A stretch of 64,000 nt of DNA from contig CAVRVY010000004.1 of assembly GCA_963724765.1 (NCBI GenBank), positions 224,001-288,000 on the forward strand. The letters run 5' to 3'. The position numbers and the translations under genes were made by a program. The stretch comes from an uncultured delta proteobacterium. Lineage in GTDB: Bacteria; Desulfobacterota; Binatia; Binatales; Binataceae. The number at the start of each line of letters is the position of its first letter. Position 1 is the stretch's first letter. The notes under the pieces are model-generated. The model saw nothing but the letters and a program-made list of their open reading frames with translations. It did no database searches and was not told where the DNA came from. Positions 1-64,000 of this stretch are shown piece by piece.

Positions 1-138
1 GTTCCACGCATCATTGTGATGCTGATAGTGAAGACGACGCGCTCGCGGACGGGATAATCCGCACCGACCGAAACTCGTTCGCGGTTATTTTTGACCGCCG
101 CTGATCTTAACCGACGTTGGACCCCGATCAGTGCAAGC

Positions 139-164
139 GCAGAGGGCCGTTCGTGAACGACCCT
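139..164 (+). repeat. REP-like palindrome (GTAG-type family, AGGGCCGTTCGTGAACGACCCT)
   Basis: Imperfect palindrome just downstream of uvrC; near-identical copies at 46735-46803 and 52002-52026. Confidence 0.65.
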
Positions 165-185
165 TCTTCGGAACATCACCGGGCG

Positions 186-2447
186 TCAGTCGGAATCGCC
201 GCGAGCGTCCGCGTGTCCCGGTGGCTGCTGTGGCATTAGTTCCAATTGCGCGCTGTCAGCGGCATTATCGGCTGCGGCGACCGCGGCGTCTTCCTCGGCC
301 GTCTCCGCACGCTCCTGCTCCTCGAGCATCGCGCCCATCGTGTCGAGGTACCGCCGCACCTCGGCCGCCAGGTCGCGGTTCATCCCCTTCACCACCCCGA
401 TCTCATCCACGCTCGCCGCGCGAATCCGCTTGAGGCTGCCGAAATGGCGTAGCAGCGCGCGCCGCCGCACCGGCCCGATACCCTCGATATCGTCGAGCAT
501 CGAGCGCAGCCGCGAGCGCCGGCGCAACTCGCGGTTATAAGTGATCGCAAAGCGATGGGCCTCGTCGCGGATGCGCACCAGCAGGAAGAGCGCGGTCGAA
601 TTCTTCGGCAGCACGATAGGATCCTTGCGATTGGGCAGGAATACCCGCTCCTCGGACTTCACCACGGCGCGCGCGCGCGGGTCGTTGAGCACGTGCTGCT
701 TGGCGAGCGAGACCACGTCGATTTGGTCGAGCAGCTTGAACTCCCGCAATACTTCAAGTGCTACATTAAGTTGCCCTTTGCCGCCGTCGATGACCCACAA
801 GTCTGGATATTCGCTTTCGGCGGTCGCGCGCTTGAGGCGGCGGCTCAGCACCTCGTACATGCTGGCGAAATCGTCCTGGCCCTCGACGGTGCGGATGCGG
901 TAGCGGCGGTAGAGGTCCTTGCGCGGCTCGCCCTCGTCGAAAGTGGCCTGCGACCCGACCACCATCGAGCCCTGCAAGTTGGAGATGTCATAACACTCGA
1001 TGCGCTTGGGGGTGTTACGCAGATGGAGCCGCGTGCGCAGTTCCTCGAGCATCCGCTCGCGCGTGTTCTCGTTGTCGCGGCGCGCGGCGAAGCTCTGGCG
1101 CGCATTGTCCATCGCCATCTCGAGCAGCCGCAGTTTCTCGCCGCGCTGCGGCACCAGGAACTCGACTTTTTTTCCGCGCCGCTCGGTCAGCAGCTCGGCG
1201 CGCACGTCGGCGTCCTCCAGCGCGACCGGCACGATCACCTCATCAGGAGCGATTCGAGCGCCCGAATAGAATTGCGTGAGCAGGTCGGCGAGGATGTCCT
1301 CGTCGGCGAATTCGAGGTCGTGGAAACTCCATCCCTGCGTATTGGTGAGCTTGCCGCCGCGCACCATCAGGACGATCGCCTCGATAAAGCCGCCCTCGCG
1401 ATACAGGCCGAAGACGTCCTGGTCGATGCCCCAGTGATGGAGCACGGTCTGGCGCTCGACGGTCCTTTCGATCGCGCGCACCTGGTCGCGCAGGCGCGCC
1501 GCCTCCTCGAACTCCAGCCGCTCGGCATGGCCGCGCATCCGCTCGCGCAACTCCTTGAGCACTTCGAGGTTGCGCCCCTCGAGCAGCATCTGCGCGGCGT
1601 GCAGATGGTCCTCGTATTCGGCGCGGTCGACCGGCAGGCAGCACGGCCCGAGGCATCGCTTGATCTGGTACTCGATGCACGGGCGGGAGCGGTTGCGAAA
1701 CACAGCGTCCGAGCAGGTGCGTAGCGGAAAGACCTTGCGGATGACGTCAATCGTCTCGCGCAAGCCGTCGGCCGAGCCGAAGGGGCCGAAGTATTTGCCG
1801 CCGTCGCGGACAATCTTGCGCGTGACCATGATGCGCGGCCACGGATGGTTGGTCATCTTGGCGCTCAGGTACGACTTGTCGTCCTTGAGCCTGATGTTGT
1901 AGCGCGGGCGGTACTGCTTGATCAGGTTGTTTTCGAGGATCAGCGCCTCTTTCTCGCTGCGCGCGACCAGTACGTCGAAATCGCCGACACGCTTCATCAG
2001 GAAACGCACCTGAAAGCGTGTGTCGCCGCTTTCGCGGAAGTAGGCGCGCACGCGCGCGCGCAGCGACTTGGCCTTGCCGACGTAGAGGACTTTACCGGGA
2101 ATTCGACCCGCGCTCTTTGCGCCGGCGCGGTCGCGCAGCAGATAGACGCCGGGCTCCGCGGGCACGGCGTCGAGCTTGCGCTCGAGCGCGGCGTCGTCTG
2201 CGGCGCGTTGCGCCGCAGACGACGCCACCTCCGAATCCGCCGGCGCGCCGGCGGATTCCGCGCCCTGCGCGGGGGCAGCGCTCGCCAGCGCGCCGGTTTC
2301 GTTCGAAGCCGGCGCTAAAGCATCGACGGCGTCGCCGTCGATGCGGTTCGCGTCGATGCTGGCGGCGAGGGGCCTCGCGTGGAGGCCCTCCGCCGCACGC
2401 ACCATCGCGGCGGCCGAGCGCCGGTCCCCTTTGCGCGCCTTCGACAT
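186..2447 (-). CDS. uvrC: Excinuclease ABC subunit C
   Basis: GIY-YIG motif (PGVYL...LYVGKAKSLRARVRAYF), IECYDISN, DGGKGQ, RDEAHRFA and C-terminal HhH (GIGP). The Ala-rich N-terminal extension makes the start uncertain. Confidence 0.96.
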   Translation of the reverse strand: MSKARKGDRRSAAAMVRAAEGLHARPLAASIDANRIDGDAVDALAPASNETGALASAAPAQGAESAGAPADSEVASSAAQRAADDAALERKLDAVPAEPGVYLLRDRAGAKSAGRIPGKVLYVGKAKSLRARVRAYFRESGDTRFQVRFLMKRVGDFDVLVARSEKEALILENNLIKQYRPRYNIRLKDDKSYLSAKMTNHPWPRIMVTRKIVRDGGKYFGPFGSADGLRETIDVIRKVFPLRTCSDAVFRNRSRPCIEYQIKRCLGPCCLPVDRAEYEDHLHAAQMLLEGRNLEVLKELRERMRGHAERLEFEEAARLRDQVRAIERTVERQTVLHHWGIDQDVFGLYREGGFIEAIVLMVRGGKLTNTQGWSFHDLEFADEDILADLLTQFYSGARIAPDEVIVPVALEDADVRAELLTERRGKKVEFLVPQRGEKLRLLEMAMDNARQSFAARRDNENTRERMLEELRTRLHLRNTPKRIECYDISNLQGSMVVGSQATFDEGEPRKDLYRRYRIRTVEGQDDFASMYEVLSRRLKRATAESEYPDLWVIDGGKGQLNVALEVLREFKLLDQIDVVSLAKQHVLNDPRARAVVKSEERVFLPNRKDPIVLPKNSTALFLLVRIRDEAHRFAITYNRELRRRSRLRSMLDDIEGIGPVRRRALLRHFGSLKRIRAASVDEIGVVKGMNRDLAAEVRRYLDTMGAMLEEQERAETAEEDAAVAAADNAADSAQLELMPQQPPGHADARGDSD

Positions 2448-2551
2448 AAGGCCGCGATTATACCATCATGGCGGCGCCGGACTTACTGGAAACCCGGCCG
2501 GGATTTGCCCCGGCCAGCCGGCGGGCGGCAAGCCAGGAGGGCTTCTTTACG

Positions 2552-3394
2552 ATGGGCAGGTTAGACGGCAAGGTTGCGGTGATAACCGGCGCGGCGAGCG
2601 GGATGGGCCGCGCAGCGGCAATACGCTTTGCGGGTGAGGGCGCAGCGGTCGTGGTCGCCGACCTCAACGACGAGGGCGGCGCGGCAGCGGTGCGCGAGTG
2701 CAAGGAAAACGGCGGCCGCGCGGTCTTTCAGAAGACCGACGTCACCAGCGAGGCCGGGATCAAGGCGATGATCGATCGTGCGGTCAAGGAATTCGACCGT
2801 CTCGATATCACCTTCAACAATGCCGGGCTGCCCGGCGCGCTGGGATCGATCGAGCAGACCAGCGTCGAGGACTGGGATCGCACCTTTGCGGTGCTGACGC
2901 GCGGCGTGTTCCTGGGGATCAAGCATTCGGTGGCCGAGATGCGCAAAGTTGGCGCCGGATCGATCATCTCGACCGCGTCGGTGGCGGGACTGGCGGGCGG
3001 CTACGGCCCGCACGCCTACAGCGCGGCCAAAGCGGGCGTGATCAATCTCACGCGCTCGGTCGCGCTCGAGGTCGCCAAGGACAAGATTCGCGTCAACTGT
3101 ATCTGCCCGGGCGGAATCAACACGCCGATTTTCAACTTCCTCACCTCCGACCGCGAGATGACGGGCAAGCTGCTCGGCCCGTTGCATCCGCTGCGCCGCG
3201 CGGGCCTGCCCGAGGACATCGCCAACATGGCGCTGTTCCTGGCCAGCGACGAGGCGGAATGGATCACCGGAGTCGCGATGGTGGTCGATGGCGGGCTGAC
3301 GGCCGGACGCGACATCTTTGGCGATCCGCAGTTCGGCGGCGGGATGTACTCGGCCAACGTGTACGTCGGCCCGTCGTTCGAGATTAAACGCTAG
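2552..3394 (+). CDS. Short-chain dehydrogenase/reductase (SDR)
   Basis: TGAASGMG, NNAG and YSAAK motifs; AGGAGG RBS before ATG 2552. Confidence 0.93.
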   Translation: MGRLDGKVAVITGAASGMGRAAAIRFAGEGAAVVVADLNDEGGAAAVRECKENGGRAVFQKTDVTSEAGIKAMIDRAVKEFDRLDITFNNAGLPGALGSIEQTSVEDWDRTFAVLTRGVFLGIKHSVAEMRKVGAGSIISTASVAGLAGGYGPHAYSAAKAGVINLTRSVALEVAKDKIRVNCICPGGINTPIFNFLTSDREMTGKLLGPLHPLRRAGLPEDIANMALFLASDEAEWITGVAMVVDGGLTAGRDIFGDPQFGGGMYSANVYVGPSFEIKR

Positions 3395-3625
3395 CGCCGG
3401 TTGTGCACGTGAGCAAACCGGGCGTCGGGCTTGATGCGTGGCCCTCGCGCAGGCGCTGGGCACAAACCATCATCGCCAAGGTGCCGTTCCAAGTTCCGCG
3501 CGGCACGCCCGAGCCGCGCGGCTGGCTCGTCGATAGGTTTCCGCGCTTTGCTACAGAAGAAGCCGTGCGCATGTGTTTCGATGCGTGGCTCGCGCGCCAA
3601 GCACCCACGCCCGATGGAGGGGCGA

Positions 3626-3653
3626 ACTTGACACGCGAAATACCATGTCAACT
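3626..3653 (+). repeat. dif-like 28-bp site 1 (ACTTGACACGC GAAATA CCATGTCAACT)
   Basis: Arms are imperfect inverted repeats (8/11) around a 6-bp core shared with six other sites. Confidence 0.6.
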
Positions 3654-3679
3654 GTGTACAGGGTGTGGGATAAATCCAA

Positions 3680-3957
3680 GTGGTTGACCCGAACGATCTG
3701 AGGCTCGCGCACAAGCACTGTTTCAAGAACCGTACGGAAGTGTTGGCAAGTGAAATGTGTGGTGCTTCTGCTGTTTGGACAATTATCCACCGTCACGTAT
3801 TTCCGAATGGACCATCTAGAGAGACGGGGAGCAGACCGCGCTATGTCCGATGTGCGGAACCGATTCTGTTACAGGTTTCGCTTCTGGATACCCAGTGACC
3901 ACGGAATGGCTCGACCGCATGGAAATGCGCTGGTTTGGCCTCAGGAGAGCGCGTTAA
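3680..3957 (+). pseudogene. Decayed small Cys-rich protein gene (AHKH..N...S..CG/CFCC...EW...TALCPxCGxDSV...SG.P.T...WF)
   Basis: The frame from GTG 3680 joins a -1 frame at about 3762, with an internal TAG at 3817-3819 and TAA at 3955-3957. The joined sequence has the paired Cys-motif pattern of a widespread uncharacterised ~100-aa family (recognised from memory). Confidence 0.7.
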
Positions 3958-3987
3958 CGTTCCAGACGGCATCAAGGAGATACCTGA

Positions 3988-4015
3988 AGTAGACTCACGA
4001 AATATTATGTCTGCT
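3988..4015 (+). repeat. dif-like site 2 (AGTAGACTCAC GAAATA TTATGTCTGCT)
   Basis: Same core; arms 7/11 inverted; TTATGT is XerD-arm-like. Confidence 0.6.
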
Positions 4016-4030
4016 TGCATACCCACCAGC

Positions 4031-4064
4031 GAAGAACGCGGCGGCCGATTCCGGCCCGCCGCGC
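4031..4064 (-). terminator. GC-rich hairpin downstream of paralog 1
   Basis: CGCGGCGGCCG-att-CCGGCCCGCCGCG stem followed by a pyrimidine run on the minus strand; repeated after all three paralogs. Confidence 0.6.
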
Positions 4065-4105
4065 TCACTGATTGTTCAGACGCCTTGGAAAATTAACGCC
4101 CCGGC

Positions 4106-4477
4106 TCAGCTCATCTCCGATATCTTCCCTTTCCACGAGCGCGCGGCCAGGTCGATCTCGCCCTCAGAAGCGAACCTGCGGCCATCCGAGATCTGAGTAA
4201 AGCCCTGCGTGCGCCACCGGTGTTTCCCGATGCTTTCAGTGGTTCCCTGACCGAAGCCGGTGAGGCCTTCGCCATTGTCCAGGTATGCTACTGCACAGTC
4301 ACTGTAAGTCCCGCCTTTGGGACCGCCGACGTAAGTCGCGGTGAGGAAAACGGCTCCGAACCCCGTCGCCGTCCCTTCCCAATTCGCCTGCGCAAGTACG
4401 CTGCCTGCTGGCCCAGGACTGTAGGTGACCGTCACGGCCTTGAACGAAAATTCTCCTAACGCTTTACCCGCTGCCAT
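4106..4477 (-). CDS. Hypothetical 123-aa beta-rich protein, paralog 1
   Basis: ATG 4477 with GGGAGG RBS; same length as and highly similar to 4711-5082 and 5756-6127. Confidence 0.88.
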   Translation of the reverse strand: MAAGKALGEFSFKAVTVTYSPGPAGSVLAQANWEGTATGFGAVFLTATYVGGPKGGTYSDCAVAYLDNGEGLTGFGQGTTESIGKHRWRTQGFTQISDGRRFASEGEIDLAARSWKGKISEMS

Positions 4478-4561
4478 GTTCTTGTCCTCCCTTGCGTCGC
4501 TAAGATGCTTGGCTAGCTGTAGTCCCTTGCCAGGCTTAAGGCGAACGCGCAGTGCCCGCAT

Positions 4562-4589
4562 AACTGGCTCTTGAAATATCATGTGTACA
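4562..4589 (+). repeat. dif-like site 3 (AACTGGCTCTT GAAATA TCATGTGTACA)
   Basis: Same GAAATA-YYATGT core. Confidence 0.55.
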
Positions 4590-4646
4590 TCCGTGGGCTT
4601 ATGGCTGTGCCACGCCCCGCCGCGAGCGGACACGCAAGACGCCAGC

Positions 4647-4681
4647 GAGAAGCGCGGCGGCCGATTCCGGCCCGCCGCGCT
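4647..4681 (-). terminator. GC-rich hairpin downstream of paralog 2
   Basis: AGCGCGGCGGCCG...CGGCCCGCCGCGCT, a copy of 4031-4064. Confidence 0.6.
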
Positions 4682-4710
4682 CACGACGCTCTCGAAAATT
4701 GACTCCCGGC

Positions 4711-5082
4711 TCAGCTCATCTCGAATATCGTCCCTTTCCACGAGCGCGAGGCCAGGTCCATCTCGCCCTCGCCGCGGACCCGACGACCGTCGGAGATTTG
4801 CACAAAGTTCTCCGTGCGCCACCGGTGTTTCCCGATGCTTTCATAGGTTCCCTGGCCAACTGCGGAGAGTCCGTCGCCATTGTCCAGGTATGCTGCCGCG
4901 CACCAACTGAAGGTCCCGTTCTTGGGGCCACCGACGTAGGTAGCCGTGGCGAAGACTGCTCCAAATCCCGTCGCCGTCCCTTCCCAATTCGTTTCCGCGA
5001 GGACGCTACCCCCCGGCCCAGGACTGTATCTGATGGTGATGGCCTTCAACGAAAATTCTCCTACCTGTTTACCCGATGCCAT
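4711..5082 (-). CDS. Hypothetical 123-aa beta-rich protein, paralog 2
   Basis: Intact ORF with RBS (AAGGGAG); NWEGTATGFGAVF, AYLDNG and RSWKG shared with the other paralogs. Confidence 0.88.
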   Translation of the reverse strand: MASGKQVGEFSLKAITIRYSPGPGGSVLAETNWEGTATGFGAVFATATYVGGPKNGTFSWCAAAYLDNGDGLSAVGQGTYESIGKHRWRTENFVQISDGRRVRGEGEMDLASRSWKGTIFEMS

Positions 5083-5164
5083 AGCTTGTTCTCCCTTACG
5101 TCGCTAAGACGTTAACCAGCCCTATTCCTATGCCAAGCTTAAGGCGAACGCGCAGTATGCCCAT

Positions 5165-5192
5165 AACGGGCACTTGAAATATTATGTCATCC
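5165..5192 (+). repeat. dif-like site 4 (AACGGGCACTT GAAATA TTATGTCATCC)
   Basis: Same core. Confidence 0.55.
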
Positions 5193-5409
5193 GAATCGAA
5201 CACGTTCGGCGAGAGGATGACCGCCTTCTAGCACAGTTGCAAAAGGACCATAACCTTTGTTGGCTATTTCGTTATTGTTGGGAGGGTTGTCTTCAGTCGC
5301 GCCGGTCTTCTGATATCGCGCTTATGATGGGTGTGATGAGCATCCCAGGGGGTCATTATTATTTGCCTGCGCTGGCATCGCGAGCGGCGTAGTGGCATTT
5401 AGGTGAGAC

Positions 5410-5437
5410 ACTTGGTACGCGAAATACTATGTGAATT
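5410..5437 (+). repeat. dif-like site 5 (ACTTGGTACGC GAAATA CTATGTGAATT)
   Basis: Same core; closely resembles site 1 although the flanking DNA is unrelated. Confidence 0.6.
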
Positions 5438-5457
5438 TGGCGAGATACCCATAGTTC

Positions 5458-5628
5458 ATGATACTCAAGGCATGCTGCATTTGCGGCCGCTCCGCTATGT
5501 TCGAATCTTCAGCATACGATTCACATTGTGAGAAGCACAGGAAGCATTGGGATCGTTTGATAAAAATGGATTTGCAGATGTTCGCAAGACTCGACCGCGT
5601 CGAAGGCGTCGGCAAAGGTCTGCGGTAG
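5458..5628 (+). CDS. 56-aa hypothetical protein with CxxC...CxxH Zn-finger-like pattern
   Basis: MILKACCICGRSAMFESSAYDSHCEKHRKHWDRLIKMDLQMFARLDRVEGVGKGLR*; fills the interval between sites 5 and 6; too short for the ORF track; no clear RBS. Confidence 0.5.
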   Translation: MILKACCICGRSAMFESSAYDSHCEKHRKHWDRLIKMDLQMFARLDRVEGVGKGLR

Positions 5629-5645
5629 ACGAGTTGAAGAGACCA

Positions 5646-5673
5646 CCTTGATGCACGAAATATTATGTATGCT
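5646..5673 (+). repeat. dif-like site 6 (CCTTGATGCAC GAAATA TTATGTATGCT)
   Basis: Same core; resembles site 2. Confidence 0.6.
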
Positions 5674-5687
5674 TGCTATCCGCCAGC

Positions 5688-5724
5688 GAAAAGCGCGGCG
5701 GCCGATTTCGGCCCCGCCGCGCTT
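5688..5724 (-). terminator. Intrinsic terminator-like hairpin downstream of paralog 3
   Basis: AAGCGCGGCGGCCG...CGGCCCCGCCGCGCTT with TTTT on the minus strand. Confidence 0.65.
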
Positions 5725-5755
5725 CACTGACGCTCTGGAAAATTGACGACCCGGC

Positions 5756-6127
5756 TCAGCTCATCTCGGATATCGTCCCTTTCCACGAGCGCGAGGCCAG
5801 ATTGATCTCGCCCTCAACAGCCATCCTTCTGCCATCCGAGAGCTGAACAAAGCCCTTCGAGCGCCACTGGTGTTTCCCGGCGCTTTCAGTGGTTCCCTGA
5901 CCGACGCCGGTAACAGAGTCGCCATTGTCTAGATATGCTATCCCACAGTCACTGTAACTTCCGCCTTTGCCGCCGCCGACGTAAGTCGCAGTGGCGAAGA
6001 CTGCACCGAACCCCGTAGCGGTCCCTTCCCAATTGGCATGCGCCAGTACGCTGCCTGCAGGCCCAGGGCTGTAGCTCACCGTCACGGCCTTGTACGAAAA
6101 TTCCCCTAATGCCTTACCCGATGCCAT
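5756..6127 (-). CDS. Hypothetical 123-aa beta-rich protein, paralog 3
   Basis: ATG 6127 gives a length identical to paralogs 1 and 2. Confidence 0.88.
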   Translation of the reverse strand: MASGKALGEFSYKAVTVSYSPGPAGSVLAHANWEGTATGFGAVFATATYVGGGKGGSYSDCGIAYLDNGDSVTGVGQGTTESAGKHQWRSKGFVQLSDGRRMAVEGEINLASRSWKGTISEMS

Positions 6128-6212
6128 ACGCTTCCACTTCCTTCGCGTCGCTACGACGCCAACCAACGCTACTCCTATTGCTCGGCTTTAAGCGAACGCG
6201 CAGTGCGCTCAT

Positions 6213-6240
6213 AACGGGCGCTTGAAATATTATGTCTACA
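6213..6240 (+). repeat. dif-like site 7 (AACGGGCGCTT GAAATA TTATGTCTACA)
   Basis: Same core. Confidence 0.55.
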
Positions 6241-6315
6241 TCTGTGGTACCATACCTGACCGACGCGCGTTCGTATGCAATGCCAGAAATCAAGCCTACG
6301 CGCGGAGCACCGCGC

Positions 6316-6491
6316 GAGATCCTTCGACTCCGCAGCTCTCACTCGGGATGACGCCGTGAGGCAAATTCGGTTCAGGGTGACCCTGAGCGGTAGCCGCCGT
6401 CCAGAATGACCGAAGAGGGGGACTCGCTTCGTTCAAAAATTCACCAACTCTCAGGATGCTGAAGAGACGGACTCGCGTTGCTCAGGATGAC
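6316..6491. repeat. Cluster of CTCAGGATGAC-like (GTCATCCTGAG family) REP/MITE-like half repeats
   Basis: Variants at 6342-6352, 6371-6381, 6400-6410, 6450-6460 and 6481-6491; reverse-complement copies at 49583 and 51442. Confidence 0.55.
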
Positions 6492-6593
6492 CTGAAGGGG
6501 TGGAATAAACGGTGGCCAAGCGGTGGTATCGAAAAAACCGCTTGACCGATCCCGCGCAATTGCGATGGGATGGCGTCCAACAGGGAGGAGATC

Positions 6594-7016
6594 ATGGCGG
6601 ATTTCAAAAAGATCAACGGCGCATGCTTTTGCGGAGAGAACCAGTTCGAGTTGACCCAGCCCGCAGTGGAAATGCATCACTGTCATTGCTCGATTTGCCG
6701 GCGGCTGCAGGGCGCGGCGTTTGTCACCCTCGCGATTTTTCCCCGCGCCGGCTTTCGCTGGACCAAGGGCGGCGACCTGCAAACCTTTAGCAGCTCAGCC
6801 CAGATTCATCGCAACCGATGCAAGAACTGCGGATCCACGCTCACGGTCGATGTCGATCCGATGCCCGACGTGCTGATAGTCACCCGCGCCAGCCTGCCGG
6901 CGGACGCCGAGCCCGGATATCCGCCCGCCACTCTGCGCCACGCCTATTGGCCCGACCATGTGCCGTGGGTGGAATTGGGCGACAAGCTGCCGCGCGTTGC
7001 CGGCTTCGATAAGTAA
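6594..7016 (+). CDS. GFA/CENP-V family zinc-binding protein
   Basis: GACFCG, CHCSICRR and CKNCGS motifs; GGAGG RBS. Confidence 0.9.
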   Translation: MADFKKINGACFCGENQFELTQPAVEMHHCHCSICRRLQGAAFVTLAIFPRAGFRWTKGGDLQTFSSSAQIHRNRCKNCGSTLTVDVDPMPDVLIVTRASLPADAEPGYPPATLRHAYWPDHVPWVELGDKLPRVAGFDK

Positions 7017-7051
7017 GTCCGCAGCTCCGACAAACAAGGAAACCCAGCGCA

Positions 7052-7089
7052 CACCGCCGGCCTCGCCCTGACAAGCAAAGCCGGCGGTG
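7052..7089. terminator. Hairpin between convergent GFA gene and uvrB
   Basis: CACCGCCGGC...GCCGGCGGTG 10-bp inverted repeat. Confidence 0.45.
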
Positions 7090-7099
7090 CGACGTGTAA

Positions 7100-9358
7100 C
7101 TACTTGGGCTGGTCGGGGACGATCTTCAGGCTGCCCTGACGCGGCGCTGGCGCGGCGGCGCCGCTAGCGCCAGTTCCGCGGCCGCGGCCTTTGCCCCGTC
7201 CGCGCGGCAGCAATGATGGCTTCTCGCTCGCGTCTTTTACCTTGTGACGCTCGGCGCGCCCGCGCGCCGCCTCGCCTGCATGCTGATGTGCCGAGCCGGG
7301 CGGCTGCGGCGGGGCGGCCGCGGTCTCGCGCTTCTGGTCGAGTCCGAAGACCTGGCGCTCGAGGCGCTTGATCCGATCGCGCAGTTCGGCGGCGCGTTCG
7401 TATTCTAGTCGCTCCGCCGCTTCCATCATCTCCTGCCGAAGTCCCGTGATGCGGTCGGGCAGTTCGTGCGCCGCAATCAGTTCCGTGTCGGGCGGCGCGT
7501 CGTCGACCTCCGGCACCACGGCCCATTCGGGCGAATACATCTCGACCAGCGAGGCGTCGATCGCCTTCACGATCGACTGCGGCGTGATCCCGTGCTCCTC
7601 GTTATAAGCGACCTGCCGGGCGCGGCGGCGGTTGGTCTCCTCGATCGCCTTGCGCATCGAGTCGGTCATCGTGTCGGCGTACATGATGACCTTGCCCTCG
7701 ACGTTGCGCGCGGCGCGGCCGATGGTCTGGATGAGCGAGCGGGCCGAGCGCAGGTAGCCCTCCTTGTCGGCGTCAAGGATCGCGACCAGCGAAACCTCGG
7801 GCAGGTCGAGTCCCTCGCGCAGCAGGTTGATGCCGACCAGGACGTCGAACTCGCCCTTGCGCAGGCTCCGGATGATCTCGACGCGCTCGATGGTCTCGAT
7901 GTCCGAGTGCAGGTAGCGCACGCGCACGCCGAGGTCGTGGTAGTAGTCGGTCAGGTCCTCGGCCATCTTCTTGGTCAGGCAGGTGACGAGCACGCGCTCG
8001 CCGGCCTCGACCCGCTTGCGGATTTCGCCCAGCAGATCATCGACCTGTGTGCCCGCCTTGCGCACCTCGATCTCGGGATCGATTAGCCCGGTGGGACGGA
8101 TGAGCTGTTCGACCACCAGGCCGCCCGAGCTTTTGAGCTCGTAGTCGCCCGGCGTGGCCGAGACGTAAACCACCTGGCGCGCCAGCCCTTCCCATTCCTC
8201 GAAGTTGAGCGGGCGGTTGTCGAGCGCCGAGGGCAGGCGGAAGCCGAACTCGACCAGGGTCTGCTTGCGCGAGCGGTCGCCGCGGTACATCCCGCCAAGC
8301 TGCGGGACAGTGACGTGGCTCTCGTCGACGAACATCAGGAAGTCGCGCGGAAAGTAGTCGAGCAGCGTCGGTGGCGGCTGGCCGGGTGCGCGGCCCGTAA
8401 GATGGCGCGAGTAGTTTTCGATCCCCGGGCAAAAGCCCATCTCGGCCAGCAGTTCGAGGTCGTACATCGTGCGCTGCTCCAGGCGCTGGGCCTCGAGCAA
8501 TCGATTCTCGCTGCGGAAGAGCTCCAGCCGCTCCTTGAGCTCGCTGCGGATGTTGCGCACCGCCTCCTCCATCCGGTCCTCGGTAGTCACGTAGTGCGAG
8601 GCCGGATAGATGCATACGCTCTGGAGTTTGCGAATCACTTTGCCGCGCAGCGGATCGATCTCGTACAGCGCCTCGACCTGGTCGCCGAAGAACTCGACGC
8701 GCACCGCGCGGCTTTCTTCGTAGGCCGGGAAGACCTCGACGATATCGCCGCGCACCCGGAAAGTGCCGCGATGGAAGTCGTAGTCATTGCGCTGGTACTG
8801 GATGTCGACCAGCTTGCGCAGCACGCGGTCGCGTTCGATGGTCTGGCCTTCTTCGAGAAACGCCAGCATCTCGAAGTAGACCTCCGGCTCGCCCAGGCCG
8901 TAGATGCACGAGACCGAGGCGACGATCAGGACGTCGTTGCGCTCAAGCAGGGCCTTGGTGGCCGAGTGGCGCAGCTTGTCGATCTCGTCGTTGATGCTGG
9001 CGTCCTTCTCGATGTACGTATCGGTCGAGGGAACGTAGGCCTCGGGCTGGTAGTAGTCGTAGTAGGAGACGAAATAGCGGACAGCGTTGTCCGGGAACAG
9101 GCTCTTGAACTCGTTGTAGAGCTGGGCGGCGAGCGTCTTGTTGGGCGCGATCACCAGCGTGGGCTTGTTCACGTTGGCCACCACGTTGGCCATCGTGAAG
9201 GTCTTGCCTGAGCCGGTGACGCCGAGCAGCACCTGCTGATGCACGCCGTCGCGCACGTTGCGGGTCAGCGCCTCGATCGCGGCGGGCTGATCGCCCTCCG
9301 GACGATAGCCGGAGACCAGCCGAAAGATTCCTTCTTTACCGCGCGCCAACGAAAGCAC
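7100..9358 (-). CDS. uvrB: Excinuclease ABC subunit B
   Basis: [18 protein letters not shown] beta-hairpin, [13 protein letters not shown] and UVR domain. Confidence 0.97.
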
Positions 9359-9493
9359 AATACAAGTTTAGCAGGCTCGCTTGGTCGCCCGCGACCCCGG
9401 ATTCGATAGCTCGCATGAGGACGGATCCACACAGGCTACTATGCGCTGCACGCCGCAGCCCGTGCCAGAAGGGTCTTGCAGCGCTACAAATTA

Positions 9494-9525
9494 TTGCAAT
9501 GGTCCCAAAAAACTACATATAGTTC
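9494..9525 (+). promoter_or_regulatory. Putative sigma70 promoter (TTGCAA-N18-TATAGT) overlapped by palindrome AACTA-CATA-TAGTT
   Basis: AT-rich patch upstream of the ompA-like gene, divergent from uvrB. Confidence 0.4.
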
Positions 9526-9703
9526 TACCGGCGTAGCAATTAGGGTTGTCAACTCTATGCTTGGTTGGCGCCCGCCAAATGGCCCATAGCTGCGGCGGAT
9601 TTGTGTGTAGCGGTTCCCGCTGTGCTCAGCCGATTCGCTGAGCGGAATTGGCGTGACCGATTGCATCGCGCTTCGGCGCCCGGGCGAGATAAAGGAAAGG
9701 TGC

Positions 9704-10369
9704 ATGATAGGACGAAGACGAGGGAAGGGGCTCTGGGTGCTGTGGACTGCGGCTGCGATTACATTCGCCGGTTGCGGCATGACCACGGAGCAGAGGGATT
9801 ACACCATCTATGGTGCCGTGGCCGGTGCCGCAGTCGGCGGTGGTATCGGTGGCGGTGTATTTGCTGCCGATAACCACGATAATTGGCCCGCGATTCCGGC
9901 CGGCATCGTCGGTGGTGCAATCATCGGTGGAATTATCGGCTACCTGATAGCGCCTCCACCCCCACCGCCGCCTCCGCCGCCACCTCCTCCGCCCCCACCT
10001 CCTCCGCCGCCACCTCCTCCGCCGGCGCCAGAGAAGATAATCCTGCGTGGCGTCCACTTTGATTTCGACAAGTCAAACATCCGTCCGCAGGATGCGGCCG
10101 TACTCAATGAGGCCGCGGAAACCCTGAAGTCGCACTCGAACGTGACGGTCAACGTCAATGGCTATTGCGACGCGATCGGCTCGGTCAGGTACAACCTGCG
10201 GCTCTCCGAGCGCCGGTCAGACGCAGTCGTGAAGTATCTGGCCGACCATGGCGTGGCGGAAGGCCGCCTGAGCCCGCACGGCTATGGGAAGACGGACTTC
10301 GTCGCCACCAACAAGACCGCCGAAGGACGCGCCCAGAACCGCCGGGTCGAACTGGTGCCGAGCCAGTGA
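9704..10369 (+). CDS. OmpA-family lipoprotein with glycine zipper and 24-Pro linker
   Basis: Lipobox FAGC, GxxxG zipper, and OmpA-C domain (VHFDFDKS, NLRLSERRS, NRRVE). Confidence 0.93.
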   Translation: MIGRRRGKGLWVLWTAAAITFAGCGMTTEQRDYTIYGAVAGAAVGGGIGGGVFAADNHDNWPAIPAGIVGGAIIGGIIGYLIAPPPPPPPPPPPPPPPPPPPPPPPPAPEKIILRGVHFDFDKSNIRPQDAAVLNEAAETLKSHSNVTVNVNGYCDAIGSVRYNLRLSERRSDAVVKYLADHGVAEGRLSPHGYGKTDFVATNKTAEGRAQNRRVELVPSQ

Positions 10370-10406
10370 AGCCTGTCAGTAAGGTCTGATAGTCGAGCTC
10401 TGAATG

Positions 10407-10439
10407 CGGCAGCAGCCCCCGTCACGGGGGCTGCTGCCG
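10407..10439 (+). terminator. Strong hairpin after ompA-like gene
   Basis: CGGCAGCAGCCCCCG-tca-CGGGGGCTGCTGCCG perfect stem; no U-tract. Confidence 0.6.
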
Positions 10440-10546
10440 TGCTAGCAGATTGCATCCTGCCTCTGAAACTCTGTCGTGCCCGCCTCTTTACACGGCTAGA
10501 TAAAGGTTAATAATGCAGTGAAAGGAACGACTTCCCGGGGGAAGCT

Positions 10547-11428
10547 ATGAGTTACGTCAGGCAGGGTGGAAGCAGGCTGAGTGGAATGGCGGCGGGATTT
10601 GTTCTGTTGGGATTGGCTGCGCTTCCAATCACCGGATGCTCACAATTGACTAACCAGTCGGCAGATGAGGTGGCTGCATCCTCACTGTCTGGCTCTTCGA
10701 TGAAGGTGCAAGGCACCGTACCTGCGGGAGCCTCGACGAGCGCCGACGCCGCCAGCGTCCCGGCCGCGCCTGACGCGCAGGCCGCCGCTCCAAACGTGGC
10801 CGCGGCGGCCGCCGTTCCCGCGCCGACAATTCCTCCCGTGACCTCTCCTACGACCCCTGCCCTTGCGGCCGCCGCGCCGTTGGCTGCCGTTTTGCCGCCG
10901 AACCTCGGGCAGGCAAGTCCCAAGGCCACCGCTGTCATCGCAAGCACTGGCCCTACGGCACTGAACGTCGCCGGCGGCGGCAGTCCAGCCGTGGGTGTCG
11001 CGAGCACCGGCACTCCGGTCCTGAAAGGATTGAGCGGCAGCGGGATGCAGGGCACGGCGCAAACGCTCAACCCGGTCATGATGCGGGCGCTCAAGCAGTT
11101 CCAAGTCGCCAGCGCTGCCTTTCCTGGTTTCTGCCGCGACTGGGCGCACAAGCTGAGCGTGCGCGAGCACGACAACCTGGGGAACATCAAGTGGGTGATG
11201 CACGACGGATCCGAGACTGGAAACTATGTCGGCTACAGCCCGATCGACTCTTGCACCTGCAAAGAGGCGAGCAACGGAGTTGCAGTCGGCATACTCACCT
11301 ACAAGGAATTTGACTACACGCTGACCGGCAAGAGCGTCGAGGAAGCGAAGCATGCGACGCCGCACGCGACCGCGGTAGTCCCGACGCGCGAGATCTTCGC
11401 CTACGAGAAGGGCAAGTGGTTCTGGTAA
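10547..11428 (+). CDS. Hypothetical lipoprotein (Ala/Pro-rich linker plus C-terminal globular domain)
   Basis: Hydrophobic signal and ITGC lipobox; coding-like codon use. Confidence 0.8.
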   Translation: MSYVRQGGSRLSGMAAGFVLLGLAALPITGCSQLTNQSADEVAASSLSGSSMKVQGTVPAGASTSADAASVPAAPDAQAAAPNVAAAAAVPAPTIPPVTSPTTPALAAAAPLAAVLPPNLGQASPKATAVIASTGPTALNVAGGGSPAVGVASTGTPVLKGLSGSGMQGTAQTLNPVMMRALKQFQVASAAFPGFCRDWAHKLSVREHDNLGNIKWVMHDGSETGNYVGYSPIDSCTCKEASNGVAVGILTYKEFDYTLTGKSVEEAKHATPHATAVVPTREIFAYEKGKWFW

Positions 11429-11506
11429 GCCGGCGTGGCTGAAGTAGCCGGGATCCTGTTCTGCACGTTCATCATCGCGCAGGATGGATTTTGCTATACG
11501 GCACGC

Positions 11507-11689
11507 ATGTCCGCTGGACTGTATTGGTTGACCCGCCACGAGAGGCCCGGTCCTTCTACTCGCTACTCGCAAGCAGCCGTGAGATGGTACTTCGGACCTC
11601 GCGCCGTGATCCTGTGGACCTACCTTCTTCTGGGATTGCTCTTTGCCTCGACGGGGCTGTTCGGACCTTGTAACGGTTACCAGCACTAG
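11507..11689 (+). CDS. Small putative membrane protein
   Basis: One hydrophobic segment (VILWTYLLLGLLFASTGLF); start uncertain. Confidence 0.4.
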   Translation: MSAGLYWLTRHERPGPSTRYSQAAVRWYFGPRAVILWTYLLLGLLFASTGLFGPCNGYQH

Positions 11690-11715
11690 TGCCAATTCAG
11701 GCGCGCATCCCAGAT

Positions 11716-11934
11716 ATGGAAAAGATCAAAGTGATCCACGATGCCGTTGGACACACTCTCACGGTCTGGCTCGACGAACCCGCCAAAGAGAGCGTCTGCG
11801 AGGAGACGGCCGACGAGGTCGTGTTGATGAAGGACGTGGGCGGCCCGGTCATCGGCTTCGAGTTACTGGACTATCACCCTGCCCACGGCGAAGCCGTTAT
11901 CGCTGTCGAGACCGTGGTCCGTTCCGAACCCTAG
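11716..11934 (+). CDS. DUF2283-like small acidic protein
   Basis: KVIHD...TLTVWL...EE...VVLMKD..G.VIGFELL pattern. Confidence 0.7.
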   Translation: MEKIKVIHDAVGHTLTVWLDEPAKESVCEETADEVVLMKDVGGPVIGFELLDYHPAHGEAVIAVETVVRSEP

Positions 11935-11955
11935 CTTTGCCCGGTGGCGCGCTGC

Positions 11956-13179
11956 TCAGTTCAGGTCCTTGCTCGAGTACTCCAGGATCCGCCGCGCCAC
12001 GATGATCATGTTGATCTGCTGGGTGCCCTCGAAGATGTCGTTGATCTTCGCGTCGCGCATCCACTTCTCGACCAGGTTGCGGCGCGAGTAGCCGAGCGGC
12101 CCCAGCAATTCGACCGCCTTCTGCGTGATCAGCGTGACCGCGAGGCCCGCCTTGGCCTTGGCCATCGAGGCCTCCAGGCTGTTGCGCATTCCCATGTCGA
12201 GCATCCATGCCGCGCGCCAGGTGAGCAGGCGCGCCGCCTTGAGCTGGACTTCCACCTCCATGAAATCGCGCTCGACCGCGCTCAACCGCCGCGGCGAGAG
12301 CCCATAGCGAATTTCGACCTTCTGCTCGGCGAGGAAGTCGCGCACGAAATCGAGCGCCGCGCGTCCCACGCCAATCGCCATAGCCGCCACGATCGGACGG
12401 GTCGCATCGAACGTCGCCATCACGTCCTTGAAACCGCCGCCGTCGCGACTGACCTCGGCGCTGCCGAGCAGGTGGTCGGCCGGAACGCGGCAGTTGTCGA
12501 AAACCAGCGCCGCGGTGTCGCTCACCCGGATCCCGAGCTTCTTTTCCAGCCGCGCGACCGACATCCCGGGCGTGCCGTGCTCGACCACGAAGGGCTTTAT
12601 GCCGGGGCGGCCGGCGCTCTTGTCGACCGTCGCCCAGACCACCACGAAGCCCTCGGATTTCTCCACCGCCATCCAGCCCGAGGTGCAGAAAATCTTGTTG
12701 CCGTTGAGCACCCAGTGATCGCCGTCGCGGGTCGCGGTGGTGGTGATCGCGGCTGAATCCGAACCGCATCCGGGCTCGGTGATAGCCATCGCGCCCCATT
12801 TCGGTTTGCCGCCGCGAAACGGCGCGAGAAACCGCTGCTTCTGCTCAGGGGTGCCGGCCGCCATCACCGCCGCTCCGCCCAGTCCGGCATTGGGAATCGA
12901 CAGGAAGAGCCCGGCGTCGCCCCAGCACAGTTCCTCGGTGGTGGCGACGGTGTATACGTTGCGCATCTTCACGGCGCCCTGCCCGCTCGCGTCGCCGCCA
13001 GCCATCGGATCGCCGCCGGGCGCGGTGCTCGCGGCCCACATCGCGTTGAGGAAGTCCCACGGCTTGTCGTGCTCGCGCTCGTCGTATTCGCGCGAGATCG
13101 GCCGCATCATCTGTTCGGCCACGGTGTGGAAAAGCTCGATACGTTTTTGGGTCTGCGGGTCGATTTCGAAATCGATCAT
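11956..13179 (-). CDS. Acyl-CoA dehydrogenase
   Basis: AITEPGCGSD, LNGNKIF, RDAKINDIFEGTQQI. Confidence 0.94.
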   Translation of the reverse strand: MIDFEIDPQTQKRIELFHTVAEQMMRPISREYDEREHDKPWDFLNAMWAASTAPGGDPMAGGDASGQGAVKMRNVYTVATTEELCWGDAGLFLSIPNAGLGGAAVMAAGTPEQKQRFLAPFRGGKPKWGAMAITEPGCGSDSAAITTTATRDGDHWVLNGNKIFCTSGWMAVEKSEGFVVVWATVDKSAGRPGIKPFVVEHGTPGMSVARLEKKLGIRVSDTAALVFDNCRVPADHLLGSAEVSRDGGGFKDVMATFDATRPIVAAMAIGVGRAALDFVRDFLAEQKVEIRYGLSPRRLSAVERDFMEVEVQLKAARLLTWRAAWMLDMGMRNSLEASMAKAKAGLAVTLITQKAVELLGPLGYSRRNLVEKWMRDAKINDIFEGTQQINMIIVARRILEYSSKDLN

Positions 13180-13248
13180 GTTATTTGGCTCCGCGTGAAT
13201 TGTCTCCGCACTTGGCTCAAGCGGCTTAAGCTCAAAGTGCCGCGATAC

Positions 13249-14349
13249 TTAGACTGTGGCGAGCCCCTCAAGCGCGGAAAAGCCGCGCGCGTTGCGCAGC
13301 CACATCTCGACCGGATGCTCGCGGATGTAGCCGTGGCCGCCGAGCACCTGGACCGCGTTGTCAGTGACCTTGAGCGCCGAGGCTGCGATATAGTTGCGCG
13401 CGAGGTAGCTCTCCTTGTGCGCGTCCGCGCCGCGGTCGAGATGCCATGCGGCCTCCCATACCAGCAGTCGCGCCGCGTCGATCTCGATCGCCATGTCGGC
13501 CAGCATGAAGGCGACCGCCTGCTTGCTCGCGATCGGCACTCCGAAAGCTTTGCGCTCCTTGGCGTAATCGCGCGCGTAGTCAAAGGCGGCGTGCGCCACC
13601 CCGACGCCCATCGCCGCCATCGCGACCCGCGACTGGCTCATCGCGCGCCTGAAATTGGCTCCGCCCTCGGCGCCCAGATGTGCCTCGGCCCCGACGCGGC
13701 ATCCCTTGAGTTCGACCGCGAAGGTCTCGAGCGCCTTGAGCCCCATGTTTTTCTCGCGCTCGCCGACGCTCAGTCCCGGCGAGTCGCGCGCGAGCAAAAA
13801 GCCGTCGACACGGTCGTAGTTTGCGCTCGCCGCCCACACCAGCAGCGTGTCTGACGCGGCGGCCAGCGCGACCATGCACTTGACGCCGTCGAGCACGAAA
13901 CTGTTGCCGTCGCGGCGCGCCACGGTCGTCATCGCCGCCGGATCGAAATCCCATCGCGGCTCCATCAGTGCCGCGCTCGCGGCGGCGAAGCTTGGGCCGG
14001 TGAAGCGCTTGAGATAGCGCTGGCGCTGCTCGTCGGTCCCCATCTCGAGCACCGGGAAGGCCAGCAGGCGCGGCGCCAGCACGTGGGCCGCGATCGCGAG
14101 GTCGCCGTAGGCGAGTTCCTCGGCGATTATGGCGCCGGTCGTCGCCAGGCGGGTGTCGCCGTTGCCGCCGAGGCTCTCGGGAATCGGCCCCTGCACCAGC
14201 CCCAGTTGCCAAGCCTGCGCGACCAGCGCCGCCGGAATCTCGCCGCTCTCGTCGGCGGGCCGTGCCGCGGGACGAATCTGCTCGCGGGCGAACGCGCCGA
14301 CGGTGTCGCGGATCATCTGTTGTTCTTCGCTTAAATCGAAGCTCAGCAT
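13249..14349 (-). CDS. Acyl-CoA dehydrogenase (paired, possibly heteromeric partner)
   Basis: RKAFGVPIASKQ and QVLGGHGYIRE motifs; C-terminus ends shortly after LEG. Confidence 0.92.
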   Translation of the reverse strand: MLSFDLSEEQQMIRDTVGAFAREQIRPAARPADESGEIPAALVAQAWQLGLVQGPIPESLGGNGDTRLATTGAIIAEELAYGDLAIAAHVLAPRLLAFPVLEMGTDEQRQRYLKRFTGPSFAAASAALMEPRWDFDPAAMTTVARRDGNSFVLDGVKCMVALAAASDTLLVWAASANYDRVDGFLLARDSPGLSVGEREKNMGLKALETFAVELKGCRVGAEAHLGAEGGANFRRAMSQSRVAMAAMGVGVAHAAFDYARDYAKERKAFGVPIASKQAVAFMLADMAIEIDAARLLVWEAAWHLDRGADAHKESYLARNYIAASALKVTDNAVQVLGGHGYIREHPVEMWLRNARGFSALEGLATV

Positions 14350-14516
14350 GGTCGATTCAAACCGGTTCCATTTGAATTGCGCCGCGCGCGCGGGAAGTCA
14401 CAATGCCCAATGCCGGCGGGCTCGCGACGCGGCAGTCATGTCCGCAATACTAGCTTCGCGCACGCGATAACGCATCCGCAGTGCCGCCCGCTTCGGGACC
14501 TCACGAGCCGCGCCAG

Positions 14517-14678
14517 TCAGGCGCCGCTCTCCTCCTCTTCGCGCCGCAGTCGTTCGCGTTCGCGGGCGCGCCGGTACGTCGTCGGCGGTTCCTCCACCTT
14601 GGTCGGTGGCGGCACGGGCTTGCGCACCTTGCTCGACGGCGACTTGCGCTTGCGCCGGATCGGCTTGCGCGATCGCAT
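14517..14678 (-). CDS. 53-aa highly basic small protein
   Basis: MRSRKPIRRKRKSPSSKVRKPVPPPTKVEEPPTTYRRARERERLRREEEESGA*; GGAG before ATG; GC3-rich codons; not in the ORF track. Confidence 0.6.
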   Translation of the reverse strand: MRSRKPIRRKRKSPSSKVRKPVPPPTKVEEPPTTYRRARERERLRREEEESGA

Positions 14679-14729
14679 GCTCCGCAATACTAATCCGAGA
14701 ATCGAGTAAAGCCAGCCCGGAAAGTAGCG

Positions 14730-15530
14730 CTACGTCACAAAGCGCCCAAGAAAGCTGAGCTGCAGGCCGGTGACCGAGCCGCCGGCGGCGCGACGCGAAA
14801 AGTAGCGCTCGGACTCGCACTTGGTGCACGGCCCTACCTTCTGGATTCCCTCGCGCTCGAGACCCGCCGCGGCAAGTTGATCGGTGACGATCCCGCGGAG
14901 ATCGAGGTAAGCTTTGCCCGCGTGATCGCTCGGATGGACATGTGTGTGAGCGCGCTCGAAACGGCGCTCGAAGCGCCTGGCCAACTCGTCGTCGACCTCG
15001 TAGCAGCACGGGCCTATCGAGGGACCCAGCAGCGCGCGAATGGCGCTCGCGCGCGCCCCCTGCCGCACCATGGCGCGTACGCCCGCCCCGGATATCCCGG
15101 CCAGCGTCCCGCGCCATCCCGCGTGCAGGGCCGCAATCACGCCCCGCTCCGTGTCGGCCAGCAGTACCGGCACGCAGTCGGCGGTGAAGATGCAGAGCAC
15201 CACCCCGGGCATCGCAGTGACCAGCCCGTCGCCCTCGGGACGCGGGTCGGCGTCGGCGCGCGGACCTACGGTATAGATGGCCTTGCCATGGACCTGCTTG
15301 AGCTGGGCGAAGCGCACCCCGCGCGGCATCAACCGGCGCGCCCGCTGCCAGTTGACGTCGACCGAGCGCGAGTTGTCGCCGGCCCAGTACGAAAGATTGA
15401 GCGAAGCATAGGGGCCGCGGCTTAAGCCGGCCTCGCGGCCCAAAAAGCCATGACAAAGCGTGGGCTCGTCCCAGACCTGAAGAACCGGGGGAACCGGCGG
15501 AAGCGATGTAGCTCGGCGAAGCGCGCGCAC
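14730..15530 (-). CDS. pgeF: Peptidoglycan editing factor PgeF (YfiH/laccase-domain)
   Basis: QVHG, TADCVP, HAGWRG, GPSIGPCCYEV and YFSRR motifs. Confidence 0.92.
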   Translation of the reverse strand: MRALRRATSLPPVPPVLQVWDEPTLCHGFLGREAGLSRGPYASLNLSYWAGDNSRSVDVNWQRARRLMPRGVRFAQLKQVHGKAIYTVGPRADADPRPEGDGLVTAMPGVVLCIFTADCVPVLLADTERGVIAALHAGWRGTLAGISGAGVRAMVRQGARASAIRALLGPSIGPCCYEVDDELARRFERRFERAHTHVHPSDHAGKAYLDLRGIVTDQLAAAGLEREGIQKVGPCTKCESERYFSRRAAGGSVTGLQLSFLGRFVT

Positions 15531-15598
15531 TCGGTTGTCCGGTACCGGAAGGTTAACCTATAATTCTGATCTTTGGAATTCGCGCGCGGGGTCGCCCT

Positions 15599-15820
15599 AT
15601 GAATGGCTACGAATATCTCCTCGAACGTAATCGCCTGATGTACAGGCTGGAAGACGACCTGGCGCGGTTGCGGGACCTGCCTGCGGCCGAGCGCCAGGAG
15701 AAAACCGCACGCCTGCAAGGCGCCTTCGACATCAGGCTGGCCGAGCTTTACGCCAAGGTCGCCAACGAATACCCGGGCGAGCGGCGCAAGAAAGCCCGCC
15801 CATTGGCAGACCCACGCTAA
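15599..15820 (+). CDS. Hypothetical helical protein (73 aa)
   Basis: ATG start, coding-like codon bias, upstream of uvrA. Confidence 0.65.
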   Translation: MNGYEYLLERNRLMYRLEDDLARLRDLPAAERQEKTARLQGAFDIRLAELYAKVANEYPGERRKKARPLADPR

Positions 15821-15881
15821 CCAACGGACCGGCAGCCGTCCGTCGGCGCCCACCTTCGTCCAGGAACCAGAGTAAAAAGCA

Positions 15882-18800
15882 TTGAGCGGCGTGGAGCGCA
15901 CCATCAGTATCCGCGGGGCGCGTACCCACAATCTCAAAGCCATCTCGCTCGACCTGCCGCACAAACAGCTTATCGTAGTGACCGGAGTCTCGGGGTCGGG
16001 CAAATCCAGCCTGGTCTTCGACACGCTCTACGCCGAGGGTCAGCGTCGCTACGTGCAGAGCCTCTCAACCTACGCCCGGATGTTCCTGGAGCGGATGGAC
16101 CGGCCGGACGTCGATTCGATTTCGGAAATTCCGCCCGCGCTCGCGCTGCGCCAGAAGAACACCATCAAGAATGCGCGCTCGACCGTCGGCACCGTCACCG
16201 AGATAAGCGACTACCTGCGCCTGTTGTTCGCGACGCTGGGGCGCACGACATGTCCGCGATGCGGCGGCGAGGTCACGCGCGACAGCGTCGAGAGCGCGGC
16301 GGCCCATGCGCTCAGCGGGACGGGGATGCATCTATTCCTGGCGCCTTTTGAGCCAGGCTCGCGCTCGACCGCGGCGGCCTGCGAGTTCCTCGCGCACAAC
16401 GGATACCATCGGCTGTTCGTCGACGGCGCGATTGTCGAGACCGCCGAGCTGCTGGGGCGCGCGGTGCAAAGCGTTGTGCAAGACGCCGGACCGGACGCGG
16501 CGCAAATCGTCACCGTCGGCACCGAGCTCGAAGCCGCACCTGACGGCGCGGCAGCCCGCTCGGCGGCGCTCGCCGAGCGCAACGGCGCCGCGCCCTTGAT
16601 GGTCGTCATCGACCGCGTCGCCAACGATTCCGCCGACGCGCCCGCCCGCGTGCGCGAGGCGCTCGAGAAAGCCTTCTACCTTGGTGGCGGACGCGCCCGC
16701 GTGGTCACCGTGGTGCGCGAGAATGGGCGCATGACGGCGATCGTCGACGCCGCCTTCGATCGCCGCTTCAACTGCTCGCGCTGCGGCACGCTTTTTCCGG
16801 AGCCCACGCCGGCGCTATTTTCCGCCAACAGCCCGATCGGCGCGTGCCCCGAGTGCGAAGGTTTCGGACGCACCGTCGAACTCGATCTGGAAAAAGTCAT
16901 GCCCGACCCCGGGCTCTCGCTGCGCCAGGGCCTTATCGCGCCATGGCGCACGCCGGCCTACCTGGAAATGAAGACCTGGATGCTCAAGTGCGCGCGGCGC
17001 GCGCGAGTGCGCACCGCAGTGCCGTTTCGCGAGATGACCGAGACCGAGCGGGTGTGGCTGCTCGAGGGCGAGCCCCGCGCCGAGGCGCGAAACGGCGCGA
17101 ACGATGGCGAGCGCGGCGACGATTGGGACCGATGGCCGGGGGTGCGCGGATTTTTCCGCTGGATGGAGAAGCGGCGCTACAAGACCCACGTCCGGATCCT
17201 GCTCGCACGCTACCGCCGCTTCGTCCCCTGCCCCACCTGCGGCGGCGCCAAGCTCAAACCCGAAGCGCTCAACGTGCGGGTCGAAGGAATCACTATCGCG
17301 GAGGTTGGGCGGCTCGCGGTGCGCGAGCTCAAGGTCTGGCTGGAACAACTCGGACGCCAGCCGCGCGCGGCCGAGCGCGCCGGCGTCGTGCTGCGCGAGC
17401 TTAAAAGCCGCGTCGGCTATCTCGCCGAAGTCGGGCTCGGCTACCTGACGGTGGAGCGCCAGGCGCGCACGCTCTCGGGCGGCGAAGCGCAGCGCATCCA
17501 TCTCGCGAGCGCGCTCGGCAGCCTGCTGACCTCCACGATGTACGCCCTCGACGAGCCCACTGTCGGACTGCACGCCGGTGACGTGCGCCGCCTGCTCGGC
17601 GTGCTACGCCATCTACGCGACCTCGGCAACACCGTGGTGGTGGTGGAGCACGACCCGATCATGATCGCGGGCGCGGATTTCACCGTCGAGCTCGGGCCCG
17701 GCGGCGGGCGCGAGGGCGGCAGCCTGATTCGCGCCGGCGCGCCGGTGCGCGCCCGTGGTGCGAAAGGCGTCAAGCGCGCCAACGGCGCCAGGAACGAGAA
17801 CGCGGGGACACCGGGACGGGTGATGCTGATGCGCACGCTCTCGCGCGAGCGGCGCTTCACCAGGCGCGACCCGGCGCTGCGTATCGTGGGCGCGCGCGAG
17901 CACAACCTCAAGGGCCTCGACGTGCGGATTCCGCTCGGCCGGATGGTTTGCGTCACCGGGGTATCGGGGTCGGGCAAATCGACGCTGGTCGAGGACGTGC
18001 TCTACAACAATTATCTGCGCCGGCGCGGCGAGCCGGTGAGCGAAGTCGGCGCCTGCGATCGGATCGAGGGCCTGGAGCTGGTGGGCGAGATGGTCCACAT
18101 GGGCCAGGAGCTGCCGGCGCGCTCGCTGCGCTCCAATCCCGCGACCTATCTGAAAATCTACGACGACATCCGCCGGCTCTTCGCGCAGAGCAACGAGGCG
18201 CGCCGCCTCGGCATCCAGCCCCGCCACTTCTCTTTCAACGTTGACGGCGGACGCTGCGAGAAATGCCACGGCACCGGCACCGTGACGATCGAGATGCACT
18301 TCATGGCCGACCTCGAAGTGCAATGCGACGCGTGCGACGGCCGCCGCTTCCAGAGCCACATCCTGGCCATCCGTTACCAGGGCCGCAACGTCAACGAGGT
18401 GCTCGCGCTGACGGTCGACGAAGCGCGCGGCTTCTTCGCCAAATCGCCGGCGGTCACGCGCCGGCTCGAGGCGCTGAGCGCGGTCGGCCTGGGCTACCTG
18501 TGCCTGGGGCAGGCGACTTCGACGCTCTCCGGCGGCGAGGCGCAGCGCCTCAAGCTCGCGCGCTTTCTGCTCACTGACCTGGAACCGCTGCCGGCGGGTG
18601 AGGACGGCAAACCGCTGGGGCGGGTTTTTCTGCTCGATGAACCGACCACCGGGTTGAGCTCCGCGGATATCCGCCAACTGCTGCGCGTGCTCGGGCGGCT
18701 GGTGACTGAGGGCAACACGTTGGTAGTAATCGAGCACCATCTGGAGTTCATCGCGCACGCGGATTACGTAATCGACCTCGGGCCGGGCGGCGGCGACGAC

Positions 18801-18953
18801 GGCGGGCGCGTGGTGGCCGCGGGTCCGCCGCTGAAGGTCGCGGCGGCGGCGCGTTCGCTGACCGGGCGCGAGCTGCGCGGGCTGTTCGGATTGCCGGCCA
18901 GCGCGCCGCGCGCCGCGGCGCGTTCGGCCAAGCTGCGTGCGAGCGCCGGATGA
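15882..18953 (+). CDS. uvrA: Excinuclease ABC subunit A (probably a divergent second-type paralog)
   Basis: Two ABC modules (GVSGSGKS, LSGGEAQR, LDEPT), CxxC zinc fingers, EGQRRY. Confidence 0.93.
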   Translation: MSGVERTISIRGARTHNLKAISLDLPHKQLIVVTGVSGSGKSSLVFDTLYAEGQRRYVQSLSTYARMFLERMDRPDVDSISEIPPALALRQKNTIKNARSTVGTVTEISDYLRLLFATLGRTTCPRCGGEVTRDSVESAAAHALSGTGMHLFLAPFEPGSRSTAAACEFLAHNGYHRLFVDGAIVETAELLGRAVQSVVQDAGPDAAQIVTVGTELEAAPDGAAARSAALAERNGAAPLMVVIDRVANDSADAPARVREALEKAFYLGGGRARVVTVVRENGRMTAIVDAAFDRRFNCSRCGTLFPEPTPALFSANSPIGACPECEGFGRTVELDLEKVMPDPGLSLRQGLIAPWRTPAYLEMKTWMLKCARRARVRTAVPFREMTETERVWLLEGEPRAEARNGANDGERGDDWDRWPGVRGFFRWMEKRRYKTHVRILLARYRRFVPCPTCGGAKLKPEALNVRVEGITIAEVGRLAVRELKVWLEQLGRQPRAAERAGVVLRELKSRVGYLAEVGLGYLTVERQARTLSGGEAQRIHLASALGSLLTSTMYALDEPTVGLHAGDVRRLLGVLRHLRDLGNTVVVVEHDPIMIAGADFTVELGPGGGREGGSLIRAGAPVRARGAKGVKRANGARNENAGTPGRVMLMRTLSRERRFTRRDPALRIVGAREHNLKGLDVRIPLGRMVCVTGVSGSGKSTLVEDVLYNNYLRRRGEPVSEVGACDRIEGLELVGEMVHMGQELPARSLRSNPATYLKIYDDIRRLFAQSNEARRLGIQPRHFSFNVDGGRCEKCHGTGTVTIEMHFMADLEVQCDACDGRRFQSHILAIRYQGRNVNEVLALTVDEARGFFAKSPAVTRRLEALSAVGLGYLCLGQATSTLSGGEAQRLKLARFLLTDLEPLPAGEDGKPLGRVFLLDEPTTGLSSADIRQLLRVLGRLVTEGNTLVVIEHHLEFIAHADYVIDLGPGGGDDGGRVVAAGPPLKVAAAARSLTGRELRGLFGLPASAPRAAARSAKLRASAG

Positions 18954-19159
18954 CGGGTCGATTACGGGGGTGGTGTCGCGGTGCGACGCGGATCGGTTTC
19001 GTCGACATCGTGGTCATCGCGATCGTGATGGCAATCCTGCTCTTCGCCTCGTGGAAGCAGTTTTCCGACTACAACCGCCCGTTCACGCCGCGCGCGATTC
19101 TCACTCCAGCGCCTCGACTGCCAGCGCCCGGAAGCATCCGCACTCCGGCTCCGCGGTAG
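18950..19159 (+). CDS. Small single-TM protein
   Basis: ATGA overlap with the uvrA stop; hydrophobic IVVIAIVMAILLFA. Confidence 0.55.
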   Translation: MTGRLRGWCRGATRIGFVDIVVIAIVMAILLFASWKQFSDYNRPFTPRAILTPAPRLPAPGSIRTPAPR

Positions 19160-19272
19160 TGGATCATTTTGAAATTTTCCGCATCGCAAGGCCAAACGCG
19201 CTCTGGTAAAATCCGTGTCATCTCGTACCGGCGGGGGCGAAAGGCCCGCTGGACATAGCCTGGGAGTGGATC

Positions 19273-19845
19273 ATGAATCCTGAACCACCTTCCGCCAAGC
19301 GACTCAAAGACTTCTTTCTCGCGATGACGCGCACCAGCTTCGGCCAGCTCGGATTGGCTGATCAGCAGGTGGTCGACTACGTCGCGTCGGTGTTGACCGA
19401 CTTCAGCGCCGCTGGAAATTGGCTCGCGCTGCGCGACGCGGAGGGCCGCCGGCTGACCAGCGTGGTCGAGATGCTGGCTTCACAGATGGGCGCGCCGCAG
19501 ACGCGCGGGCGCGTGCTCGGCGAGCGCGAGTTGCGCAAGTACGTCGGCGACTACACGCTGTTCATGTCGGGTCTGTTCCGCACCTTCGTCGAGCGCGGCG
19601 GTTACCTCGACTATTATCTCGAAGAGGGCAAGCGTTCCTACCAAACCGTCTCGGAGCTCGACGTTGCGCTGTATCGGCCGGGCTTTTTGATGTTCGAAGA
19701 GCTGAGCCGCAGCTTCGAGAATTATTCGGGCGCGCTCGACTACATGCGCAAATGCTTCTTCAAGCCCGCGCCCAACCAGGACCCGTTCGCGGGCTTCGCG
19801 GAAAAAATCGACGGCTGGGTTCGGCTGCGCCTCACCCCAAATTGA
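19273..19845 (+). CDS. Conserved hypothetical protein
   Basis: Well-formed 190-aa ORF with RBS; YVASVL...GDYTLFMSGLF...YY..EGKRSY pattern. Confidence 0.8.
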   Translation: MNPEPPSAKRLKDFFLAMTRTSFGQLGLADQQVVDYVASVLTDFSAAGNWLALRDAEGRRLTSVVEMLASQMGAPQTRGRVLGERELRKYVGDYTLFMSGLFRTFVERGGYLDYYLEEGKRSYQTVSELDVALYRPGFLMFEELSRSFENYSGALDYMRKCFFKPAPNQDPFAGFAEKIDGWVRLRLTPN

Positions 19846-19858
19846 TGCCTACCAACTG

Positions 19859-20761
19859 ATGCCGCCCGACGCGCGCGAGCGCCTCGACCATTACCTGGTG
19901 CGCCTTGGATGGGCGCGCTCGCGGCGCGCCGCACGTGAGATGCTCGCCGGCGGCCTGGTTCGCGTCAACGGCCGCATGCTGCGCAAGGGTGAGCTGGTCG
20001 GCGGCGGCGATGCCGTCGAAATCGGCGAAGTCTCGACGCTACCCGCGCTCGCGCCTGACCCTGAAGTAAAAATCGAAGTGCTCTTCCGTGACCCCGCGAT
20101 CCTGGTGGTCAACAAGCGCGCGCCGATGGCGTGTCATCCGCTGCGTCCGGGCGAGCGCGGCACCCTGATGAACGGCGTCGTCGCCGAGTTTCCCGAGGCG
20201 GCCACGGCAGGTGACAATCCGCGCGAGGGCGGCCTGGTCCACCGTCTCGACAACGGCACCTCGGGCGCCCTGCTCGTGGCGCTTCAGCCGGCCGCCTTCG
20301 TCGCTTTGCGCGAGGCGATTCGCACTGGCCGCATACGCCGGAACTACCAGGCGTTAGTCGCAGGCAATCTTAGAGAATCACTTCAGATTGAAAAATCGAT
20401 CGCCCACGACCCGCGCAATCCGCGCCGGATGATCGCTGTTGCCGCCAGTATCGCGAATGCGCGCACCGCTGCGACCGCGATCGAGCCGATACGGCGCTTT
20501 GGCGATTTCACTTTAGTCGCGGCCAGACCGCGCACCGGGATGCGCCATCAGATTCGCGTGCATCTGGCGCACGCAGGCCATCCGATTGCCGGCGACGCGC
20601 TCTATGGCGGCCCGCCGCTCGACGCGCTCACCGAGGGCCGCTTCTGGCTGCATCTGGCGGAGATCGAATTTCGCTCGCCGCTCACCGGCCCGGTGCGAGC
20701 ACGGTCGCCGCTGCCGCGCGACCTCGAAAACGCGATCAGGGAGGCAAGCCGCCGCGGATAA
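19859..20761 (+). CDS. RluA-family pseudouridine synthase with S4 domain
   Basis: VHRLDNGTSG catalytic motif, TGMRHQIRVH, GHPIAGD. Confidence 0.92.
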   Translation: MPPDARERLDHYLVRLGWARSRRAAREMLAGGLVRVNGRMLRKGELVGGGDAVEIGEVSTLPALAPDPEVKIEVLFRDPAILVVNKRAPMACHPLRPGERGTLMNGVVAEFPEAATAGDNPREGGLVHRLDNGTSGALLVALQPAAFVALREAIRTGRIRRNYQALVAGNLRESLQIEKSIAHDPRNPRRMIAVAASIANARTAATAIEPIRRFGDFTLVAARPRTGMRHQIRVHLAHAGHPIAGDALYGGPPLDALTEGRFWLHLAEIEFRSPLTGPVRARSPLPRDLENAIREASRRG

Positions 20762-20805
20762 GCCTCGAGTATTTTCGGACCCAGACTAATTTGTCGACGT
20801 AAACT

Positions 20806-21213
20806 TTATTTGTCGACGTAAACCTGGCGATGCGCGAACTGCCAGTTGCCGTCAACCTTGCGCAGTTCGTCGCGATACCCGCCCACCGCGGCCAACTCGG
20901 TCTTGCCGCCCTTGATGTGGAAATAGATCAGGTTGCAGGTGCCGTGAGCGTGATCGCCGTGGACGTCGAAGCTGACGTTCACCATCATGTGGCGGACCTG
21001 TGCGCCCGCCCATGATTCCTTGTACGAAGCGCAGAACTTGCGCAGCGCCGTGTGGCCGGCGTGCTTGCCGAAGGACGAATTTTCGAAAACGCCGTCCTCG
21101 GTGAAGCAATTGACCCACTCCTCGAACTTGCTCGAATCGATGTAGAGCGCGTAGCGCGCATAGAGCTCGCGAATCTGTTCGCGATCTTCGCTGTTTCCCG
21201 TAATCGCCGGCAT
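20806..21213 (-). CDS. SnoaL/NTF2-like protein
   Basis: IRELYARY...D, RH, Y.D...K.DG.W pattern; AGGAGG RBS. Confidence 0.87.
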   Translation of the reverse strand: MPAITGNSEDREQIRELYARYALYIDSSKFEEWVNCFTEDGVFENSSFGKHAGHTALRKFCASYKESWAGAQVRHMMVNVSFDVHGDHAHGTCNLIYFHIKGGKTELAAVGGYRDELRKVDGNWQFAHRQVYVDK

Positions 21214-21255
21214 AAGCTTTACCTCCTGCGCGCCCGCGCGGCGCGTCGCGTTGCC

Positions 21256-22467
21256 TCAGATTACACCCGACTCCTTGAGCCTCGCCACGTCCTCCCAGCT
21301 ATAACCCAGCATCTCGGTAAGCACCGCCTCAGTGTGCTCGCCCAACTCCGGCGCGTGGCCGCGCGGGTTGGCCGGCGTCTCGCTGAGCTTGACCGGAAAA
21401 CCGACCAGCTTCATCGCGCCCAGCCCGGGATGCTCGTAATTCACGACATAGTCATTGGCCAGCACCTGCGAATCGTCCGGCAGATCGGAGACGCGGTTGA
21501 CGACCGTATAGATGAAGTCGCCGCCGGCCTTCAGCAATCTCATCCATTCCTCGCGCGGCCTGGTGATGAAAACCTCGTCGAAGATCGCGACCAGCGCCTT
21601 GCAATTCTTGCCGCGCACGTTGATGTCCTTGAAGCGCGGATCGTCGATAAGCTCGGGCCGGCCGAGCGTGTTGCACAGGTCCTTCCAGTAGCGGTCCGCC
21701 TGCAACATCCCGAGCGTCAGCCATTTGCCGTCGGCGCATCGGTAATGATTCCACAGCGGGTTGAAAGCGTTCTCCCGCGTGTTGCGGCGAAACTCGGAGC
21801 CCATGATGTTGCGGCAGGCGAGGTTCAAGCCCTGCAGCGCGATCATCGAGCCCAGGTGCGAAGCGTTGACCTCCTGCCCGACGCCGTAGCGCTCGCGCGC
21901 GAGCAGCGCCGTGATCACGCCGTACGACAGCATGATCGCGCCCATCTGGTCGGCTATGCCGCCGAACAGGTAGACCGGATCGTCGTTGTCGGTTCCCCCG
22001 ATATGCATCACGCCCGAACGCGCTTGGGCCAGGTAGTCGAACGAGGGCTCGCCGCTGTCGGGTCCCTCCGGGCCATAGCCAGACGCGGTCGCGTAGATGA
22101 GCCTGGGGTTGATCTCGCGCAGCGTCTGGTAGTCCAGCCCCAGGCGCTGGGCCACGCCCTTGCGGTAGTTCTGCACGAAGACGTCGCTCTTGGCGACGAG
22201 CTGGTAGACAATCTCGCGCGCCTCGGATTTCTTCATGTCGAGTGTGATGCTTTTTTTGTGGCGGTTATTGGACTCGAAATAGAAGTTCTTGCCGTTGCGC
22301 GCGGTGGTGGCGCCCGAGACCGCGAAGATCGCGCGCCCCGGATCGCCGTCTAGCGTCTCGAGCTTGATTACCTCGGCGCCCAGGTCGGCCAGCAACGCGG
22401 TTGCAAACGGCCCCTGCTGCCAAATCGTCCAGTCGATGACCCTTATTCCGTCAAGCGGCGTCTTCAT
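21256..22467 (-). CDS. CaiB/BaiF family III CoA-transferase
   Basis: PLDGIRVID, LADLGAEVIK, NRHKKS, APELGEHT. Confidence 0.93.
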   Translation of the reverse strand: MKTPLDGIRVIDWTIWQQGPFATALLADLGAEVIKLETLDGDPGRAIFAVSGATTARNGKNFYFESNNRHKKSITLDMKKSEAREIVYQLVAKSDVFVQNYRKGVAQRLGLDYQTLREINPRLIYATASGYGPEGPDSGEPSFDYLAQARSGVMHIGGTDNDDPVYLFGGIADQMGAIMLSYGVITALLARERYGVGQEVNASHLGSMIALQGLNLACRNIMGSEFRRNTRENAFNPLWNHYRCADGKWLTLGMLQADRYWKDLCNTLGRPELIDDPRFKDINVRGKNCKALVAIFDEVFITRPREEWMRLLKAGGDFIYTVVNRVSDLPDDSQVLANDYVVNYEHPGLGAMKLVGFPVKLSETPANPRGHAPELGEHTEAVLTEMLGYSWEDVARLKESGVI

Positions 22468-22642
22468 ATTTTCCCTATACCACAAGACGGGCCGCGACGG
22501 ATCGCCGCGCCAAACCTCAATTTGAGCGCCTGTCCACAACACCGGCCGGCCTACGGCGGTTATTGGCGGCTCAAATTGACGGATTAATTGACTTGCCGGC
22601 GCTTGAGTTACCGCGCGTGAGCCTTCATCAATAGAAACGGGA

Positions 22643-23383
22643 ATGATGCTGCATTACCTGCTCAATTTTCTTTATCCGCCGCGATGCGCGGTGTGCGAGG
22701 CCGCCCTGCCGATCGACACCACGCATCGCGTATGCGCCCCGTGCCTTGGCGCGGTTGAGCCGATGCGCCCGCCGCTCTGCCTGGTGTGCGGAGCGCCGCT
22801 TGACGCCGCTGACGAGGACGAGCGTTGCGGTCACTGCCGCGCCGATCCGCCGGCATTCGACTCGGCCCGCGCAGTCACGCGCTACCGCTCCGGCGCTGAC
22901 AGTTCCAGGATGGACGGCTCGAGCACGGTCGCGGCGCTGTTGCGCCGGCACAAGTACGGCCTCGACCAGTCGCTGGGCCGCGCGCTGGCCGAGTATCTCG
23001 ACGCCGCGCCGGCGATGGACTCCGGCGCCTACGACGTCGTCATCCCCGTCCCGCTCCATCGCACGCGTCTTCGATGGCGCGGCTTTAACCAGGCCGCGCT
23101 GCTGGGCGCCGCGCTCGCGCGGCGGCTCAATTGCTCGCTCGACGTCGCCACGCTGGCGCGCGTGCGCTCTACCGCGTCGCAGACCGAGCGCGACCGCGCC
23201 CAGCGCGCACGTAACGTTCGCAACGCTTTTTCAGTGCGCCGTCCCTCCCGCGTCGCCGGCCGCCGCATCCTGCTGGTCGACGACGTTATGACTACCGGTG
23301 CGACCGCCGACGAATGTGCGCGCGTTCTGCGCGCCGCGGGCGCGCGACGAATCGACGTCCTGACCCTGGCTCGCGTGTTATGA
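22643..23383 (+). CDS. comF: ComF family protein (Zn ribbon plus PRT domain)
   Basis: CxxC pairs, RGFNQA, LLVDDVMTTGAT. Confidence 0.92.
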   Translation: MMLHYLLNFLYPPRCAVCEAALPIDTTHRVCAPCLGAVEPMRPPLCLVCGAPLDAADEDERCGHCRADPPAFDSARAVTRYRSGADSSRMDGSSTVAALLRRHKYGLDQSLGRALAEYLDAAPAMDSGAYDVVIPVPLHRTRLRWRGFNQAALLGAALARRLNCSLDVATLARVRSTASQTERDRAQRARNVRNAFSVRRPSRVAGRRILLVDDVMTTGATADECARVLRAAGARRIDVLTLARVL

Positions 23384-23973
23384 GCGACGCGAACCTGCGC
23401 GAAGCGGAAAAGCGCCGCGACTGGGAAACCCGCCAACGCGCCAGCGCCGGGCCCCGCGCCCCGGAGCCGTCGGTGGTCGAAATGCTCGAGCTGTTGCCGC
23501 GCGGCCTCGCGTTCGACGTCGCTGCCGGGACCGGCCGCCACAGCCTGCTGCTCGCGCGTGCGGGCTTCAAAGTCATCGCGATCGACTACTCCGAAACGGC
23601 GCTCCGCACGCTGCAATCGATCGCGCGCGCCGAGCAGCTCTCCGTATGGCCGCTCGTGGCCGACCTCTCGGTTCTTCCCCTGCCGCGCGGCCGCTTTGAC
23701 GCGATACTCAACGTCAACTTTCTCGACCGCGCACTGGTGCCGCGCCTTATCGACGCGCTGCGGCCCGGCGGCGCACTGCTCTGCGACACCTTTCTGATCG
23801 ATCAGGCGGCGAGCGGCCATCCGCGCAATCCCGACTTCATGCTGCAACACTACGAGCTGCGCGAAATGCTCAGTGAGATGAATCTCGTGCGCTACCGCGA
23901 GGGCCTCGTCGTCTACCCCGACAGCAAAAGCGCCTGGCGTGCGTCGGCGCTGGCCATCCGCAAGGGCGCCTGA
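23380..23973 (+). CDS. Class I SAM-dependent methyltransferase (TehB-like)
   Basis: DVAAGTGRHS motif I, LRPGG; ATGA overlap with comF. Confidence 0.88.
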   Translation: MSDANLREAEKRRDWETRQRASAGPRAPEPSVVEMLELLPRGLAFDVAAGTGRHSLLLARAGFKVIAIDYSETALRTLQSIARAEQLSVWPLVADLSVLPLPRGRFDAILNVNFLDRALVPRLIDALRPGGALLCDTFLIDQAASGHPRNPDFMLQHYELREMLSEMNLVRYREGLVVYPDSKSAWRASALAIRKGA

Positions 23974-23976
23974 GCG

Positions 23977-25026
23977 ATGGTGGCGCGCGGGCTCAGCTAC
24001 AAAGCGGCCGGGGTCGATATCGATCTCAAGGAACGGCTGGTGCCGATGCTGCGGCGGCTCGCGCGGCCGACGCTGGGCCCGCACGTGATTGGCGGGATCG
24101 GCGGCTTCGGCGCGATGATCGCGCTCGACGGCGCGCGCGCGATGCGCTCGCCGGTGCTGGTGGCGGGAACCGACGGCGTCGGGACCAAGCTCAAGATTGC
24201 GTTTATGACCGGTCGCCACGACACGGTCGGTATCGATTGCGTCGCGATGTGCGTCAACGACATCGTGTGCCACGCCGCGCGTCCGCTGTTCTTCCTCGAC
24301 TACATTGCGACCGGCAAGCTCAAGAGCGACGTCGCGCTGGCGCTGGTAAAAAGCGTCGCGCGCGGGTGCAAACTCGCGGGGATGAGTCTGGTCGGCGGCG
24401 AAACGGCGCAGATGCCCGGTTTCTACCGGCCCGGCGAGTATGACATCGCCGGCTTCGCGGTCGGACTCGCCGAGCGCGCCGCGATTCCGCGCCCCGAGCG
24501 CATCCGGCCGGGCGACGTGCTGGTTGGTCTCGCTTCCAACGGACTTCATTCCAACGGCTTCTCGCTGGTCCGCCGCGTACTGCTCGAGCGCGCGCGGCTG
24601 AAACTCAATTCACGCGTCGCAGAGCTGGGCTGCACGCTCGCCGACGAACTCCTGCGTCCGACGAAAATCTACGCCAGGGTTGCGACCTCATTGTTCGAGC
24701 GCTTTCCGCTTCGCGGCCTCGCCAATATCACCGGCGGCGGCATAGTCGAGAACCTGCCGCGCGTGTTGCCAAAAGGGATCGAGGCGGTCGTGCGTCGCGG
24801 GAGCTGGCCGGCGCCGCCGATTTTCGATCTCATCGCGCGGCTGGGCCGAATCAGGCCGGCCGAGATGGATCGCACCTTCAACAACGGCCTCGGAATGATC
24901 GCCGTAGTGCCGCCCGGTGACGCCGATGCCGTCCTCGCTCATTTGCGCCGCCTGCGCACGCGGGCCTATCTTGTCGGCGACGTTAGACGGGTCGGCCGCG
25001 GCAAGCGCGGAGTCGTGCTGCTCTAA
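23977..25026 (+). CDS. purM: Phosphoribosylformylglycinamidine cyclo-ligase
   Basis: YKAAGVDI, TDGVGTK, GGETAQMP, GLHSNGFS. Confidence 0.96.
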   Translation: MVARGLSYKAAGVDIDLKERLVPMLRRLARPTLGPHVIGGIGGFGAMIALDGARAMRSPVLVAGTDGVGTKLKIAFMTGRHDTVGIDCVAMCVNDIVCHAARPLFFLDYIATGKLKSDVALALVKSVARGCKLAGMSLVGGETAQMPGFYRPGEYDIAGFAVGLAERAAIPRPERIRPGDVLVGLASNGLHSNGFSLVRRVLLERARLKLNSRVAELGCTLADELLRPTKIYARVATSLFERFPLRGLANITGGGIVENLPRVLPKGIEAVVRRGSWPAPPIFDLIARLGRIRPAEMDRTFNNGLGMIAVVPPGDADAVLAHLRRLRTRAYLVGDVRRVGRGKRGVVLL

Positions 25027-25064
25027 ACAGCCGCACAGGCTGAGCGGCAAAAGGAAACTACGCG

Positions 25065-25760
25065 ATGGCAGAGCGGGCGCCGGTAAAACTGGGAGTGCTG
25101 ATTTCAGGCGCCGGCACCAACCTGCAGGCGATTATCGACGCGCTCGAGCGCCGCGAACTGCGCGGCGAAATCCGCCTCGTGGTCTCCAACCGCGCGGGCG
25201 CGCAAGGGCTGGAGCGCGCACGCCGCCATGGGATTGCCACCCGCGTTATCGAGCATCGCCGCTTCCCGTCGCGTGAGGACTTCGACCGCGCGCTGGCCGG
25301 CGCGCTGACCGAGCACGGCGTCGAACTCGTCATATGTGCCGGGTTCATGCGGCTGCTGTCGCCGGTGATGCTGGCCGCGTTTCCCGACCGCGTGATGAAT
25401 ATCCATCCCGCGCTGCTGCCGGCCTTTCCGGGCGTGCACGCGCAAGAGGCTGCGCTCAAATATGGCGTCCGCTTCACCGGATGCACCGTGTTTTTCGTGC
25501 GCGAAGGCGTCGACGACGGACCGATCATCGTGCAGGCGGTGGTCCCTGTCCTGCCCGGCGACAGCGAGGAAAGCCTGAGCGAACGCATCCGCGCGCAGGA
25601 GCATCGCATCTATCCCTGGGCGATTCAGCTTTTCCAGGAGGGGCGCCTCACGATCGAGGGCCGCACCGTGCGGATCGCGGATTTCCCGGCCGGCGATGAA
25701 TCGCTCGCGCTGGTGAATCCTCGCTCGCCGCATTCGCCGCGCCTGAAACGTCCGCACTGA
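25065..25760 (+). CDS. purN: Phosphoribosylglycinamide formyltransferase
   Basis: ISGAGTNLQA, NIHPALLP, GCTV, DDGPII. Confidence 0.96.
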   Translation: MAERAPVKLGVLISGAGTNLQAIIDALERRELRGEIRLVVSNRAGAQGLERARRHGIATRVIEHRRFPSREDFDRALAGALTEHGVELVICAGFMRLLSPVMLAAFPDRVMNIHPALLPAFPGVHAQEAALKYGVRFTGCTVFFVREGVDDGPIIVQAVVPVLPGDSEESLSERIRAQEHRIYPWAIQLFQEGRLTIEGRTVRIADFPAGDESLALVNPRSPHSPRLKRPH

Positions 25761-25777
25761 CTTGCGGGCAATGAAAA

Positions 25778-26509
25778 GTGAAAACGCTTTCAGTGATCGT
25801 CCCGATGCTCAATGAGGAGCGAGAGATCGCACGCACGCTCGACGCGATTGCGGCGGGCGCGCGCGGCGCGGAAGCGATCGTAGAAGTTATTGTAGTCGAC
25901 GGCGGCAGTTCCGATCGCAGCCGCGAGCAAGCGCGGCCGCGATGCGCCCGGGTGCTCGACGCGCCGCGCGGCCTCGCCCGCCAGATGAACGCCGGCGCCG
26001 CAGCCGCGAAGGGCGACGCGCTGGTCTTCGTACACGCCGACACGCTCGTGCCGCTGACCTTTGCCCGCGATATCGCCGCGGCGCTCGCCGACCCTACCGT
26101 CGTGGGCGGCCGTTTCGACCTGCGGCTGAACGACGACGCGCCGATGTTGCGGCTTATCGGATGGCTCATCAGCGCGCGTTCGCGGCTAAGCCGCACGGGC
26201 ACTGGCGATCAGGCGATCTTCGTGCGGCGCGAGGTCTTCGAGCGGCTGGGCGGCTATCCCGACATCCCTCTGTGCGAAGACCTCGACCTCGCGCGCCGGC
26301 TCAAACGCATTGGACGCGTCGCCTGCCTGCGCTCTCGCGTCACGAGCTCGGCGCGGCGATGGCGCCAGCGCGGCGTGCTGGCCACAACGCTGCGGATGTG
26401 GTTCATCCGGGTCGCATTTCTGCTCGGCGTTTCGCCCGCCCGACTGGCCCATCTTTACAACCGTGGCGGGCCAGTCGAAAATGAAAGCCAGAGGTCGATA
26501 AGTGGCTAA
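25778..26509 (+). CDS. Family 2 glycosyltransferase (TIGR04283-like)
   Basis: VDGGS, RQMNAGA, HAD, GDQAIF, ED, SARRW. Confidence 0.88.
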   Translation: MKTLSVIVPMLNEEREIARTLDAIAAGARGAEAIVEVIVVDGGSSDRSREQARPRCARVLDAPRGLARQMNAGAAAAKGDALVFVHADTLVPLTFARDIAAALADPTVVGGRFDLRLNDDAPMLRLIGWLISARSRLSRTGTGDQAIFVRREVFERLGGYPDIPLCEDLDLARRLKRIGRVACLRSRVTSSARRWRQRGVLATTLRMWFIRVAFLLGVSPARLAHLYNRGGPVENESQRSISG

Positions 26510-26765
26510 GGTAGAGGTTTACACAACTTCATATTGTCCCTACTGCACACAGGCCAAATCCCTGCTGAGAAGAAAGGGGGTCGCATTCGAGGAGATCGAC
26601 GTCTCCGGCGATTCGGCGTTGCGCGAGAAGATGATCGAGTTGTCCGGCGGCCGCCGCACGGTGCCCGAGATTTTCATCAACGGCAAAATTATCGGCGGCT
26701 ACGATGAGTTGCGTGCCCTGGAGGCCGCGGGCAAGCTCGACCCGCTGCTGACCGATCCCGGCTGA
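26502..26765 (+). CDS. grxC: Glutaredoxin 3
   Basis: CPYC, TVP.IFI, IGGYD. Confidence 0.93.
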   Translation: MAKVEVYTTSYCPYCTQAKSLLRRKGVAFEEIDVSGDSALREKMIELSGGRRTVPEIFINGKIIGGYDELRALEAAGKLDPLLTDPG

Positions 26766-26776
26766 GCGCGTAAGCG

Positions 26777-27070
26777 ATGAACGACGAATTCGACGGCGAA
26801 CGCTTTCCCGGTAATTTCTACCGCGGGATGATCATGCGGTTGGATCGGGCCCGCGGCCGCGGCGCCGTGCGCACGCATCAGGGACGCGAAGTGCCGTTCG
26901 AGTTCCCCTTTGTCGAGGTCGCCGGCGCGCCGCTCGGGGGCCGCTTCCCCGGCATCGATCTCTTGAGCGAAGGCGACAGCGTCGGCTTCGACGTCGGGTG
27001 GACGTCCAGCGGATTGCGCGTCACGCTGATCAAACCGGCACGCTCTCCTCGCGAGGCCGACCCGAACTAA
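26777..27070 (+). CDS. Hypothetical protein, cold-shock/OB-fold-like
   Basis: G.I...G.G.V...G.E..F and L.EGD.V.FDV pattern reminiscent of CSD. Confidence 0.65.
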   Translation: MNDEFDGERFPGNFYRGMIMRLDRARGRGAVRTHQGREVPFEFPFVEVAGAPLGGRFPGIDLLSEGDSVGFDVGWTSSGLRVTLIKPARSPREADPN

Positions 27071-27749
27071 AATCGCGACGCGCCTGGAACATCCGCCATA
27101 GCCTTACTCCCAGCGGATAGAACTCTCCGATCACTTCGAAGCGGTTGCGCGTATAGTAGGCGACGTTGGCCTCGGTCGCGGTCTCCAGGTACACGCCGTC
27201 GAGGTCGGAGCGCGTCTCCACCAACTCGCGCAGATGATTGAGGATTGCGACTCCGCAATGCCGCCCCTGGAATGACGGCTCCACGCCGAGGATGTTGAGA
27301 TAGAGATGGGGCTGCGGGGGATGATTGCGCGTGAGCGCATCGAGCAGCTTAATCGACCGCCGCACTCCGCCCCATCCCACCGCACGCACCATCGTGGGTA
27401 GGCTCAGCAGCCCGCTCGCGACGGTAGCGCCGGGCGAAGAGTGCATCGTTCCCTCGACCACCGCCGCGGCAATCAGGCGGCCGGCCTCGAACACGCCGAA
27501 GACCGGCTGGCCCTCGCCGCGCTGGAGCTTGAGCACGACCGCAAACAATCCGGCCAGGCGGCGTGCGCGTTCGACCGGTTCGCGCGGCTGGGGCGCGAGC
27601 GCGTTGATTAGAGGATCGTCGACGAACGCGCGGCTCAGCACGCCGGCGGCGTCGGCGTAGTGCTCGGGAAATACCAGCGCGACGCGCGGCCAGGTTTGAT
27701 CTATTGATTTCTTATCGGTCGATTTCTGATCTGTCGATTTCTGCGCCAT
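27030..27749 (-). CDS. GNAT acetyltransferase
   Basis: YLNILGVEPSFQGRHCG, YLET...NV.YY...F. Confidence 0.85.
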   Translation of the reverse strand: MAQKSTDQKSTDKKSIDQTWPRVALVFPEHYADAAGVLSRAFVDDPLINALAPQPREPVERARRLAGLFAVVLKLQRGEGQPVFGVFEAGRLIAAAVVEGTMHSSPGATVASGLLSLPTMVRAVGWGGVRRSIKLLDALTRNHPPQPHLYLNILGVEPSFQGRHCGVAILNHLRELVETRSDLDGVYLETATEANVAYYTRNRFEVIGEFYPLGVRLWRMFQARRDFSSGRPREESVPV

Positions 27750-27756
27750 CGATTTC
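27697..27756. repeat. 15-bp-period degenerate tandem repeat (GATTTC at 27706, 27721, 27736, 27751)
   Basis: Encodes the KSTDQ/KSTDK/KSIDQ pentapeptides at the GNAT N-terminus and spans its start codon. Confidence 0.7.
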
Positions 27757-27769
27757 TTTCGCCAAACCT

Positions 27770-29248
27770 TTAGCTGCGCACGCGCGCCACCGCCGCATGC
27801 CATCCGTTGACCAGCCGTACACGCTCGCCGGGTCGCATCGACGGACTAAAGAGCCGCCCGCTACGGCCGAGCGCCGCCAGCTCGTTGGGCGATCGCCACA
27901 GGCCCACCGCCAGTCCGGCCAGCATCGCCGCACCCAGCGCCGTGGTCTCGGCCATTTTCGGCCGCCGCACCGGCCGTCCAAGCACGTCAGCCTGAAACTG
28001 CATCAGGTAGCCGTTGGCGGTGGCGCCGCCGTCGACGCGCAGTTCGGGTACGCGGTGTCCGCTGTCCTTCTCCATCGCGGCCAACGCGTCGCGCACCTGG
28101 TAAGCGATCGAGTCGAGCGCCGCGCGCACGACGTCGGCGCGATTGGTGCCGCGGGTGATGCCGACGATCGCGCCGCGTGCGCCGGCATCCCAGTATGGCG
28201 CGCCGAGGCCGACGAAGGCCGGCACCAGGTAGGGCTGCGAGCGATCGCGGCTTAGTCGCGCGAGCTTTTCGCTCTCGGCCGCAGTTGCGATTATGCGCAT
28301 CTCGTCGCGGAGCCACTGGATCGCCGCGCCCGCGATGAACACCGAGCCCTCCAGCGCGTAGGCGGGCTCGCCCGCCGACCCCAACGCGGCGGTCGTCAGT
28401 AATCGATTGCGCGAGACGACCGCGCGCTCGCCCGTATGCATCAACAAAAACGCGCCGGTGCCGTAGGTCGCCTTGGCCGCGCCCGGGCTGACCGCACGCT
28501 GGCCGTAGAGCGCCGATTGCTGATCGCCGATAACCGCGCCGATAGGGATGGCGCGCGGCCCGAACATGCCTGCGGCCGCCTCGGCCAGCGGACCGCGCGA
28601 GCCGACCGGCTCGGGCAGCATCGCGGCCGGCACTCCGAGCATCCGCAGCATCGCGGCGTCCCACTTGCGCTCTTTAAGATTGAGCATCATGGTGCGCGAC
28701 GCGTTGGTGAAGTCGGTTACGAACGCCGCGCCACGCGAGAGCCGAAAGATCAGCCACGAATCGATCGTGCCGAAGCATAGTTCGCCGCGGGCGGCGCGCC
28801 GGCGCAACGTGCGGTCGCTGTCGAGCAGCCATTTGAGCTTGGTGCCCGAGAAGTATGGATCGATCAGCAGCCCGGTGCGCCGGCGGACCTCAACCTCGCG
28901 CAGGTTAAGCGCGGCGCAAATCGCGGCGCTACGCCGGCATTGCCATACGATTGCGCGATGCACGGGGCGGCCGCTCAGCCGCTCCCACACCACGAACGTC
29001 TCGCGCTGATTGGTGATTCCCACCGCGCCGATGCCGGCGGGCCTGATACGCGAGGCCGCGATCGCCTGGCGGCCCAGGCGCACGACCGAGCGGTAAATCT
29101 GCTCCGGGTCGTGTTCGACCCATCCGGGACGCGGATAGAACTGGCGTATCTCGCCGTAGGCGCGGCCCAGGATACGTCCGCGCCCGTCGAGCACCATCGC
29201 CGTGGTCCCGGTCGTTCCCTGGTCGATCGCAAGCACCCCCTCAGCCAT
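27770..29248 (-). CDS. glpK: Glycerol kinase
   Basis: AIDQGTT, ITNQRET, VWQCRR, GDQQSAL, TYGTG, GLGAPYW. Confidence 0.95.
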   Translation of the reverse strand: MAEGVLAIDQGTTGTTAMVLDGRGRILGRAYGEIRQFYPRPGWVEHDPEQIYRSVVRLGRQAIAASRIRPAGIGAVGITNQRETFVVWERLSGRPVHRAIVWQCRRSAAICAALNLREVEVRRRTGLLIDPYFSGTKLKWLLDSDRTLRRRAARGELCFGTIDSWLIFRLSRGAAFVTDFTNASRTMMLNLKERKWDAAMLRMLGVPAAMLPEPVGSRGPLAEAAAGMFGPRAIPIGAVIGDQQSALYGQRAVSPGAAKATYGTGAFLLMHTGERAVVSRNRLLTTAALGSAGEPAYALEGSVFIAGAAIQWLRDEMRIIATAAESEKLARLSRDRSQPYLVPAFVGLGAPYWDAGARGAIVGITRGTNRADVVRAALDSIAYQVRDALAAMEKDSGHRVPELRVDGGATANGYLMQFQADVLGRPVRRPKMAETTALGAAMLAGLAVGLWRSPNELAALGRSGRLFSPSMRPGERVRLVNGWHAAVARVRS

Positions 29249-29446
29249 CTGGATCTTGCCCTTTGCCTTTGCCCTTTGCCCCACCCACTGTGTCGGTCGC
29301 CTCTGCGTACTGCCGCGCGCTGAATCGCGCCTTAAGTTAGGCAAGGGCCGGGACCGCCGACAAGGGCCGCCGACTGCTTGCGTCCGATTTTCACCAGAGC
29401 CATGATAAGCTCGCGGTTGAAGCGCTACCGAAATGGAGCCCTGCGT

Positions 29447-30820
29447 ATGTCAACGAGCGCCGATCTGGTCGAAACCCGCGAACAGCTAATCCGTTACTTC
29501 GAGAGCGGCGCCAAACCGCGCGAGCAATGGCGGGTCGGGACCGAGTACGAAAAGGTAACGGTGTCGGCGCACGACGGGCGCGCCCTGCCCTATTCGGGGC
29601 CCCGCGGTATCGAGCAAATCCTGCGCCGGTTGGCTGAGCGCTATGGCTACGAGCCTGACGAGGAGCAGGGGCGCATGGTCGGGCTCAAGGGCGAGCGCGC
29701 CGCGATCACCATCGAGCCGGGCAGTCAGATCGAACTTTCGGGCGAGCAGTGCGAGACGATTCACTGCGCACACGCCGAGTTCAGCCGGCATATCGAACAG
29801 CTTGTCGAGGTCGGCCACGAATACGGCGCGGCGGTGCTGGGCCTGGGGATGCAGCCCATCAGCACGATCGACGAGATCGAGCTGATACCCAAGAAACGCT
29901 ACCGGATCATGTACCCGTATATGGCGCGCAAGGGACGGCTGGGCCAGCGGATGATGAAGCAGACCGCCGGCGTGCAGGCCAATCTCGACTACGGCGACGA
30001 AGCCGATGCGATGCGCAAGCTGCGCCTGAGCATGGGACTGGTGCCGCTGGTGTACGCGATGTTCGCGAATTCGCCGCTATGCGACGGCCGTCTCAACGGC
30101 TACCAGAGCTATCGCGGCCACATCTGGAACGATACTGACCCCGACCGCTGCGGTACTCTGGAGTTCGCTTTCCGCGACGACGCCGGCTTCGAGGATTACG
30201 TCGATTATGCGCTCGACGTTCCAATGTACTTCATCTATCGCAATCACGAGCCGCAGGATTTCACCAAGCCGCCGGGCATCACCTTTCGCCAATTCATGGA
30301 GCGCGGATGGCATGGCGAGCGCGCCAGCATGGACGACTGGGCCAGCCATCTAACCACGATCTTCACTGAGGTGCGGCTCAAGAAGTACGTCGAAGTGCGC
30401 ACCGCCGACAGTCAGCCGCCGGCGCTGATGCTGGCGCTGCCCGCGCTGTTCAAGGGCCTGCTCTACGATTCCGATTGCATGACCGGCGCCTGGGACCTGA
30501 TCAAGCGCTGGAGCTTCGAGGAGCGCCTGGAACTGACCGACAGCGCGCACAAGCTCGGCCTGGGGGCTCGTGCCGGCCGTATCAGCCTCCGCGAACTCGC
30601 GCTCGAAGCGCTGATGATCGCTACCGTCGGGCTGGAGCGCCAGCGCGGGCTCAACCAGCACGGCGACAACGAAAGCATCTACCTGCTGCGCCTGCTCGAC
30701 CAGGTGCGCAACGGATGGACCCAGGCGAGCCTCACGATCGAGCGCTGGAAGGGGCGATGGAACTACGACGTGCAGCGCCTGGTCGAGGGCACCGCGTACG
30801 AGGCCGAGGGGCTTAGCTGA
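29447..30820 (+). CDS. gshA: Glutamate--cysteine ligase (GCS2, plant/alphaproteobacterial type)
   Basis: GTEYEK, EPGSQIELSG, PKKRY, QANLD, FANSP, HLTTIFTEVRLK. Confidence 0.9.
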   Translation: MSTSADLVETREQLIRYFESGAKPREQWRVGTEYEKVTVSAHDGRALPYSGPRGIEQILRRLAERYGYEPDEEQGRMVGLKGERAAITIEPGSQIELSGEQCETIHCAHAEFSRHIEQLVEVGHEYGAAVLGLGMQPISTIDEIELIPKKRYRIMYPYMARKGRLGQRMMKQTAGVQANLDYGDEADAMRKLRLSMGLVPLVYAMFANSPLCDGRLNGYQSYRGHIWNDTDPDRCGTLEFAFRDDAGFEDYVDYALDVPMYFIYRNHEPQDFTKPPGITFRQFMERGWHGERASMDDWASHLTTIFTEVRLKKYVEVRTADSQPPALMLALPALFKGLLYDSDCMTGAWDLIKRWSFEERLELTDSAHKLGLGARAGRISLRELALEALMIATVGLERQRGLNQHGDNESIYLLRLLDQVRNGWTQASLTIERWKGRWNYDVQRLVEGTAYEAEGLS

Positions 30821-31713
30821 TGACGCTGCGCTTTTCCGAGCGCTACGTGATGGCGCTCAACCTGCTGTTGATAGCGATCCTGGCCTACTTCCTCGCGCTC
30901 TCGGTCGACGACATCATCCTCGGCCGCGTGGCCGGCGCGTCGACGCATCTGCCGTCGCTACTGGCCGCCGAGCGCTCCGCTCCGGTCACCCACCCGCGCG
31001 CCTTTTACGAGGCGATCTCCAGGCGGGATATCTTCAACCTGGTGCCGGCAACCGAAGCTCCCGCCGAGGTCGCAACCAATCTGCACATCAGGCTGCTTGG
31101 CACGTCGACGCTCACTCTTTCGCAGCCCTTCATCATCGTCGAAGATAACAACACCCACGAGCAATCGCTCTATCGGATGGGTGATGTGATTCCTGACGCG
31201 GGCACGCTCGTCGGCGTTTACAAAGACCACGCAATCATCCTGCACCTGGGACGGCGCACAAAACTCGAGATGCCGGCCGATGAGAATGGCACGCCGGCCG
31301 AAATGCCGCGTCCATTCGGGTTGCCCGGCACAGCGTTGCGCCGCAACTTTCGCGGGCGCACCAGCCGAAATGGAGTGCACGAGATTCAGCCCAACCGTTA
31401 CGTGCTCGACCGCTCAACCGTCGACAACAACCTCAATAATATGGCCGCGCTCTTCACCCAGGTCCGCGCCATTCCCAACCTGGGCCCGGACGGGCAATCT
31501 CACGGCTTCAAACTCTCCGAAATCCAGCCCGACTCGATTTTTCAACAGATCGGACTGCGCGACGGCGACGTTCTGACCGGCGTCGGCGGGCAGAGCGTGG
31601 GCGACCCCACCAAGGCGATAGAATTGTTGAGCGGCCTGCGCAGCCAGGACTCCATCAGTCTGACCGTGATGCGCGGCGGCCAGCCGGTCCAGCTCCAGTA
31701 CAACATCCGCTGA
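30820..31713 (+). CDS. gspC: Type II secretion protein GspC-like (TM, HR domain, PDZ)
   Basis: N-terminal TM, L.L.GT...II...YRMGD.I HR motif, PDZ (GFKL..I..DSIF..IGL.DGD). Confidence 0.82.
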   Translation: MTLRFSERYVMALNLLLIAILAYFLALSVDDIILGRVAGASTHLPSLLAAERSAPVTHPRAFYEAISRRDIFNLVPATEAPAEVATNLHIRLLGTSTLTLSQPFIIVEDNNTHEQSLYRMGDVIPDAGTLVGVYKDHAIILHLGRRTKLEMPADENGTPAEMPRPFGLPGTALRRNFRGRTSRNGVHEIQPNRYVLDRSTVDNNLNNMAALFTQVRAIPNLGPDGQSHGFKLSEIQPDSIFQQIGLRDGDVLTGVGGQSVGDPTKAIELLSGLRSQDSISLTVMRGGQPVQLQYNIR

Positions 31714-31715
31714 CC

Positions 31716-32762
31716 ATGGAAGTTCGGCCGGCACGCGGCAGCGAACGAGACCAGGTGCTTGACCTCCTCGCGCTGTGGTACGGCGATCGGGACTTCTTTG
31801 CCCGCTACAACCATTACGACCCCGGCTTCCGCGACCAGCTATGCCTGGTCGCATGCGAGCGCGGCCGTATCGTCGCGACCGCGCAAATTTTCGAGCGCGT
31901 CGTGAACCTGCGCGGCGCGCGCGTACCGATGGGCGGTGTCGGTTCGGTCTACACCATGGAGAGCCATCGCAGCCGCGGCCTCGGCTCCTCGCTGATGCGC
32001 TTGGCGCTTACGACGATGGAACGCGAGGGCTTCGAGATCTCGCTGCTGTTCGCCGAGCGGCTGGATTTCTATGCGCGTTTCGGATGGCACCCGGTGACGC
32101 GCCAGTTCAGCGCACTCGCCGACACCCAGACCATGCGCACCGCCGCAGGCTTGCGGCTCGCGCGCTTCGAGGAGACGCGCGACCTCCCACAAGTCGTCGC
32201 GCTCCATCGCGGCTATAGCGGCCGTTTCGATGGCGCCGCGGTCCGCGACTCGGCCGGATGGCGCGGCAATCTCCGCTACGCGGGAAATCCCGATGAATAC
32301 TTCATCGTATGCCGCCGCGACGCCGGCGACGGGCTCGCAGCTTATGTGCGCGCGATGCTGTTCCACGGTTTCCCGATGGTGATGGAGTACGGCTACGCGC
32401 CGGAGGCGACGGACGCGATGCTCGCACTGGTGCGGCATATTGGTGAGACGGCCTCGGGCGCTACGCCGTCGATCCCGCTGGAGGGCGGAAGCGGCGATGC
32501 GGCGACGCTACGCAATCCTGCGGACCCTCCCGGCCCGGCGCTGCTGGTGACCCATAGCGCTCACGACCTGGGGTTGGAGGAAAGCTTGCGCGCAGCCGGC
32601 GTCTTCGTGATGCATCATGCGGATAATTTCTTCATGTGGCGCGTAATCGCGCCGCACCTGCTCGGGCAACGCCTCGGGGTCGCGCCCGAGCACGCCGAAG
32701 CAGCCCTGTTCGCGATGCTCCAGGCGCCAGACGCGCTATATTGGACCGCGGATCGGTTTTGA
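31716..32762 (+). CDS. GNAT acetyltransferase (Eis-like N-terminus)
   Basis: GGVGSVYT...RSRGLG, FYARFGW. Confidence 0.85.
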   Translation: MEVRPARGSERDQVLDLLALWYGDRDFFARYNHYDPGFRDQLCLVACERGRIVATAQIFERVVNLRGARVPMGGVGSVYTMESHRSRGLGSSLMRLALTTMEREGFEISLLFAERLDFYARFGWHPVTRQFSALADTQTMRTAAGLRLARFEETRDLPQVVALHRGYSGRFDGAAVRDSAGWRGNLRYAGNPDEYFIVCRRDAGDGLAAYVRAMLFHGFPMVMEYGYAPEATDAMLALVRHIGETASGATPSIPLEGGSGDAATLRNPADPPGPALLVTHSAHDLGLEESLRAAGVFVMHHADNFFMWRVIAPHLLGQRLGVAPEHAEAALFAMLQAPDALYWTADRF

Positions 32763-32812
32763 TCTGTAACGCGCGCGGCAGCGCGGCTGGGGTGGTTTTG
32801 GAGGTTGCGGTT

Positions 32813-34069
32813 ATGCGCTCGTCCCACTTTTGTTCAGTTCCTTGCTCTCGCGTCGTTCACGGCCGTGGACTCGCATCCGCGACGCCCGCGCTGGCCCTCA
32901 TGGTCACGCTGCTGACAATGATGCTTACGATGATGGCGCCGGGTGCCGCGCTCGCGCGCCAGCGCCGATCGAATCCCGCTGCGGCCGCCAAGTCCGCGCA
33001 GCCGGATAAGCTCACTGAACCATACGCCGCCGCGCTCCTGATGGAGCCTGAGACCGGAACCGTGATGTTCGAGAATAACCCGCACAAGCCATGGCCCACC
33101 GCGTCGTTGGCCAAGATGATGATTGCGATGATCGTCGCCGAGAAGCTCGCCGACGGCAGTCTCAAACTTAGCGACAGGGTCACGGCCTCGCGCAAGGCGG
33201 CCGAGATGGGCGGCTCGCAAGTCTACCTCAAGGAGGGCGAGACGTTTTCGCTCGACGACATGATGAAGGCGATCATGGTGCACTCGGCCAACGACGCCTC
33301 GGTCGCGGTGGCCGAGTACGTGGGCGGCTCGACCGAAGCCTTCGTGCAGATGATGAACCGCGAGGCCGCCCGGCTCGGCATGAAAGATACGCATTACTAC
33401 TCGGTCCACGGCCTGCCGCCAGCGCCCGGCCAGCAGGCTGACGTTTCGAGCGCGTGGGACGAGGCCGTGCTGGCGCGCGCGCTGATCCAGTATCCGCAAG
33501 TCTTGCAATGGGCGTCGATTGATACCGCGCCGTTTCGAGGAGGCGCCTTCACCCTGCGCAACACCAATCACCTGGTGCGCACCTTTCCCGGATGCGACGG
33601 GCTCAAGACCGGCTTCTACTACGAGGCCGGCTTCAACGTGGTGGCGACCGCGCATCGGGACGGGATGCGTCTGATTGCCGTGGTGCTGGGCTCGCCCAGG
33701 AAGGGCGGGAACTTCAACTCGGGCGCCGAGCTTCTGGCCCAGGGCTTCGCGAACTACCAGATACGCGTCGTCGGCAAGCAGGGTGCGCCGATCGAGCAGG
33801 CGCTCGTGGTCAGCGATGGTTCTCTCGCGAGTTTAAGACCCGTATGGGCCAGGAACCTGAGCGTCCTGCAGAAACGCGGCGATGAAGCCGCGCTCAAGGT
33901 CGAATTTCAGCTTCCGGCCTCGCTCGCCGCGCCGATTCGCGTCGGACAGCAGGTCGGCGTCGGCGAGGCGACCTCGGGCGGCAAAGTGCTGGCCAGCGCT
34001 CCGCTGATCGCACCAGCGGCGATCGGCCCGCAGCAATCCCTGATGCAACGCCTGCGGAGCGCGCTCTGA
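32813..34069 (+). CDS. D-alanyl-D-alanine carboxypeptidase (peptidase S11, PBP5/6-like)
   Basis: SxxK (SLAK), SxN (SAN) and KTG motifs plus signal peptide; GGAGG before ATG 32813. Confidence 0.93.
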   Translation: MRSSHFCSVPCSRVVHGRGLASATPALALMVTLLTMMLTMMAPGAALARQRRSNPAAAAKSAQPDKLTEPYAAALLMEPETGTVMFENNPHKPWPTASLAKMMIAMIVAEKLADGSLKLSDRVTASRKAAEMGGSQVYLKEGETFSLDDMMKAIMVHSANDASVAVAEYVGGSTEAFVQMMNREAARLGMKDTHYYSVHGLPPAPGQQADVSSAWDEAVLARALIQYPQVLQWASIDTAPFRGGAFTLRNTNHLVRTFPGCDGLKTGFYYEAGFNVVATAHRDGMRLIAVVLGSPRKGGNFNSGAELLAQGFANYQIRVVGKQGAPIEQALVVSDGSLASLRPVWARNLSVLQKRGDEAALKVEFQLPASLAAPIRVGQQVGVGEATSGGKVLASAPLIAPAAIGPQQSLMQRLRSAL

Positions 34070-34175
34070 GACCGGCGTCAACTCGGATCGAAAACATCCG
34101 GACGCCAAAGCTCTCGCGCAAATCTGATCAGGTCAACTTTCCTGGCGGGTGCAAGCTCGCTCCGCGGCCTATAAC

Positions 34176-34655
34176 TTAGCCCTTGAAGCCATCAACGAAC
34201 TGCTTCCTGACCCAACCGTCCTCGTACGGCGTAAGAAACAGTATCTTCACTCTCAGATGCTTGAACAGCCAGTTCCCGCCGATCCTGACATACTCATCGT
34301 TATAAACTCCCGCCAGCCACACCGCCTTACCGTCCACGGTGCACGGCTGGAGCAACTTCCACTCGGCCGTAGCTTTGTCTCCCTGCACGTTGATGATCGG
34401 GTTCATGACGTTATGGATCGCGAACTTGAAGGATTTCGAGGCGCCTTTAAAAAACTTCCGAATCGCCTCGCGCCCTTCGAATTTACCGATGCCGTTGCCC
34501 TCCCAGATCGCGTCTTCGGTATATAGAGCGGCGATTCCGTCGGCATCATAGTTGTCATCGCAATAGTGACAGTATTGATGCTTCAGTCTTTTGATGGCCT
34601 CGACATCTTCGAGCGATTGAATCCGCTTCTCGAGATCCCTGGGGTCCATTTCCAT
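34176..34655 (-). CDS. SnoaL/NTF2-like (LinA/BaiE-like) protein
   Basis: LED.EAI..LK..Y...CD, H...NP.I, Y.D.Y....G.W; visibly lower GC. Confidence 0.87.
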   Translation of the reverse strand: MEMDPRDLEKRIQSLEDVEAIKRLKHQYCHYCDDNYDADGIAALYTEDAIWEGNGIGKFEGREAIRKFFKGASKSFKFAIHNVMNPIINVQGDKATAEWKLLQPCTVDGKAVWLAGVYNDEYVRIGGNWLFKHLRVKILFLTPYEDGWVRKQFVDGFKG

Positions 34656-34784
34656 CCCTCCTGCATCTTGGCAGCCATTGTGCGATCGACTTCGCCCGCA
34701 GGCAAGGACAATCAGTAGTCGCCCGGCGCGCGCTGAGGGCGCGCACGGCTTGGCCTGAGCCGGTCAGGAGCGGACACTTAATCG

Positions 34785-35699
34785 ATGCCACCAAAGAAGC
34801 TCGCAATCGCCGGCGCAATCGCGCTCGCCGTTTTCATCCTCATAAATCTCGGACTTCACTTTGGCCAGAAGCGTCACGACCGGTTGGACTACTCCGTCAG
34901 CCAGGCCTTCCCACCCGACAAGCCGTTCGTGCCCGGCGAGATCTATGCCACCACGCTCGCCGCGATCATGGAAAACGAGCTCAACGGCTTCTTTGGATGG
35001 CGTCCGAACGATTTCCCGCTGTGGGGCATGCACGTGATGGCCGACAACAACGCCAACCGCCAGCTCGGCATCATCATGGCGGTGCGCGAGACCACGCGCG
35101 TCTTCAAAGACCATCTGACCAAGGTGTCGTCGAACGAATACGACCCGAACCTGGTGATTGCGGATACCGATTTCCGCAACGATGCGCAGAAGTGGATATT
35201 ACCGTCGGCGGAGTCGAAGTATCGCGACGGCGTGCGCCATCTGCACCTTTATGTAGCCGGCCTCCACGCCAATCCCGAGACCTCGCGCGAACTCAACCAG
35301 CGCAACGTCGAACTTGTCCGCCTCCTCCAGGCATGGAGCGACATGCTTGGCGACGCGCACGCCAATCTCTATCGCACCCGCAAGGACAACGGCAGCGCGG
35401 TCCACAGTTGGGACGTCGATGACTACTTCTACCACGCCCAAGGCTACGCGCACGTGATGTTTTACATGATGCAGGCCGTCAAGCGCGAGTATCACCAGTC
35501 GCTCACCACCAAGCCGGTGCTGGCGCAACTGTTCGACGAAACGATCGATGCGCTCGGTAATGCGGCGACGCTCAAGCCGCTGATCGTGCTCGACGGTTCA
35601 CCCCAGGGGATTTTTGCCAATCATCGCCGCGACCTCGATACCTACATTTCCGAGGCGCGCCAGAAAATGTATTCGCTCCGCGAAGAGCTCGAGCGCTAG
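34785..35699 (+). CDS. DUF2333-like membrane-anchored protein
   Basis: N-terminal TM; W.PND, DN..N.QLG, W..PSAES.Y, D.YFY.A.G, NH pattern. Confidence 0.78.
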   Translation: MPPKKLAIAGAIALAVFILINLGLHFGQKRHDRLDYSVSQAFPPDKPFVPGEIYATTLAAIMENELNGFFGWRPNDFPLWGMHVMADNNANRQLGIIMAVRETTRVFKDHLTKVSSNEYDPNLVIADTDFRNDAQKWILPSAESKYRDGVRHLHLYVAGLHANPETSRELNQRNVELVRLLQAWSDMLGDAHANLYRTRKDNGSAVHSWDVDDYFYHAQGYAHVMFYMMQAVKREYHQSLTTKPVLAQLFDETIDALGNAATLKPLIVLDGSPQGIFANHRRDLDTYISEARQKMYSLREELER

Positions 35700-35757
35700 G
35701 CTGCACCACCTCGCGCCTGCGTGTCTGATTACTGATCGGCTCGAGGCGGGTGATGAA

Positions 35758-37560
35758 TCAGAAGAACGGACAGAGCAGCAGCGCGCCGCCCCGCACCAGC
35801 AGACCCAGCGTCGCTGGCGCCCATCGCCGCGGCACGCCAATCGTCTCCGCCACCAGCCCGACGCTCCACGGCACGCGCGCCGAGGCGCTCATCGCACGGA
35901 TGCCCGCCAGGATTCCCGGCGCCGGATAGAGCACCAGCTCATGACGCTCGCCGTTTTTGATTCCGGCTCGCGTGCGCGCGATTTCGATAGCCTTGTCGAG
36001 CCCGCCGAGTTCGTCGACGAGTCCGCCTCGCTTGGCGGCGACGCCGCTCCATACCCGCCCGCGCGCCATCGCCTCGGTCTGTGCGGGATCAAGCCCGCGG
36101 CCCTGAGCGACCTTGGCGGTGAAGTTGGCGTACAGTTCGCCGATGGCGCCGTTGAGTTGGCCGAGTTCGGAGGCGCTGAGCGCGCGTGATACCGAGAGTG
36201 CGTCGCTTATCTCTTCGCTCTTGACGAATTCGATTCCCACGCCCATCGCCGCCAGCGCCTTGCCGGCGTTGAAGCGCGCGTAGACGACGCCGATCGACCC
36301 GGTGATCGTGGCCGGGCCGGAGACGATCTTATCCGCGCCCATCGCGACGTAATAGCCGCCCGAGCCGGCCACGTCACCCATCGAGACCACCACTGGTTTG
36401 CCGCGCTGGCGCGCTTCGCCCAGCGCGCGCCACACCAGATCCGAACCGAGCGCCGAGCCGCCCGGTGAATTGACCCGGAAGACGATCGCGCGGACGCTCT
36501 TGTCGCTGGCGGCGCGCCGGAATTGAGCGGCGACTGCCTCGCCGCTCAGAAAATCGCCGGCCGCGGGCGGCTCTCCGGCGACCACCGGCCCCACGCCATG
36601 AATCAGCGCGAGCCGCGGGTCGCGGCCGGGCCGCCGGGCATAGGCGAGACGGCGCAGGTAACGGTTGAGCCCGACGAAAACGCGATCCTCGTACTTGGGG
36701 TCGAACTCGGCGCGCAAATCTTCGATATAGCCAGCGTGATCGATGAGGCGAGCCTCGGTCGCCGCGCGCAGGCTCAGGAAGCCGCTGCCCGCAAGCTCGG
36801 CGGCGCGTTCGGGTGCGAGACCGCGGGCCTCGGCAATTCGCGCCGCCAGCAGTTGCTTGCTGTCGGCGACGATCGCTTCGAGGCTCTCGTGCAACTCGGG
36901 TGACATGCGCTCGCGCGCAAAGGTCTCGGCCGCGCCCTTGTACTCCTTCCATTGCAGCGTCTGCGCCTCGAGCTTCAGCTTGTCCAGTGCGCCGCGTAAA
37001 AAGACCCCGCCCGCGGCGACGCCCAGCATCGTCACGAGCGTGTTGGGATTGGCCACGATTTCGCTCGCGCCGCAGGCGACGAGATACTCGCGGACGCCGG
37101 CGCTGTCGCCCTCCAACAGCGCGATCGTGCGTTTGCCGGCGCGGCCGAGCGCGCGCAACAGCGCATGCAGCTCATCGGCGGTCGCGAGGCCGGTTTCCAG
37201 TCCGGCAATCCTGACGATCACGGCGCTCAGCCGCGGGTCGCGAGCGGCGCTCTCGAAAACCTGGCGCAAATCGAGCAGTGTGGGACCGCCGCGGCCGCGC
37301 AAGTGGTCCAGCGGCGAGCGCGGCGCGCTCTCACGTATCGCACCCGCCAGCTTGATGGTCAGCACGGAGCCACGCGGAATCAGCGCCGGCCGCAGGACCA
37401 TCAAATAGAAGGCGGCTGCGATCGCGGCAGCCACGAGGCAGAGCCCGATTCCGGCCTCCCACAGGCCATAATGGATGGCGAGCGCGCCAACACTGGCCAC
37501 CAGCGCAACCAGTATCGCGATTCTGACCTCGCGTCGCAGTGAACCAATCGCTATCCTCAT
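35758..37560 (-). CDS. sppA: Signal peptide peptidase SppA (67K type)
   Basis: YKGAAE, RVNSPGGS, SMG.VAGSGGY, TITGSIGV, GRVWSG. Confidence 0.92.
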   Translation of the reverse strand: MRIAIGSLRREVRIAILVALVASVGALAIHYGLWEAGIGLCLVAAAIAAAFYLMVLRPALIPRGSVLTIKLAGAIRESAPRSPLDHLRGRGGPTLLDLRQVFESAARDPRLSAVIVRIAGLETGLATADELHALLRALGRAGKRTIALLEGDSAGVREYLVACGASEIVANPNTLVTMLGVAAGGVFLRGALDKLKLEAQTLQWKEYKGAAETFARERMSPELHESLEAIVADSKQLLAARIAEARGLAPERAAELAGSGFLSLRAATEARLIDHAGYIEDLRAEFDPKYEDRVFVGLNRYLRRLAYARRPGRDPRLALIHGVGPVVAGEPPAAGDFLSGEAVAAQFRRAASDKSVRAIVFRVNSPGGSALGSDLVWRALGEARQRGKPVVVSMGDVAGSGGYYVAMGADKIVSGPATITGSIGVVYARFNAGKALAAMGVGIEFVKSEEISDALSVSRALSASELGQLNGAIGELYANFTAKVAQGRGLDPAQTEAMARGRVWSGVAAKRGGLVDELGGLDKAIEIARTRAGIKNGERHELVLYPAPGILAGIRAMSASARVPWSVGLVAETIGVPRRWAPATLGLLVRGGALLLCPFF

Positions 37561-37612
37561 CTTCGGCTCCTTCGGACTTGGCCCGGGCGTACTTCTAAAC
37601 TAGCCTTTTTCC

Positions 37613-38944
37613 ATGCAGCGATCCCTTCTATCCATCAATCTGTTTATCGGCCTGCTCATTATCGGAGCGCTCAGCTTGAGCGTCGCTTCGTGTTCGTTGT
37701 TCGGGCATGCGCAAAAACCCCCTCCGCCGGTCACGCAGCACACGGCGACCATGGATCTGACGCCCGGCATCACCGTCAACGCGCTGGTCTCGACGCCGCC
37801 CGGTTTCACGCCGATTGTCAATCAGCCGCCGCTGTGGTTGCAGGACGCAAAGGAGTTGGCACTGGCCGGGACGCTTAATGGACGCACGGAGGTGCTCGGT
37901 TTCAGCGGCGCGGGTTTCAAGAAGGTGCGCCTGGTCGCGGCCGACGGTGGACCCGGCGCGCAGAACGGAGCAATCGTCGGCCTCGCCGCGAGTCCGGACG
38001 GGCTGACGCTGGCGGTGGCCGAGGCCGAGCCTGGAAAGATCGAAATCGTGCTGCGCTACGTCATCAGCAACGCCGGACAAAATTCGGTCGCGACCTTCGA
38101 CGGCAACTTCCATGCAGTGAGTATGACCTGGCTCGCGACCAACACACTGGCCGTGGGCCTGGCGGGCGACCCCACTGCTTCTCCGCCCGCGGCTGGTGGG
38201 CTGTACCTGATTCATGTCCTCGGCGCGGTGACCGTCGAGCAGGTCAAATTCACGTGCCCGCCCTCGATGCTGGTTTTCAGCCCCGACGCGCGTTTTGCGG
38301 TCGGCGAAGGCGACGACCATACACCGCCGTCGCTGTTCGACAGCCGTAATGGGACTTGCCGGCAGGTCAGTACCGACGGGCCGATCAGAGTACTTGGCTG
38401 GGCTTCGGGAAACGCCGGCTTTCTGTTTTCGACCGCTGCCGGACGCGGGCATGGCGCGGGGGTTTTCCGCTACAGCATCGCTCGCGGAACGACCGAGCTT
38501 GTCGCGGTCTCCTCCAGCGCCGCCGCATACATCGGCGAGGGTATAGTGATGGCGCTCGGCAACCGCGACCTGAATCCCCAGACCGCCGCGTCGTCGCCCG
38601 ACAAGCGCGTAACCGCGGAGCTCGCGAGCCTCGTGCCCAAGCAGGGCAAGACTGTGATCGATACGCTCGGCAGACCAACCACGCCGGCAATGCTGATGGC
38701 GAGCACGATGAGCTACACGCATGGCTTCGCCGAGCTGGCGCTTCAATTGTTCGTGGCCGCGCCGGGCGGCCCAATGCGCGAAATCCTGACCTTCTCGATC
38801 ATCGACCGCAAGGCATTCGTGCTCGCGAGCGGGCCGGCGCGCGGCGTTGCGGTGATCGGATGGGCGCCCAGCACCAACCATCTGGTGATCTTTGACGGCG
38901 ACGGTGTTACCGGCGCAGTGGCGCTGATCACGCCGGCGCGCTAA
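37613..38944 (+). CDS. Hypothetical lipoprotein with beta-propeller-like repeats
   Basis: VASC lipobox; ASPDG, FSPDA, WASG and WAPS blade-end motifs. Confidence 0.78.
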   Translation: MQRSLLSINLFIGLLIIGALSLSVASCSLFGHAQKPPPPVTQHTATMDLTPGITVNALVSTPPGFTPIVNQPPLWLQDAKELALAGTLNGRTEVLGFSGAGFKKVRLVAADGGPGAQNGAIVGLAASPDGLTLAVAEAEPGKIEIVLRYVISNAGQNSVATFDGNFHAVSMTWLATNTLAVGLAGDPTASPPAAGGLYLIHVLGAVTVEQVKFTCPPSMLVFSPDARFAVGEGDDHTPPSLFDSRNGTCRQVSTDGPIRVLGWASGNAGFLFSTAAGRGHGAGVFRYSIARGTTELVAVSSSAAAYIGEGIVMALGNRDLNPQTAASSPDKRVTAELASLVPKQGKTVIDTLGRPTTPAMLMASTMSYTHGFAELALQLFVAAPGGPMREILTFSIIDRKAFVLASGPARGVAVIGWAPSTNHLVIFDGDGVTGAVALITPAR

Positions 38945-39049
38945 CGCGCCGATGACCGTATTTCGCGAATGACCCTGCGTCGGCGCGCCAGCACTCAGCA
39001 CCGGCGATGTTCTGTCATTGAACCGATACCGCGTGGCGGTGAAGATCGA

Positions 39050-41215
39050 TCACGAATCGCGTCTGCCCTGCCAGTACCCAGCGGCGGCGGCGAAGGCGGC
39101 GGCCGCGCGCTCGAAGCTGTCGAACACCACCAGGCCGCGGCCCCGCGCCAGCTCCTTGGCGCGCGCGACGATCACCTCGACGTGGGCCGGATGCAGAATC
39201 GCGGCAAAGGGTTTGTGCGAGCGACCGTTGAACTCGGCGAGCTGGTCGAGCAGGCTGGTCAGCTCGTCCTCGTGGGTGGACCATCGTGCGGCGCGCAGTC
39301 CCGTGCCGATCTCCAGCACGATCGCATCGATAGCCGGGTCGCGCTCGAGGATGTCCAGGATGCGGTCGAGGTTGCCCTGGTCGTGGCCCATCCCGATCGT
39401 TCCGCCGGCGTCGAGCGGATTGCGATAGCTGCCGCCGATGATGTTGAAGAAGTTTTTCAACTCCGCGTACGACGCCGCTGAAAGCGCCGGCACTTCGAGC
39501 CCCGCCGCAGCGAAGGTGTCGGTTATCACCACCGATTGACCGCCGGTCATCGCGACCAAACCCATCCCGCGGCCCCCGACCCGGCGTCCGCGCGCCAGCA
39601 GTTCCATCGCGTCGAGCATCGCGTCGAGGCTCGCGACCGAGACCGCCCCGCTCTGCACTATCAGGGCGCGCCAGACCGCGGCCGCGGTTGCGAGCGAGCC
39701 GGTATGCGAGAACGTCGCACGCGCCCCGGCCTCGGTCATTCCGCCCTTCCACACCACCACCGGATGGCGCGCGGCGGCGCTCTTCAGACTCGCAAAAAAA
39801 CGCCGGCCGTCGCGCACGCCCTCCAGGTACATCCCGATCGCGCGCGTGGCGGGATCGTCAGACATCAGGTCGAGGTAGTCCGCCGCCTCCAGCATCAGCA
39901 CGTTGCCGATCGAGGCGGCCTTGTTGATGCGGATACCGCGGATTGGTGCCTGCAAGCAGAAGTTGATGCTGTGGGTGCCGCTTTGCGAGATGAAGCAGAC
40001 GTCGCCGCCGCCGCCGACCGGCAGATCGGGGAAGTTGGACAAACCGATCGACGGGTTGTACAGACCCATGCAGTTGGGACCGACCAGCGCGATGTCCGAT
40101 TCGGCGGCGGTCGCACGCAGTTCGCGCTCCAGCTTCAGGCCCAATTCTTCGCCGGTCTCGGAGAAGCCCGAGGTGAAGAAGCCGACGCCCTTGACGCCGG
40201 CGGCGACACAGTCCCTGAGGATGCGTGGCGCGATCTGGCGCGGCACGGCGCTGATGGCGTAGTCGACCGGCTCGGGCACCTCGGCCAGGCTCCTGCAATT
40301 GGTTACGCCCATCGCCTCGATGCCCGGGATTTCGTTGGGGTCGATTTGCACTGAGTAGAGCTTGCGCGCGAACCGGGACATTGCGCGCAGCCACAGGTAA
40401 CCGCCCATCCGTTTGTCGCCGATGACCGCGACCGCGCGCGCGTTGAAGGCCCGGGCGAGGTTGCCGATGCGTTGCGCCTGGTGTGAATCGGCGGCCGGCG
40501 CGGGCTTGGCGGCAATCGGATCGAGCAGGATGCGCGCGTCGAGCACGCGCAGTCCCCTGGAGTAGGCGACCACCGGGTTGAGGTCCATCTCGCGCACCTC
40601 GGCGTGATCCGCCGCGAGCCTCGATATTTTCGCGATCAGGCTGGCGATCGCGTCAAGGTCGATCGGCGCGCTTCCACCAGCGCCAAAGATCAGCGCCGCG
40701 CCACGCAACTCACCGAGCATCGCGCGCGCGCCGGCAGCGCTAACCGGCGCGATTCTGAGCGCCGTGTCCTTAAAAATCTCGACCAGCGTGCCGCCCATTC
40801 CCACCACCACCAGCGCACCAAAGCGATCGTCGCGCGTCACCCCGACAATCAGCTCGAGCCCCGGCGCCGCCATCGCCTCCACCGCGACCCCGTCGAAGCG
40901 CGCGCCGGGACGGCTGGCGGCAAGGCTCTGGCGGATGCGCTCGAACGCGGCCTTGACCTCGGCGGGCGAGCCCAGGCCGAGTTCCACGCCGCCGACTTCA
41001 CTCTTATGCACCGCCTGCGGCGAGAGCACTTTGAGCGCGGCCGGGAAGCCCCCACGCGCGGCGAGTTCGGCAGCTTCCTCGGCACTCTGCGCGAGATGCG
41101 CGGTAGCGACCGGGATTCCGATCGCGTCTAGGATCTGCTTGGATTCGATTTCCGAAAGCTCCGTGCGGCCGGCGCCGATCGCGTTTGCGAGCATTGTATC
41201 GATAGTGGCGTCCAC
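39050..41215 (-). CDS. Acyl-CoA synthetase (NDP-forming)/acetate--CoA ligase family, ATP-grasp first
   Basis: HKSEVGGV, EMDLNP, GPNCMG, SQSG, SHTGSLA, NPLD. Confidence 0.92.
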   Translation of the reverse strand: MDATIDTMLANAIGAGRTELSEIESKQILDAIGIPVATAHLAQSAEEAAELAARGGFPAALKVLSPQAVHKSEVGGVELGLGSPAEVKAAFERIRQSLAASRPGARFDGVAVEAMAAPGLELIVGVTRDDRFGALVVVGMGGTLVEIFKDTALRIAPVSAAGARAMLGELRGAALIFGAGGSAPIDLDAIASLIAKISRLAADHAEVREMDLNPVVAYSRGLRVLDARILLDPIAAKPAPAADSHQAQRIGNLARAFNARAVAVIGDKRMGGYLWLRAMSRFARKLYSVQIDPNEIPGIEAMGVTNCRSLAEVPEPVDYAISAVPRQIAPRILRDCVAAGVKGVGFFTSGFSETGEELGLKLERELRATAAESDIALVGPNCMGLYNPSIGLSNFPDLPVGGGGDVCFISQSGTHSINFCLQAPIRGIRINKAASIGNVLMLEAADYLDLMSDDPATRAIGMYLEGVRDGRRFFASLKSAAARHPVVVWKGGMTEAGARATFSHTGSLATAAAVWRALIVQSGAVSVASLDAMLDAMELLARGRRVGGRGMGLVAMTGGQSVVITDTFAAAGLEVPALSAASYAELKNFFNIIGGSYRNPLDAGGTIGMGHDQGNLDRILDILERDPAIDAIVLEIGTGLRAARWSTHEDELTSLLDQLAEFNGRSHKPFAAILHPAHVEVIVARAKELARGRGLVVFDSFERAAAAFAAAAGYWQGRRDS

Positions 41216-41323
41216 ACGAGGCCTATAGCAAAGGCGCCCGACAATTTGAAACGTGCCCGCGATTTGAAACGCGGCCGCGCGACAGCGAAGATACGATTAA
41301 GATGCGATGAGCGCGGCAACCCA

Positions 41324-42379
41324 ATGAAGCGTCGGAGCGAACAGGTCAAAGATCACGGCACCGGCGGAGGCGACCTGCGAGTGTTCGTCACTCGACCCGT
41401 CGCAGAGCCCGCGCTACGCCGCCTGGCGGCAATTGCGCGGGTGGATCTGTGGGACGATGAGATGCCGCCGCCGCCGGCTGAGTTGCGTGCGCGCGCGCGC
41501 CAGGCAGACGGCGTGCTCAGCATGGTGACCGATCGTTTCGACGCGGCCATGATCCGCGCTTTGCCGCGGCTTCGTGCGATCAGCAACCTGGCGGTCGGCG
41601 TCGACAACATCGACCTCACCGCGGCCACCCGCGCCGGTATCGCGATCGGCCACACGCCGGGCATCCTGACCGAAACCACTGCCGACCTCGCCTTTGCGCT
41701 GCTGATGGCGGCTGGTCGGCGAATCGCCGAGGGCGACCGTTACGTGCGCGGGGGCCGATGGCGAACGTGGGGGCCGAAAGTCATGCTGGGGCGCGACATT
41801 CACGGCGCCACGCTGGGGATAATCGGATGGGGCGCGATTGGGCAGGCGATGGCGCGGCGCGCGGCCGGCTTTGGGATGCGCGTGCTCTATTTGTCCGGGC
41901 GGCATGCGGGGCGCTCAGCGCGAGGCCGGCGTTCGAGCGCATCCGCCGGCGCCGGGCCTTCGACAGCAGAGCCGATGAGCCTCGAGCGGTTGCTGGCGGA
42001 ATCGGATTTCGTCTCGTTGCACGTGCCGCTGATGGCAGCGACTCGTCACATGATCGGCGCCGCCGAACTCGCGCTGATGAAGCGCACCGCCATCCTCATC
42101 AACACCGCACGCGGCGCGATCGTCGACTCGCAAGCGCTGATCGGCGCGCTTCGTGCCGGCCGCCTGGCCGGCGCCGGGCTCGACGTAACCGATCCCGAGC
42201 CGATCGGCGCAGACGATCCGCTTCTCAAGCTACCCAACGTCGTCATCACGCCGCACATCGGCAGCGCGAGTCATACGACGCGGCTCAAGATGGCCGAACT
42301 CGCGGTGGATAATCTGATCGACGTATTTGAAGGACGGCGGCCACGGCATTGCGCCAACCCGACGGTGCGAACGCGTTGA
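41324..42379 (+). CDS. D-2-hydroxyacid dehydrogenase (glyoxylate/hydroxypyruvate reductase-like)
   Basis: VGVDNID, GWGAIG, INTARG, LDVTDPEP, TPHIGSA. Confidence 0.93.
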   Translation: MKRRSEQVKDHGTGGGDLRVFVTRPVAEPALRRLAAIARVDLWDDEMPPPPAELRARARQADGVLSMVTDRFDAAMIRALPRLRAISNLAVGVDNIDLTAATRAGIAIGHTPGILTETTADLAFALLMAAGRRIAEGDRYVRGGRWRTWGPKVMLGRDIHGATLGIIGWGAIGQAMARRAAGFGMRVLYLSGRHAGRSARGRRSSASAGAGPSTAEPMSLERLLAESDFVSLHVPLMAATRHMIGAAELALMKRTAILINTARGAIVDSQALIGALRAGRLAGAGLDVTDPEPIGADDPLLKLPNVVITPHIGSASHTTRLKMAELAVDNLIDVFEGRRPRHCANPTVRTR

Positions 42380-42423
42380 TGCTACGCCGGCGTTGCTACT
42401 TGATCAGAACTCGCACTGCTCTC

Positions 42424-42858
42424 CTACTGGGAAACGAGCATCCGCGCGGTCGCGGTCAGGGGCAGGGTCCTGGACGGCAGAAAAGGTATTCGCAGACTGT
42501 AATTCAGGGAGACGGTGCATTGCGCATCGTCGGAGGAGGGCAGATTGGGATCGGCCGGCCAGGTTACCGCGACATCACCGGGTAATAGCTGGTTTGGCGC
42601 CGACAGATCAGCATAAGCAACCGTGATGCCCTTGATCTGCGAGGTGGTCGCGGGGCTCGGGCCAGTCGGCGAATGTACGATCGCATAGCGCACGCATTCG
42701 CGGGCGGCATGGCTGATGGTGTTGTACGAATACACCACCATCGCCAATTCGATGGTCGCGAACGTCAGCAGGAGAAAGATCGTGCTGCCTAAGGCGAACT
42801 CCATCGCCGTCGTGCCTGAAGAATGCTTCGCCAGCGCAGAGCTGAACGGTCGCTTCAC
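42424..42858 (-). CDS. TadE-like pseudopilin
   Basis: G|TTAMEFAL prepilin motif, AARE..R. Confidence 0.87.
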   Translation of the reverse strand: MKRPFSSALAKHSSGTTAMEFALGSTIFLLLTFATIELAMVVYSYNTISHAARECVRYAIVHSPTGPSPATTSQIKGITVAYADLSAPNQLLPGDVAVTWPADPNLPSSDDAQCTVSLNYSLRIPFLPSRTLPLTATARMLVSQ

Positions 42859-43340
42859 TGTTGTTGAACCTGCATCACGGCCTGGCTTTTCAGCGTGACC
42901 GAGGAAGGAACCCCGGGGTATTTTACCAGGGTGTTGAAGGGAGCCTGTGTATTGACCACAACATAGTTCCCCTGCGGGTCATTGGTGCAGTAATTCGACG
43001 AACAGGCGAGAATGAATGCGGTCGGGGTTCCACACGTGCACTGGCTGGTAGTGACCGTCAGATTGGCAACATTAATACCATCCTGCTTGGCCGCCGCGAC
43101 CATCCCGGTTGAGTCGGCGGCGGTGATGACGCTATTCGATCCGTACTGCGCCGCCGCCCGCGCGGCATTGATTACCTCGAGATAGGCGTAGAAGAGCCGT
43201 CCGAAGTCGGCTGCCACCACCAGAATGAGCGCGAGCACAGGCAGCGCGAAAGCCAGTTCGACATAGCTCTGGCCACGCGCGGCCCAAAAGCGCCGCCGTC
43301 CCGGCACAGGCGTCTTGGCGTTCGAGCGATGGCTATTCAT
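42855..43340 (-). CDS. TadE-like pseudopilin
   Basis: RG|QSYVELAF...DFGR...NAARAAAQY. Confidence 0.88.
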   Translation of the reverse strand: MNSHRSNAKTPVPGRRRFWAARGQSYVELAFALPVLALILVVAADFGRLFYAYLEVINAARAAAQYGSNSVITAADSTGMVAAAKQDGINVANLTVTTSQCTCGTPTAFILACSSNYCTNDPQGNYVVVNTQAPFNTLVKYPGVPSSVTLKSQAVMQVQQQ

Positions 43341-44862
43341 AGAGTGCGCTCGATTTTATCGGCGCGCCGTCGGCCAGCGAGGAATAGTTGTTGCCCATGC
43401 TTAGATTGGCATTGCCCGTCACCGATACGGTGTAAGCAATCACGATCGTGTAGCCCGAGCCGCTGGAATTGCCCACATACGTGAGTGTGGTTGTCGGGAA
43501 GTACATGATGCCGTCAAAGCTGGACGACGAGTTGCCGACTATGGTGGCACCGGGGGATCCAACCGCGACCGAGGGGTCCTGGAAGAACAGAAATCCCTCT
43601 AACGTACCCGAGGTGGGAGCACTCAGATTGGCCGTTTCATTGCCCTTCAAGTAGATGGCGCCGTATGGGTAGCCAGTAGCGTTGGTGTCGTAAAATGTCA
43701 CTCCGGTGCCGTTCAAGGTGGAGTTGCCGGTAACCGACAATCCGCCGCCCGCCAGAATATAGGTGCCGGGACTGAAGGTCACGTCGGCGTTGCCGCTGAT
43801 GTTGATTCCGCCAAAATACGTGCCCGGCTGCAGAGTCACCGTGCTGTTCCCTTTGATGTCAACCGCGCCGCAGAATGTGTAAGTCCCGGGATTGAAGATC
43901 GTACCAGTAGTATTTCCACTCAGCGTGATGCTGTCGCCACTGCCCCCGTTCTGGTACTGCCCGGGATTGAAAATCAGGCCGCCGCTGTTCCCAGAGAAAC
44001 TGACCGTGTTCCCCCACGTGCCGCCGTTTAAGGTCAGTGAGCCCAGCAGATTTCCCGTAATCTGCACGCCGCCCCCATAAAGAAAAGGGCCTATGCTCTG
44101 AGCGGGAATATTGCCGCTTATGGTATCAGATCCGCTCGCGGCACCGCCCCTCTGAGTGCAGGTGCCGGCGCTGGGTGCGATGCTCTTGGCGCGGCTAGCA
44201 AGCGGGTCATCCAGCGCAGCAACATTGGTCACAGGCTTCGGAGAAATGGTGGCGTTTCCTGTTTGAGTAAAACTGCTTCCGGATACTCCGACTGATGTCG
44301 CCTTCAGCGTCGAGTTGCCGCTGACCGAAAGCCCGGATAAGGAAGTCGAGTCATCGACTACGCCGCACTGTGAAGTCACGTTCGCGTTGCCACTCAACGA
44401 AAAAGTGTTCGCGTCGCTCGGATCGAGCGCATATATGCATGCAGGTCCCGCAATGGCGCCGCTCACCGCCCGCGCGGCCACCTTCATGGAATTGTAGCCC
44501 AGCACGCGCAGGAAAAATGTCGGTACGTTCTGCGAGATGTCGACCTCGACGTAGGTCACATCGCTCGGATACGGCGACGGCAGCGTTGGTTCGCTCACCG
44601 TCACCGCTACATTGTTCTGTGAGTTGGTGAAGCCGTTGAATGAACTAACGTCATCGGCGGCCTTGGTGTAATCCTCTCCGTCGCGAAGCGCGGTAGCTCC
44701 CGCCACGGCCGCCGCGTCGGCCGCTGTCTGCATGCGCCGCCGCGTGGAATAGAGGTAACCCATGTCCACCGCCAGCGCGGTGAAGCCGAGCAAAACGACC
44801 ATGGAAATGGTCGCCAGCACGAGAATCTGGCCAGAGAACTGTCGACGGTAAGGAAGCTTCAT
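43333..44862 (-). CDS. TadG-like pilus protein with Gly/Asn/Ser/Thr-rich repetitive beta domain
   Basis: GQILVL...LAVD.G...MQTAADAAA, PTFF; about 14 xxGN repeats. Confidence 0.87.
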   Translation of the reverse strand: MKLPYRRQFSGQILVLATISMVVLLGFTALAVDMGYLYSTRRRMQTAADAAAVAGATALRDGEDYTKAADDVSSFNGFTNSQNNVAVTVSEPTLPSPYPSDVTYVEVDISQNVPTFFLRVLGYNSMKVAARAVSGAIAGPACIYALDPSDANTFSLSGNANVTSQCGVVDDSTSLSGLSVSGNSTLKATSVGVSGSSFTQTGNATISPKPVTNVAALDDPLASRAKSIAPSAGTCTQRGGAASGSDTISGNIPAQSIGPFLYGGGVQITGNLLGSLTLNGGTWGNTVSFSGNSGGLIFNPGQYQNGGSGDSITLSGNTTGTIFNPGTYTFCGAVDIKGNSTVTLQPGTYFGGINISGNADVTFSPGTYILAGGGLSVTGNSTLNGTGVTFYDTNATGYPYGAIYLKGNETANLSAPTSGTLEGFLFFQDPSVAVGSPGATIVGNSSSSFDGIMYFPTTTLTYVGNSSGSGYTIVIAYTVSVTGNANLSMGNNYSSLADGAPIKSSALYE

Positions 44863-45216
44863 GTCAAACGGCCTCACTTGCTGTCTTATTCGTCTGAGAT
44901 GAGCTATGCGTCGCGTCATATTAGGCGAACGATTGACGACTTCGCCTTTGCAGGCCACGTCATCTCCAATTCGTCGAAGGACGTTAAGCCTCGGCCCAGA
45001 ACCCGAAACCCCCGCCAGCTTATACCGACTCACCTATGTTATGCTTTGGCATTCTGTACGCTTTAACTATGGGAGACAAGACCGGTTCTGTGCGCCGATA
45101 GCGCTTTTGCTCCAGATGAAGTTTAATTTCTTGATTTCTTACGCTTCTTCCAGAATAGACGAGGTAGGTCAAAGCCACGCCCGATCATCGTGGCGGAAGA
45201 AGGTGGCTTCGCCGCG

Positions 45217-45951
45217 CTACACTGTAGCGGCGATCGCTTGTGAGAGGGTGAATCGTTCTTCGTAAAGCGCGCGACCCGTAATTACGCCAGCTATTCCGCA
45301 CGGGAACAGCCGACTCAACGCGATGACATCGTCGATTCGCGCGACCCCGCCGGAAGCAATTACCGGCGTCTCCGAGGATCGCGCAACCGCCGCGTACATT
45401 TGGATGTCGACCCCGCCCTCGGTACCATCGCGAGATACGTCAGTTAATATAACCGCGGCTACTCCAGCCTGCTGAAAGCGCTTCAAAGCGTCGGCCGCGA
45501 CAAGCTGACTTGTCTCGCGCCAACCCTTGATCGCCAAGCGCCCCTCACGCACATCAAGCGAGCCAAATACGCGTCCGGGATACTCGCGGCAGGCCTCGGC
45601 AAGCATCGGCGGGTTGAGCATCGCGGCCGATCCGATCGACACGTAGTCCGCACCCGCCGCGATCGCCGCGCGCACCGAATCGGCGGTTCTCAGCCCTCCA
45701 CTTACGTCCACCGCGCAGGCGACCGCGGCGCGAATTGCGCGGATCGATTCCAGGTTGCGCGGCGCGCCGGCGATCGCACCGTCGAGATCCACGACGTGGA
45801 TTATCCGCGCGCCCTCATTCTCGAAGGCGCGCGCGGTCGCCGCGGGATCGTTGCCGTAAACGGTTGCACGGTCCATCTCGCCGCGCAAAAGGCGCACAAC
45901 TTCACCTCCCTTGAGGTCGATCGAGGGAATGACGGTGAACTGCTCGAACAA
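45217..45951 (-). CDS. hisA: ProFAR isomerase
   Basis: IPSIDL..G.VVRL, HVVDLDGA, GGLR, TD..RDGT, IASGG. Confidence 0.95.
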   Translation of the reverse strand: MFEQFTVIPSIDLKGGEVVRLLRGEMDRATVYGNDPAATARAFENEGARIIHVVDLDGAIAGAPRNLESIRAIRAAVACAVDVSGGLRTADSVRAAIAAGADYVSIGSAAMLNPPMLAEACREYPGRVFGSLDVREGRLAIKGWRETSQLVAADALKRFQQAGVAAVILTDVSRDGTEGGVDIQMYAAVARSSETPVIASGGVARIDDVIALSRLFPCGIAGVITGRALYEERFTLSQAIAATV

Positions 45952-45963
45952 GCGCGTGTTTTA

Positions 45964-46647
45964 CTACGACGAAAGCGTGCCCTTGGTTGATAGCACGCCG
46001 CCGCCCGAGCGCGGCTCGCGGGCGGTCGCCTGGTCCATCGCGCGCGCGAGCGCTTTGAAAGTGGCCTCGATGACGTGATGGGGATTGCGGCCGCCGACCA
46101 GGTTGAGATGCAGGTTCATCCCGGCCTCATCACTGAACGCTTTCATGAAGTCGTGCACCAGCTCAGTCTGGAAGGTTCCCACCCGCTCCTGTGCGATCGG
46201 GACGTTGTAGACGAGGTAGCTCCTGCCGCTGATGTCGACCACCGCCGAGCACAACGCCTCGTCCAGCGGAACCATCGCCTCGCCGAAGCGCCGGATGCCC
46301 GAGCGGTCGCCGAGCGCCTGGCGAAAGGCGCGCCCGAGCACAATACCGACGTCCTCGACCGTGTGATGCTCGTCGATATGAAGATCGCCGCTCGCCTGGA
46401 CCACGAGATCGAAGAAGCCGTGGCGCGCGAAGCTCTCCAGCATGTGGTCGAGGAACGGCACGCCGGTCTCGACCGCGCCGCGCCCGCCGCCGTCGAGATT
46501 GAGGGCGACCTTGACCTCGGTCTCGCGCGTCTTGCGTTCGACCGCGGCCGAGCGGGCGGAAAGCGGCTCGCCACCGGCGCTCGCGCGCGGCTTGTCCGCG
46601 GGCGCGACTTTCAAGCGCGAAGCCTTAAACTGAGACTTGTTGGCCAT
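45964..46647 (-). CDS. hisB: Imidazoleglycerol-phosphate dehydratase (monofunctional)
   Basis: RKTRET, FLDHML, DEHHTVED, NPHH..EA.FKA. Confidence 0.95.
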   Translation of the reverse strand: MANKSQFKASRLKVAPADKPRASAGGEPLSARSAAVERKTRETEVKVALNLDGGGRGAVETGVPFLDHMLESFARHGFFDLVVQASGDLHIDEHHTVEDVGIVLGRAFRQALGDRSGIRRFGEAMVPLDEALCSAVVDISGRSYLVYNVPIAQERVGTFQTELVHDFMKAFSDEAGMNLHLNLVGGRNPHHVIEATFKALARAMDQATAREPRSGGGVLSTKGTLSS

Positions 46648-46734
46648 CTTTTTCAGAAGATACCTGCCTAGAGCATATTACCCGTCAGACGGGATTTGGG
46701 TAACTCGCGCGGCAGAATTTTTTCCCTCTCGACC

Positions 46735-46802
46735 AAGGCCGTTCATCAACGGCCTCTAAACCGGAACGATCTGATTTGTAGGGCCCGTTCGTGAACGGCC
46801 TC

Positions 46803-46803
<1 letters not shown>
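46735..46803. repeat. Inverted pair of REP-like palindromes
   Basis: AGGCCGTTCATCAACGGCCT (46736-46755) and GTAGGGCCCGTTCGTGAACGGCCTCT (46778-46803) between hisD and hisB. Confidence 0.7.
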
Positions 46804-48149
<1,346 letters not shown>

Positions 48150-48160
48150 CGCATCGCATC

Positions 48161-49429
<1,269 letters not shown>

Positions 49430-49729
49430 TCGAAGATGTAGTTTTCCCCCCGGGGCCGTCGAATCGAAGCCTGCGTGCGCGGCCAGCATCTCAGCGCCGT
49501 CCACTTTCGCTGGTAAGTATCGTTTACCAACGATGGTAAGTAAAAGGTGTGCGACCGAAATGCGCGACAAAGGCCCCGGGTTGTCATCCCGAGCGAGTCC
49601 GCGAGTCGCGGGACCCGGATCCTCTCCGCGAAGGCGAGTAGCTTCTTCGTGGCGCCTGGCGTTCCCGTTCTCGGTTGGAACGTCCGCCACAGAGCTACTT
49701 TAACCGCGAGCGATTATCAGGCAGCCAAT

Positions 49730-51016
49730 CTATAACGCGGTGAACTTGCCGCCGATGAGCTTGAACGTCACCTTTTCGCCGTTAACTTCCGAGAGAACAC
49801 TGTTCCGGATTTCGGGCGTATCCTCGGTCAGGTAGACGTGGAGCGCCGCGCTATCGGGGGTGTCTCCTGCACCAATCCCAACTGCAGCGACCCCGCGCTG
49901 CGCGAGCAGTTTTTGCCCGTGAGTCTGCTTGACGCTGCGCACGTGCTCGATGGACGCGCGGAGCGTGTCGCTGATCTCGGCCGACCGAACTGAGCCCTCG
50001 ACTTGCAACTCCAGCGGGGGCGCCGTGCACGTCTGCCCGACAAGTGACACCTTGAGCGTGGTAAGAATGGTTTGGATCGGATTAACCGCCACGATCGTGC
50101 CGCCCGAATCAGGTCCGGCGCCAGAGGCGCCCGCGAACACCATGCCAATCGCCTGCGGGCAGGTGAAGTCCGCGGTGACCACTATCGCGCCTGAATCACC
50201 ACTACTGGCAAAACCGCAGCTTCCGGGTTGACCTGGCACTTCGCCGAAAATCAGAATCTGATGGTCAAACAGGGCCGTACCCGACGCTGCGATATTACAG
50301 GTATTGGTGTAAACCACCTGACCCATCGCATCGAATGCGTCGACCACGCCAGAAGTCAGACAGCTCGACCGCCCCATCTTCATGACCGGCAGACCGACAA
50401 CCAGATTGTCGAACGGAAACGGGGTGGTGCTAATCTGCCCGATGTTAAGGATCGCACCTGAGAGGTCGACGCCTGGCACCGAAGGGCCGACCGGACCTTG
50501 GTTTGCCATCACAACCTTGGCGATCGCTGCATCTAACAAATTTTCGCCACCCGCGAAGTTGATCGGCGTCCATTTTGAAAGCTGCGCCACAGTGTCGCCC
50601 CTATCCTGCCAGCAGGCAAGATCGAGCAGACCCGGCTGGACGATCGGTTCCAATAGATTGGCACTTGCGGATCCACTGCTGGTGCGCGCTAACACGTGGT
50701 TGGTGCTCAAGACAAACGGAACACCGGTGCTGTTTTGCACGAGGGCGCCAAAAGTACCCGCACAGCAGGTGACCCCGGTCTTCTTGGATTTCGTCACACT
50801 GTGGAAGTTACCGCCCGAGACGCCAAACAACGAAGGCGGTTCTTCCGCGCCCGTCTCACATTCGGCGGCCGCGCCGCTGGGCAGCGTGGTAATCGAGCAG
50901 CTTAGTGCCGGGGTAGCCGAGGGGGTCGGCGTTGTCTGCGCGTTAGCCGTTACTGTACCGAGCATCACGGCCAGCACCACCAGCAAAGCCGCCCCGCATA
51001 ATGAACGCTCCTTCAC
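49730..51016 (-). CDS. Secreted trypsin-like (S1/Nal1-like) serine protease
   Basis: GTG 51016 with GGAGGAGG RBS; signal peptide; triad TNHV, DAAIA, GDSG. Confidence 0.85.
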   Translation of the reverse strand: MKERSLCGAALLVVLAVMLGTVTANAQTTPTPSATPALSCSITTLPSGAAAECETGAEEPPSLFGVSGGNFHSVTKSKKTGVTCCAGTFGALVQNSTGVPFVLSTNHVLARTSSGSASANLLEPIVQPGLLDLACWQDRGDTVAQLSKWTPINFAGGENLLDAAIAKVVMANQGPVGPSVPGVDLSGAILNIGQISTTPFPFDNLVVGLPVMKMGRSSCLTSGVVDAFDAMGQVVYTNTCNIAASGTALFDHQILIFGEVPGQPGSCGFASSGDSGAIVVTADFTCPQAIGMVFAGASGAGPDSGGTIVAVNPIQTILTTLKVSLVGQTCTAPPLELQVEGSVRSAEISDTLRASIEHVRSVKQTHGQKLLAQRGVAAVGIGAGDTPDSAALHVYLTEDTPEIRNSVLSEVNGEKVTFKLIGGKFTAL

Positions 51017-51465
51017 GAGACCCTCCTCCCCCAGTCGGGCTCCGCAGAGCCGAAGCGCGAACATCCATCAGTTGGCCCATTGCGCCGCGCGCAGTTGCCG
51101 AAGGATTATCAGAATGCCAATGAGAAGGAAATAGGTCTCGGTGACCAGAGATTTAATCATTTTGATTGACCAGATATGGATCAGCGCCGATCGCCGATAG
51201 GAAGCTGGACAAAACTTAGCGATTCGTGCCTTGAAGCCGATTTGCCCTAAGTTTTAGTATAAGGGACGTTAGCCACGAAGCAGATATCTCTGGGCATGAG
51301 AAAGAGCGGCGCGATCGGTCTTGCTGTTAAGTAAGCCGGATAGACCCGACAATGTTATCGTTTGCGTGTTGTATTTAAAGCGATCGTATAAGTTGCGCGG
51401 CCGAGATGCCGATAGAGCTGGTTATCCGACCCACCTCTTCAGTCATCCTGACCGAAGACCGGTTA

Positions 51466-52419
51466 CTAAAGAGCGCGGCCGGCGCGCACCACCCGTTCGA
51501 CGCCCGCGAGGTCGCGGACCCGCACGCTCACAGCGCATCCGGCTGCACGCATCATCGCCTCAACCGCTTCCGCCTGTTCCGCGCCTACTTCAAGTATCAC
51601 TTCACCGCCGGGGACCAGCCATCGCATTAGCCCGTCGGCGATCTTGCGATAGAATTCCATGCCGTCAGGACCACCCTCAAGTGCGATCCGCGGCTCGAAG
51701 TCGCGCACCTCGGGCGCCAGCGCGGCAAGCTCGGCCTCGGCGATGTAAGGCGGATTGGACACGATCAGATTGAATCGATCGAACGGCGGCGCGATGGCAT
51801 CGAGCGCGGCATAGCAATCGCTCTTAAGGAAACTGATCCGGTCGGCGCATCGATGGCGTCGCGCGTTGTCGGCGGCGACCTCAAGCGATACTTTAGATAT
51901 GTCCAGCGCGACGATCTTTGCCCCGGGCGCGTTTGCGGCGATCGCAATAGCGATCGCGCCCGACCCCGTACCGATGTCGAGCACTCTAACAGTGGGATGA
52001 GAGGGACGTTCACGAACGGCCCCAACTGCACAAGGGTCCCGGCGGCGTTCTCGTGCGCGCAGAAAATCCAGCGCGGCCTCGACCACGGTCTCGGTCTCGG
52101 GCCGCGGGATCAGCACGCCGGGGCGCACCGCGAGTTCGAGCGAAAAGAACTCGCGCCGCCCGACAATATAGGCGAGCGGCTCGCGACTCTCGCGCCGCGC
52201 GACCATCCGCTCGAAGCGCTCCGAGGCGGCCGTGTCAATTTCCCCGATGCCGGCGACGATCGCCGCGCGCGAGATACCCGCCGCCGCGGCCATCAGCAAC
52301 TCAGCGTCCAGGCGCGCGCTATCAATCCCGATGCGCGCCAGACGCGCGCTCGCGGCCGCGAGCATCGCCGCAGCTTCACGCCCGGCCGTATGCGGCTTGG
52401 CGATAGCTTCGGGATTCAT
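51466..52419 (-). CDS. prmC: Release factor glutamine methyltransferase
   Basis: EPLAYI, IPRPETE, DIGTGSG, SNPPY. Confidence 0.96.
   Translation of the reverse strand: MNPEAIAKPHTAGREAAAMLAAASARLARIGIDSARLDAELLMAAAAGISRAAIVAGIGEIDTAASERFERMVARRESREPLAYIVGRREFFSLELAVRPGVLIPRPETETVVEAALDFLRARERRRDPCAVGAVRERPSHPTVRVLDIGTGSGAIAIAIAANAPGAKIVALDISKVSLEVAADNARRHRCADRISFLKSDCYAALDAIAPPFDRFNLIVSNPPYIAEAELAALAPEVRDFEPRIALEGGPDGMEFYRKIADGLMRWLVPGGEVILEVGAEQAEAVEAMMRAAGCAVSVRVRDLAGVERVVRAGRAL
52002..52026 (-). repeat. REP-like palindrome inside prmC, in frame (VGAVRERP)
   Basis: GTTGGGGCCGTTCGTGAACGTCCCT matches the intergenic copies at 139 and 46778. Confidence 0.7.
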
Positions 52420-52424
52420 CGGCG

Positions 52425-53486
52425 TTACGTGCTCAGCGCTTCGGCCTGCTCGCGCGTGGCCAGCGCATCGATCAGCGGATCGATCGCGCCGTCGAGCACC
52501 TGGTCGAGTTGATGCAGCGTGAGGTTGACGCGATGGTCGGTGACGCGGGACTGCGGAAAATTGTAGGTGCGGATGCGCTCGGAGCGATCGCCGGTGCCCA
52601 CCATCGAGCGGCGCGTCGCGGCCATCTTAGCGTCCTGCTCGGCCTGCGCCGCTTCCAGCAGGCGCGCGCGCAGAATTTTGAGCGCCCGCGCCTTGTTCTT
52701 GTGCTGCGATTTTTCGTCGCGGCAGACGATCACCATCCCGGTCGGAATGTGCGTGATGCGCACGGCCGAATCGGTGGTGTTAACGCTCTGGCCGCCGGGT
52801 CCCGAGGCGCGCATCACGTCGATGCGCAGGTCTTTTTCCTCGTTGATGTTGACTTCGACGTCGTCGGCTTCAGGCATCACCGCCACGGTGACGGCCGAGG
52901 TATGGATGCGACCCGACGCTTCGGTGGCGGGCACGCGCTGCACGCGATGCACGCCGCCCTCGAACTTGAGCCGGCTGTAAGCGCCGCGGCCCGCGATAAG
53001 CGCGATCACTTCCTTGATTCCGCCAAGGCCAGTGGTGCTGAGGCTCAGCGACTCGACTTTCCATCGATGGCGCTCGGCGTAGCGCGTGTACATCCGAAAG
53101 AGTTCGCCCGCGAAGAGCGAAGCTTCCTCGCCGCCGGTGCCGGCGCGAATCTCGAGCAGCACGTTGCGGTCGTCGTTGGGATCGCGCGGCGTGATCAGTA
53201 TCTTGATTCGTTCTTCGAGCTCGGCCTGGCGCTTTTGCAGCGTCGGCAACTCGCCCTTGGCCAGCTCGCGCAAGTCCTCGTCGTCGCCCTCGAGCACGGC
53301 GCGATGGTCGGCGATGTCGCTCAGCGTGTGGCGATACTCGCGGATGGCGCCGATCACTTCCATGAGCGAGGACCGTTCGCGGGCGAGCTGCGCATATTCG
53401 CGATTATTGGCGATTACCGCCGGGTCGCTGATGCGCCGCTCCAGTTCGGCGAAGCGCTCTTCGATTCCCTTGAGCTTGTCGAGCAT
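52425..53486 (-). CDS. prfA: Peptide chain release factor 1
   Basis: GGQ, PxT (PAT) motif, RTYNFPQ. Confidence 0.97.
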   Translation of the reverse strand: MLDKLKGIEERFAELERRISDPAVIANNREYAQLARERSSLMEVIGAIREYRHTLSDIADHRAVLEGDDEDLRELAKGELPTLQKRQAELEERIKILITPRDPNDDRNVLLEIRAGTGGEEASLFAGELFRMYTRYAERHRWKVESLSLSTTGLGGIKEVIALIAGRGAYSRLKFEGGVHRVQRVPATEASGRIHTSAVTVAVMPEADDVEVNINEEKDLRIDVMRASGPGGQSVNTTDSAVRITHIPTGMVIVCRDEKSQHKNKARALKILRARLLEAAQAEQDAKMAATRRSMVGTGDRSERIRTYNFPQSRVTDHRVNLTLHQLDQVLDGAIDPLIDALATREQAEALST

Positions 53487-53532
53487 CGGCACCTAAGTCG
53501 TGACGGAGCGTGGATTCAGCACCGCACGGGAC

Positions 53533-53572
53533 AAAAATTTAGCGCGGCTACCAAGTGTTGGGCCAGCCGCGC
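53533..53572 (-). terminator. Intrinsic terminator after rpmE
   Basis: GCGCGGCT...AGCCGCGC stem followed by TAAATTTTT on the minus strand. Confidence 0.6.
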
Positions 53573-53634
53573 CATCAAGACCGATCCCCCGCCCACCCGG
53601 ACGCATCATGGCGCGCCGCGGGCAGCGGAGGTTG

Positions 53635-53841
53635 CTATGCTACTTTACGACCGTACTTGCGATTGAAGCGCTCGATCCGGCCGGCCGTGTCGACCAGCCG
53701 CTGCGTGCCGGTGTAGAAGGGATGGCAATTCGAGCAGACCTCGACGTGCAATTCGTTCACCGTCGAACGCGTCTCGAACGTGTTGCCGCATGCGCAGGTG
53801 ACTACGCAGCGATGGTATTCGGGATGGATTCCGGGTTTCAT
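53635..53841 (-). CDS. rpmE: 50S ribosomal protein L31 (Zn-binding type)
   Basis: [21 protein letters not shown]. Confidence 0.97.
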
Positions 53842-54108
53842 TGGCTTCCTTCTGTTCGGAGTAGTGTATCATCAGGCGGCAGGTCACTCAATTGACTTCC
53901 GATCACTTGCCGATTCGGTCGCAATTCACTCGCAATCGGTCCGCGATTCAGCCATAAAGGAGCCCGCCACCCGTTTGACCTTGAGCTAAGATAACCACGA
54001 ATCGGCGCTTTGTCATTGTCCGCTGCGACCCTTCGGTACTAAAATCGTGCGCTCGCGGCGCGAGCGTCAGAATTCGGAATCACGGGATTTTTCTCCGCCA
54101 GGACGGTA

Positions 54109-54918
54109 ATGCGACACGGTTTAATGCCCTCGGTCCGCGCCAGTGTGCGCGCCGTCACGACGGACGGCCGGCCTGGCGTAACGGCCACGCTGGGCGCGGC
54201 GATTCTCGCAGCGATGATGGTTATTGGATGCTCATCGCAAAAGCCTGCCGTCGCCGCCCCATCCCCGCCCCCTCCACCGCCGCCGGCCGCGGCCCCCGGC
54301 TCGCCGCATGTGATCACTGATCTCTCGCAGCTTTCGTCCAGCGATACCGATGCCGCCTCGCTCAACACTGCCGCGAAAGTGCTGAAATCCGACCCGTCCC
54401 GGGACGAGACCGCGATGGTCACGCACGGCTTCGGCAGAGACACACCCTCCACGCTGCGCCGGCTGTTCCTGGATGATCCCGAATCCCCGCGATACGCCGA
54501 GACCGGGATTCCCCATACCCAGGAGCGGCTGCTCAATGCCAAGGCGGCCGAGTATCCAAGCTTCGCCAACATGATGCTCACGCAACTGCTCGCCGATATG
54601 GTCGAGAACGAGAAGACGGAACCGATGGTGACGCTGGAGTTGGGCGAAGAGATCAAACCCGTAATCGTGACTGCCATCCTCGACGACAAGGGCCAGCTAA
54701 GGGAGCTGATTTACCATCAGCATTCCGGACTCGCTGCGATCGACGACTTCGTAATTGCCGCCTGCAAGCGATCGCTGTGGGCCAACAACATGCCTAAGGG
54801 TGCCTTGTCCGAAGACGGCACCTACCGTTTGCGTATTGAAGCCCAGCTTAGCAAGTATAGTGCGGACAGAGAGGGCAGGCAGACGTTCACCACGCGGCTT
54901 GGCCTGGGAATCCTGTGA
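54109..54918 (+). CDS. Hypothetical lipoprotein with Pro-rich linker and TonB-C-like domain
   Basis: VIGC lipobox; V...LDDKG.L......SG...ID.....A pattern; start uncertain. Confidence 0.7.
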   Translation: MRHGLMPSVRASVRAVTTDGRPGVTATLGAAILAAMMVIGCSSQKPAVAAPSPPPPPPPAAAPGSPHVITDLSQLSSSDTDAASLNTAAKVLKSDPSRDETAMVTHGFGRDTPSTLRRLFLDDPESPRYAETGIPHTQERLLNAKAAEYPSFANMMLTQLLADMVENEKTEPMVTLELGEEIKPVIVTAILDDKGQLRELIYHQHSGLAAIDDFVIAACKRSLWANNMPKGALSEDGTYRLRIEAQLSKYSADREGRQTFTTRLGLGIL

Positions 54919-55010
54919 TCCCCGGGCCTGCGCGGATTTTCCTCGACGGAATTTCGCTGAGCCGTTTTTTTCGATCACGAGGCGCGGATTACAGCGTGGA
55001 TCACAGATAG

Positions 55011-56195
55011 ATGACAAACCGGAGACAACTGAGACTTGTCGGACGGCGGCGGGCGGCCCGGCGCACCGGCGAGCGCGAAGTTCATCGCTACGTGCCCAAC
55101 GCGGGGCTTTCGGTGCCGGTCGTCACCATCCTCGACCGCTCGGGTGAGGTGCTCGAAGACGAGCAGCGCGCGGTGGTGCGCTGGGCGGTGCAGAGCGGCC
55201 ATGGCGCCAACATCATCTTCGCCGCCGGCACTACCGGCGAGTGGGACAAGCTGGACAATCCGCGCCGCCAGCAAATCGCCCGCGTGGTGGTCGACGAATG
55301 CCGTCACATCAACGCCGCCGGCGTCGCGGTCGAGGCCTGGGTCGGCATCACCGGGCATACGCGCGCGGAGACGCTGGAGAACCTCGAGTATGCGTTGGAG
55401 TTGAACGCCGAGGCGGCAGTGGTCGCGCCGCTTTCGATTCGCGACTCGGAAGATCCAGTCGGCTTCGTCAACCGCGAGATCAACGCGCTGTTCGAACGCT
55501 CAAAGCGATGGATTCCGGTCTTCCTCTACGACAACGCCGAGATTTCCGCGCCCGGCCACGCGCCGCACATGCATACGCGCGACGTCAAACAGATGAGCCG
55601 GATGGATTACGTGCGCGGGATCAAGGTCACGGCCGGTAAGGCGGTGCTCGGCAATTACACGCGCGCCGCATCACACTTCAACCGCGGCGGCGATTTTGCG
55701 ATTTACGCCGGCGACCCATATCTCATTTTCGATCTGTTCGCGCCGCCCAAGGGCGCGGGCGGATGGACCCGGCACTACTGGAACCGCTACTGGACGCGCG
55801 ATTCGCTGCCCTACGGAATCGTGGCCGGGCCGAGCAACGCGATGCCGCGCGAGTGGCAACGGGCGTTGCGCGTGTGCCGCAACGGCGATTCCGCCCTGAT
55901 GCATCGCTACGCCCAGGTGCTCGAGGAGTTCCGCGCCGCGTGCGAGTTCAATCGTGGGGGCCGCGGCTTCCGTCCCACGCTTGCCTGCCTCAAAGCGGCC
56001 TTGGTCGAGATGGGCGTATGCCGCAGCGAAGCGCTCGCGCCCGGAACGCCTGCGTTCAGCGACGGCGAGCGGCGCGAGTTCGCGCGCCGCTTCAAGGACC
56101 TGCGCCGGCGCGCGGCGGCCACGCTGGAGCCCGGATGGCTCAGCGAGGCCGACGCGGAGCGTCCGCAGGCGAGGCGCGCACTCAAGGATGGCTGA
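55011..56195 (+). CDS. DHDPS/N-acetylneuraminate-lyase family aldolase
   Basis: GTTGE, LYDN (catalytic Tyr) and GIK (Schiff-base Lys). Confidence 0.87.
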   Translation: MTNRRQLRLVGRRRAARRTGEREVHRYVPNAGLSVPVVTILDRSGEVLEDEQRAVVRWAVQSGHGANIIFAAGTTGEWDKLDNPRRQQIARVVVDECRHINAAGVAVEAWVGITGHTRAETLENLEYALELNAEAAVVAPLSIRDSEDPVGFVNREINALFERSKRWIPVFLYDNAEISAPGHAPHMHTRDVKQMSRMDYVRGIKVTAGKAVLGNYTRAASHFNRGGDFAIYAGDPYLIFDLFAPPKGAGGWTRHYWNRYWTRDSLPYGIVAGPSNAMPREWQRALRVCRNGDSALMHRYAQVLEEFRAACEFNRGGRGFRPTLACLKAALVEMGVCRSEALAPGTPAFSDGERREFARRFKDLRRRAAATLEPGWLSEADAERPQARRALKDG

Positions 56196-57861
56196 GCCAA
56201 AACTCGACGTCGCCGGCTGCGGCAGCATGGTGGTGGACTTGTTCTACCGCACGCCGAAGTTCGTCCACGCCGAGCAGAAAGTCGCGCTCGATGCCCATCA
56301 CGGCGATGGCCGCATGGAACGCGCGGCGGTCGGCGGCCTGGTACTCAACCATCTCGGATGGGCGCGCGTGCTGGGGCTCGAAGCCGGCGTGTTCGGCAAA
56401 ATCGGCGCCGATCGCCACGGCGAGTTCCTGCGCCGCGGGATGGACCAGCTCGGGATTCGGCATCATCTGACCACCGACGGCTCGGCCAGCTCATTCGCCA
56501 AGGTCTTCGTCGACGGGCGCGGCGGGCGCGCCATCTATATGGCGCGCGGAGCCACCGCCGAGCTTGCGCCCGATGAAATTCGCCGCCGCCACGCCGGCTT
56601 TATCCGGCACGCCCGGATGATCTCTACCGAAATTTCGCAGCTCCCGCTGCGCACCGTAATCGCGCTGCTGCTATTCGCGCGCGCCAATTCCATCCCGACC
56701 GTGCTCGACGTCGATCTGCCGCCCGCCGACGCCTGTCCCGCGCTTGGAACCCGCGCCGAACTGGACCGCGCGCTTCGCCTGGCGACGATTCTCAAACCGA
56801 CCCGTCTCACGGCACGCGCGCTCGTGGGCGCGGGGCGCGGCGACACATTGAAGCTCGCGCAGGCGATGCGCGCGCGCTACCAGAGCCAGGCGGTGGTCGT
56901 CACCGACGGCGAGCGCGGATGCGCGATCGCGGCGGCGGGGACCGCGCTCAAGCTGCCGGCGTTCGCGGTCAAAGCGGTGGACACGACCGGCGCCGGCGAT
57001 GCGTTCCTGGGCGCGATGCTCGCGGGGCTGCGATGGGGCTGGCCGTGGCGCGCGATCGGGACGCTCGCCAATGCGGCCGGCGCGGTATGCGTGGGGCGGC
57101 TGGGCGCGTTTCCGGCCGGCTTCGAGGTGCGCGACGAAGTGCTCGCGTTGTTCCGCGACGCGATGCCCGATCAGGCGCTGCCGGAGATCGAAACACCGCC
57201 GCAGGCCGGCGGACCGCTCGATCCCTCGGTCGAGGTCAACCGTTTCCTGGAATTGTGCCTGAGCGAGCTTGGGACGCTGCGGCGCGAGATCGACCTCAAC
57301 CACATTCGCGCCGCGGTCGACATGATCCGCATCGCCGAAGCCCACGGCGGCCGCGTCCATCTTACCGGCGTCGGCAAGCCCGAACACGTCGCCCGTTATG
57401 CGGCGAGCCTGCTCTGTTCCGTGGGGACACAAGCGACCTTCCTCCATGCGACCGAAACGCTGCATGGCAGTCTCGGCCAAGTCGATCCCAAGGATATAGT
57501 GATCGCGATCTCCAACAGCGGCAATACGCGTGAGTTGTGCGAAGCCACCGTGGCGATCAAGGAGCACGGCGCGCAGTTAATCGCGGTCACCGGCAACCCG
57601 GCCTCCGAACTCTCGCACCTGGCCGACCTCGTGATTAACGCTCCGGTCGAGCAAGAGGGCGGCGTGCTCGGCCTCGCGCCACGCATCAGCGTGCTCGCCG
57701 AGGTATGCGTACTCGCCGCGCTGTCGGTCGCGCTGGAAGCGGCGCGCGGGCTGACCCTGGAGCAGTACGGCCGATGGCATCGCGCGGGCACGCTCGGCGC
57801 AGCGGCGCGCCGCCTGGTCTCGGGACGCCAGGCCCGGCGCAAACTCAAAGCGGTAAAATAA
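56188..57861 (+). CDS. PfkB-family sugar kinase fused to SIS (KdsD/GutQ-like) sugar isomerase domain
   Basis: DTTGAGDAF PfkB signature; SIS TGVGK..H, E..HG.LG, ISNSG; overlaps the aldolase stop. Confidence 0.88.
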   Translation: MAEPKLDVAGCGSMVVDLFYRTPKFVHAEQKVALDAHHGDGRMERAAVGGLVLNHLGWARVLGLEAGVFGKIGADRHGEFLRRGMDQLGIRHHLTTDGSASSFAKVFVDGRGGRAIYMARGATAELAPDEIRRRHAGFIRHARMISTEISQLPLRTVIALLLFARANSIPTVLDVDLPPADACPALGTRAELDRALRLATILKPTRLTARALVGAGRGDTLKLAQAMRARYQSQAVVVTDGERGCAIAAAGTALKLPAFAVKAVDTTGAGDAFLGAMLAGLRWGWPWRAIGTLANAAGAVCVGRLGAFPAGFEVRDEVLALFRDAMPDQALPEIETPPQAGGPLDPSVEVNRFLELCLSELGTLRREIDLNHIRAAVDMIRIAEAHGGRVHLTGVGKPEHVARYAASLLCSVGTQATFLHATETLHGSLGQVDPKDIVIAISNSGNTRELCEATVAIKEHGAQLIAVTGNPASELSHLADLVINAPVEQEGGVLGLAPRISVLAEVCVLAALSVALEAARGLTLEQYGRWHRAGTLGAAARRLVSGRQARRKLKAVK

Positions 57862-57927
57862 TTAAATAGTCAAATAGCCAGAATACCGCGCCGCCTAGCG
57901 CGCGAGTCGAAGACCGAGGGGCCGACG

Positions 57928-58752
57928 ATGAAGTATGGAATCACGATCCGCAACATGGGGCCGCAGTCGACCCGCGAGACAATCGTTGCGTGCGCCCGCG
58001 CCGCCGAACAACTCGGCTTCGACGCGCTCTTCGTTTCCGATCACCTGGCGCTGCCGCCCGACGATGTCGAGGGCTCGGGCGGGCGCTACCTCGACGTACT
58101 GGCGACGCTCGCGTTTCTCGCCGGGACGACCGAGCGAATCCGTCTGGGCGTGTCGGTGCTCGTGCTGCCATATCGTCCGGCCGTGCTCACCGCCAAGCAG
58201 GTCGCGACGATCCAGGAACTATCAGGCGGCCGGATGATCCTCGCTACGGACGTCGGATGGATGCGCCGCGAGTTCGACGCGCTGGGCGTCGACCCCGGCC
58301 AGCGCGGCGCGCTGACCACCGAAACGCTCCGCGTATTGCATCAATTGTTCTCGAGCGACGTCGCGTCGTACGAGGGCGCGCTGGTGCGCTTTGCGCCGAT
58401 CGTGTTTCTGCCGCGGCCGCCGCGCCCGCCGATTTGGATCGGCGGCAACGGCGACAACGCGATCGCGCGCGTGCTGGAATTCGGCGACGGATGGCATCCG
58501 ATGCTGCCGGCGGACAAGCTCGGCCCGGCGGTGGTCGCTCTACGCGAGCAGGCTCGCGCACGCGGCCGTGCCGAGCCCGAAATAGTGGTGCGCCGCGGGC
58601 TCAAGCTCGACGATGTCGCCGCCGCCCGCGCCCGGCTGGAGGCCGAGCACGCGGCCGGCGCGACGTACTTCATCCTCGACCTCGGCCGCTATGCGGAGGA
58701 ACGCGAGTTCGTCCGCGGCGCCGAGGCGTTCATGACGCGCGTCGCACGCTGA
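57928..58752 (+). CDS. LLM-class (probably F420-dependent) oxidoreductase
   Basis: AE.LGFD....DH, T.RIRLG..V, PPIWIGG, GDGW. Confidence 0.9.
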   Translation: MKYGITIRNMGPQSTRETIVACARAAEQLGFDALFVSDHLALPPDDVEGSGGRYLDVLATLAFLAGTTERIRLGVSVLVLPYRPAVLTAKQVATIQELSGGRMILATDVGWMRREFDALGVDPGQRGALTTETLRVLHQLFSSDVASYEGALVRFAPIVFLPRPPRPPIWIGGNGDNAIARVLEFGDGWHPMLPADKLGPAVVALREQARARGRAEPEIVVRRGLKLDDVAAARARLEAEHAAGATYFILDLGRYAEEREFVRGAEAFMTRVAR

Positions 58753-58900
58753 GGCGCGCGCCGCGCTTATTGGATCGCGCCGCAGGCATGCAGCAGCAGC
58801 CGTGCAGCGGGGACTTTGCAGAATGACGGGGCGGGCGCGGCCATCCGCCGCGCCCGCCCACGTCGTTTAGGTGCGCCGCCGCTGCGCGGCGCGCGCGAAT

Positions 58901-60139
58901 CTAAATCAGCTTGTCGCGTTTGAGCTCTTCGATCTCTCCCAGCTTGAGCCCCAGGAGCTCGCCGTATACGCGCTCGTTGTCGTGGCCAACGCCGACCGCG
59001 CCGCGGAAGATCTTGCCCGGCGTGGCCGAAAACTTCGGCACAACTCCGATACCCTTGACCTTGCCCGCCTGCTCGTCGGTCCATTCGACGTGCATGTCGC
59101 GCGCCTGGTATTGCTCGTTTTCCGCCATGTCCTTGCTCGACATGATCCGGTTACAGGCCACGTTATTCTCGTTCATGTGCCGCACGACTTCGACGGCGGG
59201 GCGCTCGTTGATCCACCCACGCAGCAACGCGTCGAACTCGATCCCTTCCATCGATTCGATGTCCAGGCGCGCCTTCTGCCATTTCGGATCAGCCGGGTCC
59301 AGGCCGATCGCCCGCACCACGCGATCGTAAACCTCGCCAATCGCGCCCAGCACCACCCATCCGTCGCTCGCCTCGAAGCTGTCGAGCGGCTGGAAGCCCT
59401 GCGCCTTGTTGCCCGAGCGTTCGCGCACCAATCCCTGTTGGAAGTACTCGACCATCGTGCCGCCGAGCGTGCGATGGATCGCTTCGTACTGTGCGATGTC
59501 GATCGCCTGGCCCTTGCCGAAGCTTCGCGCGTAGGTCAGCCCCGCCAGCGACGACCATAGGGTGAACAACGCCGTCAGGTAGTCGCCCGTCCACGGTGCG
59601 GCGCGCGAGGGCGGGGTCTCGGGAAAGCCGGTCTGATGCATGATGCCGCCGAAGGCCTGGCCCACGATGTCGTACGAGGTGCGCCCGATATAGTCGGGAT
59701 GGCCATATTGGCCGTAAGAGCTGACGTGGGTAATCACCAGCTTCGGATTGACTTTCCATACCGAGGCGTCGTCGAGGCCCCATTTCGGATAGGTCCCGGC
59801 CTTCGAGCTTTCCATCCAGATGTCGGCGCGCTCGACCAGGCGCAGGAACAGGTCGCGCCCGCGCGGCCGAGTGAGGTCAAGCGAGACGCAGAAGACGTTG
59901 CGCCGCTCCTGCACCCAGTTGGTCGCGGTCTCGCCCTTGCCGTCGCGCGTCTTGAGCCGGATGCCGACGGTGCGCCATCCCAGGTCGCCCACGCCGGGGC
60001 GTTCGATCTGGATGACCTCGGCGCCCATCTCGGCGGCCAGCGCCGCACCAAACGGCTGCGCGATCAAGGTGCCGCTCGAGACGATTTTGACCCCCTGGAG
60101 CGGTCCAAATGCCTCGGGTACAAGGGTTTTCTCCGCCAT
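58901..60139 (-). CDS. CaiB/BaiF family III CoA-transferase
   Basis: FGPLQGVK, GAEVIQIE, GDY catalytic Asp region. Confidence 0.92.
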   Translation of the reverse strand: MAEKTLVPEAFGPLQGVKIVSSGTLIAQPFGAALAAEMGAEVIQIERPGVGDLGWRTVGIRLKTRDGKGETATNWVQERRNVFCVSLDLTRPRGRDLFLRLVERADIWMESSKAGTYPKWGLDDASVWKVNPKLVITHVSSYGQYGHPDYIGRTSYDIVGQAFGGIMHQTGFPETPPSRAAPWTGDYLTALFTLWSSLAGLTYARSFGKGQAIDIAQYEAIHRTLGGTMVEYFQQGLVRERSGNKAQGFQPLDSFEASDGWVVLGAIGEVYDRVVRAIGLDPADPKWQKARLDIESMEGIEFDALLRGWINERPAVEVVRHMNENNVACNRIMSSKDMAENEQYQARDMHVEWTDEQAGKVKGIGVVPKFSATPGKIFRGAVGVGHDNERVYGELLGLKLGEIEELKRDKLI

Positions 60140-60435
60140 CGTGACCTCCTGGTGAAATACCGCCGTTCATCAAAACCGAATCATGCACCGTTTGCGCCGA
60201 AGGGGGCAACCCAAGCGCGTCTCAAGCGCATCTGATGACTAATCGCACTTCGCCGGACGTTTGCCGCATCTGCAAGCCGGGTTATTATACTGATGAATGC
60301 CGCGATTCACGGGCGGGGCGGGTGTGAAATCCGCGCCAGATCTATGCCAGATTTTTTGCCGAACTCTGTGACACACTCTTCGTCAAATCCAGAGACCCCA
60401 ATCATAAGACCCAGTCATAAGAAAGGTCCGCCGCG

Positions 60436-61764
60436 ATGAACGACGCGATTGACCAGCGCGAGCTTACCTTCATGGCCCTGGCCGGCCTCATCGGCGGCGC
60501 GCTCGGATGGCTTCCGGTCGAGCTGGTCAGCCACGGACACACGATCACGCAGGTCGAGAACATCTGGACCCAGCTCGCGGGGGTCGCCTCGATGGCGCTG
60601 TTCTGGGGGCTGGTCGGCGGCTTCATCGTCGCGGCGCAGGGCAAAAGCCTGCAATTCACACCGGCAGTCACGCGGCGTTTCCTGGTTGGACTTGTGGTCT
60701 GCTTCCTTATCGGACTGCCCGCGGTTTATTACTCCAACGTCGTCTTCACGATGATCCTCTCGGCCGGCGGATGGGGCGCCAATCAGGCCGGTTCGGAGAT
60801 CTATCTGCGCGTTGCGCGGGTGATCGGATGGGTCCTGATGGGGTTCATCTGCGGCGCCGGCGTAGGCCTGGCGAGCGGCTCGCTCAGGGATCTCGCGGGA
60901 TCGCTGCGCAACATCGTAAAGGGAGCGGTCGGCGGATGGGTGGGCGGCTTCGTCGGCGGCGTGGCCTTCGATATCATCGGGGCTAACGCGAGCGGTCTCT
61001 ACTCGCGGCTGTTTGGGCTGTGCGCGCTCGGATTGGCGGTCGGACTGCTGATCGGGCTGGTGCAGGAGTTGACCAAGAGCGCGTGGCTCAACGTCCAGGC
61101 GGGACGGCTGCGCGGACGCAGCTTCAATATCGATCGTGCGGTGGCGACGCTCGGGCGCGCCGAAGAAAACGTGGTCGGGCTTTTCGGCGATCCCGGCGTG
61201 CAGCCGCGCCATGCGGTGATCGAACGCCACGGCAACAGTTACGTGCTGAAGAATCTCGCCGTGCAGCAGGGCGTGTTCCTCAACGGCAACCGGATCGAAA
61301 CCGCCGAGCTGAACGAGGGCGACCGGATCAGGATTTCCGACTACGAACTGAGCTTTCATCTCAAGCGCGCCAGCGCCGGGCCGCGCCCTGCCGTCGTGCG
61401 CCAAAACGGTCAAAACGGCCGAGACGGCGCGCCGGCCTCCGTGTCCGCCGGGCCCGCGATGGCGCCGCACGTCGGACGGATGGCGACGCCGTGCCTGGTC
61501 GGCGCCAACGGACGCCGCTACGAACTGCGTCCGGGAGCGCCAACGACGTTGGGCCGCGCGATCGACAACGACATCGTTATCTCCGACGCTTCGGTCTCGC
61601 GCCGCCACGCGACTATCGTGCCGCAGGACGGCGGTTTCGCGCTGCGCGACCTGGCCAGCCAGAACGGCACTTTCATCCGCGGCCAACGGATCGACGGCGC
61701 ACGTCAGCTCGCCAACGGCGACGACGTGCGGTTGGGCGACGCGCCGTTTGTGTTCCATGGCTGA
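60436..61764 (+). CDS. Multi-pass membrane protein with two C-terminal FHA domains
   Basis: Gly-rich TM segments; FHA1 LGR...RHA...NG; FHA2 LGR...SRRHA...SQNGT. Confidence 0.9.
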   Translation: MNDAIDQRELTFMALAGLIGGALGWLPVELVSHGHTITQVENIWTQLAGVASMALFWGLVGGFIVAAQGKSLQFTPAVTRRFLVGLVVCFLIGLPAVYYSNVVFTMILSAGGWGANQAGSEIYLRVARVIGWVLMGFICGAGVGLASGSLRDLAGSLRNIVKGAVGGWVGGFVGGVAFDIIGANASGLYSRLFGLCALGLAVGLLIGLVQELTKSAWLNVQAGRLRGRSFNIDRAVATLGRAEENVVGLFGDPGVQPRHAVIERHGNSYVLKNLAVQQGVFLNGNRIETAELNEGDRIRISDYELSFHLKRASAGPRPAVVRQNGQNGRDGAPASVSAGPAMAPHVGRMATPCLVGANGRRYELRPGAPTTLGRAIDNDIVISDASVSRRHATIVPQDGGFALRDLASQNGTFIRGQRIDGARQLANGDDVRLGDAPFVFHG

Positions 61765-62179
61765 AACCGGCATGGCTGAAATGGTCAGAACCGAAACGGG
61801 CAGGAATGAAACCGCAACGACACGGGCGCGGTTCTGTTCGCAATGCGGCCAGCCGGTAGTAGTGGCCGAAGCGGTGTACTGCAAGCAGTGCGGCGCGCGA
61901 CTGGGTGGCGGGGAATGGCTCGGCGATCTGAGGTCACCTGCATTGATCGCGGTCGTGCTAAGCCTGGTGCCGGGGCTCGGCCATTTTTATGCCGGGCGCG
62001 CGGGGCGCGCGATCGGATGGTTCTTCGGGACACTTTGGGCTTACGATATTTCACCGTCGCTAGGCGTGCTGATTCACTTGGTATGCGCAGTGTCGGCGGC
62101 GCGCGCCGCCGCGCTTGATGCTGAGCGGCGCGGGACTCGCGCCTCCGGGGCGTTGACGGCAGGGCCGCCACCGCAGTAA
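61757..62179 (+). CDS. Zn-ribbon plus TM2-like membrane protein
   Basis: CSQCG...CKQCG; LSLVPGLGHFYAG. Confidence 0.82.
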   Translation: MAETGMAEMVRTETGRNETATTRARFCSQCGQPVVVAEAVYCKQCGARLGGGEWLGDLRSPALIAVVLSLVPGLGHFYAGRAGRAIGWFFGTLWAYDISPSLGVLIHLVCAVSAARAAALDAERRGTRASGALTAGPPPQ

Positions 62180-62197
62180 TTACCCGCGACCTTAGCG

Positions 62198-63862
62198 ATG
62201 ATTGCGCCAAACACCATAGTCGGCGGCCGTTACCGCGTCGTGAAGCCGCTCGGCGGCGGCGGGATGAAGCTGGTCTACCTGGCCGAGGACCTGCGGCTGG
62301 CGGCGCGCCGGTGCGCGCTGGCCGAGGTGGTCGATAATTTCACCAACCCCGACGCGCAGCGTCAGGCGGTCGACGCCTTCCAGCGCGAGGCCGACATGCT
62401 GGCGCGGCTTAACAACGAGCATATCCCCCGCGTCTTCGACCGCTTCAGCGAACAAAACCATCACTACCTGGTGATGGAATATATCGACGGTGCGACGCTC
62501 GAGGAGGAGACGAAGCTGGCGGGGGGCCGGCTGGCTCAGGCGCGCGTCATCGACATCGCGCTGCAAATCCTCGATACGCTCGAGTACCTGCACGGGCTCG
62601 AGCCGCCGGTCATCTATCGTGACCTCAAACCGTCCAACGTCATGATGATGGCCAATGGACAGGCCAAGCTCATCGACTTCGGTATCGCGCGCCATTTCCA
62701 GCCGCAGCAGAACGCGACCATGATCGGCACGCAGGGGTATGCGCCGCCCGAGCAATATCGCGGCAAGGTCGAACTGCGCTCGGACCTCTACGCGCTCGGC
62801 GCGACGATGCATCATGCGCTCAGCGGCCGCGACCCGGCCAACGAAGCGCCGTTCAGCTTTCCACCGCTCGCCACGTCATGTCCCGGCGCCGAACCAGCGC
62901 TGGCAGCGCTGGTCGACGACGCGCTCGCCTACGACGTCGAGCATCGCGTGCAAAGCGCGGCGGAATTCAAGCGCCGGCTGCAAGATATACGCGACGGCAC
63001 TCGCGCCGGCGTCGCTCCCACCGATGCGACAGCGCCATCAGTGACACTGGAACACGCAAACGGCGGAGAACATACACTCGCGACGGGAGCATCGCAGTCA
63101 ACCGCGCCGTCGCAGACGGCCACCGGCTCGCGCTCGCAGCTTCGGCTGCCGCTCGGAAGCGCCAGCGCGCCACGTCCCGCATCGCCGTCCGCGCCAACGG
63201 TGTTGCGTACGGCATCGGAGATCGATTGTACGAAATGCGGCCGGGCGATTCCCTCCGATTCGCGCTTCTGTTCCTTTTGCGGCGCGGAGGTGAGTGACGC
63301 GCACGCCGCGGCCGGCGTCGCATCCAATCACGAGGCCGAGACCGTGCTCCTTTCGGTGCCGCCCTCGGCCCAAGAGCGGCCGCGCGTGACGCCCCGCGGC
63401 GCGCGACTTTACCATCGGACGCGCAGCGCGCGCCGTCCCCTGCTGATCCTGGTGTTGATCTTCGTGAGCGCATTCGCGACGGTCAGAGCGGTCTCATGCC
63501 TGCAAATGAGCGACAATTCGGACGGCAACCCGCCCGACGCAACGCGCGCCGACGCACCAATACCCGCGATGCCCGCGCCTGACGCCTCGGCGCCCGGCAC
63601 AGAGCCCGAACCTTTTCCGCCTGACTCTCCGTCCTCGGCTCCGGAGTTTCGCGCCGCGCGGCTGGATGCCTTTCGGGCAGCGCTTGACGCCGGCGGATTA
63701 ACCGGCGTGCACTTCCGGATGGTGGGCGACACGATGGTGTTGACCGGGACGGTGCCGACCACGACCGACGAAGCGATGGTGCAAATGCTGGCGTTGAACG
63801 TCGCAGGCGTCGCTTCGCTCAAAGATCATATCCGCGTGCAGGACGGCTCCGCCGGCCCATAG
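62198..63862 (+). CDS. Hanks-type Ser/Thr kinase with Zn ribbon, TM and BON domain; WNK-like lysine placement
   Basis: GGGGMK loop, YRDLKPSN, DFG, GT.GYAPPE; CTKC...CSFC; TM; V.L.G.V...V.GV.S..D.I.V BON pattern. Confidence 0.93.
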   Translation: MIAPNTIVGGRYRVVKPLGGGGMKLVYLAEDLRLAARRCALAEVVDNFTNPDAQRQAVDAFQREADMLARLNNEHIPRVFDRFSEQNHHYLVMEYIDGATLEEETKLAGGRLAQARVIDIALQILDTLEYLHGLEPPVIYRDLKPSNVMMMANGQAKLIDFGIARHFQPQQNATMIGTQGYAPPEQYRGKVELRSDLYALGATMHHALSGRDPANEAPFSFPPLATSCPGAEPALAALVDDALAYDVEHRVQSAAEFKRRLQDIRDGTRAGVAPTDATAPSVTLEHANGGEHTLATGASQSTAPSQTATGSRSQLRLPLGSASAPRPASPSAPTVLRTASEIDCTKCGRAIPSDSRFCSFCGAEVSDAHAAAGVASNHEAETVLLSVPPSAQERPRVTPRGARLYHRTRSARRPLLILVLIFVSAFATVRAVSCLQMSDNSDGNPPDATRADAPIPAMPAPDASAPGTEPEPFPPDSPSSAPEFRAARLDAFRAALDAGGLTGVHFRMVGDTMVLTGTVPTTTDEAMVQMLALNVAGVASLKDHIRVQDGSAGP

Positions 63863-63961
63863 AGCGTTCGCGGCAGCGCTGAAAAAGAAATCAACCCGGC
63901 GCGCGTCGGATCGCGCGGCGGCTTTCCAAGCCACGCCGGCAAATGTGAGAATCGTTGCGTC

Positions 63962-64000
63962 ATGCTCATCGACCTGCACGTCCATACGCTGCTCTCCTCG
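63962..64000 (+). CDS. PHP-domain protein (5' end only, truncated by window)
   Basis: MLIDLHVHT..S is the PHP N-terminal motif. Confidence 0.7.
   Translation, partial: MLIDLHVHTLLSS

Follow-up and report, generated by a model that had tools for sequence, protein, structure and literature searches.

Seven short, directly oriented repeats bound a run of small genes in the window studied here, a 64-kb stretch of DNA (C4:224001-288000), and raise the question of what these repeats are, which enzyme would act on them and how they came to lie at this locus. Scanning the whole window with the 12-mer GAAATAYYATGT gave seven matches, all on the plus strand, against a mean of 0.00 and a largest value of 0 in the shuffled-sequence control (chance expectation 0). 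The scan placed every site where a sequence-only reading of this DNA had put it (Table 1) and likewise found none outside the array. Start-to-start distances from s1 to s7 were 362, 574, 603, 245, 236 and 567 bp, reproducing the reported spacing of 236-603 bp.

Upon alignment of the sites with 40-nt flanks, the invariant columns were a G, a C, then GAAATA and then ATGT, so the central hexamer is identical in 7/7 as claimed, and the shared conservation was confined to approximately 28 bp, with pairwise identity beyond the arms of 0.24-0.41 in 10-nt bins. Each site keeps the central 6 bp of the host dif (GAAATA) and the inner XerD arm (YYATGT), and scores 30.7-38.7 bits against a position weight matrix (PWM), level with the sites at dif itself. 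The arm on the XerC side is particular to each cassette and has no canonical CATAA end, as the earlier reading had cautioned, and XerC binding to these sites is therefore predicted at most. The 38-site PWM reflects the same asymmetry, with 1.6-2.4 bits/position in the core and inner right arm and 0.1-1.1 bits/position in the left arm. A hand count returned the inverted arms described for sites 1 and 2 (8/11 and 7/11); the description of sites 1 and 5 as near-identical was overstated, as they share 23/28 positions (left arm 9/11, core 6/6, right arm 8/11).

Table 1. Sites, intervening cassettes and flanking DNA of the array (window coordinates; sites written as left arm-core-right arm)
Feature	Coordinates	Strand	Sequence	Remarks
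Conserved left flank	2468..3394	+		short-chain dehydrogenase (SDR) gene; homology to relatives extends as far as 3395
Variable DNA left of s1	3396..3625			missing from relatives at the same locus
Site s1	3626..3653	+	ACTTGACACGC-GAAATA-CCATGTCAACT	left end of array; left arm non-canonical; PWM 35.5 bits
Cassette a	3654..3987			334 bp between sites; broken/short ORFs (72, 80 aa), no family
Site s2	3988..4015	+	AGTAGACTCAC-GAAATA-TTATGTCTGCT	right arm plus flank: conserved terminator-side end of paralog cassette
Cassette b cargo	4106..4477	-		paralog 1, 123 aa; GC-rich hairpin after stop codon
Site s3	4562..4589	+	AACTGGCTCTT-GAAATA-TCATGTGTACA	left arm plus flank: conserved promoter-side end of paralog cassette
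Cassette c cargo	4711..5082	-		paralog 2, 123 aa
Site s4	5165..5192	+	AACGGGCACTT-GAAATA-TTATGTCATCC	
Cassette d	5193..5409			217 bp between sites; no convincing gene
Site s5	5410..5437	+	ACTTGGTACGC-GAAATA-CTATGTGAATT	
Cassette e cargo	5458..5628	+		56-aa Cys/His-rich ORF, no family
Site s6	5646..5673	+	CCTTGATGCAC-GAAATA-TTATGTATGCT	
Cassette f cargo	5756..6127	-		paralog 3, 123 aa
Site s7	6213..6240	+	AACGGGCGCTT-GAAATA-TTATGTCTACA	right arm and flank common to last site of relative G004, same locus
Variable DNA right of s7	6241..6532			first ~100 nt homologous to DNA right of G004's last site
Conserved right flank	6570..7016	+		GFA-family gene; homology to relatives begins again at 6533

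The canonical host dif is a single site, GCTTCGCATAA-GAAATA-TTATGTCAACT, at C4:185898, with a canonical XerC arm. It lies where the cumulative GC skew of the contig peaks (~180 kb) and at the polarity switch of GGGNAGGG (22 plus/3 minus to the left, 5 plus/18 minus to the right), and GGGCAGGG changes strand between 177,508 and 189,953; the GC-skew terminus, the KOPS switch and the true dif, which the sequence-only reading had proposed to locate, coincide. The pattern GCATAA-N6-TTATGT occurs exactly once in 15/17 genomes of the genus, and the hexamer of those single-copy sites is GAAATA in 13 and GAAACA in 2. As listed in Table 5 of PMC10132070, the published Acinetobacter C arms equal the C arm of the host dif, and TTATGTTAAAT matches its D arm at 9/11 positions. 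The window array lies 42 kb from dif in the opposite orientation, with no canonical dif among its sites. Genome-wide, the exact 12-mer returned 14 matches against 0 for the reversed control, and the PWM returned 14 matches of at least 24 bits against 0 reversed matches of at least 20 bits; the PWM was trained on the sites that it scores, the match at C3:91630 being its sole independent recovery. By both measures 11 of the 14 matches fall into two clusters, seven in the window and four around dif, which is not the genome-wide scatter upstream of genes that would have pointed to a transcription-factor operator.

Homology between cassette copies, both within and across genomes, breaks at the GAAATA core, and the proposal that breakpoints coincide with the sites held when it was examined. 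At eight promoter-side ends, identity on the cassette side was 0.86 over the first 10 nt and 0.44-0.61 at greater distance, and 0.23-0.30 on the other side beyond the right arm; at eight terminator-side ends the corresponding values were 0.92, 0.41-0.68 and 0.24-0.32. Contigs from three other studies (X2, X3 and X5) bridge junctions s3, s4, s5 and s6 at 100% identity (s3 by X3 and X5, s4 by X1 and X5, s5 by a 577-nt X2 contig, s6 by X2 and X3), and the array is therefore no assembly artefact. We found no credible excision or circle junction in the contigs of four metagenomes, which cannot show rare forms; the four joints listed had sides of only 21-40 nt or lay on a 31-mer common to the paralogs.

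The seven sites bound six small cassettes, in units of 236-603 bp with one small gene or none. Of the contents proposed earlier, the three minus-strand paralogs and the 56-aa plus-strand ORF stand; the decayed Cys-rich gene and the membrane-protein remnant could not be confirmed, as the s1-s2 ORFs (72 and 80 aa) and the 72-aa s4-s5 ORF have no Pfam match at E<=0.1. ORF and family searches likewise found no replication or phage functions in the window cassettes. The paralogs are intact and 73-80% identical to each other, and paralog 1 is predicted to be an eight-stranded beta protein with no assigned function. Values of dN/dS for the 123-aa gene were 0.17-0.37 in 15/15 pairs, and its sequence evolution indicates that this cargo is functional and old. 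Among the window paralogs dS was 0.33-0.78, and paralog 1 is nearest to the copy in relative G001 (dS 0.19), which argues against recent duplication in place. Searches of 24 loci and of the rest of the genome returned no homolog of cassettes a, d or e; the mobility of these three is putative, a point against the Xer-cassette reading.

Among the 12 genus genomes with at least 14 kb covered around dif, 8 carry one to five further same-orientation sites beside it, on the XerD-arm side in 8/8; these genomes are related rather than independent, and the SDR tree is well supported at 0/10 inner branches. [quoted passage not shown] The cassette with the 123-aa gene also lies between sites A and B of the dif cluster in the present genome, and adjoins dif in G005 (two copies), G014 and G015. 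The G014 array combines GAAACA cores with a GAAATA dif, and strict identity of the central region therefore does not hold throughout. Nine more distant loci, outside the genus, gave 0 PWM matches of at least 14 bits flanking the 123-aa gene, and there the gene is not tied to the site.

Taken together, these data make it likely that the seven sites are attachment sites of small Xer-dependent, IMEX-like mini-cassettes that use the host XerCD. The cassettes themselves are probably IMEX-like elements pared down to one short gene and one 28-bp dif-like site, and the six of them suggest that the bacterium shuffles single genes with its housekeeping Xer recombinases rather than with a dedicated integrase. 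None of the 15 genomic PF00589 matches falls within the window, confirming that no tyrosine recombinase is encoded here. Other contigs encode a XerC-like protein (TIGR02224, 305.7 bits) and a XerD-like protein (PRK00283, 322.5 bits, above cut-off), and the genome encodes an FtsK with a gamma domain; dependence of the cassettes on XerC and XerD is predicted from these genes. Thirteen PF00589 matches remain besides the two Xer-like genes. A scan of those two proteins, of the 15 matches, with the integron-integrase model TIGR02249 gave weak scores of 127-133 bits against a cut-off of 265 bits.

Under the Xer-cassette reading, a circular cassette with one site would pair with a resident site, XerD would bind the conserved arm and cooperatively recruit XerC to the weak arm, and strand exchange across the identical central region would leave the cassette between two hybrid sites in direct orientation. 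Repeated rounds would yield a tandem array from which each cassette could be separately excised, and the usual venue in the genus would presumably be the chromosomal dif, on its XerD-arm side. We infer the acting enzyme, the order of strand exchange, the present-day activity of the sites and the inversion history alike.

The picture drawn by the sequence-only reading needs correcting as to position: the array lies 42 kb from dif and inverted, and instead of being built in place it probably formed at dif and was later carried off by inversion of a terminus-proximal block. At the uvrC-SDR/GFA-uvrB locus, the DNA is homologous to that of 11 relatives as far as window position 3395. Homology resumes at ~6533 in the four relatives whose retrieved locus extends to GFA, and in G010 at 7101. 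The intervening gap measures 130 bp in G013 and ~300-500 bp in G006, G009, G002 and G010, all of them site-free; different sites or cassettes occupy it in G001 and G004, and the flank of the GFA-proximal half-site is common to G000 and G004. In G005, G015 and G016, GFA-uvrB directly adjoins the dif array, with uvrC-SDR ~40 kb away on the other side, and in G005 the DNA beyond SDR is the left-of-dif DNA of G000. Both configurations of the 40-kb terminus-proximal segment are present in the genus. In the proposed event, a block running from the dif array through 40 kb to uvrC and SDR would have flipped, and part of the array would have stayed behind next to GFA-uvrB. The PWM found no target-like site at the SDR-side inversion junction of G005 and no match of at least 6 bits at the empty loci of five relatives, and both integration in place and Xer-mediated inversion are therefore putative. 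We only tentatively entertain the broader reading, for which the odds are somewhat unfavorable, that in this Binatia-type genus host XerCD at dif captures, stacks and releases one-gene dif-mimic circles and that arrays split off to a second locus supply inverted sites by which Xer flips the 40-kb segment from one configuration to the other.

The strongest rival, though an unlikely one, is that Xer made the array at dif and that, once displaced 42 kb into the right replichore, its sites became inert relics that are merely inherited. The contigs of four runs hold no excision joint, junctions s3-s6 are identical in contigs of three other studies, and several non-dif neighbor sites in relatives have decayed (S1 and S2 of G016 at 21.4 and 20.1 bits, u2 of G001 at 18.2 bits), the last site of G001 reading GAAATG with its right arm lost. 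The array is also remote from the point of KOPS convergence at which FtsK activates XerD. Against this reading, the cores are perfect in 7/7 and none of the sites scores below 30.7 bits; that this is so despite a dS of 0.33-0.78 between cassette genes suggests that the sites are maintained, and G000, G001 and G004 carry different cassettes at this one locus.

It is considerably less probable that a dedicated tyrosine recombinase encoded elsewhere, distinct from XerC and XerD, acts on a site that resembles or evolved from dif. The 13 further PF00589 matches supply candidates and the left arms are unlike XerC arms, but the sites agree with the host dif in core and right arm, further sites lie directly beside dif on one side in 8/12 genomes, and no recombinase gene travels with the cassettes. 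That the motif is a promoter or operator of the paralog family (a minus-strand -10-like TAATAT, or the target of a transcription factor) is scarcely credible: 3/7 sites lie 85-90 nt upstream of paralog start codons and a -10-like hexamer can be picked out by eye within ACATAATATTTC, but the motif also follows each paralog and adjoins unrelated DNA, has the same sequence as the dif core, marks one-sided homology, is not scattered genome-wide, and a sigma-70 scan of 3300-6700 gave 0 promoter-like sites. Equally hard to sustain are transposable-element ends (IS or MITE) or integron attC, since IS1595-family elements do adjoin several dif-cluster sites but their inverted repeats are different sequences outside the 28-bp site, all seven sites are direct rather than inverted pairs, the window cassettes contain no transposase, conservation spans ~28 bp with no long imperfect attC-like palindrome, and the two Xer-like proteins, those scanned of the 15 PF00589 matches, score weakly against TIGR02249.

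The closest known systems to the Xer cassettes proposed here are the Vibrio IMEX arrays and the Acinetobacter dif-module islands, and the present array differs from both. As described in PMC9226527, the Vibrio cholerae IMEX (TLC/CTX/RS1 type) have no integrase of their own and carry a dif-mimic attachment site, and successive integrations yield a tandem series of sites in one orientation that is terminated on one side by the functional dif. The window cassettes similarly encode no recombinase, with ORFs that lack a family, and share the GAAATA core and TTATGT arm with the single-copy dif of genome and genus, next to a degenerate left arm; the genus also has the dif-side tandem layout. On integration at the chromosomal dif, a further IMEX trait, the data are divided: the 123-aa-gene cassette type lies in the dif cluster of the present genome and at dif in G005, G014 and G015, but the window array itself is 42 kb off and inverted. 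Unlike known IMEX, which are phages, satellites and large islands, the present units are 236-603 bp with one small gene or none, and unlike TLC, whose XerD arm is described as degenerate in PMC9226527, the degenerate arm here is on the XerC side.

Acinetobacter dif modules (pdif/xrs) occur on Rep_3 plasmids and one reported chromosome, and are likewise small gene modules bounded by 28-bp XerC/XerD-type sites. According to the bioRxiv version of PMC11705084, their XerC arms diverge more from dif than their XerD arms and binding is cooperative; the left arm of the 38-site PWM diverges in the same way. PMC12907356 describes multi-module arrays, one of them an island in a chromosome at a distance from the main dif. 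The analogy to pdif modules, drawn in the sequence-only reading, fails on orientation: Acinetobacter sites alternate C/D and D/C, and a single module with inverted flanking sites is described as unable to excise (PMC13141974), whereas all seven sites here are direct and on the plus strand. Spacers vary between Acinetobacter sites, while the hexamer here is invariant and that of the host dif, and the phylum, the chromosomal setting and a cargo without resistance or toxin-antitoxin genes differ as well.

The same reading proposed an integron-like array built by a host tyrosine recombinase in trans. The match to dif and the XerC- and XerD-like genes elsewhere support such a recombinase, while the likeness to integrons extends to topology only, namely tandem single-gene cassettes with one site each that are excisable in principle. 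There is no intI, attI or Pc and no tyrosine recombinase in the 64-kb window, and the cargo lies on both strands, each paralog with its own upstream region and hairpin. Integron attC sites are hairpin-forming imperfect palindromes of 55-140 bp, in contrast to the 28-bp dif mimics found here.

Hijacking of Xer is known from phages and satellites at dif, in Vibrio and others, and from plasmid dif modules in Acinetobacter. The present units are the size of integron cassettes and directly repeated, such that each could excise alone, and they are chromosomal in an uncultured soil and peat lineage distant from model organisms. If active, they would mean that gene-cassette capture can evolve without a dedicated integrase, offer a natural test bed for the tolerance of Xer toward degenerate XerC arms, and tie Xer sites to large inversions around the terminus. 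Should the broader reading of capture at dif and segment flipping be true, an integron-like cassette economy and a programmed terminus inversion would both run on the dimer-resolution machinery. Locating the single-copy dif and then tandem sites with the same core gives a general recipe across phyla.

The array also stands apart in composition, with a GC content of 0.49-0.64 across 3600-6600 compared to 0.65-0.72 in the flanking genes. To the left of s1, window positions 3415-3581 are 88% identical to a stretch within the dif array of G016, and to the right of s7 a dispersed repeat of ~55 nt lies at 6298-6352.

The window carries seven copies of the 12-mer GAAATAYYATGT, all on the + strand, and none arose in 100 dinucleotide-preserving shuffles of its sequence. 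The 28-bp dif-like sites that contain them (s1-s7) start where the sequence-only reading had placed them and are spaced 236-603 bp apart, with an invariant GAAATA central hexamer and a constant ATGT in all seven, again as it had claimed, and alignment with the flanks confines the conservation common to all seven to ~28 bp. Its description of sites 1 and 5 as near-identical was an overstatement, as they share 23 of 28 positions, and the genes it had assigned to the intervals (cassettes a-f) stood in part: three intact 123-aa paralogs (- strand) and a 56-aa ORF (+ strand) are present, while the other two intervals hold no convincing gene. GC content is 0.49-0.64 along the array versus 0.65-0.72 in the genes on either side. 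We likewise found no tyrosine recombinase encoded in the window, where the same reading had a host enzyme acting in trans; the genes for XerC-like (C3:1107049-1107951, - strand) and XerD-like (C2:372942-373943, + strand) proteins, and for an FtsK with a gamma domain, are on other contigs of the genome holding the window (G000).

Across the whole G000 assembly (5.4 Mb, four contigs), of which the window is C4:224001-288000, the 12-mer has 14 matches and its reversed control 0. Besides the seven of the window array these are three singletons and a group of four on the other strand, spanning C4:175,970-185,898. The site at C4:185,898, GCTTCGCATAA-GAAATA-TTATGTCAACT, has a canonical XerC-type arm identical to Acinetobacter C arms, and its D arm agrees with TTATGTTAAAT at 9 of 11 positions, both comparisons being with Table 5 of PMC10132070. 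This site coincides with the cumulative GC-skew maximum of contig C4 (~180 kb) and sits where KOPS-like words switch polarity, with GGGNAGGG found 22 times on + and 3 times on - to its left and 5 and 18 times, respectively, to its right; a de novo search for polarised 8-mers ranked GGGCAGGG first, and its strand flips between 177,508 and 189,953. Among the 17 genomes of the genus, GCATAA-N6-TTATGT is single-copy in 15, with a central hexamer of GAAATA in 13 and GAAACA in 2. The C4:185,898 site is the chromosomal dif, and the invariant hexamer of the array is the dif central region. A position weight matrix built from 38 distinct sites gave 14 matches of at least 24 bits in G000 and no reversed-control match of at least 20 bits, a partly circular result in that the matrix was trained on sites scored here; its sole independent recovery is C3:91630, which adjoins a tRNA gene and an island. 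Hexamer variants and isolated cassette remnants are included in the table.

Positions of sites and associated features (L numbers, fetched loci; plain numbers, window coordinates)
Feature	Location	Remark
28-bp site starts, window array	3626, 3988, 4562, 5165, 5410, 5646, 6213	
12-mer starts, window array	3637, 3999, 4573, 5176, 5421, 5657, 6224	
Hexamer polymorphism, G014 array sites	L050 6844, 7307, 9961	GAAACA, beside a GAAATA dif
Hexamer polymorphism, dif itself	G013 (L047 9640); G010 (L022)	GAAACA
Solitary site far from dif	G000:C3:832250-832920	paralog cassette with terminator-side site only, upstream end decayed
Lone promoter-side half-cassette end	G000:C2:291700-291760	downstream of an unrelated gene
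IS1595-family elements by dif or array sites	L009 (G000:C4:170001-190000) 11066-15879; also L037, L039, L047, L049, L050, L053	
Sites with left arm CAGTTGCACGA	L009 6575-6615; L009 11018-11058; L047 near 1869; L039 near 9497	
Dispersed ~55-nt repeat	6298-6352	contains ...GATCCTTCGACTC...CTCGGGATGAC...
OmpA-like ORF	9653-10369	

Copies of the paralog cassette share their ends and little beyond them. The promoter-side end, ...gcgcagtgcgctcat-AACGGGCRCTT/GAAATA, is kept at eight sites in four genomes with unrelated DNA to its right, and the terminator-side end, GAAATA/TTATGTCTGCT-tgc...gcgcggcggccgattccgg, is kept at eight sites in five genomes with unrelated DNA to its left. Identity at promoter-side ends is 0.86 over the first 10 nt of the cassette side and 0.44-0.61 over the next 50 nt, against 0.23-0.30 on the far side beyond the right arm; the corresponding values at terminator-side ends are 0.92, 0.41-0.68 and 0.24-0.32, and the far-side identities of both groups are at chance level. 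Homology between cassette copies breaks off at the GAAATA core for both end types. Cassettes a, d and e have no homologs in 24 loci or in the G000 genome. Collectively, these sequence comparisons lend good support to the window array being a genuine Xer/dif-type cassette array, and its sites are probably products of Xer-type recombination. That the sites might instead be promoters or operators is rejected on their genome-wide distribution and on the one-sided homology; scans of window 3300-6700 returned 0 sigma-70 promoters and 0 terminators, and there were 0 matches to Rfam RNA families at E<=0.1. Insertion-sequence ends are rejected as well, given that the inverted repeats of IS1595 differ from the sites in sequence and fall outside them.

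The 123-aa cargo protein shows dN/dS of 0.17-0.37 in 15 of 15 pairs compared, and by this measure it is under purifying selection. The window paralogs are mutually old (dS 0.33-0.78) and paralog 1, of cassette b, is nearest to a copy in the relative G001 (dS 0.19), so recent local duplication does not account for them. The protein has ~425 relatives, all unnamed and none with a Pfam domain, and Pfam, NCBIfam and PADLOC returned no match for either the paralog or the 56-aa ORF. Its predicted fold comprises eight beta strands (pLDDT 90.2), for which a Foldseek search of the PDB gave nothing at E<=0.001; the best structural likenesses, at TM 0.60-0.72 and E > 0.001, are beta-barrels without assigned function (3c5o, 3g7g, 2q03 and the DUF3237 entry 9m2z). 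All clusters that ESM Atlas returned were labelled 'hypothetical protein', DUF3237 at 0.77 being no more than a lead, and the Atlas score of 0.88 for the 56-aa ORF is uninformative. By their record titles, the relatives that carry the 123-aa gene are MAGs of Candidatus Binataceae or of an 'uncultured delta proteobacterium', and distant homologs occur in Acidobacteria. Outside the genus we found no sites flanking the gene, from which it follows that its cassette form was captured locally.

Arrays also occur beside dif itself. In G000, dif is accompanied on its XerD-arm side by three further same-oriented sites; the segments bounded in this cluster include the 123-aa-gene cassette in a fourth copy, and the remaining ones carry IS1595- and IS3-family insertion sequences. 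When dif surroundings were compared in 12 genomes of the genus, with at least 14 kb fetched from each, one to five extra same-oriented sites were present in eight (G000, G002, G003, G004, G005, G013, G014 and G016), invariably on the XerD-arm side. PMC9226527 describes the same layout for Vibrio cholerae IMEX arrays, in which every new integration restores dif at one end.

IS1595-family elements stop 2-6 bp outside the dif XerD arm in six genomes (G000, G003, G004, G005, G013 and G016) and stop likewise at array sites in G014 and G016; the inverted repeats fall into two subtypes, GGGGACTAGGTGAATGTTGACAC and GGCGATTAGCCGGAAGTTGACAG. This resembles the habit of the dif-hunting IS1202 family of Acinetobacter, reported 5 bp from the XerC side in PMC10132070, but differs in IS family and in the arm targeted, here XerD. 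No report of an IS1595-dif link appeared in the literature searched. Sites with the left arm CAGTTGCACGA have a conserved ~50-nt inner segment in which an inverted XerD-arm copy (GTTGACATAA) lies 19 bp from the site and is followed by an IS1595 inverted repeat; this arrangement may represent accessory binding of XerD or a footprint of IS target choice.

In the window the array separates a short-chain dehydrogenase gene (SDR) from a GFA-family gene in the order uvrC-SDR-GFA-uvrB. Homology with 11 relatives stops at the SDR stop codon (window 3395) and restarts at ~6533, just upstream of GFA, in the four relatives whose fetched locus reached that far, and at 7101 in G010. The SDR-GFA gap is 130 bp in G013 and about 300-500 bp in G006, G009, G002 and G010, and none of these five gaps contains dif-like sites. 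The same gap in G001 and G004 holds other sites and cassettes oriented as in G000, and the GFA-proximal half-site flank of s7 also occurs in G004. In G005, G015 and G016, GFA-uvrB directly adjoins the dif array and uvrC-SDR lies ~40 kb off on the opposite side of dif. These three genomes therefore have an inverted [dif array - 40 kb - uvrC - SDR] block; in G005 the DNA past SDR is that found left of dif in G000. G005 and G015 have a common GFA-side flank, a sequence match that points to one event for both. A second inversion of this block with one end within the array would produce the G000 arrangement, with the dif cluster and the array left behind beside GFA facing in opposite directions. 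We infer this two-inversion history for the G000 array, with gaps: no site is left at the SDR-side junction of G005, neither the empty gaps nor the inversion junctions gave a pre-existing target or decayed site of at least 6 bits, and the SDR gene tree (13 genomes) does not resolve the number of independent rearrangements. A third configuration is seen on contig C3 of G007 (L044, L045, L046), where dif lies between SDR-uvrC, ~40 kb off, and GFA-uvrB, ~91 kb off in the other direction, so the break is again at the SDR-GFA junction; no sites were detected at its two ends.

Part of the window was found in sixteen public runs, and contigs of four (X1, X2, X3 and X5) were compared with it, X1 not being counted as independent since it may be the window's own sample. 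Runs of three other studies have contigs that cross the s3, s4, s5 and s6 junctions with 100% identity, which makes the array real and stable in nature. In the parts of the window covered by contigs of the four runs, where rare forms would be invisible, we saw no credible junction of an excised or circular form; candidate joints had short sides or fell on a 31-mer common to the paralogs.

Among known systems, Vibrio-type IMEX arrays, as PMC9226527 describes them, likewise have no integrase of their own, a dif-mimic site and direct tandem sites by dif, but differ in unit size and nature, in which arm is degenerate and in that the window array lies away from dif. Acinetobacter dif modules and the chromosomal 'dif module island' share the small module size, the divergence of the XerC arms and the occurrence of islands off the main dif (PMC11705084 and PMC12907356). 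In Acinetobacter the site orientation alternates, which prevents a module from excising singly (PMC13141974), whereas the window sites are all direct and carry the host's central hexamer. Integrons are alike in topology only. Direct repeats of dif-like sites bounding chromosomal, non-phage cassettes of one gene each are unreported in the literature searched, supplements and subscription journals aside, and no paper found there joins 'Binatia' and 'dif'.

Two further features of the window were noted. The ~55-nt repeat just right of the array recurs in several places in G000 and in many relatives, has a summed metagenome contig depth of 147-328 versus about 2-5 for its neighbours, and resembles REP or MITE elements. 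The OmpA-like ORF has an uninterrupted stretch of ~28 prolines, specified by a CCN repeat, and the opposite strand reads as a poly-Gly ORF.

Follow-up and report, generated by a model that had tools for sequence, protein, structure and literature searches.

Among catalytic residues that have migrated within an enzyme, the lysine of the animal and plant WNK kinases is the textbook example. In canonical kinases, the alphaC glutamate is normally paired with the catalytic lysine, and several eukaryotic proteins that lack the beta3 lysine, with HRD and DFG still intact, are poor or inactive kinases. The WNK lysine has been placed at the position of PKA G55, the last glycine of the GxGxFG motif, in a 2007 survey of microbial kinases, which describes WNKs as the only functional ePK family without a beta3 lysine (Kannan et al, 2007; PMC1821047). 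Further, independent charge moves from beta3 to the G-loop or beta2 are described for POMK (SGK196) and for CAK-chloro kinase-like proteins (PMC10211241, PMC1821047). WNK1 and POMK are reported to need their beta2 lysines for activity, and returning the POMK lysine to beta3 improved catalysis (PMC10211241), so that relocation does not necessarily give the best enzyme. For bacteria, a published STK atlas lists seven pseudokinase families (ActPs1-3, GLW, CP1, DYD, and DLHK), all of which are defined by loss of the VAIK lysine (bioRxiv 10.1101/2025.01.12.632604).

Here, we analyze a membrane-bound kinase of a soil bacterium whose top PDB sequence matches are PknB and PknA of Mycobacterium tuberculosis and StkP and Stk1 of Firmicutes (StkP, 1.1e-32; PknB, 7.4e-31). 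It belongs to a clade of Hanks kinases that appears to have made the two-position exchange of WNK independently. No description of a relocated-lysine bacterial kinase was found in the literature searched, which agrees with the remark in an earlier note on this DNA that none was known to its author.

Kinase architecture and gene neighborhood

The kinase gene lies near the end of the window, that is, the whole stretch of 64,000 nucleotides that was analyzed (Table 1). The earlier note had assigned it the span 62198–63000, which covers the kinase domain alone; the gene extends to 63862, and the choice of its start codon is backed by conservation of M1 and I2 in 44 orthologs. Judged by its predicted features, the 554-aa product is a PknB-like Hanks Ser/Thr kinase of the single-pass receptor type, in which the kinase domain is followed by a linker, a zinc ribbon, one transmembrane helix, a proline-rich linker, and a BON-like domain. 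The Pfam Pkinase profile (PF00069) matches residues 12–215 with 120.2 bits (cut-off 31.7), and the AlphaFold2 model of the domain (mean pLDDT 93.8) shows a bilobal kinase fold. Foldseek ranked PknB, Stk1, and PknA as its top PDB folds (E about 1e-19, TM 0.76–0.84), with PknB (6i2p) as the best match (E 1.8e-19, 34% identity). The zinc ribbon in the linker scores 28.5 bits against a cut-off of 25 (Pfam Zn_Ribbon_1), and its cysteines C344, C347, C358, and C361 are invariant across the 44 orthologs. The transmembrane helix was called at the protein's top Kyte-Doolittle 19-residue window, which would leave the kinase domain in the cytoplasm and the BON-like domain outside as a putative sensor.

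Table 1. Coordinates of the kinase, its functional positions, and neighboring genes in the window
Feature	Coordinates	Strand	Size	Basis
Ser/Thr kinase gene, receptor-type	62198..63862	+	554 aa	ORF list, Pfam
Kinase catalytic domain	62231..62998	+	residues 12-267	Pfam Pkinase, AlphaFold2, PDB folds
Lys24 codon AAG, third-Gly position of G-loop, first residue of strand beta2	62267..62269	+		
Ala42 codon GCC, at beta3 'VAIK' lysine position	62321..62323	+		
Glu64 codon, alphaC glutamate (FQRE)	62387..62389	+		
Catalytic loop Y140-RDLKPSN-147, with catalytic Asp142, Lys144, Asn147	62615..62638	+		
DFG motif, Asp160-Phe161-Gly162	62675..62683	+		
Zinc ribbon, cytoplasmic juxtamembrane, four Cys	63227..63292	+	residues 344-365	Pfam Zn_Ribbon_1
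Predicted single transmembrane helix	63434..63502	+	about residues 414-433	Kyte-Doolittle
C-terminal BON-like domain, presumably extracytoplasmic	63638..63841	+	about residues 481-548	
FHA gene upstream, membrane protein	60436..61764	+	442 aa	Pfam FHA, hydrophobicity
Zinc-ribbon gene, middle of operon	61748..62179	+	<=143 aa	Pfam Zn_ribbon_NUD
PHP-domain gene start, runs off window	63962..64000	+	224 aa	Pfam PHP, PHP_C above cut-off

The C-terminal domain had been called a BON domain in the earlier note. In this protein, the Pfam BON profile (PF04972) reaches 16.6 bits and thus stays below its cut-off of 27, but a BON-like fold is backed by profile matches at E<=0.01 in 28 of 44 orthologs (best 1.7e-05) and by an AlphaFold2 model (pLDDT 83) with the topology alpha-beta-beta-alpha-beta (H7-24, E30-35, E38-45, H48-62, and E66-73, in the numbering of the model). 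The best Foldseek match of this model is E. coli OsmY (E 6.8e-04, TM 0.69), and DolP, Kbp, BonA, and the periplasmic domain of CdsD also rank high.

The kinase gene belongs to a conserved operon, in which it is preceded by the genes of an FHA protein and a zinc-ribbon protein, in this order. The FHA protein has about five hydrophobic segments at its N-terminus and two FHA (phosphothreonine-binding) domains at its C-terminus (Pfam FHA, 1.1e-34 over two stretches). The zinc-ribbon gene begins before the FHA gene has ended, and 18 nt separate its own end from the kinase start; its small product contains two hydrophobic segments and a Zn_ribbon_NUD match above the cut-off (4.5e-06), with matches to TM2 and DUF6677 below theirs. 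Among the 23 ortholog loci with K24 and A42 (K/A loci), an FHA homologue is found directly upstream in 23, the small zinc-ribbon gene in 22, and a PHP-domain gene downstream of the kinase in 20.

Every one of the 18 genomes sampled from the family labelled Candidatus Binataceae in the source records carries the gene (17/17 without the unpublished genome G282). In a scan of genome contigs, covering the best 80 of 600 stretches, the locus L006 ("Proteobacteria bacterium") was the sole K/A locus with a non-Binataceae label among the matches listed. The same genome also holds a 72%-identical ortholog and both canonical paralogs, and L006 was rejected on these grounds as an extension of the range beyond Binataceae. 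The genome of the kinase described here likewise encodes two canonical paralogous kinases, one of them 789 aa long, as well as a separate degenerate kinase fused to PP2C. The sequencing runs listed for the stretch number 22, with no RNA run containing it among them; 20 contain part of it (peat, soil, sediment, and rhizosphere metagenomes).

The paired exchange at positions 24 and 42

The G-loop of the kinase reads L18-GGGGMKLVY-27 and its beta3 strand reads R38-CALAE-43. In a phmmer alignment to StkP (9ruj), K24 pairs with the third G-loop position (GRGGMADVY in StkP) and A42 with the beta3 lysine (VAVK); in the AlphaFold2 model, K24 opens beta2 (strand 24–31) and A42 lies within beta3 (strand 37–45). 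The sequence and the StkP alignment thus confirm the swap that the earlier note had read from the letters, with a lysine at the third glycine and an alanine at the beta3 position. The beta3 lysine, a mark of Hanks-type kinases, is absent and replaced by Ala42, and the other marks (E64, D142, K144, N147, D160, and E185) are present. The YRDLKPSN, DFG, and APPE motifs, the last starting at A182 and including E185 as the APE glutamate, are as intact as had been claimed, and so is the alphaC glutamate. The reciprocal multi-nucleotide changes are also real: by the genetic code, each of them (GGN to AAR and AAR to GCN) requires at least two nucleotide substitutions. An assembly or sequencing error was ruled out because the same two residues recur in 24 independent loci whose codons at these sites vary synonymously; codon 24 is AAG in 19 and AAA in five of them, and codon 42 is represented by four synonymous alanine codons.

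For the clade analysis, representatives of 50%-identity clusters were used, which include 51 swapped kinase domains (K24 without K42) with a mean pairwise identity of 54% and a minimum of 40%. These domains form one branch (SH-aLRT 99), which persists after removal of columns 24 and 42 (SH-aLRT 97), and their sister group consists of canonical G24/K42 bacterial kinases of about 50% identity. All 51 swapped representatives carry K24, combined with A42 in 50 and S42 in one, and all 52 close canonical relatives carry K42, combined with G24 in 46, A24 in three, and S24 in three; chance does not account for this distribution. No column other than these two discriminates the swapped domains from their canonical relatives. 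The YRD form of the catalytic loop, in place of HRD, is common to the clade and its canonical sisters.

Apart from this exchange, the catalytic residues are retained. E64 is present in 50 of the 51 swapped representatives and in all 52 canonical relatives, and within the clade D142 (50/51), K144 and N147 (51/51 each), D160 (51/51), F161 (50/51), G162 (51/51), and E185 (51/51) are almost or fully invariant. Per-site entropies of the swapped kinases and their canonical sisters correlate with r = 0.80 over 270 positions, and the swapped clade is no less constrained (1.45 vs 1.60 bits). The alignment thus gives no sign of general active-site decay in the clade.

The earlier note had suggested a search for covariation of the two positions and had held that independent substitutions in homologs would speak against its reading. 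In intact kinases the exchanges are always paired, with no K24 among the 52 canonical relatives and no K42 among the 51 swapped domains. K24 was found together with K42 once, in the degenerate domain of P0204, where QRV and T replace YRD and K, and together with I42 once, in the degenerate P0242, which lacks YRD and DFG; by their sequence motifs, neither protein is an intact kinase. The pairing has, however, a single origin, and the covariation therefore represents one retained event and not repeated independent events.

Comparison with known kinase systems

The bacterial kinase shares with WNK the missing beta3 lysine and a lysine at the third-glycine position of the G-loop, at the start of beta2. 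With the WNK position taken from its published description, the two lysines share one core position, that of PKA G55 (PMC1821047). The alphaC glutamate, the catalytic loop, and the Mg-binding aspartate are also kept in both. Otherwise the two differ in several respects. The bacterial protein has alanine at beta3 in place of the WNK cysteine, is a receptor in the membrane that is partnered by an FHA protein, and contains no WNK accessory domains in the Pfam scan. The nearest relatives of its clade are the canonical bacterial kinases, and WNK3 appears only as the 43rd fold match, with 23% identity. We regard the likeness to WNK as convergent and the ancestry of the kinase as bacterial, because PknB, PknA, and Stk1 come closest among solved folds and WNK3 ranks so far below them. 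The convergence proposed in the earlier note is likewise favored by the PDB sequence ranking, led like the fold ranking by PknB, StkP, and PknA, and by the bacterial sister clades.

A further difference concerns the DFG motif. Leu369 of WNK1 presumably corresponds to the DFG phenylalanine, as judged by the published numbering (Gly370 is next). The WNK chloride-pocket positions Leu369 and Leu371 are occupied by Phe161 and Ile163 in the bacterial kinase, which thus has the phenylalanine of a DFG motif instead of the leucine of the WNK chloride site. WNK1 is described as binding chloride via Leu369, and the L369F substitution as abolishing its chloride sensitivity (PMC7606576).

The other described cases of a moved charge are less similar. 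POMK also lacks HRD and DFG and phosphorylates a sugar (PMC10211241), and the CAK-chloro kinase-like proteins use an arginine, have a changed residue in the DFG region, and have lost the alphaC glutamate (PMC1821047), whereas in the bacterial clade nothing has changed besides columns 24 and 42.

With PknB and StkP, the kinase shares the topology of an N-terminal kinase domain, one transmembrane helix, and an outside sensor domain, as well as genetic linkage to FHA proteins. In addition, M23 in the G-loop and the gatekeeper M93 match features that the STK atlas describes as specific to bacteria (bioRxiv 10.1101/2025.01.12.632604). It differs from PknB and StkP by the alanine at beta3 and the lysine at the third G-loop residue, by YRD in place of HRD, by a BON-like sensor instead of PASTA repeats, and by the added juxtamembrane zinc ribbon.

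The seven pseudokinase families of the atlas resemble the swapped clade in missing the canonical VAIK lysine. According to their descriptions, most of them also lack the HRD aspartate and/or the DFG aspartate, whereas the swapped clade keeps D142 and D160. DYD proteins have an arginine at beta3 and no alphaC glutamate, in contrast to Ala42 and E64 here; DLHK proteins keep the catalytic-loop aspartate, but their ATP-binding and DFG motifs are degraded; and CP1 proteins are found in the cytosol, linked to an ATPase domain of the COG3899 type. As far as these family descriptions go, the swapped clade appears to lie outside the described bacterial pseudokinase families.

Proposed activity of the swapped kinases and alternative readings

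Taken together, we consider it reasonably probable that the protein is an active receptor kinase in which Lys24 has become the functional lysine. In this mechanism, the ATP-anchoring lysine would have shifted from beta3, where Ala42 now stands, to the first residue of beta2. The side chain of Lys24 would fill the space left by Ala42, pair with Glu64 of alphaC, and hold ATP by its alpha and beta phosphates in the manner of WNK1 Lys233, and phosphotransfer would proceed as usual via Asp142, Lys144, Asn147, and Asp160. The conservation of Glu64 despite a beta3 strand without lysine supports this role of Lys24. The kinase would probably autophosphorylate on the conserved activation-loop threonines T174 and T178, and the phosphothreonine marks it creates would probably be recognized by the pair of FHA domains in the membrane protein encoded in the same operon. 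The operon does not prove kinase activity, because the two canonical paralogs could supply the phosphothreonine for the FHA protein.

It is rather unlikely that the protein is instead a pseudokinase that binds ATP but is catalytically silent or very weak, in which Lys24 serves only nucleotide binding or fold stability. The genome's two canonical kinases, for instance, could use such a protein as a scaffold or as an allosteric partner. This would be in line with the loss of the beta3 lysine that defines all seven families of the atlas (bioRxiv 10.1101/2025.01.12.632604) and with the two canonical paralogs and the degenerate PP2C-fused kinase, which suggest that this organism makes use of kinase folds without catalysis; moreover, YRD and DFG are gone from at least one relative that carries K24, P0242. 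Against it stand the retention of Asp142, Lys144, Asn147, Asp160, and the APE glutamate in 50–51 of 51 clade members, a site-wise constraint that mirrors that of the canonical sisters, the restriction of all differences from active-looking relatives to two columns, and the other losses that, by description, the bacterial pseudokinase families carry and that are absent here.

We think it improbable that the kinase is active without Lys24 replacing the beta3 lysine. ATP would then be placed by Mg2+, the G-loop backbone, or Arg37, and K24 would be kept for regulation or for contact with substrate or membrane. R37, at the start of beta3, is indeed conserved to 90% or more across 38 clade members, but R37 (or K) is equally present in the canonical relatives and hence is not a change that accompanied the loss of K42. 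In addition, K24 and A42 are the sole clade-specific columns, and the core position of K24 is the one at which WNK has its proven lysine (PMC1821047).

There is similarly a slim chance that the swap creates a regulatory pocket beside the DFG backbone, either as a site for a small anion or metabolite or by coupling activity to the conformation of the G-loop. Ligand-gated switching would in this case reside in the kinase domain itself, in convergence with the sensing of chloride, potassium, and osmotic conditions by WNK. With only two residues separating the clade from its canonical sisters, the swap alone would suffice for this conversion into a sensor.

A specifically WNK-like chloride or osmotic sensor, in which chloride binds the vacated beta3 site and blocks autophosphorylation and the BON domain is tied to osmotic stress, is very unlikely: a review suggests that the odd placement of the WNK lysine may make the active site roomy enough for chloride (PMC7606576), and the best fold match of the C-terminal domain is the osmotically induced OsmY, but no column besides 24 and 42 is altered relative to canonical kinases, and the chloride sensing suggested in the earlier note is not supported because Phe161, present in 50 of 51 clade members, corresponds to the chloride-insensitive L369F form of WNK1 (PMC7606576). 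The osmotic role suggested there comes down to the extracytoplasmic BON-like domain, whose fold is supported; a BON fold does not imply osmosensing, because the PDB titles of DolP describe BON domains as phospholipid-binding.

If the swapped kinases are active, they would join WNK and POMK among the few relocated-lysine kinases, as a bacterial member, and an annotation rule that equates the absence of the VAIK lysine with a pseudokinase would misclassify them. With no other clade-specific column and a canonical paralog in the same genome, the clade offers an unusually clean natural experiment on whether the G-to-K and K-to-A exchange is sufficient for activity, on whether the single-mutant intermediates are dead, which bears on how a swap with two nucleotide changes per step evolved, and on what, if anything, the vacated pocket gains. 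That the swapped kinase module has been duplicated and combined with further sensor modules, namely FGE-sulfatase, Sel1, and TPR, also counts in favor of an active kinase.

The kinase gene and its exchanged residues

The kinase gene starts where the earlier note had placed it (62198..63000), but the open reading frame runs 860 nt further. The register of Lys24 and Ala42 was set by phmmer alignment to solved bacterial kinases. In this alignment, GRGGMADVY of StkP pairs with GGGGMKLVY of the kinase, so that Lys24 takes the place of the third "glycine" of GxGxxG, and CALAE aligns to StkP VAVKV, which puts Ala42 at the beta3 lysine position. E64, Y140-RDLKPSN-147, D160-FG and A182-PPE are all intact. 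Codons, register and motifs thus show that the exchange of the two residues among otherwise intact motifs had been read exactly.

Features of the kinase and of its neighboring genes (window positions in nt; domains in residues of the kinase)
Feature	Position	Strand	Details
CoA-transferase family III gene	58901-60139	-	Pfam 3.4e-86; divergent from the FHA/zinc-ribbon/kinase group
Membrane protein with two FHA domains	60436..61764	+	442 aa; first in group
Small zinc-ribbon membrane protein	61748..62179	+	Overlaps FHA gene
Kinase ORF	62198..63862	+	554-aa product
Codon 24, AAG (Lys)	62267-62269	+	
Codon 42, GCC (Ala)	62321-62323	+	
Protein kinase domain PF00069	residues 12-215		Pfam, 120.2 bits
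Zinc ribbon of kinase	residues 344-365		Pfam
BON, sub-threshold	residues 514-548		Pfam, 16.6 versus cut-off of 27 bits
PHP / PHP_C domain gene	63962-64000, on to ~64636 in the window's contig (G000:C4)		224 aa; about 100 nt after kinase

The kinase domain was searched against 1.84 billion cluster representatives (full HMMER scan) and, in a second, word-indexed search, against 90%-identity clusters; together these yielded 270 proteins (P numbers), query included. Columns 24 and 42 (query numbering) were read in all 335 matched kinase-domain stretches: 181 have K24/A42, many of them near copies, and 101 have G, A, S, T, C, N or E at 24 with K42. K24/K42, K24/S42, K24/I42 and K42 with position 24 uncovered were found in one stretch each; 19 show other combinations, and 30 leave both positions uncovered. 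For a fairer tally, we took 50%-identity representatives, the query and two paralogs of the window's genome. The 140 domains of this set that span both positions comprise 50 K/A, one K/S, 81 canonical (K42, another residue at 24) and eight other domains. In the swapped clade, K24 always occurs without K42, in line with the proposed co-change of the two sites; the K/K (P0204 domain 1) and K/I (P0242) cases are degenerate domains that also lack YRD or DFG motifs.

Rare departures inside or near the swapped clade are P0242, P0126 and P0168. In P0242 (K24/I42), YRD is changed to YGG and DFG to DMP, losses that make it a likely derived pseudokinase. P0126 combines K24/A42 with Lys in place of Glu at position 43; in P0168, residue 42 is Ser, YRD reads YSD, and one residue is inserted in the glycine-rich loop. 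P0135, a 1069-aa predicted protein from the representatives search and outside the window, consists of a ~54-residue kinase fragment, catalytic loop to DFG, present in 15 nearly identical copies in tandem. Its sequence resembles that of a plant receptor kinase, and the protein is probably an assembly artefact.

Origin and constraint of the swapped clade

Maximum-likelihood trees of the 140 domains (LG+G4, quick search, root not inferred) unite all 51 K24 rows on one branch (SH-aLRT 99), whose sister consists of six canonical kinases, including one paralog from the window's genome. With trait columns 24 and 42 removed, a branch (SH-aLRT 97) still separates the 51 rows from all others, and the tree has one trait change. 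Judged from these trees, the lysine swap is of one origin, followed by strict retention.

Comparison of the 51 swapped domains with the 52 canonical domains that share ≥42% identity with the query revealed that only columns 24 and 42 discriminate between the sets, that is, hold a residue found in ≥85% of the swapped clade and ≤15% of the canonical set. The swapped catalytic residues (E64 and D142, 50/51 each; K144, N147, D160, G162 and E185, 51/51 each) are conserved to the same degree as their canonical counterparts. Entropies per site correlate between swapped and canonical domains (r = 0.80, 270 positions), with means of 1.45 bits (swapped) versus 1.60 (canonical), and divergence is similar (mean pairwise identity 54% and 50%, respectively). 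Across 24 genomic loci, of which one belongs to G282, an unpublished genome, the K24 codon is AAG (19) or AAA (5), and the A42 codon is GCC (19), GCT (2), GCG (2) or GCA (1). Gly-to-Lys and Lys-to-Ala each require at least two base changes. The K24/A42 swap is confirmed to be far from chance.

Relation to known kinases and putative activity

Among solved sequences and folds, the bacterial kinases StkP, Stk1, PknB and PknA match best; WNK3, at 23% identity, ranks only 43rd in Foldseek, and the immediate sister clades of the swapped clade are canonical bacterial kinases of ~50% identity. The WNK likeness is therefore convergent, not inherited; tree and fold ranking support well, at the level of sequence and evolution, the suggested WNK-type relocation of the lysine by convergence in a clade of bacterial Hanks kinases. 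According to the respective sources, the lysine is relocated to beta2 or the glycine-rich loop in WNK and POMK (PMC10211241, PMC13519141), a CAK-chloro kinase-like subfamily has Arg at that same position, and WNKs are the only functional ePK family without a beta3 lysine (PMC1821047). The 2025 bacterial STK atlas (bioRxiv 10.1101/2025.01.12.632604) and its companion review (PMC12599244) present seven bacterial pseudokinase families, none of which has the K24/A42 signature as described in the parts available, where WNK is cited solely as a eukaryotic analogy. No bacterial report of a relocated lysine was found in full-text searches of CC-licensed PMC and bioRxiv articles, and the claim that it is undescribed in bacteria therefore holds as a bounded statement.

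A single strong hydrophobic helix spans about residues 414-433 of the kinase protein, and the C-terminal 80 residues are predicted to form an alpha-beta-beta-alpha-beta fold (pLDDT 83). The best PDB match of this domain is E. coli OsmY (E 6.8e-04, TM 0.69); DolP, Kbp, BonA and also the CdsD periplasmic domain rank next. Pfam BON was detected at E<=0.01 in 28/44 orthologs. With this helix and the BON-type matches of the predicted fold, the modelled layout is PknB-like, with the kinase inside and a small sensor domain outside. Other C-terminal modules in the swapped clade (P0129, P0166 and others) are FGE-sulfatase (3/38), Sel1 (4/38), TPR (4/38) and PQQ_2 (1/38); several sensor or interaction domains have therefore been joined to the K24/A42 catalytic module by recombination.

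The most economical reading of the sequence is an active kinase with Lys24 replacing the beta3 lysine. Lys24, at the start of beta2, would assume the role of that lysine, pair with Glu64 and hold the ATP phosphates, and the remaining reaction steps would be unchanged. Over the main rival, an ATP-binding but inactive pseudokinase, this reading is favored by the location of Lys24 at the same core position as in WNK, the retention of Glu64 without its beta3 partner, the undiminished constraint on all catalytic residues, and the reuse of the module, which was duplicated and also fused with other sensor domains; catalytic activity is probable on these grounds. WNK-like chloride sensing is unlikely, since the position matching Leu369 of the WNK1 chloride pocket, where L369F removes chloride sensitivity (PMC7606576), is a DFG-position Phe in 50/51 clade members, and the chloride/osmotic role proposed in the earlier note is not supported.

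Gene neighborhood and taxonomic range

Two genes precede the kinase in a tight same-strand group, and its start lies 18 nt past the stop of the zinc-ribbon gene. Among 23 ortholog loci, whose flanks are mostly short, an FHA gene homologue lies upstream in 23/23, the zinc-ribbon gene upstream in 22/23, and the PHP gene, of a predicted metal-dependent phosphoesterase family, downstream in 20/23. The obligate two-FHA membrane protein neighbor would fit a phosphothreonine-based signalling unit. Because the CoA-transferase gene is divergent, the operon promoter should lie in the intergenic region of ~300 nt (60140-60435) between it and the FHA gene.

Close homologs carry the source name "Candidatus Binataceae". 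Among 151 genomes sampled from the window's class, an ortholog (74-93% identity) is present in 17/17 window-family genomes plus the window's genome (16/16 plus the window's genome without G282), and all 18 loci have K24/A42. The only other family with matches in this sample (12/18 genomes) has canonical kinases; at phylum level, 2/201 genomes match at E<=1e-60. A wider scan used one genome per species. Among the best 80 loci of its longer match list, 6 are K/A and 72 canonical, the latter from Chloroflexota, Methylomirabilota, Eremiobacterota, Acidobacteriota, Planctomycetota and others; in one (L046) the N-lobe is not covered. One K/A locus is labelled "Proteobacteria bacterium", and the same genome holds a 72%-identical ortholog and both canonical paralogs; extra paralogs in two window-family genomes are also K/A. 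The class sample, the phylum sample and the best 80 loci listed therefore do not establish the swapped clade outside the family. Also among these 80, an Anaerolineales MAG locus (L071) of an otherwise canonical family reads S24/A42 in the automatic alignment, with SRWAV around beta3, which may be due to a shifted alignment, a frameshift or true loss of the lysine.

In the window's genome, only five ORFs are kinase-like, and PP2C and FHA are matched two and seven times, respectively; apart from the present kinase, all of the kinases are on another contig, as are both PP2C matches. That contig, which is not part of the window, bears another Ser/Thr signalling cluster (L119, G000:C3:1440000-1449000). 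The cluster opens with an FHA protein and a 614-aa canonical kinase that has a fused FHA domain; next come a 723-aa protein in which a zinc ribbon, a degenerate kinase domain and a PP2C phosphatase are joined, then a 789-aa canonical kinase, the swapped clade's nearest canonical sister, and finally a further FHA protein. Loci L008 and L017 share this order of kinase, degenerate kinase and kinase; at L012 and L013, only the two canonical kinases were matched.
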